Assembly (NCBI GenBank): GCA_030264375.1
Contig: JASCQW010000043.1
Coordinates: 70,274,960-70,338,959 of the forward strand
Reading direction: 5' to 3'
DNA length: 64,000 nt
Origin: Carcharhinus longimanus
Lineage: Eukaryota
This document shows, in pieces, positions 1-64,000 of this stretch. Under the pieces are notes generated by a model that was not told where the DNA came from, made no database searches, and saw nothing but the letters and a program-made list of their open reading frames with translations. Both the position numbers and the translations under genes were made by a program. Each line of letters starts with the position of its first letter. The first letter of the stretch is position 1.

Positions 1-225
1 TTAAACTCCATCTGCCATCTCTCCACCCAAGTCTCCAACTGATCTATATCCTGCTGTATCCTCTGACGGTCCTCATCACTATCCGCAAATCCACCAACTT
101 GTGTCGTCCACAAACTTACTAATCAATCCAGTTACATTTTCCTCCAATTCATTTATATATAATTACAAACAGTAAAATGTTCCAGCACTGATCCCTGAGA
201 AATACCACTTGTCACAGCTTTTGAC
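1..225 (-). mobile_element. CR1/HER1-like LINE reverse-transcriptase fragment (truncated by the window edge)
   Basis: Collinear similarity to the CR1 copy at ~6600-6830 (ccatctgcca..., cagcactgatccc.., ccact.g.cac). The reverse complement carries a degenerate 'KFVDDT' RT motif. Confidence 0.7.
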
Positions 226-526
226 AAATTTTGTGAAACCAGCACAAATTTTCATGCTGGAAATTTGGTCTGGTTTCAAACGTAGGTCCCAAATACTAAT
301 ATTACTACTGTTCCATATAGTTCCTAGGACAAAGGATTAACTTGAAACTAAAGTGAATTATTAAGTTACAGCTAACCTAAAACCTGAAGTAAAATACATG
401 TATCCTTCATTGCTCCGTGCAGCGAATTTTCACAATAAATGCATTTTTAAATGACTTATCTCCTGAAGACTGGATCATTGCATCAGTACTGGGACATAAT
501 TTTGCTACAGCATAACATCTAACTTT

Positions 527-810
527 AGAATTTCCACAGTGCCAAAAGAGGCCATTTTGCCCACCTCCCTGCCTTATCCCAATAATCCTGCATATTTACT
601 CATGGTTAATTCACCAAACCTACTCAAATTTGGACACTTAGGGCCAATTTAGCATAGCCAATCCAATTAACCTGCACATTTTTGGGGTGTGGAAAGACAC
701 CGGAGCACTCGGGAAAGAACATGCAAACTCTGCAGTCACCCAAGGCTGGTATCAAAACCGGGTCTCTGATGCTGTGAGGCAGCAGTGCTAACCATTATGC
801 CACCATGCCA
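527..810 (-). mobile_element. HE1-type V-SINE (tRNA-derived)
   Basis: The reverse complement begins tggcatggtggcataatggttagcactgctgcctcacagc (tRNA head). It has the V-core (gagtttgcatgttct...gtgcaggttaattggattggctatgctaaattg) and a CR1-type tail. Confidence 0.85.
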
Positions 811-1975
811 TCCTATTTGCCATTGGGGTTAGATTTGACATTGCACGTGTAGATTTTTAAATCTTTAATGTCGCTAGATGTCGAAAGCACAAGGTGATAA
901 TGAATCAGTGCAGGAAATTTGATATCTGAGACATGGCTGCAAAGGATAATAAAATGTGTGTCGCCTTACCCATCAGATTGAAGGGTTGTGAAAGGAACAG
1001 CACAAGATCGAGAAGGACGATAAATTGGAGCGAGTGAATTCAATGACAAAACAGGCACAGAAACAGAAACAAGCAGAGGCAAAGAAAGATTGGATCAAGA
1101 AAGATGAAAGAGACAAAAGGAAAAGTAAAAAAGTTAATAAAAATTTACGTTTTTAACATCTCCAACAGCAATTAGACCTGAAAGAATTAGGCATTTGTAG
1201 CGGCTAATTTTCAGTGCTAGATAAGTTTAAATTATGCCAGCCAACCTATAATTTCTTTGGAAAGGTACTGAGACTGGACAAGACATTTCTTTCTGTGGCA
1301 AGTTCAGTTCACTGTCCAAAAACAGCAACCTTAGACATTCAATACACTTCAGTAGTGAGACAGATCACAAAATGCCATTTTCATGAAGTTTATGCAGTAG
1401 CAGTACATCTGAGATAGCACCTTTTGGATGTTTAGCTGCATTTCTGACTGTACCATGGCTGTGCCATTTTCACATAAATAATTACAAGCACCGAAAGTCT
1501 CACTTTTAGTTCAACCCCAAATGATGCCCTGACATAAAACACAGCCGGTACTGGGCTTGATAGATAGACTAATTTCTTAACTTTTTCAACCTACAACAAT
1601 GATTGCATCAGGCATGATCTCACTGAATATCAAACACTAAACAAGGCAAAGCTGAATGGAGCAATGCCTATGTAAACTGTAACTAGATAGGCACTCCACT
1701 TTTCTGTAAGCTGGAATGAGCAAACTAGAACTGGCCTTGTAAATCCCTCTGGTATTTCATGTGGCAGCAACTGATTCCAGGCATAGTTCTACAATTCTTA
1801 TTCTTCCCCTTCAGTGTCACCTCATGGCAGAGTTGTCACTTAGTCCCAGCATTCTCAACTGGTGATCTTTGTTTGAAGTAAATAAATAAAAATTAGAATT
1901 GGTTTTGCTTTTCACCTTTTCGTGTGATCATGGTCCATGATTATAAAAAAATCAGCAAGACATAAAGATCAATTT

Positions 1976-2283
1976 GGGGGTGGCATACTGGTTATCACTG
2001 CTGTCTCAGTGCTAGGAATCCAGGTTCAATTCCAGGCTTGTGTGACTGTGTGGAGTTTGCACACTCTCTCTCTGCATGGGTTTCCTCCAGGTACTCTGGT
2101 TTCCTCCCACACTCAAAAGATGTATGGGTTAGGCTGATTGGCTGTGCTAAATTGACCCTTAGTATCAGGGGAGTTAAGAGGGCAAATATTTAGGGGTTAT
2201 AGGGATAGGGTCTGAGTGGGATTCTTGTTCATGAATGCTTGAAGGGGCCAATGGCCTCCTTCTGCACAATAGGTATTCTATGA
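1976..2283 (+). mobile_element. HE1-type V-SINE
   Basis: tRNA head with B-box-like ggttcaattcc, V-core gtggagtttgcac...ggtttcctcccac...gctaaattg, and tail aatggcctccttctgcac...attctatga. Confidence 0.85.
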
Positions 2284-4904
2284 AAAATGATTCTAAAAAT
2301 TAATTCTCAAAGAATGTCATCTATTGTGACAAATTAAATATGCAACTTCTAACATGCAATTTAAATTTTCCATTTTTTTCTTTCTTTGGCTTATAGTGCT
2401 TTCTTAAAGACTAGTGATCTTGGCCTCAATTCCTCCCTTCAAAGCTTAATATCTAGCCTGTATGACAAAATGTTATTCCTAGCTTGATCTCAGAATCTAA
2501 ATGGCAAGGCATTGCAAACCAAAATTACAGTCTCAGTCTTGAATCAGTATTTAAGATATCATAATTTGCCTCCAAATGCAGCAGATGACATTGGGTCATC
2601 ATGTTGGCTGGGGCCGTTGTAACTTCTTTCCCAGTTAGTGCACTTTTTTGTGTAACTATCTGAGCGACTATTTTTTGCTGGAACTTACCTACAGGGCAAA
2701 CAGGGGTGGTTAACCATAATGGAACATTGTATTATGGAGCTACTTGTGTCACGTAACAATATTAAATACAGCTTATCTTTTTAAGACAGTGGTAGGCAAT
2801 ACACCAAGCACCTTAGGTACAGTATATTGTCAAGAGCTCAAAAATAAATTAAAAAAATTCAGTGGGACTCAGCTGGTCTAGAGCTCCTTGCAGAGAATCT
2901 GACACCGGTATGACCTAGACCACACCAAATGACTGATAGATGGAGGCAAAAGGGGGAAAATAAAGACTTTCATCTGCTCTACAATATTGAAAGAAAAATC
3001 AATTTAGGGAAGAGACATCATGCTACTATAAATCACTTAAGTTCATTTATGCACAAGAGCTGATGAGGATTACTTCATTATTCCATTATTTAGCAATGTG
3101 TCAAGATAATTTGCTGTGTAATGCAGACAGGAGACTTTTCCTCAAGCACTGATACATGTTGCATTAACAGAAACAAAACAAAATTTAACTTTACATAATG
3201 AAATTCCTTAAAAGCTCAGTGTTCCCATTACTAAATTGGCCAAGCAAACTAAACACATATTTTTCCAACTATTACTTAAAAAGCATTTCAATGCTTAACA
3301 TCGCATTACCTCCTGTCATTGTGAATTGTGTGGTTTGAAGCCTACATAATGGCTAATCTGGACTCTCAAGCTGACTCTCTTGCCAACAGAATTCAAAAGA
3401 AAAACCTCAAGTGGCAAACGCAAATCATCTTTTGAAAAGAAAACCCAATCGTGCATCACAAGCAAGATGGCAGGCTCCCTAATGTGAATATAATGTCTAT
3501 TATTCAGATATGTTTCCTCAGCTGCCACACCAATCCTCCTGGGACCAATACTTCCCCGGCTGTAAGAAATAAAGGAAGCATGTCTGAAAAACAGACCTGA
3601 AGCCCATGACAACTCATTTATCCTCACTAGCCTAACCCAAGCATAATGTGGTTAATGCACGAATAAGCTCATAGTGTTGATAAATAACTTGGTGTGCTGC
3701 ACATTTAAACAATTAGATAGTCATTAAGCTCCAAATAATATTATGTGATAATTCTATGCTGCACCTGGTGCAAATTATGACATTTTAATTCACCTACATA
3801 CTCATTATGATACGCTTTATGCATGTGTGGCTAACTGCATCTTAATGAACGAAACATAATATGGGAAAGAACAAAATATGTTCAAGCGTTAAAAGGATGT
3901 AATTTTCAAAGATGATCTTGATACACATGAGAAGAGCAATTAGGACAGCACAAAGCAAGCTAAGGATTTTCACTGGCAGATCATAGTCACATTAGAGTAT
4001 GAAGCTGCAAAAAATTGTCGGAGAATTTTTAAAAGCAGCTTCTCTAAAACGTCATGGGTAATTTGTCATACAAGCAGAAAGCAAAAAGAACATAAACCAC
4101 AGCAAACCAAATTTCCTTCAACATGCAGAGAACCTAAGCTAAGTTTCATTTTTTTTAAATGGCAATGGATGATCCACTGGCAGAAAAGGGATTCATGTCA
4201 CCAAGAGGCACTGGGGTAAAATTGTTTCAAGCTATTTCTCAGGGTCAAATGTTTGGCATGCTCAAAGTGCGCAACTGATTACTTGGGGACAATTAAAAGC
4301 CCCAAACTGGTCCCTGCGTTTCATTTGAATGGAATAGCTAAGCTTTTAAGTGGCAGCTGGCATAACTGAAGCAGTGTGGAAGTGGTGAGTGTTCCAGTCA
4401 CTGTTAAAAAGGAGGTACATTTTGGCTACAGGCACCTGCAATTCAAGATTTCAGAAAATGGCAGGAAGCAGAGAAGATATCCTCTTCCCCTGGATTTTGG
4501 ATGTTTGAAGGGCGAAGAACGATCTTATCGGTGGGCAAGGTTTTGTGGTCAGTATTTTAGTCCCAATGCCTATCAATGATCTTTCCCTCTGTTATAAGGA
4601 CAAAAGTGGGGGGATTACTGAAGATTGCAAAGTGCTCAGCTGCACTTCCAATTTTTCAGATAATGAAGCAGTCCATGTCTGTGTCGAGGTTGAAACTGCG
4701 AAGTGGAAAGTAAAATTCTTGTGACAAAATGGCGATAGCCATTTTCAACAAGGTAACTTAACTATCTCCCTTCGACTTCAATTACATTAATATTGCCAAA
4801 CCCTTCACCAGCAAAATTTTGAATGTCACTCTTGATTAGAAACTTAACTGAATCTGCCACATGTCTACAGGACCTGTCTAGAGAATGTCAGAGGTCCCAT
4901 CTTC

Positions 4905-5370
4905 TTACAGATCACAAGTATGATGGGATACTATCCACTTGCCTTGGTGGGTGCAGCTGTAGCAACATTTGAAAAAATTTGGCACCATTCAGGACAAAGC
5001 AATCCACTTGGTCAACACCTAATTTACTCCCTCCACTGCCCTTGCACAATGACTACAGTGAATATCACCCACAGGATGGACCGCAGCAATGCACCAATGC
5101 TTCCTCAACCCAGCATCTCTACCATCCAGAAGGAAAGGGCAGCAGACACAGAAAACACCATCACTGCAAGTTGCCTGCCAAGTCATACACCATCCTGAGG
5201 TAAAACTCATCATTTCTGAGTCAAAATCACAGAATTGCCTACATAACGAACAAGGGAACTCTTCTGCCACATGGATGGCAGCGGTTCAAGAAGGCAGTTC
5301 ACCACCACCTTCAAAGTCGATTAGGGATGAGCAATAAATGTAGGCCTTGCCAGTAAAGACAAAATCCCAC
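4905..5370 (+). mobile_element. CR1-clade LINE 3' end (second family)
   Basis: Shares sequence with 11270-11750 and 52440-52900 (caggacaaagc..., ccactgc..tgcaca, caccacctt...agggatg.gcaataaatg..ggccttgccag). Confidence 0.75.
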
Positions 5371-5604
5371 AAAAAGCAACAGGCACGCAGAGCAGGAGAG
5401 TGAGAGTATATCCACATCATATTCCCAGAGAGAATTTGGTGACATCATGGGCATGTCAGGAGCAAAGCTCCTCAAAAGGCTGAAGGATGTGTCAGAGTTT
5501 TTGGTCATCAATCCTCTTTCCCAATTCACCTAAATCTCATTCTTCCCCTCAATGTGAGATAAAATACTTTTAGCAGCCACTTACCAATCACCCTTACCAT
5601 TATT

Positions 5605-6955
5605 TTTAGTCATAAAGTCAGAGATGTAAAGTGCAGAACAGGACTTTTGTCTGCATTGACAGTAACTAAAGTCACACTAATCCCATTTCCCAGCACTTGT
5701 CCCACATCCCTGAATGTTCTGATGTTTCAATAANNNNNNNNNNNNNNNNNNNNNNNNNNNNNNNNNNNNNNNNNNNNNNNNNNNNNNNNNNNNNNNNNNN
5801 NNNNNNNNNNNNNNNNNNNNNNNNNNNNNNNNNTAAAGTGCAGAACAGGACTTTTGGCCCATCATGTCTGCATTGACAGTAACTAAAGTCACACTAATCC
5901 CATTTTCCAGCACTTGTCCCACATCCCTGAATGTTCTGATGTTTCAAGAATTCATTCAAATACTTTTTAACGGTTGTAAGGTTTCTGGCATCCACTACCT
6001 TCCCTGGCAATGCATTCCAGATTCTCACCACCGAGTGAATTTTACTTCCTCAAATCTTCTCTCAATCTCCTGCCCTTTACCCTAAAACTATACCCCTTCA
6101 TGATTGATTCCTCAACCAAGGGGAGCAGCGCTTCCTATTCACCCTTCCCATACCCCTCAATCTTACACACCACAATCACGTCACCCCCTCAGCTCTGCTC
6201 TAAAGAAAACAATCCAAGCCTATCCAGTCATTCCATATAACTCAAATGTTCCATCCTAGGCAACATCCTGGTGAATCTTCTCTGTACCCCTTGTAGTGCA
6301 ATAACATCCTTTCTATAGTGAGGTGACCAGAACTGTGCACAGTATTCCAGCTGTGGCCTAACCAATGTTTTATACAGTTTCAACATTAGTTCCTTGCTCT
6401 TATACTCTATCCCACAACTAAAAAAAGCAGGTGTCCCATATGCCTTCTTAATTACCCTATTCCCCTGCTCTATAGCCTTCAACGATCTGTGAATAAGTAC
6501 CCCAAGATCCATCTATTCCTCTCATCTTCATAGTATGTTACCATTCATTAAATACTCCTTTGTCTTATTACCTCTTCTGAAGTGCATCACCTCACATTTA
6601 TCAGGGTTAAATACCATCTGCCACTGCTCTTGTCAAACTTGTTTATATCTTTCTGTAACCTATGGCCTCTTCTTCACCCTTAATCACCCTACCAATCTTG
6701 GTGTCATTTGCAAACTTGCTTCTCATTCCCCCCACATTGTTATACACCTAAATGATATAGATGACAAACAATAAAGGTACCTAGCACTGAACCTTGTGGT
6801 ATGCCACTGGACACCGGCCTCCAATCTCTCAAACACAGCCTTCTACTGCCACCCTTTGTTATCCATACTAAGCTAATTTTGGGTACATCTCACCAAGTTT
6901 CCCGGAATTCCATGTGCTTCAACCTTCTCAATCAGTCTCCCATGTGGGATCTTGT
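5605..6955 (-). mobile_element. CR1/HER1-like LINE, degenerate RT C-terminus and 3' UTR (spans an assembly gap)
   Basis: ORF 6228..6512 (DLGVLIHRSLK...LYKTLVRPQLEYCAQFWSPHYRKDVIALQGVQRRFTRMLP) is a typical CR1 ORF2 C-terminal segment. Confidence 0.9.
5734..5833. other. Assembly gap (100 N) with duplicated flanks
   Basis: 5627-5730 is repeated at 5834-5947, differing mainly by a 10-nt indel. Other gaps are at 17219-17221, 20588-20597, 50497-50623 and 56523-56622. Confidence 0.95.
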
Positions 6956-6959
6956 CTTT

Positions 6960-7423
6960 GACCTTTTAATTCATTCTTGGGATATGAGCATTGCCGGCAA
7001 AGCAAGCATTTATTGCTGGTCCCCAATTACTCTTGTGCAGGTGGTGGTGAACCACCATCTTGAATGACTGCAGTTCCATGTGTTGGTACGCCCACAGTGC
7101 TGTCAGAAATGGAGTTCAGGGTTTTGACCCAGTGACAGTAACACTGGCAGAGTAACAATATTGTCCCAAGTCAGGATTGTGTGAGATTTGGAGGGGAAAT
7201 TGCAGTTGGCTGTATTCCCAAGTGCCTGATGCCCTTATTTTCTCAGGTGGTGGAGTTCATGGGTCTGGATGGTGCTGATGAAGAAGCCTTAATGAGTTGT
7301 TGCAATGCATCCGGTAGATAGTACATACTGCTGCCACTGTGCACTGATGGATGGGATGTTAAATCAAGCAGACTTCTTTCTGGAGATGCTTTTGAGCTTT
7401 GAGTGTTGTTAGAATTGCATTCA
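6960..7423 (-). mobile_element. CR1-clade LINE 3' end (second family), reverse orientation
   Basis: gcatttattgc...gtggtggtgaaccaccatcttgaa...gagttc.ggttttgacccagtgacagt is the reverse complement of the 3' ends at ~5300-5350 and ~52760-52880. Confidence 0.75.
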
Positions 7424-7865
7424 GTAAGAAGTCTCATAACTCCAGGTTAAAGTCCAACAGGTTTATTTGGTAGCAAATACCACTAGCCTTCGGAGCACTG
7501 CTCCTTCGTCAGGCGAGTGGGAGTTCTGTTCACAAACAGGGTATATAAAGACACAAACTCAAATGACAGAATAATGATTGGAATGTGAATCTTTGCAGCT
7601 AATCAAGTCTTAAATGTACAGGCAATGTGAGTGGAGAGAGCATTAAGCACAGATTAAAGAGATGTGTATTGTCTCCAGACAGGAAAGTTAGTGAGATTTT
7701 GCAAGTCCAGGCAAGTTGTAGGGGTTACAGATAGTGACATGAACCCAAGATCCCAGTTGAGGCTGTCCTCATGTGTGCAGAACTTGGCTATCAGTCTCTG
7801 CTCACACAACAGCACATCGCTGAGCAGAGACTGATAACCAAGTTCCACACACAAGGATGGACTTT
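7424..7865 (-). mobile_element. Penelope-like retroelement 3' fragment with a short inverted segment
   Basis: The minus strand encodes EQRLIAKFCTHEDSLNWDLGFMS (GIY-YIG C-terminus-like). It is followed by a hammerhead-like motif and the ccaaataaacctgttggactttaacctgg terminus also seen at 44301-44672. Inverted arms are at 7766-7804 and 7821-7857. Confidence 0.8.
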
Positions 7866-7884
7866 AACTTTAAGAAAAGGGAAT

Positions 7885-9400
7885 GGCAGCAGCATTGAAC
7901 AAATACTTTGCATCTGACTTTGCAGTAGAAAACACAAGTTTGATGCCAGAGATAGGTGGCAAAAGAGGGAAAAAAAAGGGAAATTTATATTATAGAAAAA
8001 TTACTGGATAAACTTAAGGGACCAAAATACAACAACTGCCCAGGGGCTGATGATCTACATCCTTGGTACTAAAGAAGATAGCTGCAGAGATAGTTGATGC
8101 ATTAACTGTGATTTTTCATAATTGATGGATTCAAGAAAGATCCCACCAGATTGGAAGTTGGCAAATATTATTCCATGTTTCAAGTAAGGAAGGAGAGTGT
8201 TAACAGGGAAGTGTTAACAATGCACTTAAAGCACAGTATGATTAGAACAAGTCAACATGGTTTTACTGAAGACAAATCTTAAAAAATCTACAATTAATTT
8301 GTTAAAAAGTATGTAATTGATAAGGTAAATAACCAGTGGAATGCCACACAAAAGGTTAATAGGCAAGATAATGTGCATGGAGCTGGATGTAATACATTAA
8401 AATGGGTAGGAGATTAGTTAACAGATTAGCAGAGAGAAGGCATAAATGGGACTTTTTTTCCCCAAGCTGGCAGGAACAGTAGTGGTGGCGCCTCAGTTAT
8501 TTACAATACATGATACCAAACTTGATAAGAAGGTAAGTTTTGGGAGGATAGAGAGGCAAGTTAAGTAAATGGCCAACAAGATGACAGATGGAATATAATG
8601 TGAGGAAATGTGAAGAAATTCATTCTGGTTGAAACAGTAGAATGGCAGAAATTTTTTAAAAAAGGTGAGAAACTCGTACATGTTAACATTCAGAGATTGG
8701 GATGTGTTGTACGAGGAACACAAAAAAAATTAACATGCAAGTCCATCAAGCAATTAGGAAGGGAAATGGCACATTAGTCTTTATTGCAAGGGAACTGTAT
8801 ATAGGAATAAAGAAACCTTGCTAGAGTTGTACAAGGTTCTGGTGAGACCACAACTGGAATGCTGCGTCAGTTTTAGTTTCCACATTTAACGAAGGAAATA
8901 CTTGCATTGAAAGTAGTACAGCCAAGGTTCACTAAATTGGTCTCTTGAATGAGAGGATTGTCCTATATGAGAGGCTGAGTAAATTTGGTTCATTTTTTCT
9001 GGAGTTGACAGACTGAGAGGTGATCTCATTGAAATTTACAAAATTCTCAAGGGGCTTGATAGACTGGACACAGATTGTTTCCACTGGTCAAGAAGTCTAA
9101 AATACATCAACATTGGCCCTGAGACTATCATTTTGGATTGAGGGGAGGGGAAATTACATCCTTCAAAGGATTGTGAATCTTTGGAATTCTCTACCTCAGG
9201 GTAATGGATGCTCCATTATTTAATACATTTAAGGCTGGAATAAATAGATTTTGGGTGTATCAGGGAATTAAGGGATATAAGGGATATAAGGGATAGTCAG
9301 GGAATTGAAGTTGAAGCCCAAGATCAGCAATGATTAAATTGCATTGAATGGTACAGCAGGCTCCATGGTTCACATGGCCTACTGTTCCTATTATTTCAGT
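7885..9400 (+). mobile_element. CR1-like LINE, heavily decayed RT region and 3' end
   Basis: Degenerate motifs: PG.D..HP.VLKE.A.EI.DAL (8040-8105), SQHGF (8250-8265), LYKVLVRPQLECC..F (8826-8875), RLRGDLIEIYKILKGLDR (9010-9063), and a CR1 3' tail. Confidence 0.85.
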
Positions 9401-10319
9401 TCTTGTGGAGGAATGTGGAATATTGTCCTTATTAAATGCATAATTCTTCCCCTATCAGCTTTCTAGTGTCATTATTACTAGGCATTCAGGCAGGCCACAT
9501 TGCCCCTGCCCACACCAAGAGATTGCAGTCAGCAGTTAGATTCTCAGACTGAATTGCGTGATGATGTGTTTGAATAGTAAACTTATTCTGAGTTGCTGTA
9601 CCACCATGAGTTTGTACTGTTTAAGGGATATGGAGGGTGCAAGGACCAGAAGAGATAGCAAAAGGGACTATTGGTGCAATGCAGAAGTTTTCTTGAATAA
9701 ATTTACAGCCTTGTAGCTGGACACCGTGCTTCCTCCAGATCCACTTTCTCATTCCCACCTTGCCGTTTCTTCTCCAGCTCTTTTTCCCCAGGTGAGCTTC
9801 AATGCTTATGAAGTTAGAGAAGGCTGAGATGGGTAGATTTCTGGTCCCTCAGTTGCTCAGAAACACATCCATTGATAGAAGAACTTTGGCCATAATAAGC
9901 TAAAATATCAAAAGTCTACTGTTTCAAGTCTAGTCACCAATATTCATTTTTGGAAAGGCTCTGAAACAATACACAAATGCCTGTTGCTGTAATCAAGAGA
10001 AGTGGAAGTTTAGAGATGCTCTGAGGGAAAAGATTAATATGTCTTTTAAAAAAAACTCATCGCTCTTACACAGGTATCTGGACACTTTCTCCCTGAAATC
10101 CGTTTAGTTTTGAAACCAGAAAAACATCTAATGTTCTCTTAAATACACACAGTGCTTGCTTAACTGAATTCCTTAACAAAATAATGCTGCAGCTGCATTA
10201 GAAAATGACCAGAATGCAAAATTCTCTGCTTCAAACTCTTAAATGTGGCGACTAAGGGATTTTCACCAACTTCATTGCAGTGTTATTGTAAACCGACGCG
10301 AATAAATAAAATTAAAAGA

Positions 10320-11755
10320 ACAAACATCCAGCTATGAATGATGGTGGTCAATTAAACTCAGCAGAAGGGGAGGCCCTACAAATACTCCCATCGTCAATGA
10401 TGGAGAGCTCAGCATAAGTGCAAAATACCAGACTGAACCACTTGCCACCATCTTCAATCCCTGGCTGAGTGTAGGTGTTCTTTCTCATCATCCACTGGAG
10501 GGACCTGTCATCATAGAAAACCATCTTCAGCCAATTTGATTCACTTGATAAGAAAATTGCCAAAGATATTGGATACAGCAAGGCCATGGGTCCAGACAAT
10601 AACCTAGTACAGTACTGAAATCTTGTGCCCCAAAATAGCCAAACCCCAAAATAAGCTGTTCCATTACAGATAAAACACTGGTATCTACCCAGCATGGTGG
10701 AAAATTACCCAGGTTTGTCCTATACGCAAAAAGGACAAAATTTAATTTGGCCAATTATCAGCCCATCTGTCTACTTGTGATTGTCAGCGAAGTAACAGAA
10801 GATGCCGTCAACAGTGCTATGAGGTAGCACTTACTCAGCAATAATCAGTTTGCTGATGCTCAGTTTGGGTTCTGCCTGTTTCACAGCCCTAGTCCAAACA
10901 TGGACAAAAGAGCTGAACACGACTGGTGAGATGAAAGATTGCCCTTAACAGCATTTGACCAAATGTGCAGGCCTAGAAAAACAAATGGGGGTTGGGAAAA
11001 AAACTCTCCATTGGTTGTCTCATTTCTAGTACAAAGGAAGATGGTTATGGTTGTTGGAAGCCAATTATCTCAGCTCCAGGACATTGTTGCAGGGTAGTGT
11101 CCAAGAAAAGCCCAACAACTTTAGCTGCTTTCCTTCCATCATAAGGTCTAACTAGAGATGTTTGCTGATGAGTGCAAAATATCAGATACTAAAGCATGCA
11201 GCAAGACCTGGACAATGTTCAGGTTTGAGCTGATAAGATACATTTGCATCACACCACGTACAAGGCACGAGTCAGGAATAAGATAGAATACTCTTCATTT
11301 CTCTGGATGAGTGAAACTTCAACAACATTCAAACTTGATATCATCCAGGATAAAACTGCCAGCTTGATTGGCACCCCATTCACCATCTTAAACATTCACT
11401 CCCACCACCACCACCACCACCAATGCACAGTTGACAGCTGTATACTTTACATGATGCCTGCTGCAACCCACCAATGCTCCTTTAGGAACACCTTGCAAAC
11501 CTGCAACCTCCACAGCTTAAAATGCCAAGGCAGCAGATACATGGGGGCATCACCAACTGCAAGTTCTCCTCCAAGCCACAAACCATCCTGACTTAAGTCA
11601 CCCTCCTTCTCAGTTGCTGGGTAAAAATTCTGGAACTCCCAAACAGCACTACACCACATGGACCAGTGATATTCTGCCACCTTCTCAACGGTAATTAGGG
11701 ATGGGCAACAATGCTGGCCTTGTCAGCTACACTCAAACTCAATACAAGAAAAAAA
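10320..11755 (+). mobile_element. CR1-clade LINE (second family), decayed RT and 3' end
   Basis: Degenerate KAMGPDN..VLKSCAP, 'GIYP..WKI.QVCPI.KK', 'ANYQPICLL', QFGF and MFADE motifs, ending in the gggatgggcaac..tgctggccttg tail and an A-rich end. Confidence 0.8.
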
Positions 11756-11906
11756 ACACAGCCACCTAGAAATTATGAGAAGTGAGCATGAAAGTGGAAT
11801 TTGACTAGATCACTCACATAGGTTTATGCTGAATAGAACACTACAGAAATTAACTCTGCTCAAGTGGTACCAGATTTAGAATAGTGTAGCTTTGTCTGAG
11901 ATTGCA

Positions 11907-12028
11907 GGCAGGATTTTACAGCCTTGCTCAACCCGAGTCTGGAAAAACCCCACTGAAGTCAACGGACCTTCCCACTGTCTGCCCTTTGCCCGCTCCAATT
12001 CTCGTGGCAGGCAGGGTGGCAGAATTCT
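11907..12028. mobile_element. Short MITE-like element (probable Harbinger-type non-autonomous)
   Basis: GC-richer island bounded by ggcaggattttac and ggcagaattctg, imperfect inverted ends resembling those at 32955-33160. Confidence 0.4.
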
Positions 12029-14394
12029 GATGCATTTCTCGATATAGAATATACGTACGTCATATTTGAGCAGTTCAGAAAGGTGAGAAAAATTACTTTG
12101 TAAATTCCCTTCATAATTAAAACTTGTCAAGCTAAGTGACTTTCCAGAAGTTCAAATGTGCAGCTCAGACTAACCCTAAAATTACAGCTTTGTAACCTGC
12201 CACTTTCAGTTGACTTCAATTTGGTCTAATGGTAATGCTTTAATTACTTGCTTCAGGATTTGTATCTGCTAACAGCATCAGCACTATTGTACATTCTTTT
12301 TAAAAATATATGACGTAATGTTTACAAAGGATACAACATGAACTACAGGATAAACACACATGCACACCAAGCATCACCTCAAAACTAAACCAAGCACACA
12401 AAGGTACCAACCCTTGATGGGCTATGCTTCTACAAGCTCTGCAGAGTCCAATGTTGTTGAACTTCCACCTGCCCACAACTTGCTGTCAGGCAGTGCCAAC
12501 ACACACACATTTCACAGCTATCACAACATCATCTCCAAACAGTGAGAAAGCAAATGGTGAATGAATATCTGAAGCATGACAATTGCACCAGCACAGTCAT
12601 TAAGCTCTCCAGACGTAAACCCATGGACATCAAGTGCTTTGTTAAGTGTAGTCACCTAAATGTGTGTCAGGTCCATGCAGCTCAAGCTTCATGGGTCATT
12701 TGAAATTTAATTAAATACACTTAAGCAAATTTACCCATAATCAAAGATGGCAAATCAAATTTCAAGCTCAAAGGAGATTTGGTCACAAAAAAAAATCAAG
12801 TGGTTGTTTGTGTGAATTCAGGAAAAGTGCAGTCCTTAACAGATTTTATGTAGTGTACTAGACTGAGCAGTTTCCTATCAATATTTGCCATGATAGGAAG
12901 CCAATAAGAAATCACCGAAGCAGCATTTAGAAAGTTCAGGTCATCGTGTGCAATAATTCCCATTTAATTTCATGAGGTACAAAAGGAATGGTGTAAATAT
13001 GATTCCTGTACAACTTCACTACAATAATGAGCACTTCAGGTAGATGTCTGAATGTAATGATATACAAAGAAAAAAAACAACTGTTTGGTGTAATTTTTGC
13101 AGTTAAAATACTTGTCAATTTTGACTACTAATCTATTAACAAAGCAAGGAGTAACCATCATACACACTCTCTCTCCTGCAGAGAAAATATACAAATAATT
13201 CTTCTTTCATGAGCTTTCACAGGAGGTTAATGAGACTGTGCTGCCACCACTGGACCATGTTAAAAGATCCATTATACTGAACTTTATTTTATTTTGGACT
13301 GCAGATTGACAGTATGGTCACAAACAATGGAATTTTCCCATCAATAGCAGGTAGAGATTTTTGAAAAAATCAGAGGAAGATAATGTCCAAGAAAACTTTC
13401 GCATGACCATGTGTGTTGTTCTAGGGTTGAGGAATCTAATCCACAATATAAATGGCATCAGCAGTCTTGGGTATTACTATTTTTCTTGAAGTATTTATGG
13501 AACATCAAATGACCACTGGATTATTCAAATGTTTTTTTTCCATGACAAAATGGCTCTCAAATTTTGTTCACAATTGTATGTCTGTAAGAGCCCTCAAGAC
13601 TACAAAATGCCTCTGATTTGCCTTAATTTATGTAATTAAATTTCATTAACCAGGTCTGTAAAGCTAACGATGAACTAATTGAACTTACAATTCAGTACAA
13701 ATATGAAAAATTTACCATCTTATTTTTGCCAGCAAGGTAAACCTTCAGGAACAGCAACATTATTTGCAGACTCAACTAAAATGCAGAAGTCATTCCAGTT
13801 AGTGGAATTACTTTGTTGATACAGCACCTTCATAACTGATGGTTAAGGAAATAGTCTGTAAACAGGAATTGAATCCGCAATTGACCCTCGTGCAACTCCA
13901 AACAATGTATTCACTTGTAAAATTTGAACAGATTTGTAAAGTTTGCATGACTGATCATGAATTTATACATTTCAAAGTATAAATTCAATGTAATAGATAT
14001 GGGAAACACCCAAAGTTTTACCCAAAGCATGGCCAAGTGAATTTTTCTTCCCAATAACCTTTTACCATTGAAAGGAGTGATGGTACATATTGGTTAACAT
14101 TTGATGCACTGCCGCAATCTAGTATAATTAAGAAAGGAAAGGAATATAAACCAAAAGGAGGGGATAGCAAATATTCATCCAATTTGTGTCACTTAAGATT
14201 CAGAGTAAACAGAGTAAATTTAAAAGAATGTGAAGAGACAGCATTAGTTATTTGATGGCAAAGAAAATTTGACAGATGTTGTAATGAAATAATTCATGTT
14301 TTACTTGCTCCCATTTGATAAATATTTTGCCTTACTACCTGGACATTTAAAAAAAAATAAAGATAGTGGAAGTGGGATATTCAGAAGTACTTAC

Positions 14395-14411
14395 TGTGCC
14401 TGGATCCCTCT
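14395..14411 (-). CDS. TLE1: 17-nt microexon, TLE1 exon 8 equivalent
   Basis: aaacag|AGAGGGATCCAGGCACA|gtaagt. With the phase-1 G from exon 7 it gives ERDPGT (mammalian TLE1 has DREPGT) and restores phase 0. Confidence 0.92.
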
Positions 14412-14462
14412 CTGTTTCCACAGTAACCACAAAATGCATAGATATGGTGGTTCAGATACAAA

Positions 14463-14534
14463 GGCAAAAAAAGAAACAAAGAAAAAAGAAAATTAGAACG
14501 CAAGCCGACAGATGCTTTCACAACAGCTTTTATT
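14463..14534 (-). terminator. Candidate intronic cleavage/polyadenylation site
   Basis: Minus-strand AATAAA at 14529-14534, a CA dinucleotide 15-16 nt downstream, then a GU-rich stretch and a ~30-nt U-rich tract. UGUA motifs lie upstream. Confidence 0.5.
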
Positions 14535-16546
14535 CATTCAATTCATTGCACATTTCTAATACATTTTCTTTTAAAAGTTCCACTTGTATTTTAACATTAT
14601 AGGTACATCAGTTCTTTGCATACAACCCCTGGCCTTGGAACCAATGACAGAATAAATTACTGTTGGGTTATTAAATTAAAATGGCAACAAGAGTTATTCA
14701 GCAAGTGCAATTCGTATTCATTAAATTAAAGGGATTCACAGCACATTGATCTTAATACAAAGTTTTTTTTATATAAAGAGAAAACTGTTCAATTTAACAG
14801 AGCAGAATGATTTAACATGACTACAGTTGCAAACCTAGCAACATCAAGTTTGTTATTTCCCTCCCCCCCCCTCCCTGTACACACTTAAATAAAACAGTAT
14901 GGATGGTTTTCTAGTGATCGCATTGTCCTTCAAACCCTTTCTGGTTATAAGTAATAGTAAAAAAATGCTGTGGGCAATAAAACGATGAAGGAAGTGTGGT
15001 AGGAATACAAGCAACTCCCACTTGCTTCTTGCTAGTGCAACAATCGACTGTACATGATTAGTTGAAGCCAGAAATATTGCAGCGTGATCCACTTAAATTC
15101 AGGCCAAATCATTTAGGCTCAAAACAGTTTTGCCTTTACAAAAATGTCTACAGTCTATATATCCCGCCCATCTCAATATCATTATGTGAAAAGGTCTTAC
15201 AATTATTGGATTGTATTTAAACTTAAACTAAGGGCGGGGGTAGGGGAAAGAGAAGAGAAAATGAGGAATGGGAATAAAGAAAGATAGAACCAAAGCTTGT
15301 TTTGTTTTCCATTTGTTTTATAGTTTAGATTAGTGGAAGTAACTAACATTATTTTTGGTCCAATGCACACAATGTGCTCTCTCACAATCTTTCCAGAATG
15401 TATTCAGTATACAATACATAAATGACATTTCAAACTATATAAAAAAAAACACCATTTACATCACTCCATTCATCACCAAGAGGATAAAAAACTTCATAAT
15501 ACAAAATTTAAAAGCCTAATCCAAAAATTCTCAATGCTATTAAGGACACAACGATTTCAGATAGCTGTAGTTTTTGATTTCTTTGTGGGGCAGAGGAACA
15601 GAAGAGAAACAATGGGAAGAAGAACATTAGCTTTCAGGTAGCTAGCTGTATTGAATATTCATTACAAAAAAGGACCAAACATGTTGCAAGGAAGGTTATA
15701 TGGTAAAACAGTGACAACATTGTTAGATACAAGTGTCTCTTTGCAATAACAATTTTAACTATTTAAGCTAATCTGCAAGTGACCTATTTAGCTTGTTTTC
15801 CTGACTACTATGGATCTAATCAGAATAGGAAAAATGTCTCAGTTCGCACATGACAGGTTTGTTCAAGAAAACTAATTTTTAAAAAATAATTTCCATATAT
15901 CTGGCATTGTACAGAACACAGAAAACACATTTGTAGCTGCTTGTCATTACATGCATTAAAATCATAGAATCCTTCTTGTGAATCAAGTAAACTTGATGGG
16001 ATCATATTGATGGGAATATTTTTGTACTAACTTTCGACTATTAAGACTGTTATCAATTAATGACTAAACTGTCTGTTAACAGACACAAACAAAAATTGAT
16101 TATTATTGACAATGCCATTGTGCGTTTCTTGAGATAGATACTTCATCTAGATTTTTTTAAAATCCCATTGATTAGATAACTGACGCCACTGTTTGTGAAA
16201 GCTGTCTTTCAAAAAAGACAAAATCATATTGCACTTCAAATTGCAAAGTTCACTTTTTGAAACAGTTTATTGGCTCTGGAAAGTTTGCATAGATATATGG
16301 TGAAAAAGATGCACTGCAATTTATTGTACTCAGGAGCATACATTTGTGCATCAGGTTGAGTAAGTTGTAGACATAAAGACACGACATATCAAGAGGAGCA
16401 AGGCAGTCTGGTAGAAGGCTTTTTTGAGAAAAGGAGCCAAAAGGCATGCAACTTATCCTGTATTCATTCTGATGAATAGTTATTCTTGAAGAGGTTTAGA
16501 ATGTCACCATCATTCTGTACCTCTACATTTCCAATATTTTTTTGGG

Positions 16547-16566
16547 GTGTGTGTGTGTGTGTGTGT
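16547..16566 (+). repeat. (GT)n microsatellite
   Basis: About 10 GT units followed by a G-rich tract. Confidence 0.9.
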
Positions 16567-17665
16567 TGGGGTGGGGGGGCGGTGGTGCAGATAAGGGAGA
16601 GAATGGTCCCAAGCTAGTATCCTTGGCTTGCTGTTTGACTTTGGTACATTAGTTGCTTTCTTTGTATTAGGTTAAATTGTTTTGCTGCTGTTAGCAAGTA
16701 TTGTGTTTGTCTACATGTTAAAATAATTGCATATCTTCCATGCAACAGGCCCAGCTGTGAGTTGCATCTGAAAGATAAGATTATTCTTGGCCCCTGCCAT
16801 TTCTGGGGCCATGGAGCTTGGGGCAATAGGGAGTGCAAAAGTGGGAAACTGATGCTTGCAATGAACAACTCCAATCAAAAACCACAAGCATGTCACTTAA
16901 GGCGAATGTTCAAAATGTTACCTGACAAGACATGTGGATTAAGACACTTGAAATTACTTCAATTTTTGTAAAGATTATCAGACAAAGGTGTCTCTGTCTC
17001 ACCCGTTTTGAATTTGTAAATTTAACAGTTAAGATAATGAGCCGGGCAAGGGAAAAGAAGAAAAAAAATAGTAGATGTCAATGCCAACAAGTATGCATCA
17101 GTGCATTTGATTCCTTGCCCCAATCATCCAAGCCAATACAATTAAAAATGAAGCTGGTGCAATAATCAGAATAATAAATCCGTTGAACAATGGATTGGCA
17201 ATTGTTGCAAAAAGTGAGNNNAAGTGAGTGACAAATTAAAAGCTAATTTAAGGTTTACCTATTCCAAGAGGAATTATTAATCAGACAAAAGGAGAACAAT
17301 GAATAATACGTTATCAGAGTAAGCAACATTGTATTATTCCCATCTAAATCATGCACCATTAATCACAGCTGCACTAATTCTCAAATGCTGTGAATGGAAG
17401 GCTTCCCCCTCCTCTTTCCAAGTGAATCAATTTTAATAAAACAGCCATGTTGTAATGATGTGGTAAAGAGGATTGATCTCTTTCTGATATTACCACTATA
17501 GCAGCTTATTTATTTGTAGACTTGGGCCTTTGTTCAATGTTGATCACTTGCCACACATTGAAAAATACTCTGGAACAACCAGCAAAGAAACTTCAGATCA
17601 ATCTACAGATAAACATTACAATTGCCACAAATGCTGTGGAATGTAACACTCTTGCTCCACATGTG

Positions 17666-17756
17666 TGAGGTTATGGGAATAGGGCCTGGGTGGGATTGTG
17701 GTCGGCGCAGATTTGATGGGCCAAATGGCCTCCTTCTGCACTGTAGGGGTTCTATG
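17666..17756 (+). mobile_element. HE1 SINE 3' tail fragment
   Basis: gggaatagggcctgggtgggattgtggtcgg...aaatggcctccttctgcactgtag matches the tail at 2200-2283. Confidence 0.75.
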
Positions 17757-18157
17757 AGATAATTATAACATTTGCTGCATTAATGCAGGATGGCACAAAT
17801 GACATCGAGAAACAAGTTTGGAATGGGACCCAAATCATCATAATCGTCCCTCCAGCTTCCCCTTAAGGGAGGAGTTGTCCAATGCTCCTACTTCAAAATG
17901 AGTTGTGCTGCAATACTGCTCATTATAATGTAGACAACCAACAAAATGGTAGCATTTGTATTATGGGTAATAATACAGCACAGGAAACCATTTTTGTAAA
18001 ATTCAGAAGATGACATTCAATTTAAATCTTTGATTAAATGAAAAACTGATTGTTTCGGCAATTGGTTAATTATGGGGGTTTTTTTTGCATCTTGTATTGA
18101 CTTTGAAACCTATAGAAAGAACCTAGCTGTGAGCAGACTGAAATTCACGATAAGTTT

Positions 18158-18183
18158 CTAATCAGGCCTGCCTTGCTTCTCAC
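18158..18183 (-). CDS. TLE1: Putative short-isoform C-terminus from intron-7 read-through (GEKQGRPD*)
   Basis: ORF 18158..18340 continues past the exon-7 donor to a TAG at 18158-18160. The peptide resembles the recalled mammalian TLE1 short-isoform (Grg1-S-type) tail GERPGKPD. Confidence 0.6.
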
Positions 18184-18388
18184 CTCTGTGGTGGTCCGAT
18201 TCATGGTGCTTCTTATCATCTTTCATAGAAAGGTGGGGCTGTCCACCCAAAACACTGGATAACGTCAAAAGACCTGCACTGTTACCAAGCGAGGGGATTG
18301 ATGGAGGCTGAAGTCCTGAAGGGTGAGGAGTGAGAGGCACTGGAGGTCCATGGCCATGAGACAGATGTTGAGCCTGAAGTTGCTGTTG
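18184..18388 (-). CDS. TLE1: TLE exon 7 equivalent (GP domain)
   Basis: ggacag|CAACAGCAA...CACCACAGAG|gtgaga, 205 nt, translating to [68 protein letters not shown] plus 1 nt. [18 protein letters not shown] and KDDKKHH are TLE1-like rather than TLE3- or TLE4-like. Confidence 0.96.
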
Positions 18389-21300
18389 CTGTCCATATTA
18401 AAGGTCACCATAATTTACCAGCAAAATAAGAAACAGGGAGAGAAGACAACAAAATATAGTTATTTCAGCAAGAAGTTCTCTGTGCAAAGTTCAGCAACAA
18501 ATATAAAGTAAACTTTTCACTTAAGAAGAATTAACACAGCAGTTACAAAATACTATTGCTCAATTTCCTCACCTATAACGGATTAACATTCACATGTTAA
18601 CAGTGACAGATTTGCGGTCTTGACTGGATGCAATCACACGCTGCCAGTAATGAAGTCACAAAGTTTGATACAAAGTTTGCTTTCGGCTTTTTAGTCTACT
18701 TTGAAATATTATAAGTTTTATTTGAGCAGTTGCGAAGTCCGACATTTAATATTCAGACTTGAATTTTGACTCTTATCCATTCCAAAAGCTCCACTTGGAC
18801 TACAGCTGCATTAGGGTTATTCTAGAGCAAGAAAATACGAACTGAGGCTTCAATCTTTGTGCAGATGGAGATGCTCGCTGCAAAAATGTCGGCAGCGGTC
18901 TGATCAGAGGCCGTGCTCCCACATTCAACGTCCGAATTTTCACAGGGGGAATTGGGGCAGTCTCTGAACACATTCCTGGTTCATGTATGCAGCAGCCCAT
19001 AATAATCAGCAGCTGCTCCCACCCATGTGATTAGGTATCCAAAACTGGAAATATGCAGAATACACACCAAGCAAGAGCAGGTCTTTATCCTTGTGAATTT
19101 GCTTGCATACCAGGTACCCTTTTGATGAGGTATGGTAGCACTTTGGATACAAATCAAGAACACTTAGATTTAAGACATCCTTTGGGATTGTTAAAAGTAA
19201 TAATGATGTATTAAAATGCATAAATTCATTGGAACTGTCCAAGCTATCAACAAACTCTCAAAGCTCATTGAAATTTGTCAAAGCTGTCAAGGGAGTCTGC
19301 GAGGCTTTATTTGTATATTTTCTTAAAAAGATGTGGAGTTCTAAAAAAAAAAATCAGTGCTTGATATTTCACTGTCTGTTAATATATGCTGGAAGGTTAT
19401 TATATGATTTGTGCTACATGACTAATTTAACAACCTAGCATTATCACAGTATGGTGCCTTTTAAGTAAGCAGTTTGATTTAGACAACCCCAAGTGATTAT
19501 AGAATAAAAATATTTGTTTTCGTAAGAGATTAGTCAAAGCAATTTCAATGTGCTTTTTTTAAATGAGGTTTTAAAATAGCGACATCAATAGGCACATTAT
19601 TTTATGTCAGCATGATTCCTGAGTTTTGCCTATGGTGAATATTAAATGAATTGGCATGGAGGGAGAAAGACAAAGGGTAGCATACTTAGAGGCATGGTGT
19701 GGCACAAAGTTGGCATAGGAGATACAAGGAGTACGGGGATTTTCAGGTCATGAGGTGGAATGGAGAATGTGCGAGGGCTGGTTTTATTTGGTTCATTTTT
19801 TAATGCATTTAAAGTGCTTGACACGAGGCAGCTTTCTGCCAAGCCTGCATCCGCAGCCAGCAGCTACCAAATTTGTTCTGACTTCTAGTCAAGACCGTCT
19901 CTCCGGAATGAAAATTCAAACTATCGGACTTCTTTTTTCCCCAGTGTTGGGTTGGTCCACGCTCGACATGTTTGGTCTCTGTGCTCCCGAATGGAGGGGG
20001 ACAATCTGGGCCCTAATGTTAATGATTTTATTTAAATTGCACAAATGAATTAAAAAGTTCCTACACAGATTTTTATGTTGGTTTGATTTCAACTTAGTTT
20101 CTGGGAGACCAGGATCTAAATAATCATCTTTATGCCAAATCTGGCTCCCTCATTAATAATCTTCATAACATTAAATCCAGCTTACTGGTGTTGATCTGCA
20201 AAAAAAAAAAGGTGGAGCCAATTTAAAAAGTAATTTGAGGGTGCAAATAAATTTGAGTTTAATACCATCTACTGCATTGCAGGGACTTGAACCCATGTCC
20301 ACAGAGCATTAGACTGGACTTCTGAATTACTAGCCCAGTGACAAGGAGGCTCTTTTAAAAGGAACCATTGGATGCAAGGACACTAACAGATATAGTTTGA
20401 ATGATTTTGTACCCCCATCTAGCTAGTTTTTGTTTGCTATTTTCAATAGTTTAGAATAATTATCACAGGTGGTTGATTTATACTGATTGCTTTTTGTGAC
20501 AACCCATTTGAGCGGTAACTGGATTTTTACCGAGTTACTATATTTTTAAAAATGACATTTTAATGCCCAGTTTTGCTGGTTTATGGTNNNNNNNNNNCAA
20601 AAGAGATGCAATTTGTACCAAAGTCATTGTTCATACCCACTGCAGAAACACTATCCCGTTACTTATAGAACACAAAACAACAGGTTGCAACATGCAATAA
20701 AATGTACAGTTTTTTCACAAAAAATATAGCTATACAAAACATAACATAGCACACAATAGTAACAGCCCATTAAACTAAAGGCATCAATGTAGACAAAATC
20801 TGCTTCCAATTTTTTTCCTCCACAGAAGTCTGTGAATCTTACTGCAATATACATGGCTTTTAAAACAAAGTTGAATGAGATCACAATATCTAAATATGAT
20901 TTCTTTAAAACTCCATACCAGAACACTGACACAGTACATTTTCTGAAGCACATTAATATAATTCATTTTGCACCCATTTTGATTGGGAATTTGAGTGATA
21001 GGCAACAAGCTTGTGCAGGGAGTGGTGGGGGGAGGGGGGGGTGTGGCAGGAGGGCAGAGATGCCAAGCTCTGTCTTGATGTCTGCATTATGGTCCACCAG
21101 GCATGCTTATTAGCACTTAATTAAAAATTGGACACTTGCCATTAGAAGCATGTTCATTGCAACCCAAGTATCAACTTTGTCCTATTACCAGTTACAACTA
21201 CTACTGCACTACTTAAGTGGTGTGTCCAATTTCTTTGGAAGAAGCGGTGATGCATGTACAGGCAGCTGACTGACAGCAATTAACAACAGGCTTTATAAAA

Positions 21301-21909
21301 ATAGCTAAAATGTGGACATATAACCCTTCAGCAGTAGAACTCAAGAAGAACAAAACTTTACATTGCAAACACCAAGTGCATTAGGCTAATTTGTCTCCCC
21401 AATTGAATTGGGGATAATAGGATTAATTCTGTCCAACCAGCATTTAGGTTACTGGAGGTGCAGAATTAAATAATGGTTCACAGTACTCAGATTTCAAATA
21501 TTCAAGACAGCTGGCAAGTTTCTATTTGAACTACCAGGCAAACAGTACAAAATAAGACCACTTGAACTTAGTACCACAGTCTGCTGAAAGCAACTGTTTG
21601 GAGGCTATTCAAATGCTTTTCATGTTTATACTGTGGAAACACTTTTGGAAAGGAAGTGGTGTTGCAGTACCCAGTCTGATCACAGGCAAAAACGGCAATT
21701 TATGCTGCTCACACAAGACACTGGGTTTGTCAGATGCCAAAAGATGCAAATCTTGATCAACTGATGGTTTGACAAAAAAAAACTTAGTGGTTGGAAGGAA
21801 CAGTTTTTAAAAAAATTAATATACCCAGGTATCAAAATATTACATACACTGCAGATTTCTGCATTAAGTGACTTTAAAATACATATTTGCCCACTTGATA
21901 CAACAAAGG

Positions 21910-22177
21910 TATGGTAGCCCAGTGACTGTGGCTCTGGACTAGCTACTCAGAGCATTTAACTTCAAATTTTGCTTTGGGAAATATACTGAATTTAGTTTTA
22001 TATCTGATAAATTATTGGTTAGTTCCAGAAAAAGACCCTCAAGCTGCTAATTGTAAAAACCCAAGTGATTCCTGAAGAAATTTGAAAAATTTGCAAAGTT
22101 GACCTGGTCCGGACTCAATGCCTTCAAGGCAACCATGAAGGAATGGGTCACACCCATGTCCTAAGAACTAAAAAAAA
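21910..22177 (+). mobile_element. Degenerate tRNA-derived SINE (same family as 57480-57830)
   Basis: ggtagcccagtgac...ctggactag head, ttgtaaaaaccc...acctggtc.gg core and A-rich tail, loosely collinear with the reverse complement of 57480-57830. A head-only copy sits at ~20255-20345 (-). Confidence 0.5.
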
Positions 22178-25100
22178 CCTAGTAAATGCACAACCCTATA
22201 CACAAAACACAATAACCAACACTTTCCTTGCTCATTTCGGGGAGGGGTAAAATGTAAAGAAAGAGAGCCTAAAATGTTATCTCAAAAAAGGTCAGGATTG
22301 CAGGAATCGGATAAGCAAAAATAAGCTAATTGAACTTGGCCATCAGGTCTAATCAAAGTCTTCCTTTTTCTTACAAATTACTAGACGATTGCAGTTGCAT
22401 CACTGACCAAGCATACAGATTAGAAAGGTAGGTAAAGGAAAATGAGAAATGAAGCAACCAGGCACTAGCAGAATCATTAGAATGCACAACTCAGAAGTCT
22501 GGGTACAATTTTTTTTGAAACAAATAGGAAATACAACTGTCCCTGCTAATCATTATACAGAAGAGAGACAAATTAATTTTGCATTATTTTGCATTATTGC
22601 ATGAGCCAGGAACCATAAAATTAAAAGAAGTTCCCAAAAGCATTTTGAGTGACTGATGTCAAAAACATGTGCTCAGTTGGTTTTAACTTACAAGATTCCA
22701 AATTTTGCAAAATTCACTGCTTTCACAATCAGCTTTTAAAAATAGACTTTTCATGGAAGTCAAATGAGCAATAACAAATCCTTCATTTAACTAGCATTCC
22801 ATCCATTCTAAAGTTAGGAATGGGAATAATTATGTTCAACCTTATTTAAAAAATTACAATGGGAAACATGAAGGGAGTAGAACATTCTAACAAGATTTCA
22901 GTGCTTGTGAATTTGTTTAATGTAATTAAGAGCAATTCACCACTGGACATCATCTATCCTCTTAAACACACTGCAAGTAGTCTTGGTGCCTTAAGTGTTC
23001 ATACGTTTTTTCTTCAAGCATTCAGCCTGCACTGAACAACCCAAATAAACAAAATAAACCAGATTTACAATCAAACTTCAGTTCCTCTTTCTCTTTTCCC
23101 TAGCTTCATTCCTTCCACACCCCCATCCCCTTAAACACCACTCACTAGCAAACCATTATGCATTGTCGATCGGGTACTTACAAAGCCAAATGTCTTTTTA
23201 AAAATATAAATGCAATTCTTGCCACAACTGCTTAGTATTGTCCTCATCACACACCCTCAGTCTGGTTATTTATGGTTCAGAAGATTGATTACTCTGCAGA
23301 ATAAACCTACAACAGGTTAACTCTGTTCTTGAATCTCATCACAATACAGATAGCAAGGTGCTATTACAACTGAGGAAAATAGGGCCAGCAAGCATGTGGG
23401 GGTGGGTGGCAGAAGGCTAGGGAAAGTACACCAACATCTATTAATCCTTCATCAAATCCAATCATGATATCTTCTTTCATGAAGAACAGGATGCCTAATT
23501 TTACCTAACAATGCTAGTTAAATTCTATTAACGTTTTTAGGGATTTGTCTGTACATTAATTGTAAAAATTGCTAATCAAGCTGCTTATCATTAGCAACAG
23601 TCACAAAATGAATGTTTAGTCTGCTAGGAGAGAGAAATGGAACCAGTCTAAAAGGAAGTGCAGTTTAGGAACTTGGATTCTCTACTAATCTAAGGAACTT
23701 TGGTCCTTCTGAAAAAAAAGCTTTGCCAGGACTTTTGCTTAACCTATTCTTAGTATGATTATCGGTGTTTTTTAGTGCATGACCCCCATTGTCCTTTACA
23801 CTAGGTCATGTCCCTTCGCAATGCAGGCAGCTGCCATAAAATGGATCAGCATTTATTTGCAGTGCAGCTGCTGTTAATACAAATAGATAGACTTCTGTTG
23901 TCTGTTTCCCCTTGGGAGACAGGTTGACACATTGCATGTTCAATGATGGAGCAAAGGTCCTGAGATTTGTCAGCCCAATTTTATGCTGTTCTGGTTCGTC
24001 AGGATACACCAGTTCCTTTTCAAGTAAAATGATGCATGTGTCAAAGCATGAATCTAATTATACTACACGGGATAATTATGAAAATGCTATCTGATTTTTG
24101 ACAGAGATATAGAACAAAGAACAGAGTGGAACAGGATTCATAAAGTTTCCGTGTTACTCAGCAGGCAATATTGGATTTTTTTTAAGGTCTTGATAATTGA
24201 GTTCAGAAGGATATTTTACTGTTTTCTGAATTAAAACCAGTTCTTCTCAAAACACACTGTTCAGAAATGGCAGAATGGATGTTTTGAGGTGTTTGTTCTT
24301 CAAAATTAGGCACAGAACTGAAAAGAATGAATTACGACTACATTTACAGCTGAGCATAAGCACAAGACTAAAAAATGATGCCAATTTATCAATCTATTGA
24401 AGTTGGTGCTAATTATTAATTTTGACTTGGGGTGGGGAAGTAAACAGATTTATGGAATGTTGTTCTTTAATATCAGTTGTTTATATCTCATCACATCAGG
24501 AAAGAAACATTATGGGAGATTTTCCCAGTTCTGTGCCTTGCACAGTGACAGTAAAATCAGGCATTGTCAGACATCCATTAATGCATAAGCAGCAACTTTC
24601 TGCAGTTAAATATTAGGAAGATAAAAGCCAACATCATCTGGCTCCTAGCAGAAACTTCATATGCTGGATATCACCTACTTCCACTCCCTGATTACCATTT
24701 CAGGCTTAATCACACTGTTTGCAACTGTGAATTCCTGTTAAAGAGTTCAGTATCTAACTTCATGACATCTCCATCACAAAGAGTGCCTACCTCCACCTCT
24801 ACTCTTCAGCTCACGCAAAAGTCGACTGTCCGTATCTTTAAAGGCACAGCATTGCTTATGAATCAGGAGTATGCAAACATAACTTATTACAAGAGTCTGT
24901 GCTTTCATGGAGGGCATAAAATCAATTTGGAACAAGCATGGGATGACACGAACATAAAAAAGACTTGTAGTTCTAATAAAACGAGACTGAAGTAGGTTAA
25001 AGGGAGGTGATGGGGATAAAGGGAAAAGAGCACAGGTGAGGAAGGAGGGTTAGAACGTAAGAGGAATGTGTGGGAAGATTTACGTTTAATGTCAGGCTCA

Positions 25101-26024
25101 ATAGTCATACATGTAAAACAGCACAAAAACTGTACTCTATAAATAATCACATGGATGCTGTTTTGGGACAAAATCATGAGAGAAAATGAAGGTCACCCTA
25201 CTAGTTTATTTCACTTAATTGCCTGCCAATAGTTTACCAGAAGCAAACTGACTGTAGATCTACAACTGAGAAACTGATGAAAGAAAACTTTTCAAGCTGT
25301 GTCCAATTCTTTTATCAGCACTAATCCACAGCTTTTATTTTTCAATCTCCAGTCGGAATGTAATTTTGAGCCCAGATGGATTAACTGGTCTCTTTGTCTA
25401 AAGATGTCATTGGTCTTTGCCAGTTAATCCTTACAACGGCATGCCTAATTATCATTACAAAGTGTCTCAGAGAACTATAAAAATCAGCAGGGCATCTTCA
25501 CACGAGCAATTAACATAAATTGATAAATGAGTAATTTGAATTTGCTAAATCCTTTCATGCGTGAAGAAAATTAAAAGAGGACAACCTCTGACAGTGGATT
25601 GTTCCAGCAAGACAGAAAACATCAAGATTTTCAACACTCATTTCTGATTGCTAATATATTGAGGGAAGGAAGAGAATGCAGAAGCATCAGTATTTGCATG
25701 GCTCATTTGACAAAAATTATGAGACTGACAGTCTGGACATGATACTTCAGTCGTAAGTATATAGAAGAGACGTAAGAAAATGACTTGGTCAAAGGCATAC
25801 TGACTGGTTAAATTTGAATGCCCATTAGAAAATACAATTGCTAAAGTTTATTGACAGATTTCCATTTAGACAGCATTCAGGACAAAATCATCTTATGTAC
25901 AAAATCCTAATACTTCACGTAATGAAGATGTAACTGTTCTTGCATACATAAAGCATATTACCCTAAAGCACCAACACACACAAATATACAATTGAAAGTA
26001 AGTGAATAAGATGGGTATACACAC

Positions 26025-26054
26025 TGTAAGAGGCAGACTGGGAAGCCCACGTAC
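26025..26054 (-). CDS. TLE1: 30-nt in-frame extension of exon 6 through an alternative 5' donor ([10 protein letters not shown])
   Basis: Read-through of the first donor gives GTACGTGGGCTTCCCAGTCTGCCTCTTACA, then a second donor gtgtgt. This resembles the VRGLP-type 10-aa insert of mammalian TLE long isoforms (recalled). Confidence 0.8.
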
Positions 26055-26129
26055 CCCGATGATGCTGTTCAACTCTGCCATGGTCACTTGCTTTGCGCGT
26101 TCCACAGCCTGTGCCACCTGTTGTTGGTG
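26055..26129 (-). CDS. TLE1: TLE exon 6 equivalent (end of Q domain), short form
   Basis: gag|CACCAACAA...ATCATCGGG|gtacgt, 75 nt, translating to [25 protein letters not shown]. It lies inside ORF 25893..26138. Confidence 0.95.
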
Positions 26130-27092
26130 CTCATTCACAGAAAGAAGATGCTTGTGTTAAATTGCTAATCTTTAACTAAATCTTAGTGCATTTAAAAACT
26201 GAAATATACATTAAGTTTACTTCATTTATCATTATATTAATGCTGTACTAAAATGAAAAATATGTCAAACTAGAAAAAAATTGAAAGTTATGCAGTGCCG
26301 CACATTAACGCCGATGTGCTGTGCCATAGATGCGCCAAGAGTAATCTCAGCAAAATGCTCATTCTGTCTGTGTGAGCCTCAACAATAAGTGTAAGCAGAG
26401 GCCTCAACTAAATCAGGTTGTATCATTATTTAACGACCATACATACCCAGCAGAGGTCACTGGATGGCGATCAGCAACAGGAACGCCAGCTTGTCCCTTT
26501 TTCATCACTCCTCCACTGAACAACTCATCACTAAGACTTTTTAAGGCCTATTGTAGCATTTGAGCAATATCCCAATTGAGATTGATTAATTCAGCACAGA
26601 CCAGGAATCAAAGTGGGAATGGTCTGTATAGTCATTCCACAGCAGGAAAGTGCATTCACATGTAATCGGGGATAAGGGTCATAGTGAAAAGAGGAGGGAA
26701 AGTCAACCAATTTTGGATATGATGTTCAAGGGATACAAATTAGTTCTTAACAGTTCTTTTTGGGCCATGGATGAGAATGAGAAATGAAGAACTACCATTT
26801 TTCATGAAAAATGATTGTAAATTTAAAAGGTGAAGTGTCATGTTTGCACAGTTCCGAGGAAAAACAATTAAACAAAGGCAAGTGCACAAAGCAAAAATCT
26901 GATGCTAGATACCTCAGTTTTACACTGCACATTAGGGCGTGAACTGCAATATTCAGCATATAACTTGCGTTTGAAAACATGCCTGCCCAAAACAGTAACA
27001 GGTATTCACAATAATCATCACTAATGTCAACTAACTTAAACACAGAACATAAATGGAAGTTAACAACTAAACAGTCCGATGAGTTGACTTAC

Positions 27093-27155
27093 TTCCTGAG
27101 ACAGAAAGGGAATCACTTGTGCACAAATTGTATTCAGCCGTTTCGCTATTTCTGT
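27093..27155 (-). CDS. TLE1: TLE exon 5 equivalent (Q domain)
   Basis: cag|ACAGAAATAGCG...TCTCAGGAA|gtaagt, 63 nt, phase 0/0, translating to TEIAKRLNTICAQVIPFLSQE. The 36,739-nt intron upstream joins it in frame to the exon at 63895-63939. Confidence 0.96.
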
Positions 27156-30114
27156 CTGGATAAGAAGATGACAATTGATTAATGACAAATTTCAGCATTC
27201 AGTTGTCAAACATCCAGTGAATAGTGAGATACGTTACAACACAGTGAATTATGTAACATATGTTTTTCAGTGATATTCCTCAGACAAACTCAAATCTTTC
27301 TGACCAATGCCAACACAGTGAAGCCAAACTGAACAGATCTCTTTTTGCATTCTAAACCAGAAAACAAAGTCATATAGCGCACTTTGAAAGTGTACAACTG
27401 CGCAATCACCATATGATGCCACCTTCAGTATTTTCTAGAGATGCTGTTGTATTTTGTGCCTCAGATGTGCAGAGATGTCACCAATCACTATTCTGAACAG
27501 GAATTTTATATACAGTGCTTTTAAAATTGCTTGTTCTCTTATGCTTACAGCTTCGTTTCTGGTTGCCAGCAATCATACTGAGGCTTGACAAACACAAGAA
27601 CAGTCAACAGGCACATACAATTGAACACAATAGCTGTGTTTGCTGTTTAGTTCATCATTCTTGATATTGAATATTATCACCTAGAAGTAGACACCACTCC
27701 ACCCATCATGGTGTGATTTCATCTGCAAAATTGATTTTACATGGAGTTTCTGAATCAATATTACAGAAGATGTAATCGGACCAGGATGCTATACAGTTTG
27801 ATCATTACTACCCGATTAAAATTCTACTGCTTTCGCAATGTAGGTCAAATTCTATTGCCTTTGTTGACTGGGGATGATTAGCGTCAAGTCTAACAAGGCC
27901 CAAAGGTTTCTTTCAATTTCTGCCTTAGCAATTCAACACCATTCATGCAGTGTGCATGATGCCCTTATATAGCACTTCGTCATTTCTGCTTACATACATA
28001 TATTGTTCCAATTCATTCTGTAATTTGAGCTGAATCCTTATAATTCCACTATTCCCCCAACACCACCCTACCCACCACAGCGTGATCACATCTGAAAAAT
28101 TGATTACTTCACATGAGTTTCTGAATCTATGTTACAGACGTAAATCTGAAACAACAGCAGTAACAACAGTCAACCTTTGAGCACTCCACTCAAAAACAAC
28201 GCAGGATGTTACACCCACATGTGGGAAACCAAAATCCAGCAGGGCCGTGCGAAATCAGTGCCGAGTTCAAACAAACCCCATTTTTGCTGCAGGAAGAGCT
28301 TAATCCTAAAGTGCATGAGTCATGAATTTTAAGAAGAAGTGTAATGCTCTTGAAGGGTAGACAGAACTGTCAAGCCTTCAAGTTATTTAAATTGCTTGCT
28401 TGTCTTTTAAACTTTGAACAATGAGCTGCCTGCTTATGTCAGAGAGTTGGACAAATATCTTCTAGCAGTTTCGATAGTGATTTGCTGACATAACCCTAAT
28501 ACTGTTATTTAGTGCTATTAATTCTTGATTGACAGCTCAAGGAGGCACTTAAAGGATTAGTTGTCTTTGATGTTGGGTTATGAATACAAATGTTTGATTT
28601 ATAAGGAAGTGCCTGAAGGGATTCACATGTATTGAATGGGCTTTCATGAATGGGACTTTTTTTAATATTGTGTAACCTGTAATAGATATGTAGTACTTTA
28701 TTTAAATTCAGCGTAACTCCCAAAGTCTGCCCATGATGAATAGGTTAGGCATGGAGGGCTTAAAGACAAAAAGGGTGGTGAATAGAGAGCATGAACTGAC
28801 ACCAAGTTACATTGGGCTATAAGAGCCATGGGTTGGCTCGAGTTGATATGTATGGGCATGTGGAATGTGTGGAAGGGTGGGTATAGAGGGCTTGGTACGT
28901 GTCTTGGCACAAAGTCCCAAGAGAACCAAGGTCAGCCTTTTGAAACTACTCACCTCAGCACTCAGCTGCTCATGTGTCCACCCCCAATCTGGATCTGCTG
29001 TATGTGGGCCTGATTAAACCTGCACCTGCCACCACCCCACAATGAAAATCCTACCATTTAGGACACATTTTCCCCTTGAGAGTTGTGGCAAGCCAGGAGG
29101 TCTCCTGGCTCTACACACCCATCTAGGGACCTAAAATCCAGGCCAGCAACTCTAATTGTGCAGCATTCACACCAAACTGCAGGAGTTCCAGCTAAAATTA
29201 TTTGCTCAAGTCTCTGGAGCTGAGCTCACAAACTAAACCCTACTAACTCAGTCACTCCAGTTTTTAATCAAAACACAACACAAACACAACTGTACAGACT
29301 TTGCATTTGAAAATTACCTTGCCAGAAAAACCACAAGTGTTGGGAACCAAATAAAACCTGAAAATACATAGAAACAATGGGTTAATGCTTTGGATAAAAT
29401 CCTTCATCAGAACGCAGTTCCATCAAAGGGTTATACCCGAAACATTAATCAATTATTCTTTTCTCTTCATGTCTATGGACTAGTTTAATGTGCATAACGT
29501 GCATTCAATTGGTTAAACAATAATCATAGCCCTACTCATGACTCAAATAAAGGCTGAGTGTAGTTTTATTTAGTATCCCAATACTATTTGACTTTGGGCC
29601 ATAATATTCAGTAACCCACATCAGTTACTGAAACAATAGTGTTACTGTAACAAGTGTTCTTTTTTAATTGATTAGCTTCACATCAGTAGTCCAAATAAAA
29701 TACTAATCCCTGATCTGATACAAGTAGGTGATATGGCTAAAGCTTGATTATTGATCAGTACCCAGCTGAATGACCTTTCTTGTTAAAGTGGTTGAGATCA
29801 CGCTTTTGGCCTCACTGCGAGTGAAAGAAAAATGGTAGCGCTCTTACTCGTGATCAATATCCAATGATGTCTGAACCATATCCACACCAGACATCAGGAG
29901 GTCAAATCACATTCAACTCAGATGCCATCCTACTACTCACCATCTCAGCTTTCATAGAATTACAGGCTTTATGAACTAAGTGTTAGCACAAATAGAACTA
30001 ATTTCCAAGAGGAATTGTTCTGTTTGCGAGAAGGTACAAAATGGACAGGAAAAGAAAATATCTTAATGCATGTACTTAAATGAACCAAACAATTTCATTA
30101 AGAACATGCTTTTG

Positions 30115-30290
30115 AAATTATACAACACTGCTCACATTTTCCAAGACATTCCAAAGTGTTCACAGCCAATGAATTACTTTTAATGTGCTATGTAGGAAAC
30201 ACAGCAGCCAATTTGTGCACAAGGTCTCTCAATCAGATGCTAGTATTGGTAGACGGGTAAAATGTTGGCCCAGACCCTGGAGAACTCCAA
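30115..30290 (-). mobile_element. DeuSINE (SacSINE1-like) Deu-domain and tail fragment
   Basis: ccaaagtgttcacagccaatgaattacttt...tgtaggaaacacagcagccaatttgtgcacaagg...aaatgttggcc..gaccctggagaactcc is the reverse complement of the recalled Deu core. Confidence 0.75.
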
Positions 30291-30889
30291 TCTAATCACT
30301 GCTTCCTTTATGTTGCATGATATTCACGAGTCAAGTCATGTTTATTCATCAAAACAGGAGAGAACTTTGTAATGAATACAATGATTGTAAGCTTGGCAAA
30401 TAAAAAATAATGTGGCAGAATCCAAGTTAAGAAGATGATCATTTTGTGACATGCGAACAGATTATCTGCATCCGCAAATCTGTTACAGTGCAAGTATGCT
30501 GCCAAAATGTTGTGAAACAATGCAATGCTCTTTAATGCCAAACTACTCAGAAACATCTCTTTTATAGCATCTTCAATTTATGTGGTGGTAAAGTACATGT
30601 TTCCCAAAAATTAAAATTGTTCCATAAGATCTCAATCAAATTTCACATTAGAAATGCAAAATTAACTCTGTGGCCGCATTTAAATCCAACAGTGGTGTCT
30701 ACAGATTTATCTACTTAGGGAATAAAAGAGGGTGTGGGAAAGCAGGAAGAGAAGCTCACGTAATCAAGGCAAAGCAGAAGCTGACTGCAGAATAGAAACT
30801 GGCCAGCTTAATCTACTTGAATGCAAAAAGGTGAAGAGTTTTCTGCTCTTCTTTAATGTCCTTCCAAAACAACGTATTGTTTAATGCCA

Positions 30890-31000
30890 GAATGTCAGAC
30901 AATGCAGCACTCCCTCAGCACTGCATCCAAGCATTAGCCTGGATCACGTATTCAAGTCCTGGCAACCTACAGGCTTGCTCAGAAGTGCCATCACTGAGTA
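30890..31000 (-). mobile_element. DeuSINE 5' fragment
   Basis: gacaatgcagcactccctcagcactgca...agcctggatcacgtattcaagtcctgg is the reverse complement of the SacSINE1-like head region. Confidence 0.65.
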
Positions 31001-31639
31001 AAAGAGGTTAATGATAGAAATAAATAATCAATGTCTATATAACCCCTAGTTCATTTACAATGACTGTGACGATGCCATTAAGTACTTGTTTGTTCCCCAT
31101 TACCGACAGATTCTTTAATGAGTTCAACGGACAAGGCAAGATAATCCATTACAAAACGTATCAACTAAATCCAAGGCCACCCTTTTTAAAAGATTCATAC
31201 TACACATCAAGAATTAAAAGAAAAAACATAAATTCTCCTCTTTATCATCTCAAAATGCTTCTTTCTTCAATATTTTTAAGTCACTTTTGCCACTGTGTAA
31301 AACCATTGTGCCAAAGGCAAGCTCCTGTAATTTTGCCATATAACTTCAGTAACGGAGTTCCAGTGTGCAGAGATTGCTTGTTTCTGCGTGCACTCAAACA
31401 CAACCAGGTCATTGTCAATTCCTTCTCCAAAGGTTAGGAGAAAATGGCACTAAACACCCATGAAACTAAGGTTCTCTTCTAAACAGCTCCCCCAGCAAGA
31501 CATGTCTCTCTATCAATTAAGATCAGGGCAAGTCCCTGGGAAGTGAGGATAATTCAGATATCTTGGGAGCCTCTTCCTGAAGGCAGACATAGGTGTTGAA
31601 ACATTGCCCCCAAAGTGGAAGCACGACCTTTGACTGACT

Positions 31640-32370
31640 GAGGAAAAGATAACCTGAGGACCGGAACCTCAAAATAAAGACTTCAGGTCATGGCTAACTG
31701 GGCAGAAGTGATCTATCTCCATGCTTCTAAATGCTTTAGAGACGTGAACAATCTACGACAGTCACCTCAAAGTACTGGAGAAGTATCACCAGCAGCGCCT
31801 TTGGAAGGTCTTCCAAATTTGGTGGCAGGTAAGATGATTCAACAGCAATGTTCTCTCCCAGGCCAACACAACAAGCAACAAGGTTCTATTCACTCAGAAC
31901 CAGCATCACTGGACAGGACATATTGTTGGCATGGCTGACACTAGACCCCCAAAGCAACTGCTCTACTCAAAACTTGGTTGTGCCATGAAACTCATAGGAC
32001 AACAGAAACACTTTATGGATGTCTGGAGATCATCCCTGCAGAGGTCAAACAACCCAGAAGGCTCTTGCAAGTTCCTGGCTTGTGCCTGACCAAAAAAGAG
32101 AAGATTCATTCGGGAAGGCAATAAACATAGACATGGAATTATAGGATTCCTACAGCGCAGAAGGAGGCCATTTGACTTAGAGTATGCGCCAACTCAACAA
32201 TCAAGAGGAGAGGTGAGGCTTGAAGCATAGTTCGGAAACCTCCTAACAACTCATCAACTCAACCCTTGAAGCACCACCTGCCCCATATGTGATAGTGCCT
32301 GCAAATCACAAATAAATCAGCACCTCAGAATCCACTGAATTGATTCAATCCCAAGGGACTGCCTAGGAAG
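31640..32370 (+). mobile_element. RTE-clade LINE 3' fragment
   Basis: Frameshifted motifs 'ET*TIYDSHLKVLEKYHQQRLWKVFQIWWQ', 'HHWTGHIVGMADTRPPKQLLYSKL' and a terminal CPICDSAC zinc-finger remnant. Confidence 0.8.
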
Positions 32371-32954
32371 TGGAATTTGTGCCATAAAAATAATTCTTAA
32401 AATGCACTAATTATAAAACAAAATTTAGCATTGACACAAATGAAGACTATGTACACAAGACTTTCATAAAAGTAAATGGGTTGGACTGAAATATAATCAG
32501 TACAATAGAAAGTGATAATGCAAATGACAGCTACACTCAACTGAGAGACAATTGCAAATGACTTTGTGAAGGATCAACAGCAAAACTCCAAGCTAAAGGT
32601 GGGAGGGAGAGAAAGGGCATTCATTTTAACTTTAGATATACCAATGAGATATTATAAGAACTTCAGATGTTGCTGTCAAGCTTCTGCTTTAAGTACAGAC
32701 TGAATCTGCCTGGAACAGTCTATATATTTCACCACAAAAAGAATCAAATCCATTGTTAAGTTTTGACAAACCACCAATGTCTTCTATATTGCTCACATCA
32801 ATGGATTCCATGTTGTTCCTATACAGGGACAATGATGGGAGAAAAAAAATCTCTAAAGGAAGCCCTGAAAAATTACCAATAGCTGATTTTTTAAATTTTC
32901 TGATCACAAACAGTAGTTTTGAAAAGTGCAACTTTTGTTTCATCCAAACCTGGA

Positions 32955-33160
32955 ACAGGATTTTCTGGCCTCCCTGCAGCGTGTTTCTCGTGGCAGGAGG
33001 CAGCATGCTATTGGCCAGTGGTGGGATCTTTGGTCTTGCTGCTGTCAGTGGAATTTCGTATCGACTCCACCACATGCCATTGGGAAACTTGCAGCAGAGG
33101 TGCACCACTGACAGGACCAGAAGATCCCGCTGGCATGGAACAACTAGGAAGTTCTGGCCT
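32955..33160. mobile_element. ~200-bp MITE (probable Harbinger-type), copy 1
   Basis: GC-rich, internally palindromic (gggatctttggtcttg ... caggaccagaagatccc), with imperfect TIRs. Collinear with 46262-46462. Confidence 0.7.
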
Positions 33161-33685
33161 AGATCTCCGTGATCATTACAAATGGATTCTATTCTACTGG
33201 AAACAAATCTCTGGATTAAAAAAACTGACGTCAACAGGCAATTTAGTAATCCCCGGCAATCTGCTCCACAGCCTTATAACGTCGCCCCACCTCCTGTCAT
33301 CCCCAATTTGTTTTGGGGCATGAGTGGCGCTGGAAAGATTGCGTTTATTGCCTTTTTGTCATAACCCAAGGACATCAAGAGTCAATAGTGCATTATGAGG
33401 TTGGAGTCAAATATAGGCCAAACCCTGGTGGCACATCTACTCCCTATAGGGCAACACTCCCTCAAAAATACTTCATCTGTGTAGCAAGGTCCCATGCAGG
33501 CTATGCAAAATTCAGCCCAACAATTTACAACAGGTATGTGGCTATGCAAAACAATTTGAAGGGACCTCATGTTTAAACAAATCACTGATGCATTCCAAAG
33601 AAAATAATTAGATGGTACATTGCCGTAGGACATTGTTGAGTCAGAAATCCAGCAGCTTTCATGGCCAATTTACTAATGTCACGCC

Positions 33686-34641
33686 ACAAACATGAGCCGA
33701 GCGCCATCTACCCAATGGGGGAAATTGCTCAACTATGTACTCTTCACAAAGATTGGAATAAATCCAACCCAGCCAACAACTGCCCTATTAGCCTACTTAT
33801 AATCATTAGTAAAGTTGAATTGTCAATAGTGCTATCAAGCACCATTTACTCATCAATAAACTGCTCACCAAGAATTAGTGCACTTCTTTTGCCAGTGATT
33901 AGGCAAAAGAAGGTTGGCAAACTTCAACTTCCCTCCAAGTGTCCCTTCTAAAGGGGTCAGCACAGGCTGAGGAGGGTGCACCTTCCCCACAGCAAGTTAC
34001 CCAAAGTAAAATTAGGCCCTCCAGGTCTCGATCCTCCAAAAGGACACCTGCCTAAGTCATCAAAAACAACAAGGGACAGCATTCAGCAGGTTTCCTCTTT
34101 CTTGGCAGCGGATGCCGGATATAGGAGTCGTGTTAAAAAGATCATAGATATCACTTCTGGTTCCTGGGTGTTTACTCACCATTTGTATCATTGCCTTTAT
34201 AAAAACTATTTGTTGTTTCTGAAAATGTTCCCGTTATTTGAGTGTGTTATTTATATGCATCTTTGTGTCCTCAACTGCGAGACTGACCTAAACTCCCACT
34301 CTGTGATTGCCTAGTTTTGTAAGCCTCACATTCATGTGATGTTCAGCTGGCTCATTTAAGTTAGCATGCCCAATGTGTATTGGTCAGGGAGATGTATCAA
34401 GCTCTTGATCGAAAGTGACTGCAAATTGTGTTACTTTGAAAATTCTGCACTAATTCTCAGTGAGCAGTTTATTGGTGAGTAAATGGTGCTTGATAGCACT
34501 ATTGACAATTCCACTTTACTAATGATTATGAGTAGGCTGATAGGGCAGTTGTTGGCTGGGTTGGATTTATTCTGATCTTTGTGAATGGTACATAGTTGAG
34601 CAATTTCCCCATTGGGTAGATGGTGCTCGGCTCATGTTTGT
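33686..34641. repeat. Inverted repeat: ~197-bp arms (33686-33882 and 34446-34641) with a 563-bp spacer
   Basis: Manual alignment gives about 11 substitutions and 1 indel (~94% identity). The arms derive from a decayed CR1 RT segment similar to 10683-10855. Confidence 0.95.
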
Positions 34642-35599
34642 TAATGAGATTTTAAGCTGAAGATCAGCAGGAGAACCTCACTTGCTGATCAGTAGGAAAC
34701 TTGCTGCTAATCCTGCTCAACACTATATATAGTCTCTGGAAGAGAAAATTTCATCCTTAGTCTGGGTTGTCAGCTCTAGACCTCATTACAACCTTGGTTG
34801 ATACATGGACGAAAATGCTGCATTCCAGTTACGAGAGGAGAGTGGGAGTTATTATATAATGAGGCAAGGTTAATTAATAACCATATAGTAAAAGATCCTC
34901 AGGAAGAACAGTCTTTATAGTACAACTGAATTCCATACCAAGCTTGAAAGTGACATGTGAGCCTCAAACATGAACCTTAAACTTAATTGAAATCAATGCA
35001 CTTAGAAAAATAATCAATTTGGGTATTACATTAGAGGGGAGCACAGAAGGTGGTGAATTCTTTCTCCTTAGGGCGTACTGCTTTTCAAACATCCAAATAT
35101 CCTAAATTCCTTGCATACAGATACTAATGTCTTTGTTGATTGGGTGGATTCCTCGTTTCGGAAAACTTACCCAAAGGATGTAGGTGGCAGTTGTCCGTTC
35201 CTTCAGGTAACAGATGTTCCTGCCCATTAAATAATTTGATGATGCTAATTCAGCAAAATTCATAAAGACTTCAGGTGATAAAATCTGGAGAATAATTTGG
35301 AGGGCCAAACACATTCATTATCAAAATACAGCATTTCTTTAATGATCACATACCTTCCCTTCACAGCTCAGATCTAAATAGCACTTTTTCATTGGTCAAA
35401 ATCACAACCCCTCAGCTGCCAGTTGACAGTGAGGGAGACTCACTCCCACTTCAATTTCAAAATGTTCTTCATCATCTTGATGAATTTCCTGCATCAAAGC
35501 TATATCAACATTTGCCTTTTTGAGAAGAGACATTTCTTTTCAATAAGATGGCATATCCCCCATGCATTCCACAAGCAGGATTTCAGTGTAGCTACTGAA

Positions 35600-36122
35600 C
35601 AAAGATAAGTACAGTACAGGAATAGGCCTTTCAACCTATGCTGATCTCGATTTCCTAAAAACCTTTTGCCCTTACTTGGATCATAACCCTCTACTCCCTC
35701 CCTATTCATGTACCCATCCAGATGCTTCTTAAATGTTGCTAAAGTTCCTGCTTCCACCACCTTCTCTGGCAGTGTTTTCCAGGCACCCACCACTCTCTGC
35801 GTGAAAAACTTCCTCTACACATCTCCCTTAGACTTTCCACCTCTCACCTTGAACCTATGCGCCCTTGTAATTGACACTTCCACCCTGGGAAAAAGCTTCT
35901 GACTATCCACCTTGTCTACGCCTCTTGTAATTCTACAGACCTCTGTCTTTCCAGTAAAAACAAACAAACAATCTTAATTTATTCAATCTCTCACTGTCCA
36001 CCCCCTTGAGACCAGAGAATATCCTGGTGAACCTTCTTTGCACTCTCTCCAAAGCTTCCACATCCTTCTGGTGGTGTGGTGACCAGAACTGCACACAATA
36101 CTCCAAATACTGCCTAACCAAA
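35600..36122 (-). mobile_element. CR1/HER1-like LINE 3' end
   Basis: ORFs 35933..36121 (VRQYLEYCVQFWSPHHQKDVEALERVQRRFTR) and 35500..35793 (VGAWKTLPEKVVEAGTLATFKKHLDGYM). Confidence 0.9.
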
Positions 36123-37894
36123 TAAGCTGCTATTACTTATTCAGTAAGAGAGGATGTGGGATATCAACATTAAGACATTGGCCTCTTACCTGACACATTT
36201 TCCTGTCCCACTTAGGTGTGCACCAAAATTTGCCTACCACATTCCCAGCTACACAGGAAGCGCCAGTGACAGGCGTTTTCCAGTAAACTAGACTCATCTG
36301 TCCCTTTACAGGAACACGAGTTATCAACTAATGATGCTTTAAGCCCAAAATAAAAAGAATGCACAAGAACTATTCCAAACCACAAAGCAGACAATCATAA
36401 ACCATGAACCCTTAGGGGGTTTTCCTCACTGAATGCGAGACCTTGATGAGCTATGCCAACATACCTTTCATAATTATACCAAAGAGTCTTTCCCTTCAAA
36501 AGAGAAATGCAATGTATTATAAAAAAGGAAGAGAACGAGGCACCCTCTCTGTAATCTAACATCACCTACCCACCTCCCAGCAGTGGCGCCACTCATATTT
36601 ATGACAGGAATGAAGGAAACCATAAGATGCACACGGCTATTATAAAAGTGTATATATAGAAAAGGATGAAGACTATTTCTCATTCATATAGTATATAATT
36701 CTTTAACTAGAAAGAACACACTGAATAATATTGTTCATTAAAAACATGCATGTGTTCCTGCCATTCCGAAGTGCAATATTCACTGTAGTGCTCAGTAACT
36801 AGACTATCCCTGTCAGAATAAGTACCAGCCCAGAATTAAAAACAATGAAATGGGACAAAGTCCAGACTTTGCAGTTAATAGCAATGTGTTACTAATGACA
36901 TTCAGCTGAGGGATCGAAATTGTTTCCCCCCAGAGTTCACAAAAGCCATGGTTTAGCTGGGCTATTGAATGCATTTGTGGTTTTTGAATATCACCCTCAG
37001 TAAGGTAGGATGCAGTAGGACATATTTTGCTCCAATGGCCTTCAGCTATCTTCTAACTTCATCAAAACCCTTGCGCCTTCATTGTTTCACTGCTGAAAAA
37101 TCTTGAAAGATTCATGCTCTACGATGGAGTGAAGGTCACGACTACATCTAGTTGCCTCCATCGCTTTTTTGGCAACCTTTGAAGTTATGACAATGTATAA
37201 TTATGGACTGAGGTTATTATTTGTCCACAGGCCTCAAAGCAAGCAAATGGCATGCCCTTGCTAATTTAATGCGCCGGCTTTCAGTTTTATGTTGAAAAAC
37301 CACAGTAGCCAGCTCTCAAAAAAATTTAACTGGGAGCTTGCCCTCAGCTCCTTTTGCAAGCTGATAATCAAAACAATTTTCCTCCAGCCTCAATTCTCTA
37401 GATTGTCTTGATGTTCTGACATATTGAGCAGTTCTTTCCAGGGATTGTAAATGGGTCTCTACCAAGAAAGATGCTTTTTCCACAGTAAAAATCTCTCCTC
37501 AGCTTTGTCAAACCCTTTACCAGTATTTTGCAGTTCTAGAGCATAAGCATTGATAATTTGCGCTATATGGATAGAGTTTCTCATCAATGACCATTGAAAT
37601 TGCTGAGTCACAAGCTATTCACCAAGTCACCATGTTGAAGAGTCAACACCACCCGAGTTGCCTCCAACTGCTCCTTTCGTCATTGGTTTTCATAATATTT
37701 TACAGAATTTTGTGAGAAACGTTTTGACCAAAAACCTTCCTGGGACATAATAGGGAGTTTTCACCACCAAATTAGTTAAGTACGAGTTATATGAGCACAA
37801 TAAATGAAAGGATTTCTGATTGAGTAGCACCAGAGCTGACAGGAAACACAGCTTACCACCCTCACACTTGCATCATGGTGACCATTACAAGTTT

Positions 37895-38750
37895 TTGTGA
37901 AACTCTGAAAGGCATTTGAAAAGGTGCCATACAAAAAATTAAAGGTCATGTCTTCATGGAATTGGGGGCAAAAAATATTAGCGCGGATGCAAGGATATCC
38001 TTGGACAGGAAGCAAAGGGTAGGAAAAGTTGGCAAGCTGTAACTAGTGGCGATCAGTGCTGTGGTCTGAACTATGTACAATGTATATTAATGACTTGGAC
38101 AGAGAGACATGGAATAGCGTACCTATATTTACCAATGATACAAAGCTAAATAAGCATGTATGCCAAGAGGCAGACCCAAAGAAATAAAGACAGCTAAAGT
38201 GAGTGGACAACAAGGTGGCAAATAGAGTAACATGGGGAGAAGTGAGGAGGTTATTCACGTAGGTCATATAAAAGCAGAACATTTTTCTTCAAAAAGGTGC
38301 AAAACTTCTGAAACTTCAGAGAGGAACACAAAGTCAGTTTACAGGTACAGAAAACAACTAGAAAGGCAAAAGCGTGCAGGCCTTTGTTGCAAGAGATCAT
38401 GGTACTAAGTAAACATAATGCAAGGCATTTGGCTACACAGCAGACATAAAAGAAATTATTTCCCCTATCTGTAAAACCTAGAACATAGGGACACAGTCTC
38501 AGGACAAGGGTCAGTCATTTGGGACTGACATGTGGAGAAATAACTTCATACAGAATTGTTTAACAGAGGGCCGTGCAAGTTCCGTTATTGAATATATTCA
38601 ACGTTGGGATAGGCATTGATCTCTGAGGAATTGAGGGGCATGTGGAAAAATTGAGTTGAGGCAAAAAATAATCACCACAGTACTGAATGGTGTAACAGGC
38701 TCAAGGGGCCATATGGTCTACTCCCGAGCCTATTTTTTAATGACATATTC
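37895..38750 (+). mobile_element. Decayed CR1-like LINE with internal deletions
   Basis: 'KAFEKVPY', 'YINDLD' and 'FTNDTKL' remnants, and a 3' tail tgaatggtgtaacaggctcaaggggccatatggtctactc. Confidence 0.75.
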
Positions 38751-39465
38751 TTATTCAACCAATGTAGCACCAAGGAAGCCTAGAAAAGCTGAAGTCATCA
38801 GCAATTGGGGAGGTTGGTCATGTTTTGGCATTTTCATTGATCCTGGGGCATACTCCTGAAACTCCGTACCTAACAGCCCTGTAGGAATACCTTCACCACA
38901 TAGATAGCAGTGGTTCAAACAGGCGACCCACCATCTTTTCAAGTTCAACTAATGGAGGGGAATAAACGTTGGCATTTATTAGCACCTGATCATTGTTATG
39001 ATCGCTGGACTTAATTATCTCCTTTAATTCAAGGTAAAATGTAATATTTTGGAGAGCATGATATCACCTTCTACGAAATCTGCCTGAAGACAAACTCATA
39101 TTCGACCTGCTTATGTAGGCGAAAAAGTAAAGTTGAAATTTACTGAAAATAATAGGCAGGTTTTAATACCCGGACAGACGATGAGGAAGCTGATCCTGCC
39201 GCATGCACAGTTAGTCAGACAGATTTGGTGAACACAATCCACAATATGTGCTGCTCTGCCAAACAGAAGTTTTTGGGTTCACCACCAAGCAGAGTGCCGA
39301 CAGGTACAGATTCCCAGTTTGAAGAACCAAGGCTTATAGAGCATTAACCATGGAGCTTTCATTGGGTGCCTTGTCACTGAAATGCCATTCAATTATGCTC
39401 AGATCTTGAGTGAATGGACTTTGTTTAAAAAGGGCTTTGGTAGATTCACCCTGGTGAGATAGGAA

Positions 39466-39772
39466 ATCATAGAATCCCTACAATCCAGATGGAGTCCATT
39501 CAGCACATTGAATTGCACCAACTCTGAACAAGCATCCCACCCAGGGCGTATCCCGTAACACCATGTAAATTATCCTGCTAAATCCCTTAACCTACACCAA
39601 AGGGCAATTTAGCATGACCAATCAACCAAATCTGCACATCTCTGGAGTGTGGGAGAAAACCTACACAGACATGGGGGAAAATGTAATCAACCTCTCATGG
39701 ACAATCACCCAGGGCTGGAATTGAAAATATGTCTCTATAGCACCACGAGGCAACAGTGCTAATCACTGCGAT
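39466..39772 (-). mobile_element. HE1-type V-SINE
   Basis: agggcaatttagcatgaccaatcaacc...ctgcacatctctggagtgtgggag...ggcaacagtgctaatcactgcg, homologous to 527-810. Confidence 0.8.
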
Positions 39773-41649
39773 CCCATTAAAGCCAGGAGCAGCTCAGGAT
39801 TTGGTACGCAAGACTACTACACCCTCATATGCCTGTGAATATATGAAAACAGACATTTTTGCTTTTTAAAAGCAGCACAAAACATGGACAATTTACCTTC
39901 AAATGGATTTGAGAGGTCATGTGTCCTTTGCAGTTTCTGTACATAAAACTGGGCTAACTCACGTTTGTACATTTTCGGAAAATCATTAAAATATAAACGT
40001 TTGGGGGAAATCATTCATTGAAAGAAAAATCAGGTTGCAACAGATCACTTATGAGTTAACAATCACTATTGGCTAGAGGTTTACAGAAACCAAAACACAA
40101 ATACAACAGCCAGTCAGATTTTTATCTGCAAACTTGAAATCCAGAGATGGACGTGAAAGAAACAACCTTATCATATGAAGCTGTGAATGGCCATCATTAA
40201 CTTCCCCATTGCGTGACATTGCCAAACCATCAAATCATTTGTGTGGATGGGACAGAAACTAGCTTGAGATAGGAATGTGACATCAGGTGACAGAAACCAG
40301 CTTGAGATAGCAAATTGATTTTATTCCAAGAAGAGCCCAGAGGAGTCAATCTGAGACCAACACCACAAGAGAAACCACATCACTCAGCAGAAATCTTGCC
40401 TAAAAGCTCACCCACAGACAGACAAATGGGGTTAAATTTGTTTTGTCTGCAGAAATAGATGCAGGGGCTTAACCACAACTTTGACTGGAAAAGCCAGAAA
40501 CCTCCATTTTTCTTTTCCCAAAATTCTTCAGGCCTACAACATTTCAACTACCATCTTGGTAACTGACTATATATATTAAAAAAAAGTCAAAGTCACTTCT
40601 ATTCAGCAACCTAAATGCATGCTACACATTAGAAATAATCTTTCTGCATTACAATTTAAAATTTAAAAGCTTGTTTGTGCCTGTTCTTAAGTCACAGCAC
40701 TAAAGTGCTTAAACACTTCTCCAAAATACATCTTGCGCTCCGTCAAGATGGGAAAATTCTCTCACATCCCCTCCACCTGTAACATTACATTTCTGCTGAC
40801 AGTATGGTGTCATGTATAAATTTGGTGTGGAATTTTTGGCTATGTTAAGAAATTAAGAAGAAAAGCCTTTTCCTTATTACATGCTTACTAAGAAATGTGG
40901 TTGATGTTGCTTTTACTTTGGTTAGTTCCAGCAAAAAAATTTAAAATGTGAAACAGTGCTGTGAGATTCTTTGCATTGGTAATTGGAAAATTCATGTGAT
41001 TTTAAGAGTCAGCCAACCTCCACTGAAATCCCAACAGCATCTGAAACAATAATTTTAAAAATAGCCCACGTACCAGAAAGAGTTGTTGACTGCATTGGAG
41101 GTTGTCATGCTGAACTCCTGCCTCAAAAGATGGAGGAAACATCACAACACTATCGCTACAATAAGGGCTTGCCTGGAGCTGTACCATAGGCACCAATGGT
41201 AAACAATATGTTTTGTATAATCCAATCTCTGATAAATTTTGTATGTGCCAATATTCAATACAATATTACAATGAGCAGAATTTTCACCAACCGCAATACG
41301 AAGTTACACCAGAAGTTTGCTGATGCCAACAGAAGCCTATGTTTTCTGCTAATGTCAGAGCAAAAATAGGCATAGAGAACTATAAATTAAATAGAATCCA
41401 AGGAAACCATAGAACTGCTTTTTTTAAAAAAACATAAAGCATGAAAGTTTTAAAGTCCTCCAAACATTAATGATACACATGGGGTAAAACACATTTCAGA
41501 ACATAGTCACGTCACATATATCAAAATGTATTCAAAGAAGTAGAAATCAATGAAAACTTTCAAAGTAACGTTTTATGATGGTTTTCCGTCACCGATTTCA
41601 AAGTAGCTTATTTGCAGGAAATGAACAGATACAGCTCTTTAGCATTGGG

Positions 41650-43480
41650 GCAGGGGGAGAAAGGAGGAGCCATTAAGAAGTCAGAATGTGTTTGGATTCT
41701 TGCCAACACGGATTGAAAAGTCCCAGCTAAAATTGAAGCACGTGGAATTGAAGGCAAATGATTGGCCAGGTTGGGAAATTGGTTGAGCAGCAAGAGGCTA
41801 ACTAAGGATATTGGGCAGGTGTTGGTAAGATGTGAGTAGTGGTTGCCCCACAAAGATCTATTTGGGCCTCAATTATTCACCTTCTAATAGCCTAGATGTT
41901 TGCATAGAGCCAGATATCAAAATTTGCTAATGACAAAGGCAGCAGTGAAATTTTACATCTCCATTTACAAAGAGATATTAATAGATTACATGAATAGGCA
42001 AGAATGAGGAAAATGGATTTCTATGTACTCAAGAACAAGCTTGGCAACTAAACAGGTAGCAAAATGATGAAAGCAGAAACAGCAGTGGTCCAAAGAGATT
42101 TAAGAATTCACACACAAAAAATTTAAAACGTCACAAACAGCAGAAAATCGTCTCAAAGAATAATGGAATGCAGGGCTTTATGTCTAGAGGGTTAGAATGC
42201 AAGGGCGTTTCAACTGTACCAGGAGTTAGACCATACCAGGAATAATTGTTCAGTCAGGGCTCCACAACTTCAGAGTGTATCTTACCAAAATGAAAACTGA
42301 ACAAGGATCAAATTGTGAGGAAGGATTACACAGTCTAGGGGTGTATTAGCTGAAATTTAGAAAGTTAAGGGATGATTAGATTGAATTTTAAGATATCAAG
42401 AAGAATGGGTAATTTCTTGCCTTTACCCCATATCAGTAGATTGAGCAGTCAAGGACGAGGCAGCATAGTCCAAACATTAATGGCAGATATGGCCTGAAAT
42501 TAGGAAACACTCTTACACAAAAGGGGTGGTAGGTTAGAATTCTTCCACAAACAGCAACTGATGCTCAGCAAATTGTAATTTCTAAATCTGAGATTTTTGT
42601 TAACCAAAAGGTAAAGAAAGAGACAGCTTGCCAATGTTGGTCAACTGTTAATAGGTGGAACATCTTTCTGGATTAATGGTAGCATCTTAGCATTTCAAGC
42701 ACATGAAGCAAGCTGTTTCACATTGTTACCATGCAGTGGTCCTGCAAGTAGTATTTTCCACTAATAGAATGCTGTCATCAGTCCAAAATGTCATTTTGTC
42801 TTCCACACCATTGAACAACATTTTGCTGTAACACCAAATATATGGGCTGTATGTCCCAATGATTGGTTGATCGAAGGAAGCATGTTCCTCCAGCTGTTCA
42901 TAACTGGCAGAACACAAACCATATTCACCAGCCAACACTTGCAAAGCCCAAACTGTCTTATGTTATTTGTGATTAGGCAGCACTTGTGAACAACCCCAAG
43001 TGCACAAACAGCTACACTAGCAACTAGTCTAACATAATCAGTCAAGCTTGTAACATGGTTGATTTATACTTGCTAGGAGTAACATACATTGATATGCAGG
43101 GATCCACTCACTATGCAAGGAATATGTTCATGGTTTACACCTTTTTTGAATTAGCCAGAAGAATGGGGGAAGTCTATAGATTCCTGCTGCTTTCTCCATG
43201 GCAATGATTCAACTAGTGTCAACTTAGCAACCAGTGTACCTTTTTCTCCTGTGCTATAAATTGTGACAATTTGAAATTTGATTTGTCCGAATTAGTGCAA
43301 GATGAAAATTTTTTGCAACATGTCTCTCTTTTCAACAATATTCAAGTTCTGTGCTCCCAAGCAATTGTTAACCAAAGGTATTAAGGAATATGGGGCTATA
43401 ATAGATATTTTAAGTTAGATCAGTCATAACCTTGAAGGACTGAACAGGCTCAAGGCACTTAGTGATCTACTCATGTAACA
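41650..43480 (+). mobile_element. Decayed CR1-like LINE interrupted by a Penelope-like insertion
   Basis: 'SKFANDK', 'LQRDINRL' and 'RKLRDD*IE' remnants up to 42613. The 3' tail resumes at 43365 (aaggtattaaggaatatgggg...aacaggctcaagg). Confidence 0.7.
42614..43364 (+). mobile_element. Penelope-like GIY-YIG endonuclease 3' fragment with flanking direct repeat
   Basis: Degenerate 'KQAVSHCYHAV..VVFSTNRML', 'KYMGC.SQ*L.DR.KHVP', 'IRQHL*.NP.C' and 'LL..TYI..QG'. Flanked by ttgttaaccaaa(a)ggta at 42597-42613 and 43365-43380. Confidence 0.7.
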
Positions 43481-44300
43481 AAGATATAAAGTGCAGTACA
43501 TTACGCTTGAAGCATTCAGCTCAAATAAATTAAACATCTTCAAGTATTCACAACTTCAAGTGATCCTAACAGCAAATGATACATGTTACATTGGATTAGT
43601 TTGGATTAAGAAGAGATCAAAATTAGTCTTGTGGTAAAAATCAGGTGCCGATCTGTCTGCTCAAGATTTTTACAAAAAAGTCATTGGGAGTATGCTCTCC
43701 CATCATGTCAAAAAACAGGAAAACAATAAATATTTGTAAACTCTTCCTACAGGGTGAGGAATTCAGGAATGTGGTTATCTTCTGCATGACTTTGTAAATT
43801 CTTGAAAGAAAATCTCATCTTTCATGGAAGAGGGCAAACATATGCAGACGTATTGCATATTTTATATGATCTGACTACAATAAGCAATTCTAGGTCTTTT
43901 TGTTGCAAATTGTTTAAAAAAAAACAAAATCACTACAAATTTTAGGAAATCATCTTCATATATCTGTCATGAAGTTATCAAACCCAATTGCCATGTTACT
44001 GCTAACTATCCAAATTACCTTCCCAGCTCCCTGCAGTAAATGGACCCATTCGCTCAGGTACTGACCTTCTCCCTGTGAAAAGCCAGCACCATGCCCCCTT
44101 TGTAGGTCTAACAATGGTTCTTACAGGTTAATACCCAGTTAAATTAGAAGGATTTACATGATGTGTGGTTAATAAAATGAACAATTCTAGAGTTGAGGCA
44201 ACGTTATGTTTCAAGAGTTCCTTTAAAAATTTACTTTGGGTCTACTGGCTACACAAGTAAACAAGTGTGATCTGCTGCAAGTTAAACTTAGTAACATGTT

Positions 44301-44731
44301 TCACAACACCAGTTAAAGTCCAACAGGTTTATTTGGTAGCACAAGCCACAAGCTGTGGCTTGTGCTACCAAATAAACCTGCTAGACTTTATGTCCACGGG
44401 AAAAAATGAAGGACAGCTGCACATTATTTAGAACAGTGCTAACTCACTAGGCTTGTCAAAAAGGACTGGATCATGTTCTCTTTCTAATACATTGCAGGTA
44501 TATTGTATCCATTTCTGTAGGAGATGCATGCCAAAACTGCTATCTGTGCGTATTACTTTCTCTGCTCGGTGAACTTGCAATCCATGCTTTCTAGAAGTGG
44601 ACACCCTGAAATCTGCAGGTTTAACAAGCCACATGTGCTACCAAATAAAGCCGTTGGACTTTAACCTGGTGTTGAGACACTTATCACTGTGCTTACCTAG
44701 TCCAACGTCAGCATCTCCACATCATGGCGAA
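44301..44731. mobile_element. Penelope-like terminal-repeat insertion in nested inverted arrangement
   Basis: Three partial copies of the tgtgctaccaaataaacctgttggactttaacctggtgttg terminus: 44301-44350 (-), 44354-44390 (+) and 44634-44725 (+, ending agtccaacgtcagcatctccacatcat). Confidence 0.85.
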
Positions 44732-44958
44732 TTAAATCTGCAAATTTCAGGGTGTCCACTTCTAGATAGCATGTATTGCGAGTTCACTGAGCAGAGAGAG
44801 TAATACGCACAGATAGCAGTTTTGGCATGCATCTCTTACAGAAATGGATAATATACCTGCAACGTATTAGAAAGGGAGCATGATCCAGTCCCTTTTGACG
44901 AGCCTGGTGAGTTAGCATTGTTCTAATTAATGCGCAGCTGTCCTTCATTTTGTCCCGT
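44396..44958. repeat. Inverted repeat: ~230-bp arms (44396-44624 and 44732-44958)
   Basis: Manual alignment gives about 18 substitutions and one 2-nt indel (~91% identity). Confidence 0.95.
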
Positions 44959-45749
44959 TGAATAATTTGTGCATTGAAAAACATTCAGGTACGAGGGCTA
45001 CAGAAAGCCAAATCTAGCAGGACAAAGACTTCAAAATTCTAACTTTGTTAAATAATTTTTAAAAAGTGCGAACACACGATTTCAATGTCACTCAAAACCC
45101 AGTGTTGTCATGAGGAATTTGAAGGGCAATTGTGATTCAATATATAACTAGTGCACAAGAGAATTAATTAAAGCTGAAATTTCATTTAAAAACTACAGAT
45201 TGAATGTCACTAAGCTGCTGCAAGAGAATTTGTGAGGAGTAGAAGATAATTTAAATAAATTGTCACATTTTTCCTCCCAAGAACCTAGTATACTAAATCA
45301 TAATGGGTATCCTTCATGTCAAAAGGAGATGGAATAACCAAATGATTGACCAACTTGATCATTTGATCTCTGGATCAAGATTGTGGCGAGACTGTCTGGC
45401 TGGGTCACTTGCAATTTGATTTTTGCATTTTTCCCCCCTCACACTCTCATCAAGAATTCTTTAAGGAATTGACATACTATTGTGGGAAATTCACCATCAG
45501 ATGGTGCTCACCAAGAAAACATTACATATTTGGTGGTTTCATCTCAAGGATATTTTCCAATAAATATAATCATATTTCAGCTCAATTCATCATTACTGGA
45601 ATCATGTGCATAAATACCAAGCTTTGCAACTTTATTTTTGAACCAAAATATGTCCAATCATTAATTTACACAAGTTAGCACTCACACTTCCCCAAATAAC
45701 TTGGAATCAGATGTATACAAGTGTACTCCATACTTCAGGAGAGGAACTT

Positions 45750-46132
45750 CCCTTTGAGTCAGAAGGTTGGAGCTTCAAGTTCCACTCAAGAGACAACCAC
45801 AGAATCTAAGCTGACACTTAAGTGCAAAACTGAAGGAGCGCAACACTATCTTCCAGGTGAGATATTAGGGCAGATGGCATCTTGATTTCTTATGTGGACA
45901 TACAAGATCCCACTTGGAGAGGAGCACCCCCTCCCTCCCCCCATACCCTGACAGCATAACTTGATCAACATTGCAAAAAATTATCTGTTTGTGGAACCTT
46001 GTTAAGCTGTCATGCTTCCTAAAATATTGACTGCATTTCACAATTACTTAAGTGGCTGTAAAACACTTAACTCAATTTGGGACACCCTGAGGCCATGAAA
46101 AAAAACTATACAAATGAAAGCTCTTTGTTTCT
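45750..46132 (+). mobile_element. DeuSINE (SacSINE1-like), near full length
   Basis: gagtcagaaggttg..ttcaagttccactc head, gtggacatacaagatccca and ctgtttgtggaaccttg core, tggctgtaaaacactt..tttgggacaccctgagg.catgaaa...ctatacaaatgaaag tail. Confidence 0.8.
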
Positions 46133-46261
46133 TAAGTGTTTCTTAAATGAGTAAAATACATAATGAAAGAACGCAGGATAGGATCTAGAATCAGTTGTGA
46201 CACTAACCATCTCACCCGACTGATTTGATTTGTTTGATCAATCCATTATAGAGATACATAT

Positions 46262-46462
46262 TGGACCAGATCCTCCAGCCTCCCCTCAGCATTTTCTCAG
46301 TGCGAGGTCTCATTTGCAGGTGGCAGGATCCTCTGGTTCTGCTGCTGTCAGTGAAAATTCCCAGTGATGTTACCCTACACTGCCATGAAACCCTTGGCGA
46401 AGAGTGCGCTGCTGGTGAAATCAGAGAACCCTGTCGGTGTGAACGGCTGGAGAATTCCGGCC
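46262..46462. mobile_element. ~200-bp MITE, copy 2
   Basis: Collinear with 32955-33160 (ggatc.t.tggt..tgctgctgtcagtg.aa.tt..., gaaac, ...aattccggcc). Confidence 0.7.
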
Positions 46463-48299
46463 ATCACGTTTTGAGGGTTTTACTCCGCTGTAATGTTCTA
46501 TGTTTTCATTACATGGTAGCTCTTTCTCACTTCATTTCGCCCCAAAATAATGGCTTTTATAGTCAGTTATATATTATTTAAGTAACTTCCCAACACGTGA
46601 GGAAGCTTCTAATTGCAAAGCTGAAGAACATAAAAATTAATCACCCACTTCATAGCTACTTTGCAGGCACAAAATGGGATCACTGCTAGAGTCGTCAAGG
46701 GACCTGCCTGAGCTTTTAAAAAGGAGATCTACACATCAAGGTGCCCTTTGAGAGAGGAAGAAAGAATCAGCGAATATTAAAGTGCATCTTAAAACACAAC
46801 AATTGAACACTAGTTCAAGATTCCAATTTGTGTATGCCTAAAGAGTCATTGCTGTAAGACTTAAAATGTATTTGTTCTTCCTTTTACAGATATAAACCTT
46901 ATCTTGAAAGCTGCGCGGTCAAGGCTTGGCAGCACTGAGTACATTGCCCTCATTCACTCTCAAGGCAGATTGTGAACCTATTGACAAGAGGAAGCTCTTG
47001 TATCTGTCTAGCAGCTCTTAGCCCAGCATCTCAAGTACCCTTCATTGTTTATGTTTCTAATGCAGAACACTTGAAACATGCCAGAATGTTTGCATTCATT
47101 TTTAATAGCAAGCTTAAGAGCAAGGCCTATCAAAAGAATGACAAAGCAATTCCATTCATCAGTTCCTGCTACAGGGATGATGGCCTTTTGATTTATTCAC
47201 AAATGACAAGCTTGGCAAACCCCTTACTGAAGTACTTTCCTCCTTTTGAGAATCATTAGAATTAACATGAAGGAATTCTGCTGCATCTTACATGATCAAC
47301 GAGTATATGACATTTTGTATTCTTGCTTCGGTTCTCACTAATTAACAGCTTAGAGCACTGACCCAGAGTTTTTCAGCCAAGCTTAAATTATTTGCTGAAT
47401 ATTCTCAATATGCAACTACTAGACTAAAAAGGAACAGCTAAGAACAGCAACACAACTTTCAAACTGACATTTTACCAGTAATTACGAATACCTCGAGCAT
47501 AATTGCATTTGTATGTTACAAAAAAAAAGAGACCCAGACCTTGCACTCAGCGATAGCATTCACCACCGACCTCAAACTAAATTACCCACAAAAGTTCTGT
47601 GGATGAAGTTTCACAGAACAAAGTGGATTAGTGAAAGACATTCCTGGGACGAGGAATCAGAAACTGTGCTGGAGCAGAGGCTACCGTGTCAAGGTCATAT
47701 TGAACAGACTGTTCTGGAAGCTGGTCTTACGCTCAGTCAACAGAGTGTTTTCACGTTCATCCAGGAACGAGACAGTTTCAAAAACTGAATTCTGTCAGGT
47801 AGGTGTCTCATAATATGTGCGGAATTCTGCACAACAAATATTGAATGATTGAAGGGGCATCTATCACGGTCTTGCTCAAACCATGGAGAACAGGGCTCAG
47901 CAGAGTGCTGGACTCAAGGTTCTAATACACAATGAACGAGCTTGGCTCCTTTTCTAATGGTACGCACTCAGGCGAGAATCCATTAAGCTTAGATACTGCA
48001 GTGCACATGATCTTAGTTGGCAACTGATCTTTCGAGGTATGTCAGAATGGATATATGCTCCAAGAATCAATAGCCACATCTGTTATGGAACCGACAAACC
48101 TTCACCGATGCAGTGCATTGATCATGGCATACAAGGCCCCTTGCATGCAGTCAGGACAGAAGTGTAAGGATGAGATTCTATATTTATTGCAAAGGCCACT
48201 GGTGAGCAACCAACACACTGTTGACTGTAACTCCTAAGACACACTCATTGTGAACACACATTCACATCTGAGTGAAAAGGTCAGCCTCCTGTCATCCTC

Positions 48300-49230
48300 C
48301 AGGTGGCCTTAGTATGCAATGTATCGACCCATAAAAGTCAAAGGCTGGAGATACAGGCTGAGGAACTAGGGTCAGCACCCTGCAGAATACCTACACACTG
48401 ACCAAATCCATCAAGATGTTTGGCATGACCAAGGGTCTACAGAAGGTGCAGCTCATTCAGAGATGAGAGAAAGACAGTGCTGCAGATGCCTTTGTATGTC
48501 TAAGGATGTCATAGTTCTTATTTGTCACATTCTCTAAGAGGAACCCATATTGCATTGACTTGGCAGGCACCCAATGCCTGTTGTTTCCGTATGGAATCTT
48601 TCATCAGTGGATCCTTTCAGAACTTCACCGTGGAGCTGAACAGAATCTCAGTGACACACAAATGCATAAGGGAGGTGACCTATGCCGCATTTGATAAAGT
48701 TCACCGTTATGTGCAGTTCCATATGGATAAAGTGAGCCAGAGTTGCAAGATTCACTGTGATCTCAGCTTCCTGCAGGTGTAAGGCACCACTGACTGCACA
48801 TATATAACCTTAAGAGTTCCCTCGCAGCAGCCTGAGGGATTCATTAACAGAAAAGGGTTGCGCTCTCAACATCCAGTTAATTTGTGATCACAGAAAGAAG
48901 ATCAAACGTTAGTATTCAGTACCCAGGGAGTTCATACAACTCTCACATTTGTCATTCCCATGTGCCAGAGATACTTGAGTGGAGTCTAGCACTGAAAGGA
49001 TTGGTTCCCCAGTGAAAAGGGGTACGTACCCTTTAAAGGCACAGCTAATGAGGTCCTTCTGAGATACAATGCTGCATATTCTGACACAAGGTCCTGAAAA
49101 GGGCTAATGAAAGGTCTCTTAAAGATGCATTTCAGCTGTGTAGACTGATTAGGCAGGTCCCTTCAATACTGACCAGACAGTCTCCTGCATCATTTGTTGT
49201 TTGCTGCACCATGCACACCCTAGTTCTGCA
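48300..49230 (+). pseudogene. Degenerate PIF/Harbinger DDE transposase (HARBI1-like)
   Basis: Motifs in order across frameshifts and stops: SGSFQ...ISVTHKCIREVTYAAF (ORF 48522..48782), FLQV*GTTDCTYITLRVP, FINRKG..LNIQLICDHRKKI, YPGSSYNSHI, W.PSEKGY, RYNAAYSDTR, GLLKMHFSCVD*LGRSLQY*P. Confidence 0.85.
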
Positions 49231-50139
49231 AAAGATTTGGTGGGGTAGGGAGAAAGACATGAAGCAGCTACACATCTCTTCAGACAAGGAGGATGCTGAA
49301 GGGAATAAATTTTAACAGGACAAAGAATCAGATGAGTCATATGGGAATGGTAGGCGTGAAGACAATCTTATAGCTATAAATTTCCTGGAGGAATAAGATG
49401 AAGCCAAATTGTGATTACCACAGTTCTCTATGTTGGCGTTCAATGTTGAATATTACTTTTACCAAAACCTTATGACACTAAAATAAAAGCCATTGGAAAG
49501 TGCACTTCAGTATAAAGACTTCAAATGTTGGACGCAATAAATATTACAACATCCACAAACTAAAGACATCAGTGCGATAGCTTCAGACAATCACTAACCT
49601 AGATGAACAATTCTCAGAGGTCACATAATGATTGCCTGAGATGAAAGGGTCAGATGTATATTGTCCACTCAATGTCATATAGGAAGGGTCCTTGCTCACG
49701 TTGATGTGGAACTAAACGTGATTCATTGTGATGAGATTGAGTGAGAGCTAATGGAACTAAGGAGCAAGATGGGACCTAATTGGGGGGGGGCTGTCTGCTG
49801 TGAACACACATCTGTGAGGTGATCACTAGACAGTGAGCTTGAGCCTACTTCTAAAACACAACTCACCAAGGTACATGTATCTATGCTGGTGAAGTGTGCA
49901 GGTGAATGCAGTGGTGGGTCTTTAAATTGGATGGTTTGTTTGCTTCATCATTGAAGGTTTCTAGAGCTAAGGTGCTTGCTCAAGCTCTTTCTTCACCTTT
50001 TCTTGTTGGTAGCTAGAGTGTCTTTAAGGGGTACATACCCTTTCTTGTTAATGGTGAGATATTCCTGTGGACTGGAACACTTATATTGCCTGGTGCCCTG
50101 ATGACAGAGGGAGTCTGGAAGGAGAAGGTTAACTTCAAG

Positions 50140-50330
50140 GTGAAATTCTTCAGATCATTCACGCGTTTCCTGCACTGCATCCTTCTTTGTGTGCCACCCC
50201 TGGTACACCTCCTACCCCCATCCCAAGGAAGAGAAGGCCCCCACCTTTCCTGAATTGCCAGGGGGGAAAATCCCCAAGGAGGCCTTGTTGAACCATGGTG
50301 GAGGGGGTCTGATTTGCTTTGGTGCCATTG
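50140..50330 (-). pseudogene. Degenerate Myb/SANT-like DNA-binding protein of a Harbinger transposon
   Basis: MAPKQIRPPPPWFNKASLGIF (ORF 50212..50394), then after a frameshift AIQERWGPSLPWDGGRR...RRMQCRKRVNDLK (ORF 50013..50351). QCRKRxNDL is the typical third helix of trihelix Myb/SANT-like domains. Confidence 0.7.
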
Positions 50331-51229
50331 TTTTCTTTTTAATAACAACACCTAGCCTGCATGAATGAAGGCACGTGTCTTTTAAAGATGGCATTAGAAT
50401 CTCCAGCCCCCATGAGGAATCAGCGGAGGAAGGGGGAGGAACAAATCACGCCCCCCCCCCCCGCCCCCCCAAATGAGATTTCACCAGCACCTCGCTNNNN
50501 NNNNNNNNNNNNNNNNNNNNNNNNNNNNNNNNNNNNNNNNNNNNNNNNNNNNNNNNNNNNNNNNNNNNNNNNNNNNNNNNNNNNNNNNNNNNNNNNNNNN
50601 NNNNNNNNNNNNNNNNNNNNNNNGGAAATGGAAACTTCAAAAATTTCTTTTAACTATAGAATTTGAAAAAAAAGACACTTTGCAAATATAAAATATTTTT
50701 CAGGACCAGAGGGGATGTTCAGCATCAAGTTGGAATGCAATTAAAATTCCAGTTACACTTTATTCAAAGTGTATCTTTATCATGGATTCTTGAAAATCAT
50801 AGCATAAAAAATGGAAACACACATCAATTCAGTAATATCTCTGATTTCCATGTACGAGGAATTCAAGAGCACATCCTGCAGTAGAGCAGACAATCACGTA
50901 GCAACCTCTGGATTTCCACAATAACTGAATATTTATTCAGAGGTTACAGAATAATGATGCAAATGCTGATAGTTTTGCTATTGTTGCAAAGGCAAAACCC
51001 AGGTCAACACTTAATGATACTTTCAAAGGTAAGTAGTTTCACTATTAACTGCTGGAATATATATTATCAGCTACATAAGTGTACACTGGACTCACAACAC
51101 TGACAAATATCAGACTGGGCCAGATACCTTCCAAATTGTTTCAACATGCAAGCACTGTACTGTAATTTATACAATAGGTTTATTATTCAGACTATAAACA
51201 CCAGGCATTCAAAGAATCATGGAAAATAC

Positions 51230-51500
51230 ATTACATCTCTCCTTTATATTTCACATTATCAAAATCTCTCACCTCTCAATTTTCAAAACATACTCGGTGA
51301 CCTCCTAACCTTCTCTGCACCAAGGAGTCTTAACTTTTCCAAACTATCCCTCATAACCGGTACCCTTCATTGCTAGTAACATCTCTGAACTTTTGTCAAG
51401 GCCTTTATACCTCTCTTTAAAAATGGTGCCCAGAATTGTCCATAATTCTCCGAATACTGCTGATTCAGTGATCTGGTATGTTCCAGTTCGAGCATTACTT
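51230..51500 (-). mobile_element. Old CR1-like fragment
   Basis: cctaaccttctctgc.ccaaggag...ctagtaacatctctgaactttt..caagg...ggtgcccagaattgtccataattctcc is the reverse complement of an 'ENYGQFWAP' remnant. Confidence 0.6.
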
Positions 51501-52289
51501 CTTCAGTAAAATTTGTTTGTAAATTTAAAACAGAACTAATATTCAAATTGTCCCTCTTTCCTGCTTATGCTGAAAAAGATCTATACATCAAAAATTGCAA
51601 CAGTACCTTGAAATCACTGGCTTTTTCCTGCACTGCTTCACTCAATATGGTCAGTTAATCGTTATTCATTAATTCACACATCTATATTATCAAGTTCATT
51701 TACGTGACAAGCTGCATTAATTTATATTTCCTCTGAAAAAAGTATTGACTATGGGGATTTGGTTCCACTGACACTAGTCAACTTTTTCAAATGACCACGC
51801 TACAAATCAGTAAAATTTCTGCTTGCCTAATTCAAAGCAAGTGGTCTCTGCTCATTGTGATACACCTCTATACAATTTGGTGCTTAGATGCAGATTGTCA
51901 GAGTTTAGCAATCCTAATTTAAACTCATACAAGGATGAAGTTTAACTGACTAAAAGCACAAAGAAACTCATGAGTTTGGCACTGTTTCACTAGCCAGAGG
52001 TCTCTTAAAGCATGATTTAGAACAGATATATTCTCAATGAAACCGCTTGTTTCAGTAACAAATCAAACTGTTTAATCAATATATCTTGCCCCCCCCAAAA
52101 AAAAAGTACCTGCAGACTTGCCCGATTCAGATACTGGATTATTTGAGCCTATGGGGCACTGCAAAATTTTCATTAGCAGGCACCACTCAGAGTTCATCCC
52201 AACTTGGAAAAGACCCCTTATATCACTTATATCTTTAGCTTCACTCCTTCCCTACCCCAAAGGATAATCAGATAGTGTTAGAGCACTAC

Positions 52290-52905
52290 AGCAGCGGCTA
52301 AGGCTATCCCAGTGGCAGATGTAAATATTACGTCAACATCCTGTGTTATATTGATCAGAAACTTAACTGGACCAGCCACATAAATACCATGGCTACACAA
52401 AAAGGTCAGATGCTGGGAATTCTGTGGTAACTCAACTCCCCAAAGCTTACTTGATAAGGCAGAATGCAGGAGTGTCATGGAAAATTCTGCACTTGCTTCG
52501 ACAAGTGCAACTCCAACATTCAATGAAATTGACACCATCCAGGACAAAGCAGCCTGATTGCTCAGCACCTTAAACAAACAAACATTCATCCACAAGATTT
52601 ACTGGAGCAACTCACCAAGATTCCAACAACAGCACCTTCCAAACCAGTGACCTCTACCACCTAAAGGAAGGAAATGGGCAGCAAATGCAGGAGAACATTG
52701 CCACCTGCAAGTTGCCCATCAAGCCACACAATTCTAACTTGGAACTATTGCCCCTTCTACACAGTGACCGGATCAAAAACCTGGAACTCCCACCCTAACA
52801 GCACTGTGGATCTACCTACAGCACGTGGGCAACAGCAAAAAGTTAGGGACGGACAATAAATGCTGGCCTTGCCAGCAATACTCACATCCCATGAACAAAA
52901 GGAAA
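52290..52905 (+). mobile_element. CR1-clade LINE 3' end (second family)
   Basis: tgatcagaaacttaactggaccagccacataaatac..., gacaccatccaggacaaagcagcc, ctggaactcc, caataaatgctggccttgccagc tail. Confidence 0.8.
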
Positions 52906-55119
52906 CTGAATTATGTGACTCACGCAAATGCGCTACCAACAATGAACTAGTTTTTCCATAAAGCTATTCACAATAGTAAAACCATTGCTAAGAAATATGA
53001 AAACAATTTTATACAGTTAAATCATGGCAGATATTCAAGGAGATTGTTTCCATGAATGACAGATAAAGACAATTATACTACTAAATTTACTTCCCATTTC
53101 CAGCCAACTTGTAATAATACGACAGCATTAGTGACTTGAGAGATTTGGAGTGAAATTTTAAGTGACCTAGTTGATTTCTTCCTAAAATACATATGTGTTT
53201 AAGAAAAGCTACAATTTGCAACTGTTTACTATAGACTAAGGATCATTTTTGAAATGGATAATGATAGCAAACATTTATTTCAACTTCTCATTACCAATTC
53301 CCATTACAAAGGGCATTTTAAAAGATTGCTGTTAGACATCAAAGACATACTGGAATTTTGTTGCGTGCCAATTCATTAATCGAGGAAGCTGATGCCATAG
53401 TGTAAATATACAAATAATTAACAGCATTTATTGCCAAAATGGGAATGTGTTGCTGTATGGACAGAAAAGTTAACTTGCATAGCACTTGCCAACATACAAA
53501 AGTCCAATTAATGTTGTGGCTCTGTATCTTTTGTCATGAAGAATGTGAAAGCTTGGTTCTTAAATGGAGAAAAGGAAGACTTGAAGCTTCAGCACATGCA
53601 TAATACATTGATCACAACAATTATGTTAAACAGCCATACCAAATTTTATTGTCTGCAACTTTGAATAGCACAAACATTTCACACATTTAAAAAAGACAAT
53701 ATGGTTACACTGCCACAATATTAAGATCTTGCCCATTAAAATACAAAGTGAAGTTAAAGCATTTTAGCTTGCTTCTTAACAGCAAAAGATTCCCATATGG
53801 CCTTCCATTTGAACTTCTCTAGTTCTAGTTATCGTGAAATACACAGCAACTATTCCAAATTTTTTAGTAAATACTTGTTCTCCTTGCACTTCACTGTTAG
53901 TTACCATTGTGCCAGCACGAAACATGGAAAATTACTAAGTGGACACCTGCAACAGCCTCCATGCTCATGGTCCTAAATATAAACCATTATAGCCATTTGC
54001 AAAAGACCATACCTTTTCAAATAATCACCATTAACCTGCTTCAACTCAAAAGTCAAATATTAAAATGTTATATTTTTGTTCAGAAAAAAAACTAAAACCA
54101 GTAAAGGAGATGTGTTTTATCACGTTATGGCACAGATGTACAAGGTTCAGTGGTACTTTTAAAACTTCCACCAACCACCTTTATGTAAAAATATAGTTCA
54201 CAAATGTTATAAACGTATGGCTTTAAAAACTATTAAATTTGCATGGATGTGCATGACAGATATCCTTCCATTTGTAAATTGTAATACAAGCTGCAGCAGG
54301 AAATATCAGTGTTGCACATTTGCTCATTATTCAATCATTTAAGATGATTTTTTGCCAAGCACAAAGGGAAAAAAAAAAATCGAAGGTTGTCAGGCCACCA
54401 CAAATGGCTTATTGACCTCAAGCCAATTTTCATCTCCATTTATTTTTTTTAAGCAGGCACATGACTGAAAGGCATTCCTTCAGGGGTTTTATTTTGAAAA
54501 ATCCATGTCACTCAAATGCAACAGCGCACCAATGTATTTTAGTGTTCCATTAATTGATTGGTTAATAAATGAGAAGCCTGAGCCAAATTGTTCCAAGTGC
54601 AACAACACATCAAATACTGTCCATCAACACTCAGTGGTTGAAGTCTTCACATACAAGAAATTACAAGCACTTTCAAGATTTGATTTAAAATAAAACCTAC
54701 TACAGCTTATGTCAGTTCTCATTATAATGATCTTTGGGACACAAATGATATAGAATAGCTCGTCAAACCAAACTTAATCGGTGTAAGTGCCACTGCCAAA
54801 ATTAGCACTCCCAGAAGCACTGAAAGATTATTTCATTCCTTGAAATTTAATTTGTTCCGGCTACAGTCTCCATAGCAACATTGACTCAATCCCCGAATCA
54901 TTGAGTAATTGGAGATCTTGTCTTTCTATCACTCTAAAATTCAATGATTTGTTTCAACAGTGCTGGCACAATCAAATTTATAAGTCTCTGAGGTAATATT
55001 CATTTAAGGATCCATATTCGTCCCCACTTTGCAGAGCCATTAACAAAGACAAAATCAAACTTTGGGTATATATAGTTGTAGTAGAAAATGGCCTCATTTA
55101 TGCTTTTGTTACCTCCAGA

Positions 55120-55620
55120 TTCGACTTACCTAACATGTCCCTGGACAGCCTCCCTTCTTCCACTCTCCATAACCTTACTTAAAACATTGTTGTTATTTCA
55201 ACAAATTAATTTATCAACCATGCGCACGGGCTTCATTAGCTCCCAGACCAGCAATTTCCTGGTTTAAAACTCTCACCCTCATATTCAAATGACTCCATGG
55301 TCTCAGTACTTCCCATCTCCAGTCCTATACTCCTTGGGGGAATTCTGGCCTCTTGTGTAGTCTTCACTTCCATTGCTATGTCTTCATTAAATTAGTGACT
55401 ACATTTCAAAACTATCTGATTAGCTGAAAAGCTTTGAGGTGTCCTAAAGTCAGAAAATGCACCATACAGGTCAGCTATTTTAGGTTTCAGACACACCTTA
55501 AATCATATTTGATCAAACTTTTGATTAATTTGGCTTAATTTTTTTTGCTTGATCACACCCATAAAGCACCTTCGGATGCCATATTGTTAAAAACAGCTAC
55601 ATAAATGCAAGTTGCTATAG
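55120..55620 (+). mobile_element. Old L2-like LINE 3' remnant with Deu/L2-type tails
   Basis: tttaaaactctcaccctcatattcaaa..ctccatgg remnant and two copies of the aaagc..t..ga.g..t...aaa.g.c.ac.ta.a.atgcaagt-type tail. Confidence 0.45.
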
Positions 55621-57264
55621 TCTGATAAGGCAATGATATAATATTTTAAAAATGTACTGAATCTTCCATGGAATGGCAATCACTGCTAGATTTTTTGCCT
55701 GGATCTGGCCAAGACTTCCTGTGGAACTTGGCGCATACCCACTTCTAGAGTACTTCACTCAATGTAGCAGCACTGGCGGAAGCTAAGCCACCTCACATTT
55801 TTACAGCACTAGCTATTACATTCTGCTAAGTTTAAATGTACAAGCCTGGAGAGAAAGCAAGTGTGCGAGGTAAGTGGGTGATGGGGGTAGGGCAGGTAGT
55901 CAGAGGGGTCTGGATGGTAGTTGGGTTGGGGGCTAATACTCCATTTACTTGGGAGATTTAATCCTGCTAACTTTTCCTGGGTAACTAATCTGCTAAGTAA
56001 GTCGGAACCAACCAAAAGTCTCCGACTTTCTATCAGAGTTTAAGGATTGACGCAGGGTAATTGTCCAACCGAAGTTGAAACTTCCTAGGCAATTCTCATA
56101 GTTAGTACATGGGGACTTCCGAGGGGTCCCCCAACACACCTTCCAGGGTCATCCAGAAAATGAAGATCAGGACTCCCATCTTTATGCAGTCACCTCAAAC
56201 TAATCCATACGTTTATTATTAGAAGTTAATTAATAGATATGGGGATACATCACAAACAGAAACAAGATTTCACTACAGCTTAAAGACACACATTCCAGAT
56301 ATTAGTTTTAGTCAAGCTTCCAACTGAAACAAGAAAGATTCAGAGAAATTTCTCAGTGTCAAAATTGTTCCTTTTTAAAAAAATGCAATGCAAATCGAAC
56401 ACCGCCACAAGTCAACCATGCAAAGTTGCAAACACATACAATCGAGCAAAATGGGCCGGCCAGTTAGTTTCTGTTTATAAAACTGATCCAATTTTGGGAA
56501 GAAATAGTTTTATTTCAAAGACNNNNNNNNNNNNNNNNNNNNNNNNNNNNNNNNNNNNNNNNNNNNNNNNNNNNNNNNNNNNNNNNNNNNNNNNNNNNNN
56601 NNNNNNNNNNNNNNNNNNNNNNAATAATTAGCCAAGAAACATTAGACAGGAAAATCTCCCTGCACTCCCCCAGCAATTATTCATACGGACAACCCACCAG
56701 CTATCCAACCCACTGAACTACTCGCTATTATCTGCGTATTTAAATATATCTTATACCAACTCCTGTTGTAAAGAGGGTGGCGGCTGCACTGATCCTTTTT
56801 ATTGCTCTTTCTGTGGATTTCTACATGGAGCAAGTTCCTCTGGCTGCTGCATCGGGAGTCAGATTCCTTTAAAACGAAACGAGGTGCGCAACTTACTGAC
56901 TTCTCTCAGTGTTGAGTGCAGCAGTTCTGACATTGATCCCATCTCTTACTTGTACTATGTATACTTACTTGTACTAACTATACTAATTTTTAGTAGCTAC
57001 CGCTCACTCTAATGTAAATATTCTCATTACACAACTGCAGTACTGAATATCACTGAATCATAGCCAACTGACAGAAACTAAATTGGGAGTTTCTTTACCA
57101 CGTCTCTTTGGCATAAATGCATCACACTTCTATCAGTAGCTCCAGTCTCTATACAGCACATCCCAATACATTTTAATCTATTCAGCTTCACCGTAAGATA
57201 CATAACTGAAGTCAACACTAAAACCACAAGAAACTTGGCACTTTTCCAAAATTATGGTGACATT

Positions 57265-57420
57265 GAGATCAGACAGCATAGAAGAGGGCCCTTCAGCCCA
57301 TTGAATCCACATCAGGAACATCTGATTTCCCACCCAATCCCATCTGCCAGCACTTGGTCCATAGCCCTGAATGTTATGATGTGCCAAGTGCTCATTCAGA
57401 TACTTATTAAAGGAGGTGCC
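57265..57420 (-). mobile_element. CR1 3' tail fragment
   Basis: acagcatagaagagggcccttcagcccatt...aatccca..tgccagcacttggtccatagccctgaatgtt, similar to 5834-5960. Confidence 0.7.
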
Positions 57421-57479
57421 TTCCATTTGATGTTGGTCAGCAGGCTCTCTGGGCACTTGTTTGTAACAAAGGGTTTTTT

Positions 57480-57830
57480 TTAATTCATTTACAGGAAGTG
57501 AGTATTGCTGGTTGGGCCAGCATTTATTACCCACCCCACACTGCCCTCTATTTCAGAGGGCATTGAGAGTCAATCACATTGATGTGGACATGGAGTCATA
57601 TGTAGGCCTGACCAGATAAGGATGACAGATTTCCTTCCATAAAAGGACATTAGTGAACCAGATAGTTTTTTTTTTACAATTGACAACATTTTCATGGTGA
57701 TCATTAGACATTTAATGCCAGATTTTTTTTTATTGGATTCAAATTTCACCATCTGCCTTGGTGGGATTTGAACCCAGTTCTCCAGATCTAGCCCTGGGTC
57801 TTAATTATTAGTCCAGTTGCCACTGTCACC
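57480..57830 (-). mobile_element. tRNA-derived SINE with CR1-type tail
   Basis: B-box-like gggttcaaatccc on the minus strand (plus gggatttgaaccc, ~57763-57775). The tail gccagcatttatt.ccca.ccc is shared with the second CR1 family. Confidence 0.8.
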
Positions 57831-60084
57831 CTTTTGCTCACCACTGATGTCTTTGAGATTTTGTACTGAAGTATATCAGAAAGGAAGGCCAAGCCTGTTC
57901 TGCTCACGCTGTCGTAGCCATTGGCTGAGAGCCGACGCAAGATCCATAAGTCTATGATCGAAATTTCAAATTAAAAGGCCACAGAAAAAATAATTGAGCG
58001 AAAGGAATTTAAAACAGGGAAGAAATAATTATTCTGGTATACAAACACAACACTTCTGAAAACACAATGAAGAGTCATCGACATGACTTCTAGTTCTTTG
58101 ACCCTGCTTTTACTGAGTTGTGGCATGTACAGCCTGATTATACAGCCAAGCTACAACAAAAAGAGTATTAATGAGCCACGGTCCATTCAATCCTCTGTCC
58201 TTCCACACCAGCTCTTCTATAATTCACAGGAGCTTTTCATGATTCACCCAGAGACAGCAATTGGATCTTGAAGTCAATTTCTCCTCAGCCATCAACCAAT
58301 GCTTTCCAACAACCTTTCCCTACTAATGCAAAAATCCATACTCCCATTGCCCTTGCAAAATGCTAAACAAGCAGTATTGGCAATTCACTTGAGTGCTGTA
58401 ATATATTTACTGCAAATCCCCACGGCAGGACTCCTAATATAGTTTTTATTGTGTCTGCACTTGTCAATACAGTGACTGGTCACTGTCTGGATAATCTGCC
58501 AAGTGCAACTGTTTACCCAAGACAGCGATAGGATACACAAGCAGTGTAAGCTATAACTGTCAAGAATCCCTGGCTCTTGTCAATGACCTTTAATTAACAC
58601 TTCACTTTATAAACTTTAGGCCTTATCAGCAGTGTCTTACAAGAAAGATGTAGGGAGAGAAGTGCCTGGCATTCCACTCAGTTATTAGGTTCTGATTTTT
58701 TTAAAATATAACAAACTAATCTGTTTAGATTAACAATTTCAAGCTAACAGTTCAAATTCCATGGAACTGCTCTATGTAAAACTTTGGATTTAAAAATGCC
58801 TTAAGACAATTTTCAAAACACTTAGCTGCATTAGCTCACCTTCATATAAAAATCATGAGCACATTTAACCTTCAGTTTCCAAACAAACCACTTATGGGTT
58901 TAAGTTTTTTTAAAAAAGAGAACCACCTAATATTTAACCTATACATCATATCCACGCTGACTATTCTGCTGCAAACCTGGCAGTGGCGAGTGGCTAGTTG
59001 ATAAATACGCATCAGAAACTTTTTTTAAAAGCCCTCAATGCCAGTTGCTCCATTTTGCTCCTGTTTTATAGGCACAAATAAAACAATATTTTTGAATAGC
59101 AATTCAAAGTGAAAATCACAATTTTGACTGGCATGATTAGTGCAATTCAGCCCAACATAGTTACTAAGCAATAATTAAACAATAATTCAAATCTCTATTC
59201 AGTTGCCAATACAGACTAAGTTCACCAAAATATTGCAATTCTACCTGACCCCTTCATGGTAGTGCATAACAGTAACATGAAAACTGACTCACCTCATAAA
59301 ATAAAGGTTTTCGCAGTCAATTTAAGAGATTCAGCAATTTTTGTTAAAATAAATGAAATAAAACTTAAATGAAATGGAGTAATATTAAATGGTTCACCAA
59401 ATGCAAGATTCAACTTGAGCACAATGTCAGAAAAATTAACTACACAAGTCACCTACAGCACCCTCAAGCAATTCAATTGAGCCTAATGAGAAAAGGGAGA
59501 TTAAAATCTCCAGTATCAGCACTAGCAATTACTCAGCCACTTTGGAGAACCCAAGGGAACCCTACCAAAGGCCATAGAGATGAAAATCTAATAAAGCGAA
59601 CAGACCCAAAGATACAAGAGATATGACCTACTCTGTAATTAAATGGGCCTTCTAGATACCTGCACACAAATTGAGAGATCAGCGTGAGACTAACAAATTA
59701 AATGGCAAAACTTCATTATGTCAACAATTGCAGGTCAACAATTTTTGTTAGAACCACCGTACATCTTTGACTATTATAAGGGTTGAAAAGACCTTCTATA
59801 TTGTCATTATTTGATTTAAGTTAGGCTGAAAATTTATTAAGCATTGAGGTTCAAATTTGAGGTTACTTGCATTCAGGTGGCTGAAATCAGTGAAGTGATT
59901 TAAGGCTATTCCTCCAACACAACTGGCCTTATATACTTGGGGGCAATATTGAATTACAATCCTAATACAAGTATCAAATTGTTGGGCAGAAAGGTTATGT
60001 GGGCACAGTTCTGAAAAAGGTAATTGGCTGGAAACATTAGTTTTGACATCCTTCTATTCATGAAAGTTAATGGACACACAGCAA

Positions 60085-60670
60085 ACAAGCCTAATTCAGC
60101 TGGGGTGTCTTCATATGGTGTACTTTGATGATGGCGGAAGAGACCAATTCTTGACAAGTAGATTCTTTCACAAGTGCTGCACATGAGACTAACAAGTGTT
60201 GTTCTGGGTCGTTCTGGCATTGGCACCATGCCACTGGTGCTGCTGCCAGCCCACACGAGGTGTTGCTACTTTCCCCTCTCGTCTGCAGGTACCTTGCAGG
60301 CGTGATAATCAATGCCCAGGGCCTCAGGTCATACTTGCAAGCTTCCTTTGGTCATTTTGCTATGCTACTTCACAGTATACAAGTTCTTGGGTAAGTGACC
60401 ATCTTTTTTCCTGCCAATATGTCTGAGCCAACAAAGTCACCTTTGTTTGATAAGCAACAAATTTGGGAGCTCTGCCTTGTTGTTGATTTTCTTTTATTAG
60501 GCTATATCCAACATGTGCCATAGGCAGCAAAACATCATTTCTCTTTCCACAGATGCTTTCAAATCTGAGCATTGAGTATATACTGTTATTAGAACACTTC
60601 CCTTTTCCCATTCCCAGAAGCATTTCTTCATTTGCAGCCAAATGGAAACGCTGCATATTCAGCATTTGAG
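60085..60670 (-). mobile_element. RTE-clade LINE 3' fragment
   Basis: ORF 59954..60256 contains CSTCERIYLSRIGLFRHH, the C-terminal zinc-finger-like motif of RTE ORFs. An upstream 'PRTCIL*..*QNDQRKL' remnant is also present. Confidence 0.65.
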
Positions 60671-61194
60671 TTGCAAACTTTTCACTCTTCGATCATATAC
60701 TACAAATGCAGTAAATTTAAAATGCAAAACAACAAGACCATTCATTCTTACACAGATGGGTAATATTCTTAGCCTCTTCAATCAAGGATGAGAAAAAGAA
60801 TTTCTGATGGATCAAATTACCTGGAGGAAAAAACACCTGTCAATGGGAACTAGGGGAATGAAGAGGAAGACGGAAATCGAAGGGAGCTACTAACATAAAG
60901 GAGTGCCGCTTAATCAACTGATTTAACAAGGGCAAATCTTGTTTGGCCATTTACCATTGAACATTATACCTAAAATAATGCCTGGTTCAGATATAAGATG
61001 TTGCATCCCTGCTGACTTGGAATGAGGCCATCAGCCAACAAGCCTTAAAGTCAATGAAAACGAATGTACAAATTTTCTAAATAATACAACTGGTAAATAT
61101 GGTTACTGATTCCATGATCAGAGAATAGATACTGTCAGAGTAACTTTCACTTCGGTTAATCAAATGTTAAATCTATTAGAACATAATATGCAGC

Positions 61195-61406
61195 TTCCAC
61201 CCAGGCCCTTTCCTCCTTATCCCCCTAGCCATCTATCTTGGCAACCCATCTAATCTACATATCTTTGGGCTATGGGCAGAAACCTGAGTATATGAAGGAA
61301 ATCCGTCCAGGATTCTGGAGAGAACATGCAAACTCCAAAGTCAGTCATCCAAGGGGAGGAATCCCACCTAGGTTCCTGGCACTATGAGGCAGCAGTGCTA
61401 ACCACC
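61195..61406 (-). mobile_element. HE1-type V-SINE, degenerate
   Basis: gagaacatgcaaactcca..gtcagtcatccaagg...ctggcactatgaggcagcagtgctaaccac, homologous to 715-795. Confidence 0.8.
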
Positions 61407-63894
61407 CTCAAAGAGCACCCCCTGTTCTCAAAGGACAAATAAAAACCATGTGTCAACTAAACACGTAATGTGCATAGTCATAAGTTCTGTACCAAGACTA
61501 ACAAATCAGGACAAAGGCTAAGTTAATATTAAAACTGGGTTACAATCTCAATATGCAAAGTTATATTCACAATGTTAATCTGAATCTTTTTAAAAAAAAG
61601 GCTAATCCACAAATTACTGCAGGCACCTATTTACTGAACAACGTGCCTTTTTTGGACAAAAAGGAATTTTGTGAACATGAAATAGAAAAAACAAAATTAT
61701 TCCTGCATCAATCTACAAAATCAATTTGGTATTACTGCCAGTTAAACTGTATGATTACAAGCACTCCACCTTTACTTATCTGCCCATACATTATAGTAGG
61801 AAATCATTAAACTCTGGAACATTATACAGGTCGATGTCAAGAGCTGAAACATTAACAACTGTAGTTTCAAGCTGTTCTCAATCAGCTGCTTACCAGTAAC
61901 AAACCATCCCTTCTCCAATGTACACATCACCACCATTATAATAAAATCATCTGTTTATAGTCATAAAAGATTAAAGTAACATTAAAATTAAAACAGCTCA
62001 AGCAAAGAACATTCCCCACTAGTCAAAATATAGACGTTTCCCATGCCAATAAGGACACAAAATAAGATTCACTATCATCTAAAGACTTCCAACTATAATC
62101 AATATCCATCCATTTCCTTGCAACAGCTGCTTTTAAAATATACCAAGAAGTCTATTTAAAGAAAAACATTGAAAACGCAAACTTTTCTTTTCTCATGACT
62201 TGGGTATTACACCATGAATGAAAGGCACTGAAGCTTGAATAAAAAGCATTTGCTCGCAACTCTACAACCCCGCAGGTGGTATCCTCAAAGAGCAGGCAGA
62301 GTGCCTACTCAGAAGACAAACCACGAGAAGGGATGATGCTTTGTATGAAAAAAATCTCCAGAGCAATGTTCACTTGCCATCTAGAGTATAAACTATAAAA
62401 AAGGGAGAATACTTGTGAGTCTGCGAGGAGCCTAGCTAATGCCCATTCTTCCCCCAGAGAGAATTCTTGTCAAATGTAACGAGACTGCATAGGCTTTTTC
62501 TACAACATAATGAGCACTTAGGCCGCACTGGTGATCAGTCAGCAAAATGCATCAGTTTCAGCCAAGTTACACCCTTGGGTCCAAACGTCATCAGTTTTGG
62601 AGAATTATAATCAGATACCTTTGTCAGCTTATACACTAACAATCGTGTCTGAAATTTGCAACTATAAAAATTCTGCATGCATTGAAAACATGTTTTTTTT
62701 TTAAATGTAATTTAATGCAACCTACAAATCCAATTCTCCAGAGGGAAGCAATTGAACACTTTAAACAATCCATCTGTATTCTGAAAGAAGTGTTTAACTT
62801 AAAATCCTTCATTTATGCACATAAATATCACCGCAGCATTTGACAGCCAAAAAGGAGGTTGTGCAGACAACTCTGGATTTCATTTCAAATGCAACATTAC
62901 TCAAACCAGGAGCACAAAAGATTGCCAGAGCAATCACTGGATTTACATTAATATACCAAGGCAACATTTCTCAGCTTTACTGAAATCTTAAGACCATAAA
63001 AACTAACAAAGGAGCACCCATGTTGAAATGCATTTTCATTCCTTTTGGCAGAGATGTTATCAGCCAAGAGTTAATGATAATCTTTTTAAAGGAGGAGTAA
63101 ATCAATGTCTTAAAGATTTGCTATCAATAGTATCTGAAGGATTAGAAACCCTCAAAGTCACCACTTCTCTTGCATTGCTTACGTCCTGCAATGAATGCTT
63201 TCTTAGCAAACAACCAGGGTCAAAAGCACCATTTAAGATATTCAGTTGTGTATCCCATGCATTGTCCCATCCTTTCTCGATTTTATTTATTTTAATACTC
63301 AGAATCTTACTTCACCACCTCACCAACTGAATATATACTAGTTTCTTATATAAAAGAACTTCTACACATCACTTGAAAGCATACATATAGTAACTTATAG
63401 CCATCATCTCAAACCACAAAGTACATTCATTCCATAAACTCTACATACACAGGGACAAGGAGGCCTCTGTTCAACTTAAATCAGATCTTTAGTATTTACA
63501 GGAGCATTAGTTACACGAGGCCATGCTCTGTGCGCATTACTAGAATATTAATCACGTTCACCAAAGTATGAGGATCATACCAACTTCCCATTCCTACATT
63601 TGGAATTGAACACAAGTTTGCATATTTGCTTTTTACTGTAATCCAGGTCCATCATATAATATTAAAAATATTAATTCTGAAATGAAATATTTGCTGGTGA
63701 GATAATAGCTCAGCTCCAATCAGCATCAGAAAGGAAAAGGCTGCTCTGGGTAAAACTCCAGACTGAATGACTGAAAAAATGACTGAATAATGACTGAAAA
63801 AAGGCAACGGATCCTCTCTCATTTCCAATGTTGATGACAAATGTTTTGTTTTACTCTTTTCTTTTGGGATAAATTTCTATCAAAACCATCTTAC

Positions 63895-63939
63895 CTGTTT
63901 GTGCATCTCAATATTCAATCCATATGACATTTCATAATA
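63895..63939 (-). CDS. TLE1: TLE/Groucho co-repressor, coding exon equivalent to mammalian exon 4 (Q domain)
   Basis: The minus strand reads ctcttttacag|TATTATGAAATG...ATGCACAAACAG|gtaaga. The 45 nt translate to YYEMSYGLNIEMHKQ, the conserved Groucho Q-domain peptide. Confidence 0.96.
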
Positions 63940-64000
63940 CTGTAAAAGAGAATATTAAACTTATAAACCAAACAATTACAATATGCTGACAAAACAAATC

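Follow-up and report, generated by a model that had tools for sequence, protein, structure and literature searches.

Here we examined a 64-kb window, that is the whole stretch of DNA under analysis, whose minus strand carries the 5' half of a TLE1 gene. The gene is the TLE1 orthologue, shark TLE1 proteins being its top matches (the best one among the matches listed in the protein search was catshark TLE1, 95% over exon 7, from which the animal was taken to be a shark) and the paralogues lying at other loci, with TLE4 at a distance of 1.1 Mb on the opposite strand and the remaining ones elsewhere in the genome. Exons and introns are numbered throughout by counting coding exons, of which exons 2 to 7 were located and exon 1 was inferred; exons 2-3 and 9-11 lie beyond the window on the same contig (Table 1). 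Intron 7 (18183-14412) measured 3772 nt and ends at the 17-nt exon 8, which agrees with the 3.8 kb given in a preliminary description of this DNA. That description had also noticed that, if the exon-7 donor starting at 18183 is left unused, the frame runs on from the last residues of exon 7 through GEKQGRPD to a TAG at 18160-18158. This observation is real, and its main reading, a short TLE1 isoform produced by read-through into intron 7, is supported by the analyses reported below. In the four long paralogues, too, this intron is short, at about 1.6-4.1 kb.

Table 1. Features of the TLE1 locus in the window (positions count from the first letter of the window).
Feature	Position	Strand	Evidence or remark
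TLE1 exon 7 (GP domain), 205 nt	18184..18388	-	Translation, protein match; a contig of run X11 is exactly 18184-18388
Donor of exon 7 (GTGAGA, phase 1), unused in the short form	18178..18183	-	Same letters in L041
8-codon tail GEKQGRPD and TAG (18160-18158)	18158..18184	-	25/27 nt identical to L041
Short-isoform 3' UTR (likely; about 3.65 kb)	14512..18157	-	Contigs of 4/4 runs, RNA nature guessed; lower end predicted from where the human product ends
SINE-like fragment; no other repeat found in intron 7	about 17661..17770	.	
Conserved block with poly(A) signal, branch-point-like motif, U-rich tract and acceptor, then exon 8 with its donor	14387..14563	-	L041 match
Conserved AATAAA	14529..14534	-	123 nt above the exon-8 acceptor; predicted cleavage near 14513-14511
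Branch-point-like TTCTAAT	14492..14498	-	Distance to the acceptor 85 nt, in L041 88 nt; branch-point use inferred from consensus
Exon 8, 17-nt microexon of the full-length form (ERDPGT)	14395..14411	-	
Exon 6, end of the Q domain	26025..26132 (approximate)	-	Protein alignment
Exon 5, Q domain	27078..27179 (approximate)	-	Protein alignment
Exon 4, Q domain	63895..63945 (approximate)	-	Protein alignment

Proteins ending in the same way were sought with exon 7 plus the tail as the query, which favoured rows carrying the tail (best 120 of 1467 matches listed), and further rows were taken from cluster look-ups and from a profile search (best 150 of 210 listed). Among the 101 fetched rows of TLE1 type with G or D past the end of the exon, 40 were dropped as they splice on or continue into later exons; the other 61 terminated, without exception among the fetched rows from the matches listed, after exactly eight residues. 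These 61 rows, one of which is the window itself and many of which are near-duplicates, represent eight distinct tails: GERPGKPD (40 rows), GERHGRPD (9), DERPGKPD (4), GERHGKPD (3), GERHGKPT (2) and, seen once each, GEKQGRPD (the window), GERPGKID and GERHGKQM. The mammalian type is GERPGKPD, the bird type GERHGRPD and that of the arowana Scleropages GERPGKID, with variation in the final residues (GKPT, GKQM, GKID). Named carriers include cow, bats, beaver, ground squirrel, orangutans, several birds, rattlesnake, coral snake, skink and the arowana. The position of the stop was therefore identical in all 61 read-throughs from mammals, birds, snakes, a skink, a teleost and the window, and the ending GERPGKPD that the preliminary description had given for the mammalian short form is present in cow NP_001091489.1 and in other named records of 199-200 aa. 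Complete spliced proteins made of Q domain, GP domain and tail comprise this cow RefSeq entry, a rattlesnake "Groucho protein GRG1-S" that ends GERHGKPD, and many assembly-derived records. No named shark record of a short isoform was found among the matches listed, and the two chimaera gene models seen have only GERQ in common before they diverge. Lower-scoring rows of the same searches served as a control: 25 TLE4 rows gave 20 distinct read-through tails of 2-141 aa, each of the 31 TLE3 rows had a different tail (3-109 aa), and the paralogues in the same genome read through into unrelated peptides of 5-10 residues. Of the 127,078 seven-codon stretches of the window DNA, none but the tail itself attained the observed score when compared with the cow, bird or rattlesnake tail, and nine stretches did so with the arowana tail. 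The claimed peptide similarity past the splice-site bases is thus far above chance, codons 3-8 being kept.

Comparison at the DNA level was made with L041, a sauropsid-type TLE1 locus with a bird-type tail that covers exon 7, the intron and exon 8 and came from a metagenome scan (two loci from 592 candidate stretches). The alignment of the tail (25/27 nt identical, above the 160/204 of exon 7) stops at the TAG; past it 10 of the next 30 nt match and likeness returns only at the block around the exon-8 acceptor, while the other splice flanks stand at background (22/60 on the acceptor side of exon 7 and 25/60 on the donor side of exon 8). Such a sharp edge of conservation at the stop favours coding constraint on the tail. 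The bias towards synonymous changes that had been proposed as a check was absent from this single DNA pair, with no synonymous and two non-synonymous changes in the tail. Counting codons for the same residue, silent changes number 0/7 in the tail against 23/57 in exon 7, a deficit with P = 0.04 if the donor and stop codons are included and P = 0.29 for codons 3-8; it weakly suggests an added constraint at the RNA level, which may contribute to the conservation of the tail. Just past the stop, the window reads KLIVNFS in register with NLVVDVS of exon 10 (11/15 nt), a likeness reached by a share of 5.5e-4 of the null for a length chosen after looking and by 0.01 for 12/21 nt; we treated it as chance because it is absent from L041 (7/15) and from AES (6/15).

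At the other end of the intron, the block at 14563-14387 is 75% identical to L041 over 180 nt (E = 3e-27). Its AATAAA lies 123 nt above the exon-8 acceptor in the window and 125 nt above it in L041, and the block also contains a CTAAT motif (85 and 88 nt above the acceptor, respectively) and a pyrimidine tract, with about 100 nt that are free of AG. Conservation thus extends to the tail, its stop, the poly(A) signal and the spacing between signal and acceptor. Searching the genome DNA with the block returned the self-match only. The human TLE1 product obtained by 3'RACE ends 17 nt after its AATAAA (Fig. S11 of PMC12456218), and this hexamer is orthologous to the one at 14534-14529, so that the shark intron has a poly(A) signal at the orthologous intronic site and the shark cut is predicted near 14513-14511. 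Aligned by eye, the two sequences agree at 33/38 letters from 14563 to three letters past the hexamer and at 40/52 letters up to the poly(A). Each of the four long paralogues has a microexon for exon 8 (17-23 nt, taken as the candidate with the best peptide match) whose acceptor sits behind an AG-poor zone of about 45-115 nt, and in none of the four is there an AATAAA or ATTAAA less than 200 nt above this acceptor. These data indicate that the awkward acceptor is a trait of the family and the poly(A) signal TLE1's own addition. Sought in the 18 kb below the AES stop and in the four paralogue introns, the TLE1 block scored 25-33, where shuffled sequence reached maxima of 29-38 and the positive control 63. 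The TLE3 intron scored 32, its own shuffle maximum being 29.

The stretch is present in 20 of the 22 sequencing runs listed, and RNA is not the recorded type of any of them. Four that are probably RNA, from four studies and under four organism labels, were aligned to 10401-25400; they had been chosen for containing intron 7, were used as contigs only, and no DNA run was compared. In all four runs, whose RNA nature is guessed, intron 7 lies under long contigs that break mainly at the SINE piece, one contig of run X2 covering 14527-17701. The lowest contig ends (14549, 14527, 14549 and 14536) all fall at the conserved hexamer, over a span of 22 nt. Contigs could also be broken by a simple repeat (14465-14492) that was skipped and lies 35-57 nt below these ends. 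Among the contigs listed for the four runs no long one reaches the exon-8 acceptor, the skipped repeat intervening, and no poly(A) tail was seen in the shark contigs. Towards exon 7, a contig in three of the four runs extends from the intron 30 letters into the exon, one letter short of the threshold for a bridge; an overlap of such a size is expected at a branch in the assembly graph. The X11 contig that is exactly exon 7 is likewise expected where spliced and read-through paths part. In run X1 both differences between the window and the contig running from the intron into exon 7 lie outside the tail, and the X1 organism therefore has the same tail. Outside repeats, the contigs of the four runs covered introns 6 and 8 sparsely or not at all, and these gaps were not counted as evidence. 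The joining of exons 1-7 to the tail in one mRNA is known from amniote records, and the shark contigs examined did not reach exon 6. That intron 7 doubles as a long 3' UTR, as the preliminary description had inferred, is likely, since in all four runs probable RNA contigs cover it as far as the conserved AATAAA.

Two other arguments that had been offered for the UTR have no weight. Several minus-strand AATAAA sites are indeed present, four in number (17514, 16325, 16271 and 14534), but with 2.7 expected and six on the other strand there is no enrichment, so that the count is not evidence; the site is conserved at 14534 only. The intron is also nearly free of transposons, with a single SINE-like fragment, and repeats cover 3.0% of it; the claim that this sets it apart from its neighbours is true of intron 8 (27.6%, for the part analysed) but false for introns 6 (0.1%) and 5 (0.8%), all these figures being lower bounds because the repeat library was small (284 kb of the same genome and window self-hits). 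Elsewhere, three of 15 non-overlapping tiles were near zero and a fourth had 2.6%. We therefore rejected transposon scarcity as evidence for a UTR, introns 5 and 6 being equally poor.

The explanation that we favour, with a probability of roughly 0.87, is that the start of intron 7 encodes a conserved tail of eight residues followed by a stop, and that the rest of the intron is likely the 3' UTR of a TLE1 protein with Q and GP domains only, likely polyadenylated at the AATAAA above microexon 8. A different view would take the unspliced intron as a detained or poison intron that brakes the production of full-length TLE1, its first 27 nt being a splicing element and the peptide a by-product. The absence of synonymous changes beside two non-synonymous ones and the tail's higher identity than that of exon 7 (both from one pair) fit such an element, as do the double role of the conserved 3' block as branch point and pyrimidine tract and the ending of the contigs near a skipped repeat. 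Nonetheless, conservation ends at the stop codon, the tail has eight codons in all 61 fetched rows, the paralogues possess the microexon and the AG-poor zone without such a tail or signal, and the conserved AATAAA is in use in human, where short and full-length mRNAs are equally stable (PMC12456218). We hence regard a detained intron as unlikely.

It could also be argued that the short transcript is functional in bony vertebrates, the shark tail being kept by splice-site constraint only and the intronic RNA being unprocessed precursor. This would be in keeping with runs none of which is on record as RNA and with contigs in which no poly(A) was seen, but it does not account for the retention of codons 3-8, of the stop and of the distant AATAAA together, nor for contigs from four studies ending so close to each other at the signal, and we consider it very improbable. 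The least probable reading of all is that the frame meets a stop by chance, as would happen in any intron. A first stop falls at codon 9 in 3.9% of random stretches and every paralogue in the genome reads through shortly; against this, the match to the amniote tail was reached by one of the 127,078 stretches, the tail itself, and this null, the L041 alignment and the match to the human 3'RACE site lead us to count chance as refuted.

If the favoured explanation of a short TLE1 isoform is correct, cleavage would compete with splicing to the 17-nt microexon at one spot. The GU/U-rich sequence that the cleavage machinery requires downstream of its cut is likely the same as the branch point and pyrimidine tract of this exon, which is hard to splice. 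The binding of CstF, U2 snRNP and U2AF to RNA is established, and the presence of their sites in one sequence suggests that cleavage and splicing would be mutually exclusive: cleavage near 14512 would cut exon 7 off from the exon-8 acceptor, and splicing would remove the poly(A) signal. The first outcome would leave exons 1-7 with the intron as last exon, and the second would lead to the 770-aa protein. Because no splice junction lies below the stop, the short mRNA should be free of junction-based decay. The predicted protein of about 200-210 aa would keep the Q domain, with its oligomerization and TCF binding, and would be devoid of the nuclear signal and of the SP and WD40 parts; it would presumably join the Q-domain oligomers of long TLEs and change the repression that these deliver. 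The shark gene thus likely makes a truncated TLE1 that would tune the full-length protein.

An isoform of this kind is known from mammals. According to PMC12456218, human TLE1-IPA (TLE1-201, ENST00000376463) has 200 aa, with eight new residues after residue 192; it was confirmed by direct RNA sequencing and 3'RACE, and its mRNA has a half-life like that of the full-length one. The same source describes the tagged protein as nuclear and apparently dimeric, and reports that its overexpression dampened TLE1-dependent targets (oestrogen induction of TFF1 and GREB1 was lower). It presents the isoform as a minor product of intronic polyadenylation and finds that, in ER+ breast cancer, relapse-free survival correlates with the ratio of this isoform to the full-length form. 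The shark form is alike in gene, in the eight residues after the GP exon, in its restriction to Q and GP domains and in a poly(A) site in the same block, and differs in the tail itself (GEKQGRPD against the human GERPGKPD). The paper counts the intron as the sixth, and conservation is not discussed in the portion seen (PMC12456218). With an intron of 3772 nt against 731 nt in L041, the shark UTR would be several-fold longer. Mouse Grg1-S (Lepourcelet and Shivdasani 2002), likewise a short Q+GP splice product of the TLE1 gene, whose name is borne by the rattlesnake entry with its GERHGKPD end, bound TCF4 and repressed a TCF reporter, as related in PMC3698143. Published assays therefore disagree, repression of a reporter by Grg1-S standing against dampened activation by TLE1-IPA, and the evidence on function comes from overexpression; the accessible part of PMC2997355 calls the function of such TLE splice forms unclear, and that of PMC9692235 does not mention them. 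Judged by its sequence, the shark feature is the orthologue of the known Grg1-S/TLE1-IPA isoform.

The relationship of this isoform to AES/TLE5 deserves separate consideration. The window locus itself was rejected as AES/TLE5, given that exons 8-11 follow and that its Q+GP sequence falls outside the AES clade; the AES/TLE5 gene of the genome (L002/L007, 97% to chimaera TLE5) lies at G000:C150:2.67-2.76 Mb. AES/TLE5 resembles the short TLE1 in having Q and GP domains only and in a K-[PS]-D end that comes eight residues after the same point. The shark AES ends HQR-DEGVQKPD-TAG, with the length and position of the TLE1 tail and without a donor GT, its DNA being AG-ATGAG where TLE1 has the donor AG-GTGAG. 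Among the AES-type rows ending here (best 120 of 961 listed), nearly all stop eight residues beyond the anchor with K-[PS]-D as their end, the exceptions being a few gene models, and the bony-vertebrate ends are D/E-rich and finish in KSD. The shark TLE1 and AES tails share E2, P7, D8 and the TAG, and K/R6, D8, the length and the stop are common to all AES groups seen; in a post hoc comparison, 23 of 127,078 random stretches scored as well as this shark pair. AES/TLE5 differs in being a separate gene that groups away from TLE1, is devoid of the TLE1 poly(A) block and has, in bony vertebrates, an end nearer to exon 10 (4-7 of 8 residues identical to the start of the long-TLE exon 10, and 1-3 to TLE1 tails). 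In a tree of 25 Q+GP rows, from which the L006-type gene was left out and in which the rows labelled "L004like" are ray proteins, the AES clade (support 100/99) grouped with TLE4 and the L004-type gene, and AES as a duplicate of TLE1 was rejected by a tree test of the AES+TLE1 clade (p-AU = 0.003). A direct splice from exon 7 into exon 10 was also rejected as the origin of the AES end, being out of frame (phase 1 into phase 0), so that a genomic fusion would be needed; no exon 9-11 match was found downstream at the AES locus. The published view (PMC2997355) derives AES from TLE2 by tandem duplication. More tentatively, AES/TLE5 might preserve, in frozen form, an ancestral isoform that arose by read-through into intron 7 and predates the split of the TLE paralogues. 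Its donor GT would have become AT, TLE1 alone would still make the isoform by alternative processing, and the eight-residue K/R-[PS]-D end would be a functional C-terminal signature common to both kinds of short vertebrate Groucho. We find this doubtful, as shared descent requires four independent losses, the tree rejects AES+TLE1, AES bears no trace of the poly(A) block, and a fusion of exon 7 with exon 10 fits the bony AES ends better. Failing it, convergence of AES and TLE1 on the same end would be the fallback.

New here are the great age of the isoform within the vertebrates, the position of its conserved poly(A) signal over the branch region of the microexon, and the unexplained likeness to the AES end. 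Our literature search found no paper on the conservation of the isoform; Bajoghli 2007 and the original Grg1-S paper lay outside this search and may discuss it. Cartilaginous and bony vertebrates separated some 420-450 million years ago. The tail, stop and poly(A) signal in a shark, together with the tail in a teleost, point to an old and selected feature of TLE1 rather than to processing noise. One short block, the AATAAA over the branch region of exon 8, would act as the switch, and it could be edited to remove the short form while leaving the long protein untouched.

Comparison of the TLE1 tail with the corresponding end of AES/TLE5 (locus L007) showed that both proteins terminate at the same position, and that AES/TLE5 carries AT where TLE1 has its donor GT. 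A TLE1 exon-7 variant ending DERPGKPD was found in four unnamed protein records (P0039, P0154, P0156 and P0337); in at least P0039, the sequence upstream resembles an intron. Replacement of G by D in these records implies that the variant has lost the donor GT, as in AES, perhaps within a duplicated copy. Immediately after the TLE1 stop, the shark sequence reads KLIVNFS, in register with NLVVDVS of exon 10 (11 of 15 nt), a likeness absent at the same post-stop position from AES and from L041, a sauropsid-type TLE1 locus recovered from metagenomes.

Examination of exon 6 identified a 10-codon extension that is present in some TLE1 records and absent from others, so that the short TLE1 form may comprise either 200 or 210 amino acids. 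Among the shark paralogues, exon 7 of TLE4 is devoid of eight GP-domain residues that the other paralogues have, and the exon-8 microexon is kept behind an AG-poor zone in all four long paralogues, each with a short intron 7.

DNA alignment of the window with L041 highlighted two stretches outside the coding sequence. The non-coding one in intron 6 (E = 6e-11) is likely a conserved regulatory element. The 16-nt stretch above the TLE1 poly(A) signal is possibly an upstream poly(A) element, and in a by-eye comparison it is present, except for its last letter, in the human TLE1 3'RACE product (PMC12456218).

Features of the shark Groucho genes and their surroundings
Feature	Position	Strand	Remark
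TLE4 exon 7 (L005)	G000:C43:69201791-69201976	+	
Paralogue exon-8 microexon	G000:C43:69206096		17 nt
Paralogue exon-8 microexon	C163:12868603		17 nt
Paralogue exon-8 microexon	C150:2278241		23 nt
Paralogue exon-8 microexon	C150:2070813		17 nt
Conserved stretch, intron 6	window 21147-21086		62 nt, 82% to L041
Exact L041 match	window 14659-14644		16 nt, ~110 nt above poly(A) signal
Exon-6 extension	window ~26054-26025		10 codons
Post-stop KLIVNFS	window 18157-18137		
AES/TLE5 last exon	L007:8384-8614 = G000:C150:2673384-2673614	-	ends DEGVQKPD*
Lone exon-6-like match (L038)	G000:C162:42237785-42237913	-	resembles L004-type gene

Contig C150 harbours three Groucho genes (G000:C150:1.93-2.76 Mb). 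No exon 6 of the minus-strand long gene (L004) was seen on C150 among the matches listed, and the lone match L038 may have been displaced from its gene or misassembled, or it may belong to a fragmentary gene. The residues of L004 are TLE4-like and the Q-domain residues of the plus-strand gene (L006) are TLE1-like, an arrangement suggesting that this cluster and that at C43:69.1-70.3 Mb are inverted copies of one ancestral gene pair.
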